Part shown: piece by piece, positions 1 to 6,820 of the stretch
Position numbering within the stretch: position 1 is the first letter of the stretch
How the letters are laid out: each line of letters opens with the position of its first letter
Virus record (IMG/VR): IMGVR_UViG_2675903433_000007
Location: 1-6,820 of that record
Reading direction: 5' to 3' (one strand)
DNA length: 6,820 nucleotides
Source of the DNA: a virus
Lineage: Duplodnaviria > Heunggongvirae > Uroviricota > Caudoviricetes
Notes under the pieces: generated by a model
What the model was told of the DNA's origin: nothing
The model's input: only the letters and a program-made list of their open reading frames with translations
Database searches by the model: none
Made by a program: the position numbers and the translations under genes

Positions 1-102
1 CGCGTGGAGATAATCGAACCCACACAGAATATGGCCATCAGCGACATACAGGCGGCGCGCTGTGAGTCATTCACCATCAGCGAAGGTGGGCGCAATGAGT
101 AA
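1..102 (+). CDS. C-terminal fragment of a baseplate assembly protein (P2 gpJ-like), partial at window start
   Basis: Frame 1 is open from base 1 to TAA at 100-102 (…ISEGGRNE*). The stop overlaps the start of the next gene (ATGAGTAA), as in coupled tail operons, and a J-like gene is expected just upstream of a gpI-like gene. Called from position and synteny only; the 33 aa are too short to recognise. Confidence 0.5.
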   Translation, partial: RVEIIEPTQNMAISDIQAARCESFTISEGGRNE

Positions 103-703
103 TTCGTTGTTACCACCATCAGCCAGTAATTTCATGCGTTGTGCCGAAGCCGTCGGAACACGCATTACAGACATTCCGGTAGACCTCAACACGCTGTGGT
201 CGCCGGACACCTGCCCGGTGCATCTGCTGCCTTATCTCGCCTGGGCGTTTTCCGTTGACCGTTGGGATCGCAACTGGCCGGAAGAGACAAAGCGACAGGT
301 GATTCGTGATGCATGGCTGATACACCGACACAAAGGGACCATCAGCGCACTGCGAAGAGCCGTGGAGCCTCTCGGCTACCTGATTGAAGTAAAGGAGTGG
401 TGGCAACTCAACGAGGAGCCAGGAACATTTCGCATTGTTGTCGGAGTACTTGATCAGGGCATCACCGATGAAATGTATCAGGAACTTGAGCGCCTTATTG
501 CGGATGCAAAACCAGTAAGTCGCCATCTGACGGGGCTGGCGATCAGCCTGAGTGTGAACGGAAAGATTTTCGTTGGTACGGGATGCTATCACGGCGATGC
601 CCTGACGGTTTATCCCTACACCCCGGAGTCCATTATTGTCGAAGGGGATTATTTCCCGGCCTCGGCCATTCATTTAATTGATAACCTGAGAGTAAACGCA
701 TGA
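95..703 (+). CDS. Phage tail protein I (P2 gpI-like baseplate protein)
   Basis: ORF 62-703, with the likely start at the ATG at 95 (MSNSLLPP…) overlapping the upstream stop. Motifs [41 protein letters not shown] and [14 protein letters not shown] match my recollection of the P2 gpI family. The stop overlaps the next start (ATGA at 700-703). Confidence 0.85.
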
Positions 704-1878
704 CAGTGAAATACTACGCCATTTTGACTAATCAGGGCGCAGCACGGCTGGCTAACGCGACGATGCTCGGCAGTAAGCTGAATCTGACGCAAATGGCCGT
801 TGGTGATGCGAATGGTGTCTTGCCGACACCAGACCCGGCACAGACAAAACTGATTAACCAGAAACGCATCGCGCCGCTGAATCTTCTGAGTGTTGACCCG
901 AACAACCAGAGCCAGATTATTGCGGAGCAAATCATCCCTGAGAACGAGGGCGGATTCTGGATCCGTGAGATTGGGCTTTATGATGATGAAGGCGTACTCA
1001 TTGCGGTGGCGAACTGCCCGGAAACGTACAAACCGCAGTTGCAGGAAGGCAGTGGTCGTACCCAGACTATCCGCATGATTCTGGTTGTCACGAATACCGA
1101 ATCTATCACGCTGAAAATCGACCCGTCGGTGGTACTGGCGACCCGTAAATATGTGGATGATGAAGTCCTGGAATTAAGGCTGTATGTGGATGACCAGATG
1201 AGAAACCACATTGCCGCACAGGATCCTCATACACAGTATGCGCAGAAACATAATCCGACATTTACCGGAGAACCAAAAGCGCCGACGCCTGCCGCAGGAA
1301 ATAACACCACGCGGATTGCGACCACTGCGTTTGTTCAGGACGCTATTACCGCTCTGATTAACGGTGCGCCAGCCACGCTGGACACACTGAAAGAAATTGC
1401 CGCAGCCATTAACAATGACCCGAAATTCAGTACCACCATTAACAATGCGCTGTCAGGTAAGCAGCCACTGGATGAGACGCTGACTCATTTGAGTGGAAAG
1501 GATGTAGCTGGTCTTCTCACATACCTTGGTTTGGGAGAAGCGGCAAAAAGGAATGTGGGGACAGGGACGAATCAGATACCTGATATGGGTAGCTTCACGC
1601 TTTCTGTTTCAGGTACTGGATATCAAAAATTACCATCTGGTTTTATTCTTCAGTGGGGCTCAATCGGCGCACCAGGCATTGCACAGGATGTGGTAACCCA
1701 TTTCCCGATTGCATTTCCAAACAGATGTCTGCGTGTTTTGGTCTCACAAGACTACACACCAGATAGCGGGGCTGTTGGTTATATTGCCTGTGCAGGTTTT
1801 AGTCCCGACCCGGTTAAATTTATATCCAGAGCCAGTAATCCTGGCCTCGGCGCTTCATTTTTAGCGTTAGGCTGTTAA
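700..1878 (+). CDS. Tail fiber protein: constant N-terminal part (about aa 1-275) fused to variable C-terminal tip A (about 1527-1878) in the present orientation
   Basis: The N-terminus (MAVGDANG…, [85 protein letters not shown]) resembles P2 gpH / Mu S constant regions. The conserved junction motif TYLGLGE lies exactly on the left crossover site. The C-terminal about 117 aa (…[15 protein letters not shown]…) looks like a prophage tail-fibre C-terminal tip. Confidence 0.85.
1514..1539. other. Left recombination (crossover) site of the inversion system, inside the tail fiber gene
   Basis: The 26-bp imperfect palindrome TTCTCACATACC-TT-GGTTTGGGAGAA matches the gix/cix/pix/hix pattern as I recall it (TTCTC…AAACC NN GGTTT…GAGAA). 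Its inner 15 bp (1526-1540) are a perfect inverted repeat of 3438-3452. Confidence 0.75.
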
Positions 1879-1899
1879 TTTAGCTATATGGAGTGAAAA

Positions 1900-2340
1900 A
1901 TGAATTACATATATTCCGCGACTACAAACTCTTTCTATCCGCTGGAGATGAAAGAGGATTACACTCAAGCTGACTCATGGCCAGATGATGCTGTTGAAGT
2001 TGATGAGCAAGTGTATATTGAGTTTTCCGGATTACCGCCGAAAGGAAAAATCCGTATCGCTGGGGAAAATGGTTTTCCTGCATGGTCTGAAATTCCACCA
2101 CCAACGCATGAGGAACAGATTGCCGCAGCCGAATTGAAAAAACAGCAATTGATTAATCAGTCCAACGAATATATGAATACCAAGCAATGGCCTGGTAAAG
2201 CGGCTATTGGTCGTCTGAAAGGTGAGGAACTGGCGCAATATAATTTGTGGCTGGATTATCTGGACGCACTGGAACTGGTTGATACCTCCAGTGCTCCAGA
2301 TATTGAATGGCCTACGCCTCCGGCAGTTCAGGCCAGATGA
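1900..2340 (+). CDS. Tail fiber assembly protein / chaperone for tip A (Mu U / P2 G / Tfa family)
   Basis: 146-aa ORF directly downstream of the fiber gene, with an RBS-like GGAGTG before the ATG at 1900. The C-terminal motif LWLDYLDALELVDTSSAPDIEWPTPP is typical of phage tail-fiber assembly proteins. Confidence 0.8.
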   Translation: MNYIYSATTNSFYPLEMKEDYTQADSWPDDAVEVDEQVYIEFSGLPPKGKIRIAGENGFPAWSEIPPPTHEEQIAAAELKKQQLINQSNEYMNTKQWPGKAAIGRLKGEELAQYNLWLDYLDALELVDTSSAPDIEWPTPPAVQAR

Positions 2341-2917
2341 CATCCGGCGCGGTGCTGGTATCTGTTGCCGTCACCGCGTCAATGTAATCCAGCGCAGCGT
2401 TAAGTCGGGCGGTTTCTGCCTGCGTCAGATTCCGTCCGGCCTGCAATTTCAGCTGAATCAGACTAATGGAAGCCATTGCAGTATCAATCAGTGACTGACG
2501 CTGTGCTTCTGCCGCGCCTACTGCGGCGCTATGCTGTGCCACAGTATCTGTTACCCATTTCTCACCATCCCATTCATCGTATGGCGTTAACGGGGCGATA
2601 GTGGTTGTATTTTCAGGATAATCACCCGGAGCTGTGATTTCTTTCGATTCTCCTGTTTCGGTGCTATAGATGATTTCACCGCGATGGTCTGGCACATATT
2701 CCCATGAGTTTAAATCTGCCGAACGGCAGATTGCATAACCAGCCTTATGTGTGCCAGGAGCATCTAAACAGGAATATGCAGGGATACCGACACCCACAGC
2801 AAGATATTCAGTTGATGCAGAAATATACTCCCGTGTCTCACTGTCATAGTTATAAACGGTAATCTCTCCTGTCTTTGTGGCAATAAATTTACTATTCAAG
2901 ATGGCGTTATACATCAT
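2312..2917 (-). CDS. Tail fiber assembly protein / chaperone for tip B (U'-like)
   Basis: 201-aa ORF on the - strand. Its C-terminus (LNAALDYIDAVTATDTSTAPDVIWPELP) parallels the C-terminus of the + strand chaperone. Its start overlaps the stop of the upstream - strand fiber tip (ATGA at 2914-2917). Confidence 0.8.
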   Translation of the reverse strand: MMYNAILNSKFIATKTGEITVYNYDSETREYISASTEYLAVGVGIPAYSCLDAPGTHKAGYAICRSADLNSWEYVPDHRGEIIYSTETGESKEITAPGDYPENTTTIAPLTPYDEWDGEKWVTDTVAQHSAAVGAAEAQRQSLIDTAMASISLIQLKLQAGRNLTQAETARLNAALDYIDAVTATDTSTAPDVIWPELPEA

Positions 2918-3452
2918 GCAGCCCTCACAATGTAATTAAATGAAATATTACGTGGGCGTGTCTCTGCTGCACCGACAATACTGGTACTCAACCCCGTCGC
3001 TGTTCGTTTGTTATTTTTATTTCCTTCAATCAGACAGTTGTAATCATCATTACCAATTAACGAATTAGTGGCATCAATACCGTCCGGGGACAAGGCATTA
3101 GTTGTAGAACTTAAAGTCAGCATCTCGTCTGAACTTGGAAGATTTTTTAATGGTATTTCATTGCGAGAAATACCCGCGTAAAAAAAGGACTCATGCCTGT
3201 GCGCTTCAAAAGAGTCATCCTGAAGACTTAGCAAGGCACGTCCCGCATCCACCCCGCGCCCGTCATCCCAGCCACGAATAAACTCACCACGTAAATCAGG
3301 CAATTTATTTGTCGGATAAGCCTTTGCCAGTTCCGGGTATTCTTCAGCAGAAAAAGCCGCACCGTTGCATTTCAGCCAGCCTGTTGGCGGAGTGGCGGAA
3401 GGCCACGGAACAGGCACGCCAACGGGTAATGCCGAACCTTCTCCCAAACCAA
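2914..3452 (-). CDS. Alternative tail fiber C-terminal segment (tip B), promoterless and start-less in this orientation; would fuse to the constant part after inversion
   Basis: The - strand frame is open from the right crossover site through NVGLGEGSALPVGVPVPWPSATPPTGWLKCNGAAFSAEEYPELAKAY…LPDLRGEFIRGW to the stop at 2914-2916. The GLGE junction motif is shared with the + strand fiber, and the following sequence resembles the phage tail collar domain. The ORF-track Met start at 3504 is not a real start. Confidence 0.75.
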
Positions 3453-3464
3453 CGTTTTCGTTTT
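3439..3464. other. Right recombination (crossover) site, immediately upstream of the invertase gene
   Basis: TTCTCCCAAACC-AA-CGTTTTCGTTTT. The inner half-site is the exact reverse complement of the left site's inner half (GGTTTGGGAGAA). The central dinucleotide is AA here and TT at the left site, i.e. identical in inverted orientation. The outer half-site is degenerate. Confidence 0.7.
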
Positions 3465-3518
3465 TATCCCTACCTATACCAACTATGTATTTTTCACGAA
3501 ACAAAGAGGATGTTTTTT

Positions 3519-4151
3519 ATGCAAATTGGCTATATTCGTGTGTCAACAAATGACCAGAACACGGATTTACAACGCAATGCACTGAACTGCGCAGGATGTG
3601 AACTGATTTTTGAAGATAAAATCAGCGGAACGAAATCAGCCAGACCGGGATTGAAAAAACTGCTCAGAACGCTATCAGAAGGAGATACGCTGGTTGTCTG
3701 GAAGCTGGACAGACTGGGCAGAAGTATGAAACACCTGATCACGCTTATTGAGGAATTGCGGGAAAAAGGTGTTAATTTCCGTAGTCTGACGGACAGCATT
3801 GACACATCAACACCCATGGGGCGTTTCTTTTTTCACGTCATGGGGGCTTTAGCCGAAATGGAACGTGAATTAATTGTAGAGCGTACACTGGCCGGGCTGG
3901 CAGCAGCACGCGCACAAGGACGCATTGGCGGACGTCGCCCGAAGTTGACAAAAGAACAACACGGACGTCGCCCGAAGTTGACAAAAGAACAACACGAACA
4001 AATAGCGAGGCTGATTAAAAACGGTCATGACAGGAAACAACTGGCGATCATTTACGACATCGGCATATCGACGATTTATCGTTATCACCCTGTAGGCGAT
4101 ATACAGGCTGAAGAAACAACCAGGCAGACTCAGGAAAATGAAAACCGCTAA
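3519..4151 (+). CDS. Site-specific DNA invertase, small serine recombinase of the Gin/Hin/Cin/Pin family; carries an 11-aa in-frame duplication
   Basis: Start ATG at 3519 is preceded by AAAGAGGA (3503-3510). MQIGYIRVSTNDQNTDLQRNAL…LVVWKLDRLGRSMKHLI…FRSLTDSIDTSTPMGRFFFHVMGALAEMERELIVERT…GRIGGRRPKLT…QLAIIYDIGISTIYRYHP carries the resolvase/invertase catalytic-serine motif and a Hin-like C-terminal helix-turn-helix. The ORF-track extension back to 3309 has no RBS and overlaps the fiber tip. Confidence 0.9.
   Translation: MQIGYIRVSTNDQNTDLQRNALNCAGCELIFEDKISGTKSARPGLKKLLRTLSEGDTLVVWKLDRLGRSMKHLITLIEELREKGVNFRSLTDSIDTSTPMGRFFFHVMGALAEMERELIVERTLAGLAAARAQGRIGGRRPKLTKEQHGRRPKLTKEQHEQIARLIKNGHDRKQLAIIYDIGISTIYRYHPVGDIQAEETTRQTQENENR
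3930..3995 (+). repeat. Perfect tandem direct duplication, 2 x 33 bp (GGACGTCGCCCGAAGTTGACAAAAGAACAACAC), in frame within the invertase gene
   Basis: 3930-3962 and 3963-3995 are identical by direct reading. The translation is GRRPKLTKEQH-GRRPKLTKEQH. Unit boundaries are ambiguous by a few bases. Confidence 0.9.
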
Positions 4152-4170
4152 TCTGACCATTAGCGGTTTT
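4141..4170. terminator. Putative bidirectional rho-independent terminator between convergent invertase and tail protein U genes
   Basis: Perfect 12-bp stem AAAACCGCTAAT / ATTAGCGGTTTT with a 6-nt loop CTGACC. It has a T-run on the + strand and, via the AAAA at 4141-4144, a U-run on the - strand transcript. It overlaps the invertase stop codon (TAA at 4149-4151). Confidence 0.6.
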
Positions 4171-4177
4171 GCGTTAA

Positions 4178-4666
4178 TCAAAACAGCCCTTTAACGGAGC
4201 TGGCCGCGCTGTTAAGGGATGATGTGACCTTATCTTTGAAGCCGGACAGCATATCACTGAACGATGAGGATTGCAGGCGCTCCCGCAAATCCTCATCACA
4301 GCGTTCAAGGGTCAGTGAAAATTCTATCTTTTTCGCCTTACCGTAGCGATCAAACTCGGAGCGGGTCGTATTCGTTTCAGTCAGTACATACATGCCGTAA
4401 ATCTGCCCGACACCATCAATCAGAGGCCAGGGGCGTCCTGTATATGCCTGCGTGGTCAGCAACGAAAGCGACACTTCGCCACCTGTAATTTCAGGATAAA
4501 GCACACCAGAAAGAACGATGCGATCATCACCTGCACCGATATACTGCCAGCTTGCTGAACGGTTAACGCGTTCATTTTTCACATGCCGCCAGCTTTTGTT
4601 TTGCTGTAACTGCTGATGCGGCAGCGTGCGCAGCTCAAAAACAAACATGCCGTAGATCATCATCAT
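4178..4666 (-). CDS. Phage tail protein U (P2 gpU-like)
   Basis: MMMIYGMFVFELRTLPHQQLQ…RVNR…IVLSGVLYPEITGG…WPLIDGVGQIYGMYVLTET…KKIEFSLTLER matches my recollection of P2 gpU-like proteins. The ATG at 4666 is preferred over 4672 because the RBS GAGGAG (complement of 4675-4680) is only 2 nt from 4672 but 8 nt from 4666. Confidence 0.8.
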   Translation of the reverse strand: MMMIYGMFVFELRTLPHQQLQQNKSWRHVKNERVNRSASWQYIGAGDDRIVLSGVLYPEITGGEVSLSLLTTQAYTGRPWPLIDGVGQIYGMYVLTETNTTRSEFDRYGKAKKIEFSLTLERCDEDLRERLQSSSFSDMLSGFKDKVTSSLNSAASSVKGLF

Positions 4667-4678
4667 GGCCATGACTCC

Positions 4679-6820
4679 TCAATCTTTATCGTAAAAACTG
4701 CCACGCCCGGCACGGGCGCGCCGTTCCATTTCTGCCCTGACCATTTCACCGACCAGTTTCGCCAGTTCGCGGGGATTCTGTGTAACAACGTTATGCAGAT
4801 GAACATGAATTTCACCGCCAAATCCGGAGGCAACAGGCTCCCGGTTACGGGAAGTTGCAGGAACTGATGCCACTGGCGATCGTATGGCCTCTGCCACCGG
4901 GCGGGAGCTGGCCGCAACAACAGGGACCAGCGCCGGAGGCAGCGGAGCCGGAACCACAGGTGTGATATTAATTGCGGGGGCAGGCTTACTGACCTGCGCA
5001 ATCTTCCGCTCCTGCCACTCCCCACGAACGGCAAGTGCGCGGGGCAGGTTCTTAAAGACAATATCGCCGGGGCCAATACGTTTTTTCGTCTCATCAACCA
5101 GCTTACCTGTGTTATCAGCAATTTTGCTGAGTCTGCGTAGTGTACCGGTATTGCTGTCTGTGAGCGGTTTGTTGTCTTTGGGTTTATCACCTCCGGTGCC
5201 ATTGCCATTTTCCACAGGCTTCGGCGGATTGATTTTCGCAAGGTCCCCCTGAAGCAAGGCAACCTTGTCCTGAAGAATGGCCGCACGCTGTGCGTCTTCG
5301 ATTTTCTTGCGCGCCCTTTCCGCTTCATCCGGAAGCACACCGAGCTTTTCAAGTATCCACGCCAGCGTATCCAGCAACATTTTTGCAGGTGTCAGAACAA
5401 GTTGTAACGCACCGCCAAGAACGTTACCGAATGTCTCGCCAGCACTGGTACATTTATCCAGCGTTTCCTTGCTGGACTCCATCGGTGACAGCAGCGATTT
5501 AAACCAGTTAAACACCTGGCTGATCCCACTCCCGATTGCGTCAAAAACAGGACCAAACCGTTCAAAGGTTTCGCGCAACGGGGTCAGCCTTTCCATAATC
5601 CCGCTGAACACCCCGGCAAAAAATGCCCTGATGGGATCCCAGTATTTCCAGATAAGAACGGCAGCTCCGGCAAGCGCAGCCACGATAAGACCAACCGGAC
5701 TGAACAACGCCCCGATAGCGCCTCCCAGTAAAGAAACGGAACCCGTCACCATTCCCCATAGTGCTGGCAGAACCCTGACAGCATTCATTGATCCGGTCAG
5801 GAGGGAAAAACCAAGACGCAGTTTTGCCAGCGGGCCAGCAAGCACACCAATAGCCAGCGACAACGAGCCAACCGTTGCAGTCACTGCCAGCAGTGCACCG
5901 CCTGCAATCAGTAGCTGGCGCGTCAGTGCGGGATGGGCCTGCGCCAGCGCCGTCACCTTTGATACCACACGCGTGAGCCACTGCGTGACAGAACGCAGCG
6001 GACCGTCAATCAGATCTGCAATGCGGATGCGCAACCCTTCCCATGCACTGCTGAGTGATTTCAGATCGCCGTCAAGGTTGTTGGCCATAACCTTTGCCGT
6101 GCGTTCAGCCTCACCGCGCGCGCCTTCAAGTTCTTTTCTCAGTTTGGGTAAGGAGCCGTCACCTGCCGCATCAACGAGGGCCATAAATGATGTGAAAGCC
6201 TCTTCTCCGGCAATGTCCTTAAAGAACGATACCCGGTCAACTTCCCCGTATTTGCGGGTGGCTTTATAAAGATCGGCCAGCACATCCTCCATCGGGCGCA
6301 TTTTGCCGTTCGCGTCAGAGACTGCCACACCAAGCTCTTTCAGCGCCTCTGCTGCTGCCTTTGGCGGTGATGCCAGACGAGCCAGGCTGGCACGCATTGC
6401 CGTCCCGGCATCACTCCCTCTGATACCCATATTCGCCAGCACGCCCGCCATCGCTGCGGCCTGCTCCAGCGATATTCCCAGCTGACCCGCCACCGGACCT
6501 GCATATTTCATGGTTTCGCCCAGTGCGCGAAGGTCAGTGTTGGTACGGGTAAATGCTGCGGTGAGCGTGTCGCCAACCCGGTCCATCTGGTCAGCAGAAA
6601 GGCCGAACTGCGTCAGGATATTTGAGCCAATATCCGCCGTCTCGCCGAGATCCATGCCGCCAGCCGTTGCCATGCTCAGCACGCCCGGAAGCGCAGCCTG
6701 AATGGCCTGCGGAGTGAAGCCAGCCATTGCAAGAAATGCCTGCCCACTGGCGGCATCGCCTGCGGTGAACTGCGTTTCAGAGCCAAGTTTTAACGCCTGC
6801 TCACGCAGCGCCTTAAACTG
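4679..6820 (-). CDS. Phage tail tape-measure protein (P2 gpT-like), C-terminal about 714 aa; N-terminus lies beyond the window end
   Basis: The - strand frame is open from the window edge (…QFKALREQALKLGSETQFTAGDAASGQAFLAMAGFTPQ…) to the stop at 4679-4681. It is a long Ala/Gly/Leu-rich protein with a central hydrophobic block (LLIAGGALLAVTATVGSLSLAIGVLAGPL…), typical of tape-measure proteins, and sits immediately upstream of the gpU-like gene as in P2 T-U. Confidence 0.8.
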   Translation of the reverse strand, partial: QFKALREQALKLGSETQFTAGDAASGQAFLAMAGFTPQAIQAALPGVLSMATAGGMDLGETADIGSNILTQFGLSADQMDRVGDTLTAAFTRTNTDLRALGETMKYAGPVAGQLGISLEQAAAMAGVLANMGIRGSDAGTAMRASLARLASPPKAAAEALKELGVAVSDANGKMRPMEDVLADLYKATRKYGEVDRVSFFKDIAGEEAFTSFMALVDAAGDGSLPKLRKELEGARGEAERTAKVMANNLDGDLKSLSSAWEGLRIRIADLIDGPLRSVTQWLTRVVSKVTALAQAHPALTRQLLIAGGALLAVTATVGSLSLAIGVLAGPLAKLRLGFSLLTGSMNAVRVLPALWGMVTGSVSLLGGAIGALFSPVGLIVAALAGAAVLIWKYWDPIRAFFAGVFSGIMERLTPLRETFERFGPVFDAIGSGISQVFNWFKSLLSPMESSKETLDKCTSAGETFGNVLGGALQLVLTPAKMLLDTLAWILEKLGVLPDEAERARKKIEDAQRAAILQDKVALLQGDLAKINPPKPVENGNGTGGDKPKDNKPLTDSNTGTLRRLSKIADNTGKLVDETKKRIGPGDIVFKNLPRALAVRGEWQERKIAQVSKPAPAINITPVVPAPLPPALVPVVAASSRPVAEAIRSPVASVPATSRNREPVASGFGGEIHVHLHNVVTQNPRELAKLVGEMVRAEMERRARAGRGSFYDKD

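Follow-up and report, generated by a model that had tools for sequence, protein, structure and literature searches.

The locus analysed here raises two questions: whether it is a two-state switch that exchanges the end of a phage tail fibre by inversion, and whether the invertase encoded beside it can drive that exchange. By the window we mean the whole stretch of 6,820 nucleotides (positions 1 to 6,820 of IMG/VR virus record IMGVR_UViG_2675903433_000007). A Mu G-segment / P1 C-segment / e14 P-region architecture had been predicted for it from the sequence, and all of the testable elements (sites, frame, tips and chaperones) held. Very probably the region is a tail-fibre switch with two states, operated by an invertase and located in a P2-like prophage (Peduoviridae, P88/Gemsvirus type) from E. 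coli or a close relative of it. Such a switch is already known in kind and adds no new biology to the Mu / P1 / e14 / E2348-69 paradigm. The main gain is one of annotation, since the labels in public records go no further than 'phage tail protein' and 'recombinase family protein'. The paper on P88 (PMC5285337) does not mention inversion.

Crossover sites and the segment between them

Two crossover sites bracket a segment of 1,925 bp, which holds tip A and chaperone A on the plus strand and tip B and chaperone B on the minus strand (Table 1). The sites were predicted to be inverted 26-bp sequences with identical inner half-sites and an identical core dinucleotide. This stands, each half-site being 12 bp long: the reverse complement of the right site reads AAAACGAAAACG-TT-GGTTTGGGAGAA, sharing its inner half and core dinucleotide with the left site. 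The right outer half, however, is degenerate, as in P1 cixL, and agrees with the inner half at just 5 of 12 positions, so the 26-bp extent of this site is defined by analogy. E. coli E2348/69 has an identical outer half at its validated right boundary.

Table 1 Features of the tail-fibre locus (positions in the window)
Feature	Position	Strand	Description
Constant N-terminal fibre part (P2 gpH-like)	700-1526	+	Pfam Phage_tail_fib 3e-62, residues 1-150; PHROG 327 tail protein
Left crossover site	1514-1539	.	TTCTCACATACC-TT-GGTTTGGGAGAA; core TT 1526-1527; on YLGLGE codons; homologous to P1 cixR, Mu gix, e14 pix
Variable tip A, now fused to the constant part	1527-1878	+	Pfam Gp53-like_C 5.8e-14, residues 310-392
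Tip A chaperone, 146 aa	1900-2340	+	Pfam Caudo_TAP 1.1e-37; PHROG 188; GGAG ribosome-binding site upstream
Tip B chaperone, ~200 aa, TfaE-like	2312-2917	-	Pfam Caudo_TAP 4.3e-31; PHROG 105; 88% DNA identity to e14 tfaE
Variable tip B, silent in the present orientation	2914-3451	-	Pfam Collar 1.5e-15 (phage tail Collar domain)
Right crossover site	3439-3464	.	TTCTCCCAAACC-AA-CGTTTTCGTTTT; core AA 3451-3452; outer half degenerate
Serine DNA invertase, Gin/Cin/Pin/Hin type, 210 aa	3519-4151	+	Pfam Resolvase 1.7e-51, HTH_7 1.3e-12; PHROG 125 DNA invertase
Probable recombinational (Fis) enhancer, putative	3537-3608	+	5' end of invertase gene; by homology
Perfect 33-bp tandem duplication, in frame	3929-3994	+	GRRPKLTKEQH twice

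The inverted identity between the two sites is exact over 15 bp (1526-1540 against 3438-3452, core plus inner half) and reaches 17/18 over 1523-1540 against 3438-3455. Inverted repeats of 18 nt are commonplace in 6.8 kb (27 pairs listed), and what makes these two sites significant is their fit to the pattern of invertase sites. The left site fitted the palindromic pattern TTCTCNNAAACCTTGGTTTNNGAGAA with one mismatch, while 0 of 200 shuffles gave any match. The core-plus-inner-half pattern TTGGTTTNNGAGAA had exactly two perfect occurrences in the window, inverted to each other.

We also considered whether the locus could be a shufflon-like system with several sites and more than two alternative tips, similar to p15B Min or the three-site E2348/69 locus, given that E2348/69, the nearest relative studied by experiment, forms four variants from three sites. 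A third crossover site was sought in the window and none was found, even with 2 mismatches allowed. With only two sites, two tips, two chaperones and a serine recombinase, the locus matches neither a shufflon, which uses the tyrosine recombinase Rci, nor the Min type of multi-inversion; we rejected this reading as highly improbable.

The constant part of the fibre gene comprises codons 1-275 and 2 nt of codon 276, and is common to both fibre versions. Translation confirmed that the left site sits on the YLGLGE codons of this gene. Flipping 1527-3451 in silico at the TT/AA core joined tip B to the constant part in frame and lengthened the product from 392 to 454 aa, as expected from the predicted frame-preserving crossover and its flipped product of 276 + 178 aa. 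The constant N-terminus is thus in frame with either tip, and a separate chaperone follows each of the tips, both chaperones being Caudo_TAP proteins. The prediction that the minus-strand reading frames are related to tail fibres and chaperones was borne out by the Collar and Caudo_TAP matches; tip B has in addition a weak, sub-threshold match to S_tail_recep_bd (4.9e-4). The genes are tightly packed, the stop codon of tip B overlapping the start of chaperone B (ATGA) and chaperone B running at its 3' end 29 bp into chaperone A, which is on the other strand.

Tip B had also been described as promoterless. A sigma-70 scan found no promoter-like site near the start of tip B, which fits this description and is not proof of it. 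Nevertheless, the tip is not strictly startless: a TTG at 3504 opens a 196-aa minus-strand reading frame over tip B, without a Shine-Dalgarno sequence, and this frame is a gene call in the public annotation. Public annotation thereby treats the silent tip as a stand-alone gene, whereas reading the locus as a switch gives the correct fibres of 392 and 454 aa.

Both orientations in related genomes

As expected of a Gin/Cin/Pin/Hin-type switch, the segment was found in both orientations, with breakpoints at the sites. Assembly GCA_040283805.1 has a prophage with 99.93-99.94% identity to the window and the same rare invertase allele, in which the segment is flipped. Window positions 1523-2865 match this prophage in reverse and positions 3438-6820 in the forward sense; the 18-bp repeat marks the exact junction, and the predicted recombinant junction is present at the right site. 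In E. coli AF39, window positions 1514-3455 align in reverse (97.07% identity over 1,942 bp) between forward flanks. Near-identical and related loci in opposite orientation, with breakpoints exactly at both sites, are equivalent to split-read evidence.

Each of the two junctions is also found in complete E. coli genomes within an intact fibre gene, the flipped junction forming a collinear fibre gene in, for example, AF39 (1,365 nt). The two junctions were carried by 388 and 38 records (at least 80% coverage). Other cassettes combine the collar tip with different partners as well, so these numbers do not measure how often each orientation occurs. The sister locus in E2348/69 inverts in clonal cultures, as seen in paired-end reads and confirmed by PCR, with boundaries at 1891695, 1892127 and 1893703 (Goldberg 2014, PMC4272514 Table S1). 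The homologous E2348/69 sites map within 7 bp of these measured boundaries.

The two orientations might instead have arisen through homologous recombination or modular exchange between prophages, the repeat being a mere conserved coding motif (LGLGE). Tail-fibre modules clearly swap between backbones: the same cassette (97%) is present in prophages of different gene order with invertases ~74% identical in protein (77% in DNA), and the shaft just upstream of the left site has been replaced in one of the related loci (L001). However, a shared repeat of 15-18 bp is far too short for efficient RecA recombination, and the breakpoints fall on sites that match the invertase consensus. A dedicated invertase adjoins the segment, and the sister locus was inverted within clonal cultures (PMC4272514). 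Homologous recombination or modular exchange is a very unlikely source of the two orientations. An invertase-driven switch also accounts for contig breaks and for orientation differences between assemblies.

The invertase and its duplicated arm

The invertase gene adjoins the right site and lies outside the interval 1514-3464 that the original prediction covered. The encoded protein has a resolvase catalytic domain with an N-terminal serine motif (Resolvase match at residues 3-135) and a C-terminal HTH_7 domain (residues 149-191), placing it among the small serine recombinases. Its N-terminus reads MQIGYIRVSTNDQ, and its YIRVSTNDQ motif aligns with Gin, Cin and PinE. The sequence matches the E2348/69 invertase at 198/199 residues and is 82%, 74% and 72% identical to PinE, Cin and Gin, respectively. 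The right core lies 67 bp from the invertase start codon, a spacing that is equal in Mu, e14 and E2348/69. The sigma-70 scan gave no promoter-like site for this gene either, a negative that carries no information about the invertase.

The P1 record annotates a 72-bp enhancer, whose counterpart in the window (3537-3608) lies in the 5' end of the invertase gene. This stretch is identical at 57/72 positions to P1, 63/72 to e14 pinE and 53/72 to Mu gin, values confounded by coding constraint. Identity at synonymous codons is modestly higher in the enhancer stretch (55% vs 41%), under the same confounding constraint. A naive search of the 5' end of the gene gave no pair of G-N13-C 15-mers at a distance of exactly 48 bp, so the putative enhancer is called purely by homology to the P1 annotation.

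By analogy with the enzyme family, invertase dimers would bind both 26-bp sites and synapse with a Fis-bound enhancer in the 5' end of the invertase gene. Both sites would then be cut at the central TT/AA dinucleotide, and half of the complex would rotate by 180 degrees before religation, leaving the segment reversed. The present orientation should yield the 392-aa fibre with its gp53-like tip together with the 146-aa chaperone, and the inverted one the 454-aa fibre with a collar-domain tip together with the ~200-aa chaperone. From the unrelated tip domains we infer different host ranges for the two fibres. With two fibre forms, a lysogen population would be predicted to shed virions or tailocin-like particles of two different receptor specificities.

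An unusual feature of the window's invertase is an 11-aa tandem duplication (GRRPKLTKEQH), which repeats the minor-groove arm and the first part of helix 1 in the DNA-binding domain. The 210-aa allele is rare. An exact-protein look-up found it in only 3 contigs, from at least 2 independent assemblies, and the duplication junction GACAAAAGAACAACACGGACGTCGCCCGAAG had no exact match in 185,579 species-representative genomes. In a megablast search of 3880-4040 against 5,426 complete E. coli genomes, only the single-copy form was present among the matches listed (128 bp in 2 pieces).

The duplication could impair the invertase. The locus would then be a locked switch or a recent fossil, in which duplication of the arm/linker has inactivated the resident enzyme and the segment flips only in trans through a Pin/Gin-type enzyme, or never. 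The duplication is placed between helix E and the DNA-binding domain, and its absence from the other relatives examined (for the complete-genome comparison, from the matches listed) suggests a recent, possibly deleterious allele. Gin, Cin, Pin and Hin are interchangeable. The core and inner half of the sites are the same as in e14 pix, so PinE-type enzymes should recognise them, and the flipped state of GCA_040283805.1 could come from another resident invertase acting in trans.

Several observations run counter to a locked switch. The two assemblies that share the rare allele, with 3 mismatches in ~4.7 kb, have opposite orientations, and the inversion therefore postdates the duplication. The arm (GRRPK) as well as helix 1 is preserved by the second copy, and with them the Q, R and L at the positions of Hin Gln151, Arg154 and Leu155, which have been proposed as a Fis-contact patch. 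The reading frame of the invertase is intact. We regard inactivation of the resident enzyme as possible and rather doubtful.

Opposite orientations in two 99.9%-identical prophages, both with the allele, hint that the 210-aa enzyme is active. It may quite plausibly be fully active, a view that we hold with some hesitation, in which case it would be a naturally occurring serine invertase able to tolerate a link 11 residues longer between the catalytic/E-helix region and the DNA-binding domain. If true, this would bear on how strictly linker length sets cleavage geometry in small serine recombinases and also in chimeric ones made by engineering. The duplicated-arm allele is the sole item here that deserves a small experiment.

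Comparison with known inversion systems

The P2-like prophage of E2348/69 (E. coli O127:H6, NC_011601.1, 1891695-1893703; PMC4272514) shares the backbone of the window, with flanks 96-97% identical, and the same gene order: gpI, fibre, cassette and invertase, then gpU and the tape measure convergent. Its right site resembles that of the window (outer half AAAACGAAAACG, core TT, inner half GGTTTGGGnGAA), one inner-half base being different. The E2348/69 locus, in contrast, has three sites, 215-bp repeats, four variants and three alternative C-termini, whereas the window has two sites, a 15-18-bp repeat and two variants. The tips also differ, tip A of the window being gp53-like, and the shared collar-type region is ~82% identical. 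The E2348/69 invertase is 199 aa long, without the 11-aa duplication of the window allele.

The e14 P-region with PinE in E. coli K-12, for which inversion has been demonstrated in cultures (PMC4272514), has the same two-state layout of tip + chaperone / chaperone + tip / invertase. It shares with the window the core and inner half-site TTGGTTTGGGAGAAGG, the 67-bp spacing from core to pinE, a tfaE-like chaperone (88% DNA identity) and an 82% identical invertase. The e14 element is lambdoid and defective, and its fibre gene is truncated (the stfE pseudogene), whereas the fibre gene of the window is full-length and lies within a P2-like tail module. Tip A of the window is unrelated to e14. Both P1 cix and e14 pix have the core TT and the inner half GGTTTnnGAGAA of the window sites.

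The Mu G segment with Gin and the P1 C segment with Cin share the Sc/Sv-U and U'-Sv' organisation, with a constant N-terminus and alternative C-termini joined at the crossover site, as well as a serine invertase 72-74% identical to ours and 26-bp sites with a 2-bp core. In P1 the enhancer is annotated within the 5' end of the invertase gene, where the putative one of the window lies by homology. Mu and P1 differ in having segments of 3-4.2 kb, repeats of 34 bp (Mu) or longer, and longer, unrelated tips. The core is TC/GA in Mu and TT in the window, and in P1 cin is on the other side, with cixL at the cin 3' end. The backbones differ as well, Mu and P1 being Muvirus and Punavirus and the window Peduoviridae.

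Salmonella Hin/hix uses an enzyme of this family and 26-bp sites, one of which likewise has a degenerate outer half. The putative enhancer of the window would correspond to the Fis-bound one within the hin gene, with ~100 bp between a site and the enhancer in either system. Hin, however, flips a promoter and hin lies inside its segment, whereas the segment of the window consists of coding ends and chaperones, with the invertase outside.

Crossover sites and alternative fibre tips

The window was checked against the public record and is the whole of contig CYGC01000080.1 of the draft assembly GCA_001283185.1. It holds the tail region of a P2-like prophage, with closest DNA matches in E. coli prophages (≤97% identity) and also in Peduoviridae phages of the P88/Xuanwuvirus and Gemsvirus type, where an invertase followed by convergent gpU and tape-measure genes is the usual gene order.

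Features of the tail region and its crossover sites
Feature	Position	Strand	Remark
gpI baseplate protein	95-703	+	
Tail fibre	700-1878	+	392 aa
Left crossover site	1514-1539		TTCTCACATACC-TT-GGTTTGGGAGAA
Caudo_TAP chaperone	1900-2340	+	
Second Caudo_TAP chaperone	2312-2917	-	
ORF with phage Collar domain	2914-3504	-	
Right crossover site	3439-3464		TTCTCCCAAACC-AA-CGTTTTCGTTTT
Resolvase + HTH_7 recombinase	3519-4151	+	210 aa
gpU	4178-4672	-	
Tape-measure protein	4679 to contig end	-	

The original prediction had placed two invertase sites in this fibre region, and their coordinates agree with ours, as does the identity of inner halves and core dinucleotide when the sites are compared in inverted orientation. 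The exact repeat spans 15 bp (1526-1540 vs 3438-3452), or 17/18 positions over 18 bp, a length that is unremarkable by itself because 27 inverted pairs were listed in the 6.8-kb window. What does stand out is its agreement with the invertase-site pattern: the palindromic 26-mer pattern matched the left site with one mismatch (0/200 shuffles matched). The 14-mer of core plus inner half occurs exactly twice, both copies perfect and in inverted orientation, with no third copy in the window.

Reversing 1527-3451 in silico joined fibre codon 276 in frame to the minus-strand tip (tip B), giving a 454-aa protein (...TYLGLGEGSALPVGVP...); the product sizes foreseen from the sequence (392 aa at present, 276 + 178 aa when flipped) were correct. 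Both alternatives are tail-fibre tips, as had been proposed. The tip fused at present (tip A) matches Gp53-like_C over residues 310-392 of the current fibre, and tip B matches the phage tail Collar domain, with a weak, sub-threshold match to the receptor-binding domain of the T4 short tail fibre. Equally, each tip has its own chaperone, both downstream ORFs being tail-fibre assembly proteins of the lambda-gpK type. Tip B ends in a stop codon that overlaps its chaperone's start (ATGA, 2914-2917), which suggests that the two are translationally coupled. The chaperone genes are convergent, with a 29-bp overlap of their 3' ends (2312-2340); an 18-nt imperfect inverted repeat here (2250-2267 and 2376-2393) mirrors the homologous chaperone C-termini (LDYLDAL, LDYIDAV).

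The alternative tip had been called promoterless. No promoter-like site was found for it, which is consistent with this, but a possible TTG start exists at 3504, 17 codons upstream of the crossover site, with no Shine-Dalgarno sequence before it. The minus-strand tip is most likely silent in the present orientation, and its public annotation as a free-standing 196-aa gene is probably an artefact of the invertible architecture.

Inversion of the segment in related prophages

Three lines of comparison support a segment that really flips. In E. coli AF39, window positions 1514-3455 match in reverse (97.07% over 1,942 bp) and 193-1540 match forward, with breakpoints at the two crossover sites. The AF39 fibre gene is 1,365 nt long, matching the predicted 454 codons exactly, and in that prophage the silent tip is the gp53-like one. 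A sister prophage in strain ABW_A19 has the orientation of the window.

The second line is contig ABTBAB010000018.1 (GCA_040283805.1), which shares 99.93-99.94% identity with the window and has the same 210-aa invertase. Here 1523-2865 aligns in reverse and 3438-6820 forward, overlapping by the 18-bp repeat, and the junction (...GCCGC-TTCTCCCAAACC-AA-CGTTTTCGTTTT...) is exactly the predicted recombinant. With 3 mismatches in ~4.7 kb, this inversion is recent. The contig (1-4708) begins within the invertible segment, at the equivalent of window 2865, which could point to a population of mixed orientation or to an assembly break at a repeat.

Thirdly, the P2-like prophage of E. coli E2348/69 shares the window's backbone (flanks 96-97% identical, invertase 198/199 identical) and has three sites, at record positions 1891695, 1892134 and 1893696. 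Goldberg et al. used paired-end mapping of clonal cultures to detect the inversions 1891695-1893703 and 1892127-1893703, which PCR confirmed, and they also list such repeats in e14 and a Mu-like prophage (PMC4272514, Table S1). Phase variation has thus already been demonstrated by experiment in this prophage lineage, so the prediction is correct but describes a known switch.

At 97% identity, the cassette (window 1514-3455) occurs in two Peduoviridae backbones. In AF39 and ABW_A19 the order is that of canonical P2: the invertase is followed by sheath and tube genes that share its direction. E2348/69 and the closest complete-genome relative (L001) are arranged like the window, where gpU and the tape-measure gene converge on the invertase. 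The invertases of the two backbones are only ~74% identical in protein (77% in DNA), and the cassette moves horizontally between backbones, independently of its invertase. In L001 a different, longer sequence takes the place of the fibre shaft immediately before the left site (window 1165-1521, 357 nt, vs L001 4165-4827, 663 nt; fibre 392 aa vs 494 aa). Homology restarts at 1522, within the left site; the crossover site thus doubles as a mosaic module boundary.

The invertase, its duplicated arm and a putative enhancer

Adjoining the right site, outside the region originally described, lies a small serine recombinase with 82% identity to e14 PinE, 74% to P1 Cin and 72% to Mu Gin. Between its gene and the convergent gpU gene, a perfect 12-bp stem with a 6-nt loop (4141-4170; AAAACCGCTAAT...ATTAGCGGTTTT) takes in the invertase stop codon and is probably a bidirectional terminator.

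In the window (3452-3519), Mu, e14 and E2348/69, exactly 67 bp separate the crossover core from the start codon of the invertase despite divergence of the intervening sequence, which suggests a fixed geometry between the site and an enhancer inside the invertase gene. The P1 record annotates a 72-bp enhancer at cin nucleotides 19-90; its counterpart here (3537-3608) is identical at 57/72 positions to P1 and 63/72 to e14, with synonymous-codon conservation of 55% vs 41% in the rest of the gene. No Fis sites could be mapped. The spacing and the sequence conservation are consistent with a putative Fis-bound enhancer located ~85-100 bp away from the right site; the enhancer of the Hin system lies at a similar distance (PMC3798978).

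One feature of the element is out of the ordinary: within the invertase gene, 33 bp are perfectly duplicated in tandem and in frame (3929-3961 and 3962-3994), repeating GRRPKLTKEQH, the minor-groove arm and first residues of DNA-binding-domain helix 1. The second copy keeps arm and helix 1 intact, so the first amounts to an 11-residue insertion after helix E, lengthening the link to the DNA-binding domain by 11 aa. None of the matches listed from 5,426 complete E. coli genomes has this allele, and an exact scan across species-representative genomes did not find it either. At least two independent assemblies share it, so it is not an assembly artefact. Those assemblies have opposite segment orientations, suggesting that the allele may be active, although a second resident invertase acting in trans may have flipped the segment in its place.

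Mechanism and comparison with known switches

From established knowledge of the invertase family, invertase dimers would bind each site, and on supercoiled DNA the two sites would assemble with the Fis-bound enhancer. Four strands would be cut at the core with a 2-nt stagger, one subunit pair would rotate by 180 degrees and the ends would be religated, the identical TT core at both sites permitting religation in the inverted configuration. The fibre would be transcribed from the upstream late operon, so that only the tip and chaperone facing away from the constant part would be expressed, resulting in a mixed population of virions with two receptor specificities.

With two sites, and a recombinase of the serine type, the element is not a shufflon or other multi-inversion system. 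Of the features that define the Gin/Cin/Pin/Hin family, those tested were found, the enhancer being consistent only, and the proposed likeness to the Mu G, P1 C and e14 P tail-fibre architecture is upheld. The window sites align with P1 cixR (TTATCCAATACC-TT-GGTTTAAGAGAA), P1 cixL, Mu gix and e14 pix, and the e14 site has core and inner half exactly as in the window (TTGGTTTGGGAGAAGG).

Follow-up and report, generated by a model that had tools for sequence, protein, structure and literature searches.

Serine invertases, familiar from textbooks, underlie engineered recombinases. The closest described relative of the enzyme considered here is Gin of phage Mu (structures 4M6F and 3UJ3), a member of the Fis-dependent group that also includes Cin, Pin, Hin and Fin, with which it shares a Resolvase domain followed by HTH_7, Ser9, a DRLGR motif and a GR(R/P)PK arm. 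In structures of gamma-delta resolvase and Hin, the arm and the last part of helix E are positioned on the crossover-site DNA (PMC3985619), and the Hin DNA-binding domain is contacted by Fis during assembly of the invertasome (PMC3798978). As in the Gin/Hin group, the invertase gene described below adjoins an invertible tail-fibre segment bounded by inverted 26-bp sites with a central dinucleotide. Unlike that group, it encodes 11 additional residues between helix E and the DNA-binding domain, where residues 138–148 are repeated as residues 149–159.

Tail module and invertible segment

The DNA analysed (hereafter the window) is the whole of a 6,820-bp contig, CYGC01000080.1, from E. coli assembly GCA_001283185.1. 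Its gene content is that of a P2-like tail module from an E. coli prophage (Table 1). The genes follow the P2-like (Peduovirus-type) order gpJ-gpI-gpH (fibre)-tfa ... gpU-gpT (tape measure)-gpE-tube-sheath, gpD, ogr, to which two longer contigs carrying the same allele (L001 and L003; see below) contribute gpV, gpW, gpJ, gpE, tube, sheath, gpD and Ogr. The silent fibre C-terminus would be expressed only once the segment inverts; in E. coli PEC240, which has the other orientation, the alternative tip is fused into a 454-aa fibre.

Table 1. Features of the 6,820-bp window (coordinates are window positions).
Feature	Coordinates	Strand	Details
P2 gpI-like baseplate/tail protein	62..703	+	Pfam Tail_P2_I
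Tail-fibre gene, present configuration	700..1878	+	Constant N-terminal part (Phage_tail_fib) joined to Gp53-like C-terminus
Left 26-bp crossover site	1514..1539		Within tail-fibre gene; TTCTCACATACC-TT-GGTTTGGGAGAA
Invertible segment	1528..3450		Two alternative fibre C-termini and two assembly-chaperone genes
Tail-fibre assembly protein, partner of currently expressed fibre tip	1900..2340	+	Caudo_TAP, 1.1e-37
Second tail-fibre assembly protein, partner of silent tip	2312..2917	-	Caudo_TAP, 4.3e-31
Silent alternative fibre C-terminus	2914..3504	-	Collar domain; promoterless, without a proper start of its own
Right 26-bp crossover site	3439..3464		54 bp upstream of invertase start; TTCTCCCAAACC-AA-CGTTTTCGTTTT
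Serine DNA invertase, Gin/Pin-type	3519..4151	+	210 aa (199 aa without the duplication); WP_053904672.1 / CTZ97971.1
Copy 1 of 33-bp unit	3929..3961	+	Residues 138-148 (GRRPKLTKEQH), contiguous with helix E
Copy 2 of 33-bp unit	3962..3994	+	Residues 149-159, arm and start of helix 1, native register with HTH
P2 gpU-like tail protein	4178..4672	-	Pfam Phage_P2_GpU
Tail tape-measure gene	4679..6820	-	PhageMin_Tail; truncated by contig end

An inverted repeat was found at 1523–1540 and 3438–3455, marking the two crossover sites, and the crossover core TTGGTTTGGGAGAAG is identical to the P-segment repeats of e14 (PMC12529663). The segment next to the invertase gene, bounded by these inverted sites of ~26 bp, truly inverts: relative to the window it is reversed in both L001 and PEC240. 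In L001, window positions 3438–6820 align in the forward direction and 1526–2865 match as the reverse complement at 100% identity. Both alignments include the 15-bp core CTTCTCCCAAACCAA with its central AA, and the breakpoint falls at window 1526–1540, inside the shared crossover core. The L001 arrangement is the exact product of site-specific inversion.

A doubled arm in the invertase

The invertase open reading frame runs from an ATG at 3519 to a stop codon ending at 4151. Its product had been predicted from the sequence to be an invertase of the Gin/Hin family, and this assignment holds: the Mu Gin structures 4M6F and 3UJ3 align over residues 1–196 at E ~1e-86, with identical residue numbering, and gamma-delta and Tn3 resolvases match at 1e-25 to 1e-30. 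Pfam Resolvase (1.7e-51) covers residues 3–135 and HTH_7 (1.3e-12) covers residues 149–191, with residue 149 corresponding to position 1 of the profile; residues 136–148 are covered by no Pfam domain. Ser9 and the D64-R65-x-x-R68 motif are intact, the catalytic residues of the DNA invertase subgroup (Gin S9, R7, D64, R65, and R68) are all present, and YIRVST and KLDRLGRS are kept in the alignment with homologues. The C-terminal helix-turn-helix (HTH) is preceded by a Gly-Arg-rich minor-groove arm, in which GRRPK occurs twice, and the C-terminal tail is ~15 residues longer than that of Gin. By sequence, domains, crossover sites and genomic setting, the protein is a member of the Gin/Pin/Hin family.

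Tandem Repeats Finder reported a single tandem array in the whole window, at 3929–3996 (period 33, 2.1 copies, 100% matches, no indels), and a repeat search recovered the two copies at 100% identity (Table 1). This is the perfect 33-bp tandem duplication that the original prediction had placed, one base off, at 3930–3995. The framing of the repeat is free within a two-base CG overlap, and because CG flanks the unit on both sides, the array reported by Tandem Repeats Finder runs two bases further. A perfect adjacent 33-bp repeat would be expected in 6.8 kb with a probability of ~6820 x 4^-33, or ~1e-16 by our own arithmetic; the repeat is not due to chance. It is also in frame, as had been claimed: 3519–4151 translates as ...AQGRIG-GRRPKLTKEQH-GRRPKLTKEQH-EQIARL... 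with no internal stop codon. DNA alignment with E. coli CUVET19-1704 and O55:H7 CB9615 leaves a clean 33-bp gap in both, and single-copy relatives read ...CATTGG-CG-GACGTC...AACAACA-CG-AGCAAA..., with CG at both borders of the duplicated unit, that is, two bases of microhomology. This microhomology fits slippage or microhomology-mediated duplication, of which slippage is probably the origin. A recent, heritable, in-frame duplication is the best explanation of the repeat.

The duplicated unit takes in the GRRPK arm and the start of the DNA-binding domain, in agreement with the prediction that it doubles the minor-groove arm; the Hin DNA-binding peptide 1HCR aligns to residues 150–196. Copy 1 keeps the native register relative to helix E, and copy 2 that relative to the HTH, so that in effect the net gain is an 11-residue basic linker. 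An AlphaFold2 monomer model of moderate confidence (mean pLDDT 72), within whose reach the position on DNA does not lie, predicts helix E at residues 99–132, disorder at 135–150 (pLDDT <50), and after this linker a normal three-helix DNA-binding domain (156–167, 172–178, and 183–189). In this model copy 1 thus forms an additional, disordered linker and copy 2 takes the place of the native arm, and copy 2 would most likely be the one that acts as the arm.

Two further elements of the original prediction, that the unit occurs once in homologues and that the distance from helix E to the DNA-binding domain is constrained, were both supported by comparison across the family. In the protein alignment, an 11-residue gap opens in all 12 aligned sequences without the duplication, each of which has one unit. 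The distance from helix E to STxY is 69 residues here vs. 58 in 110 of 120 close cluster representatives; eight of the others lacked an anchor motif and were unmeasurable, and only the two duplicated forms deviate. In a more diverse set of 119 measured sequences (117 drawn from 150 representatives at 50% identity, together with the duplicated protein and its single-copy counterpart), the span R135..Q161 is 16 residues in 96, 27 only here, and 14–19 in the remaining sequences with a recognizable arm. Spans of 0–13, 24, and 38 do not represent true length variants, these sequences being frameshifted or fragmentary and losing homology in this region. Overall, there is no insertion at this position in ~230 measurable homologues (from the 120 close representatives and the 150 at 50% identity). 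A near-invariant span, with none above 19 residues where the arm is recognizable, argues for purifying selection on spacing. The duplicated allele lies outside the helix E-HTH spacing typical of the family; this departure is a mutation, with no sign of a different family. Damaged invertases are common among the close homologues, including R65M in P0007, a three-residue deletion in P0010, and a scrambled sequence in P0014.

Carriers, single-copy relatives and segment orientation

The identical 66 bp are present in four contigs from four assemblies, one of these contigs being 87.6 kb long, and a fifth contig is reported. The exact 210-aa protein (P0001; WP_053904672.1) occurs on three contigs: the window, which has the segment in orientation A; L001 (GCA_040283805.1), which has orientation B and differs from the window by 5240 A>C and 5884 C>T; and the fifth contig, for which orientation B is probable from neighbouring genes described as in L001. 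The two further contigs, both in orientation A, encode P0002, which differs from P0001 by D64N alone (3708 G>A): L003 (GCA_039699025.1), which also has 1340 A>C, and L004 (GCA_039702215.1), with 3708 G>A as its only difference from the window. L001, L003, and L004 have 99.94–100% DNA identity to the window, the carriers share a synonymous GAG>GAA at 3998, and two copies of the unit are kept in all five carriers sampled. These other carriers were found by exact-protein look-up rather than by junction searches.

An assembly or sequencing artefact, for which the original prediction had allowed, might be suspected from a 6.8-kb contig of a fragmented draft assembly. This explanation is practically excluded, because identical 66-bp sequences recur in several assemblies (four of them compared at the DNA level) and the 33-bp unit is shorter than a sequencing read. 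The five contigs from five assemblies, including a point-mutated derivative (D64N), likewise rule it out. The allele is real and inherited. D64 is invariant in 48 of 48 homologues, and the equivalent substitution in Tn3 resolvase, D67N, eliminates resolution in vivo and lowers the cleavage rate ~50-fold, to 0.018 (PMC2794168). As a single event in a protein with ~40% invariant positions among aligned close homologues, D64N is not relied on as proof of relaxed selection.

The duplicated allele is rare, being found on 5 contigs vs. at least 1,000 for the exact single-copy protein. A junction-specific 44-mer had no match in 5,426 complete E. coli genomes, a negative that is meaningful because a single-copy 62-mer, used as positive control, finds 334 of them; the junction was also without match in GTDB species representatives, IMG/VR, JGI metagenomes, and PLSDB plasmids. 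The gene is present at >=99% DNA identity in ~100 complete E. coli records, and all 30 of the matches listed span 599 bp rather than 632, corresponding to one copy. The exact single-copy protein (the 210 aa minus 11 residues) is a 'MULTISPECIES' Enterobacteriaceae entry. This wild-type allele (WP_001165544.1 / P0121; 199 aa), found in P2-like prophages of E. coli and Salmonella, such as that of PEC240, is identical outside the duplication. The duplicated allele is undescribed, though already deposited as 'recombinase family protein'.

Such rarity bears on the possibility that the duplication is useful and kept by selection, for instance by relaxing spacing or site requirements, altering dependence on Fis and the enhancer, or biasing the direction of switching. 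Sampling of the allele in five assemblies, in three SNP/orientation types and from at least two sequencing efforts, would be in keeping with this, as would the finding that a zinc-finger recombinase with a long linker is 'less sensitive' to variation in Z-site length (PMC3241657); the second GRRPK could also serve as an added AT-hook-like basic motif. However, the allele is absent from the other genomes sampled, compared with the at least 1,000 contigs that have the exact single-copy protein, no parallel insertion was found among the family members measured, and the D64N derivative suggests weak selection for function. We therefore regard a selected change as quite improbable.

The closest single-copy prophage is that of strain PEC240, the only one of the 334 single-copy complete genomes with GAG>GAA at 3998. 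It has the same crossover sites and fibre cassettes as the window and one 33-bp copy, and across window 3438–6820 it is identical to L001 except for the 33 bp. Because 3438–6820 in the window equals PEC240 but for the 33 bp and two SNPs in the tape-measure gene, any Fis-dependent recombinational enhancer in the 5' part of the invertase gene would be unaltered by the mutation. When the tape-measure SNPs (5240 and 5884) were polarised to place PEC240, the outgroups disagreed; PEC240 may be either the ancestral type or a revertant. Perfect tandem repeats can be deleted by slippage without RecA. A contingency switch, in which gain and loss of the 33 bp by slippage would toggle the invertase off and on, one level above the fibre switch, would draw on such RecA-free loss of one unit, and on the shared rare GAG>GAA and the difference by 33 bp alone between PEC240 and L001. 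Against this, PEC240 is equally well explained as the ancestral state, and five of five carriers retain both copies. There are only two copies, and the unit is unrepeated in relatives, so that forward duplication at a 2-bp microhomology would be very rare. On balance, a switch of this kind, which the original prediction had raised as a speculative idea and which stays speculative, is highly improbable.

The original prediction had further suggested that the duplication might lock the fibre in its present orientation. The carriers contradict this: both orientations occur on near-identical DNA (>=99.94%), with exchange exactly at the crossover sites, and with L001 inverted relative to the window, L003, and L004, a locked orientation is rejected at the lineage level. 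With the duplication effectively unique and confined to one SNP background, by far the simplest reading is a single origin, and at least one inversion must then have followed it. This orientation polymorphism may be the work of either the mutant enzyme or a different invertase supplied in trans.

Activity of the enzyme and comparison with known systems

Given the placement of the arm and helix E on the DNA, and the contact between Fis and the DNA-binding domain, the 11 extra residues could disturb cleavage or activation by the enhancer, and impaired function, as originally predicted, is plausible. Engineered proteins provide a measure of how much added length can be tolerated. Fusions of Tn3 resolvase with Zif268 recombine in E. 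coli with linkers of 2–14 residues after the arm region, the influence of linker length in vivo being 'surprisingly small', and a long linker lowers proficiency in vitro (PMC3241657). This precedent rests on hyperactivated catalytic domains, whereas the wild-type invertase here is presumably enhancer-dependent.

Our preferred reading, held with middling confidence, is that the allele encodes a tolerated, probably weakened, but still active invertase. The unit was probably duplicated by slippage during replication, at two CG dinucleotides separated by 33 bp. The mutant protein retains all that a small serine invertase requires, namely the Ser9-bearing catalytic domain, helix E, the GRRPK arm, and the HTH, and gains 11 residues before the DNA-binding domain. 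Copy 2 and the HTH would bind the half-site as in the wild type, with copy 1 bulging out as a basic flexible linker; alternatively, copy 1 may occupy the groove and copy 2 supply the slack. Recombination would be retained, probably at lower efficiency, and the allele would be a nearly neutral or mildly harmful variant that does not impose a lock. Residual activity is favoured by the unchanged catalytic motifs, by the predicted disordered linker followed by a normal domain, and by the linkers tolerated in engineered fusions.

The same observations weigh against a dead or nearly dead enzyme, a decaying prophage gene whose segment would be flipped only by putative co-resident invertases (Pin of e14, PinQ/PinR, or that of a second P2-like prophage): every catalytic residue, a complete arm and the HTH are present, and engineered resolvases accept similar added linkers. 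We nevertheless consider loss of function a substantial, if tentative, possibility. Linker length is almost invariant in the family, with no insertion in homologues, and damaged close homologues are common (P0007, P0010, and P0014). One sub-lineage carries a second lesion, D64N, whose Tn3 counterpart is inactive in vivo (PMC2794168); this is the expected look of relaxed selection on a crippled gene, but it is a single event. Furthermore, the polymorphism in orientation is explicable by an invertase in trans alone. Action in trans is documented in the family, in that Hin is dispensable for inversion of the H segment by Fin of Fels-2 (PMC3535392) and PinQ inverts the e14 P segment (PMC12529663), whose sequence is that of the crossover core here. 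The PEC240 genome has two places that match the invertase gene. L003 and L004 both end at window 5143, inside the tape-measure gene; this shared break suggests a second P2-like prophage, with which such contig ends would be expected. It is unlikely that the doubled-arm enzyme inverts its own segment unaided and at full capacity.

Few features of the family are as conserved as its interdomain spacing, and an inherited allele with a doubled arm, in a lineage whose target segment still flips, is a natural experiment on it. If the enzyme works alone, the constraint on spacing is softer than its conservation implies. Full activity would be natural proof that an enhancer-dependent invertase can absorb 11 residues between helix E and the HTH; relaxed site spacing or altered directionality would then be possible, as with long-linker zinc-finger recombinases, and the protein would offer a ready natural scaffold for recombinase engineering. 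If the enzyme is inactive, the locus is a clean case of a prophage host-range switch run by the invertases of other elements. The main value of the allele lies in testing spacing tolerance and cross-talk among resident invertases.

With respect to known systems, the novelty is limited to the allele: it is a natural long-linker mutant in a known fibre-switch system, arising by ordinary mutation and involving no new mechanism. Pin and the P segment of e14 (together with PinQ) form the same kind of fibre-tip switch, a likeness that is read from the sites; e14 is a lambdoid remnant and the window prophage is P2-like. Because the crossover cores are identical, cross-reaction with e14 Pin/PinQ is likely. 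The engineered zinc-finger recombinases, built on the catalytic domain of Tn3 resolvase or Gin, have the same order of parts as the doubled-arm protein, namely the catalytic domain with a full arm, a flexible linker of ~10 residues, and a DNA-binding domain. Those fusions are hyperactivated, independent of accessory factors, and directed to re-spaced sites, whereas the invertase described here is natural, presumably dependent on Fis and the enhancer, and restricted to its native sites.

The PEC240 prophage and probable exchange of fibre modules

A synonymous GAG to GAA change at window position 3998 lies directly after the 33-bp repeat, and among 334 single-copy complete genomes it is matched solely by that of E. 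coli PEC240. Because the prophage of this strain differs from the duplication-bearing contig L001 (GCA_040283805.1) by nothing but the 33 bp across window 3438-6820, it must represent the parent type or else have arisen by reversion. When the window itself is compared with the PEC240 prophage, nearly all differences fall within 2866-3455 and 1-1540, and the remainder is nearly identical; the Collar-type fibre tip has 23 mismatches, and gpI together with the constant fibre part has 21. This clustering points to the exchange of fibre modules between prophages in mosaic fashion. Midway along the invertible segment, the two tail-fibre assembly genes converge and share 29 bp of 3'-terminal sequence (window 2312-2340).

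Coordinates of the features discussed
Feature	Sequence	Position	Strand	Remark
Single-copy prophage of E. coli PEC240 (L007)	NZ_CM168014.1	1598592-1610653		
D64N	Window	3708		G>A
D64N	L003	5590		G>A
D64N	L004	1428		G>A
340-aa gene	L001	9029-10051	-	Faint HEPN RiboL-PSP match
26-bp crossover site	Window	1514-1539		
26-bp crossover site	Window	3439-3464		

Further changes in the invertase

Two duplication-bearing assemblies, L003 (GCA_039699025.1) and L004 (GCA_039702215.1), encode a second change in the invertase besides the duplication, D64N, which affects a residue within the invariant active-site motif KLDRLGR. The equivalent substitution in Tn3 resolvase, D67N, abolished resolution in vivo (PMC2794168), and D64N may be a sign of a drifting invertase gene. 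It seems common for enterobacterial genomes to contain damaged prophage invertases: three cluster representatives of very close homologues have R65M (P0007), a deletion of the three residues R-L-G (P0010), and a scrambled stretch at 64-76 (P0014).

Prophage and contig ends

In L001, the 340-aa gene lies at the end of the prophage, flanked by gpD and ogr, and may have a cargo or defence role. Adjoining it, beyond the prophage, are a hok/gef-like toxin gene and a gene for VasI (type VI secretion). The independent draft contigs L003 and L004 both end at window position 5143, inside the tape-measure gene, and the contig of the window ends inside gpI on one side and inside the tape-measure gene on the other; this suggests that those genomes contain another, related P2-like prophage and that the contig ends are the resulting repeat boundaries.

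Crossover sites

Each crossover site comprises a well-conserved half, TTCTCCCAAACC, and a degenerate half, with a central AA/TT between them. The conserved core is identical to that of the e14 P-segment inverted repeats, and since this core is shared, cross-reaction with Pin-type enzymes from other prophages would be expected.

Follow-up and report, generated by a model that had tools for sequence, protein, structure and literature searches.

The T/U junction of the window (the whole 6,820-nt stretch of DNA analysed) raises the question of which of four in-frame ATG codons, at 4672, 4666, 4663 and 4660, opens the gene of the tube initiator gpU, and how far translation of that gene depends on that of the tape-measure gene (gpT) directly upstream. 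At 4690-4655 the minus strand reads GAT AAA GAT TGA GGA GTC ATG GCC ATG ATG ATG ATC TAC GGC. The stop codon of T is TGA (4681-4679, minus strand), two of its three bases lie in GAGGAG (4680-4675, minus strand), and ATG-GCC-ATG-ATG-ATG follows at 4672-4658 of the same strand. The preliminary description had placed the T stop inside the gpU Shine-Dalgarno (SD) sequence, ahead of this run of ATG codons, and its coordinates are exact to the base; the junction is a textbook example of an upstream stop codon built into an SD. The first ATG lies 2 nt past the SD and 6 nt past the T stop, and the T-U gap is +6 nt for a start at 4672 and +12 nt for a start at 4666. T and U share a reading frame in the window (TGA GGA GTC ATG…). 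The features of the region are the following.

4679..6820, minus strand: 3' part of the tape-measure gene (gpT), open to the window edge, with stop codon TGA at 4681-4679
4675..4681, minus strand: gpU SD element UGAGGAG, sharing bases with the T stop codon
4667..4674, minus strand: 8-nt SD-to-start spacer UCAUGGCC, including the in-frame ATG 4672-4670 and the variable codon GCC/GTC
4658..4666, minus strand: ATG-ATG-ATG run, with the predicted gpU start at ATG 4666-4664 and the other two codons as Met2 and Met3
4178..4666, minus strand: gpU (tube initiator), 162 aa
4141..4170: bidirectional intrinsic terminator where the gpU and invertase genes converge

Pfam matches bear out the gene names proposed earlier. 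The ORF at 4178-4672 matches Phage_P2_GpU (PF06995, E = 5.5e-39, 133 bits against a cut-off of 27.5) over the full length of the profile, positions 1-120 of 120 aligning with gpU residues 8-127. The ORF at 4679+ matches PhageMin_Tail (PF10145, E = 1.3e-51), its translation runs to the window end with no internal stop, and NC_049343, NC_026014 and NZ_CP024155 all annotate the gene as tape measure. T and U are late tail operon genes of a P88-like, P2-family E. coli prophage. The gpU gene stands directly 3' of the tape-measure gene in the contractile-tail module, an order common to P2, phiCTX and RSA1, and closes this lineage's FI-FII-E-E'-T-U operon, according to the gene order of annotated relatives; a search between T and U found no promoter-like site. 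Downstream of gpU, in place of the hub gene D, there is a terminator, whose 12-bp stem has an A-run on one side and a T-run on the other (z of the fold -3.7 for the minus strand, -4.5 for the plus strand), followed by a convergent invertase gene. The related phage NC_049343 has a gene for a Phage_GPD protein beside the sheath gene, in divergent orientation; gpU without downstream D is a known gene-order variant and no criterion for the protein family. The invertase of the window carries a 33-bp duplication that is absent from the phage and prophage relatives compared and from near-identical IMG/VR copies.

The T/U junction of P2, within the FETUD tail operon, comprises the same gene pair (gpT tape measure, gpU tube initiator) in the same order. 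In both cases the T stop forms part of the gpU SD (ggTTAAGGAGGTGAcgaaaaATGATG in P2, gatTGAGGAGtcatggccATGATGATG in the window) and gpU begins MM[L/M]x[L/Y]GMFVF. The window differs from P2 in a TGA instead of a TAA stop, a weaker SD, an extra in-frame ATG in the spacer and Met instead of Leu as third gpU residue; moreover, the D gene overlaps the end of U in P2, whereas in the window U closes the operon, the bidirectional terminator and the invertase come next and gpD is encoded elsewhere. According to cryo-EM, P2 gpU is a hexameric tube initiator seated on the gpD hub, between it and the tube, with six copies per virion and gpD forming a trimer (bioRxiv 10.64898/2026.09.14.750843). Sequence and profile searches of the PDB with gpU returned pyocin R2 PA0626 ('ripcord', PDB 6u5b) only and no P2 gpU chain. 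PA0626 contains a homologous GpU domain (profile E = 1e-6), the alignment starting at the FVF motif, and has a 158-aa N-terminal extension that is missing from the gpU of the window. An AlphaFold2 model of gpU from a 21-sequence alignment had a mean pLDDT of 44 and was not used.

Much closer are the Escherichia phages P88 (Xuanwuvirus), 503458, 520873 and 500465-2 (Gemsvirus) together with matching E. coli prophages, which have 92-97% DNA identity to the window in the T-U-invertase region, the same gene order and a gpU identical or 99% identical to that of the window, but different fibre tips. Of 5,426 complete E. coli genomes, about 1,300 have sequence similar to this region (701 bp), mostly at 95-99% identity. 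Records of this group disagree on the form of gpU, which has 164 aa in those of the phages and 162 aa in bacterial RefSeq.

The preliminary description had pointed to an alignment with gpU homologues, and comparison of the same junction in 83 loci from various species and phages, P2 and phiCTX included, speaks clearly for the second ATG. The codon aligned with 4666 is ATG in 80 of the 83 loci; the other three, which belong to the most distant phages, show one-codon alignment shifts. At the codon aligned with 4672, ATG is found in three loci only, namely the window, L083 and L084 (gpU about 98% or more identical), and also in near-identical IMG/VR copies of this prophage. Eleven loci have an in-frame TAA two codons 5' of the conserved ATG, so that their gpU homologue cannot be longer, and about 25 more have an in-frame stop at most seven codons upstream of it, with no alternative start. 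The best SD lies 6-8 nt 5' of the conserved ATG in 69 of the 83 loci. Eighty of the loci were collected by two patterns, one of them containing MM, and conservation of the second Met is thus partly built in; the bias does not touch the first Met of the triplet, the codons upstream or the six phage loci derived by tblastn.

Beyond the conserved ATG, the second position of the run is ATG, TTA, TTG or CTG and the third ATG, CTG or CTC across the 83 loci, and the conserved N-terminus of gpU reads M-M-[M/L]-x-[Y/F/L]-G-[M/L]-F-V-F. P2 gpU begins MMLALGMFVF right after TAAGGAGGTGAcgaaaa, and phiCTX gpU begins MMLSLGMFVF. Upstream, the elements TAAGGAG, TAAGGGGAGG and TGAGG occupy the same place in relatives, and P2 has TAAGGAGGTGA. 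A short T-U gap (12 nt in the window and in L083, 14 nt in L099), with an SD that adjoins the T stop or overlaps it, is seen repeatedly in the family; the layout is no freak of chance, and in the sequences compared the T stop normally lies at the gpU SD or inside it. By our own estimate, an in-frame ATG would arise by chance in a two-codon spacer with a probability of about 3%, and the extra ATG 4672, confined to one lineage among the 83 loci, is compatible with chance. Instead of GCC as the codon after it, GTC stands in 7 of the 80 near-identical loci from IMG/VR, and called proteins of the protein collection begin MA, MV or MI. IMG/VR copies were used only for the TGA/TCATGG[C/T]C variants and for the absence of the invertase duplication; a single-protein IMG/VR scan returned 99-100% identical copies only and is uninformative on start conservation.

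The geometry of the SD points the same way. In register, UGAGGAG forms a duplex of -7.6 kcal/mol with the 3' end of 16S rRNA, and a score combining the SD duplex with a spacing penalty ranks 4666 first (-7.3 kcal/mol), ahead of 4663 (-5.9), 4660 (-3.6) and 4672 (-2.2). The spacer of 8 nt in front of 4666 falls within the 5-9 nt criterion for SD-led initiation, and the distance from the 16S 3' end to the start codon (DtoStart) is 15 for 4666 and 9 for 4672, with an optimum of 13-14. Short aligned spacing has been reported to physically exclude a 5' start codon (PMC9841429), and the earlier view that the first ATG stands too near the SD agrees with the DtoStart of 9. The ATGs at 4663 and 4660 are also at workable distances. 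Pairing in another register, through GAGG (4680-4677), leaves 4 nt to ATG 4672, for which the crude score gives about 10% of the initiation at 4666; a minor MAMMM form of gpU may accordingly be made alongside the main one.

Annotation is divided along the same line. PGAP starts gpU at 4666 in the 100% identical E. coli chromosome NZ_CP024155 (WP_000979945.1, 162 aa), and large NCBI clusters of gpU proteins have 162 aa and begin MMM; the phage RefSeq records NC_049343 and NC_026014 use 4672 (495-nt genes, 164 aa). Papers citing the P2 FETUD operon paper yielded no N-terminal sequence data for gpU. Judged by the comparative loci, the SD geometry and the PGAP annotation, gpU almost certainly starts at the second ATG, 4666, with 162 aa and the N-terminus MMMIYG… that the preliminary description had favoured. 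The comparative data indicate that the PGAP call is right, and bacterial RefSeq annotation already has this start. The matter is one of annotation only, phage RefSeq (P88, 500465-2) giving gpU two more N-terminal residues than PGAP; the junction raises no new question on tail assembly or translation.

The explanation that follows is, as a whole, very probable. Ribosomes would end T at UGA 4681-4679, the same bases opening the SD UGAGGAG (4681-4675), which would set the P-site of the 30S subunit over AUG 4666, eight bases downstream, and so lead to a gpU of 162 aa beginning MMMIYGMFVF. AUG 4672 would be a lineage-specific accident in the SD-to-start spacer, used rarely, if at all, and AUGs 4663 and 4660 would simply encode Met residues of a conserved hydrophobic strand at the N-terminus and not act as spare starts. 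Since the T stop lies within one ribosome footprint of the U start, part of U translation may be reinitiation by ribosomes that have just completed T, and the remainder would presumably be supplied by free 30S subunits binding the strong SD.

A start at the first ATG, 4672, would give a protein of 164 aa beginning MAMMMIYG (AMMM after Met removal), with the ribosome that terminates at UGA reinitiating at the nearest AUG. This start yields the longest ORF, has been annotated as 495-nt genes in NC_049343 and NC_026014, is only 6 nt past the T stop, which favours local reinitiation, and gains a 4-nt spacer in the alternative GAGG register; the long N-terminal extension of pyocin PA0626 further implies that the fold tolerates extra residues. 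It is nonetheless very unlikely, as the ATG is missing from 80 of the 83 related junctions, 11 of which carry an in-frame stop in the two codons before the conserved ATG, the next codon varies between A, V and I among near-identical copies, DtoStart is 9 in the strong SD register, the score is 5 kcal/mol worse than that of 4666, and PGAP rejects this start. Initiation might instead be spread over several ATGs, producing a ragged N-terminus (MAMMM/MMM/MM/M-IYG), with the run as a redundant landing pad for ribosomes leaving T. The SD is at 8-14 nt from each of 4666, 4663 and 4660, whose scores differ by no more than about 4 kcal/mol; most Enterobacterales loci preserve the triplet ATGATGATG in their DNA, and some protein clusters begin MMIYG. 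In distant relatives, however, the second and third positions are TTA, CTG, CTC or TTG (Leu), mostly not start codons, and the M/L pattern points to a protein constraint (hydrophobic strand) rather than one on initiation; with only the first ATG of the run universal, mixed initiation is hardly to be expected. We consider it very improbable that selection at the RNA level acts on the ATG-ATG-ATG run, making it a multi-AUG landing pad by which reinitiation from the T stop is increased and the T:U ratio set (trimeric tape measure, hexameric initiator), the upstream AUG adding a reinitiation-specific AMMM-gpU isoform in this lineage.

Of the E. coli stop codons UGA is the leakiest, T and U are in the same frame, and the stop is five codons upstream of ATG 4666, so a functional T-U fusion by read-through might be imagined. 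The frame relation is not conserved, though: the T-U gaps of relatives are mostly 2-17 nt, many of them not multiples of three (4, 5, 10, 11, 14), and L083 and L084, the two closest relatives from other genomes, use TAA. Nor is a fusion reported in the P2 virion structure (bioRxiv 10.64898/2026.09.14.750843), and the read-through product can be regarded as effectively refuted, with next to no chance of being real.

With the start at 4666, the 'tight' translational coupling of T and U in the preliminary description is unsupported: the gap is +12 nt with no overlap, and significant mRNA structure masking the SD or start was not found at the junction, the 121-nt fold having z = -1.0 and 29 of 200 shuffles folding at least as well. 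Unmasking of a structured ribosome-binding site was therefore rejected as a coupling element, the local fold being not significant. A terminator-like hairpin within T (4720-4702), considered as a conserved attenuator, was likewise discarded; it is GC-rich, with z = -1.4 no better than shuffles, and its U-run is not kept in relatives with about 74% identical gpU. The T/U gap belongs with the E. coli co-directional gene pairs separated by +9 to +12 nt (Huber et al. 2023, PMC10666635), a class of 203 pairs, and like them it has just enough room for an SD but none for a terminator or promoter. Published reporter data for this class show weak or variable termination-reinitiation (TeRe), and the authors favour weak coupling or independent initiation, suggesting that translation from its own SD is 'more likely'; in reporters of native E. 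coli gene pairs, reinitiation fell by 40-80% at +14 nt (PMC10666635). The TeRe criterion of that study takes in stop/start overlaps of -1, -4 or -8 and gaps up to about 10 nt (PMC10666635); the T/U junction, at +12 nt, lies outside these limits, and three other junctions of the window lie within them.

95..102, plus strand: ATGAGTAA, in which the gpI start ATG 95-97 overlaps the gpJ stop TAA 100-102 (-8 overlap)
700..703, plus strand: ATGA, in which the tail-fibre start overlaps the gpI stop (-4 overlap)
2914..2917, minus strand: ATGA, in which the start of the alternative tail-fibre chaperone overlaps the stop of the alternative fibre tip ORF (-4 overlap)

These ATGA and ATGAGTAA overlaps at J/I, I/fibre and tip/chaperone, also listed in the earlier account, are real and can be read in the sequence. 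The annotation of a relative has J ending 8 nt past the I start, and the alternative fibre tip and chaperone ORFs contain Pfam Caudo_TAP and Collar domains. T and U may plausibly be coupled in translation; coupling is better founded for the true -4 and -8 overlaps at J/I, I/H and tip/chaperone.

The junction between the tape-measure gene T and the tube-initiator gene U, both on the minus strand, reads GAT AAA GAT TGA GGA GTC ATG GCC ATG ATG ATG ATC TAC GGC from 4690 to 4655, and all junction coordinates in the preliminary description are correct against this sequence, confirming the observation itself. The upstream ORF encodes a tape-measure protein (Pfam PhageMin_Tail, E = 1.3e-51) and the downstream one a full-length Phage_P2_GpU protein (Pfam, E = 5.5e-39). 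In phage P2, six copies of gpU sit atop the gpD trimer as the tube initiator (2026 cryo-EM preprint, bioRxiv 10.64898/2026.09.14.750843). By sequence, PA0626 of pyocin R2 is the single solved relative; the structure prediction made here was of too low quality for use. The elements of the junction are listed below; start scores sum the Shine-Dalgarno (SD) duplex and a spacing penalty of the Salis form, and spacing is counted from the SD 3' end to the ATG.

4681-4679, minus strand: stop codon TGA of T, ending a long ORF that runs in from the window edge
4680-4675, minus strand: GAGGAG, the SD motif
4672, minus strand: in-frame ATG, 2 bases from the SD; score -2.2 kcal/mol at best, in an alternative 4-bp GAGG register
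4666, minus strand: in-frame ATG, 8 bases from the SD; score -7.3 kcal/mol
4663, minus strand: in-frame ATG, 11 bases from the SD; score -5.9 kcal/mol
4660, minus strand: in-frame ATG, 14 bases from the SD; score -3.6 kcal/mol

A gpU starting with MMMIYG at ATG 4666, as first proposed from the sequence, is strongly supported by conservation of this ATG among aligned loci, by SD geometry and by existing PGAP annotation. The duplex of UGAGGAG with the 16S 3' end has an energy of -7.6 kcal/mol in its strong register. ATG 4672 is indeed too close to the ribosome-binding site, with the shortest spacing, the worst score and a DtoStart of 9, against 15 for ATG 4666 and a reported optimum of 13-14 (PMC9841429). 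A strong SD at short aligned spacing is reported to exclude a 5' start codon physically from the P-site (PMC9841429). By the crude score, a minor MAMMM product (the 164-aa form) at roughly 10% is possible.

The alignment of gpU homologues, proposed earlier as a check, likewise favours ATG 4666 over 4672. The set comprised one genome per species (80 loci) and six phages with annotation, P2, phiCTX and RSA1 among them; the conserved G-x-F-V-F motif anchored the alignment, and 83 loci were usable. ATG occupies the codon aligned with 4666 in 80 of these; in the other three, all from the most distant phages, the alignment is shifted by one codon. It should be noted that 'MM' formed part of one of two search patterns, so that conservation of the second methionine is partly built in; the first methionine and the codons upstream are free of this bias. 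Besides the window, only L083 and L084, two relatives with ~98% identical gpU, have ATG at the codon equivalent to 4672. Eleven loci carry an in-frame TAA there, two codons before the conserved ATG, and about 25 more have an in-frame stop at most seven codons upstream of it, without an alternative start. The best SD lies 6-8 nt 5' of the conserved ATG in 69 of the 83 loci; P2 gpU begins MMLALGMFVF immediately 3' of TAAGGAGGTGAcgaaaa, and phiCTX gpU begins MMLSLGMFVF. In a set of 80 near-identical IMG/VR copies, ATG 4672 is followed by GCC 72 times and by GTC 7 times, and called gpU proteins in the protein collection begin MA-, MV- or MI-MMM, a variability that would be expected of spacer sequence.

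The ATGATGATG form of the ATG run is kept in most Enterobacterales loci. More distant relatives have TTA, TTG or CTG at the second codon and CTG or CTC at the third, the first ATG alone being universal. This M-M/L-M/L pattern heading a hydrophobic segment speaks for a protein-level constraint rather than for a need for multiple starts.

NZ_CP024155 is 100% identical to the window over 4100-4800. There PGAP ends T at the equivalent of 4679 and begins a 162-aa 'phage tail protein' (WP_000979945.1) at that of 4666; large NCBI gpU clusters are also 162 aa long with the N-terminus MMMIYG, and the proposed start is therefore not new, being the one in use in bacterial RefSeq. In NC_049343 and NC_026014, both phage RefSeq records, a 495-nt gene encodes a gpU of 164 aa. 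As a side observation, the prophage copy in the E. coli genome NZ_CP024155.1 (locus L169, 2316-5122), identical at the junction, looks degraded: its tape-measure gene carries a frameshift flag, and a number of its fibre genes are pseudogene fragments. L084 (NZ_JBQPOM010000071.1) is labelled Vagococcus sp., a Gram-positive genus, while its gpU and junction are those of an enterobacterial prophage (98% identical); contamination or a mislabelled assembly is likely.

A T stop adjoining or within the gpU SD is a family trait, with the junction reading T(AA/GA/AG)GG… in about half of the loci. Most T-U gaps (three entries corrected by eye) span 2-17 nt, and their distribution has modes at 3-5 nt and at 10-15 nt; the window has +12 nt with the start at 4666. 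In E. coli, 203 gene pairs form a small peak at +9 to +12 nt and are argued to be 'more likely' independently initiated, and reinitiation was measured to fall by 40-80% at +14 nt (Huber et al. 2023, PMC10666635). Folding of the junction mRNA gives no significant structure (z = -1.0), and no promoter-like site was found between T and U. Given this fold and the lack of an intergenic promoter-like site, co-transcription and some coupling are reasonable. The 'tight' coupling proposed earlier is plausible, and at +12 nt less likely than at true overlaps. Such overlaps are present where described: ATGAGTAA at 95-102 (gpJ stop and gpI start), ATGA at 700-703 (I/fibre) and ATGA at 2917-2914, minus strand (tip/chaperone). 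These -4 and -8 overlaps fit the classical termination-reinitiation class.

Two other readings of the junction were rejected. T and U share one reading frame in the window, parted by TGA GGA GTC ATG GCC (4666-4681, minus strand), as a fusion by UGA read-through would need; in relatives, gap lengths are often not divisible by three and the frame relation is unconserved, and T ends in TAA in L083 and L084, the nearest two relatives in other genomes. The other was a terminator inside the final 40 nt of T, shortly before the gpU SD:

4699-4720, minus strand: terminator-like GC-rich hairpin (4720-4702; -17.1 kcal/mol), then GCAGUUUUU

This hairpin is no better than shuffled sequences (z = -1.4), and its U-run is unconserved in relatives.

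The T/U junction is an ordinary one within an operon, already annotated, and the E. coli prophage that carries it is very common. E. coli phages of the P2 family (Peduoviridae), among them P88, 503458, 520873 and 500465-2, match the window at 92-97% DNA identity, and matches to the 701-bp T-U region, mostly at 95-99% identity, occur in ~1,300 of 5,426 complete E. coli genomes. In these phages, FI-FII-E-E'-T-U lies on a single strand, convergent with V-W-J-I-H, an invertible fibre-tip cassette and a DNA invertase; with this layout, and with hub gene D located elsewhere, adjoining the sheath gene, gpU is the final gene of its operon. After it, separating it from the convergent invertase gene and overlapping the last invertase codons, lies:

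4141-4170, both strands: strong bidirectional intrinsic terminator, 12-bp stem with A-run and T-run (z = -3.7 and -4.5)

The invertase gene (3519-4151, plus strand) holds a perfect 33-bp tandem duplication at 3929-3996 (2.1 copies, 100% match), giving an in-frame GRRPKLTKEQH-GRRPKLTKEQH between the resolvase catalytic domain and HTH_7. The best complete E. coli genome matches (178 bp vs 211) lack it, as do P88, 500465-2, NZ_CP024155 and all 80 near-identical IMG/VR loci; it may alter or disable fibre-tip inversion. Inverted repeats of 18 nt, 94% complementary, lie at 1523-1540 in the tail-fibre gene and 3438-3455 in the alternative tip ORF; crossover between them probably inverts a ~1.9-kb segment, exchanging fibre tip and chaperone. 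The convergent tail-fibre chaperone genes, 1900-2340 (plus strand) and 2312-2917 (minus strand), share their last 29 nt (2312-2340), as likewise annotated in phage 500465-2.
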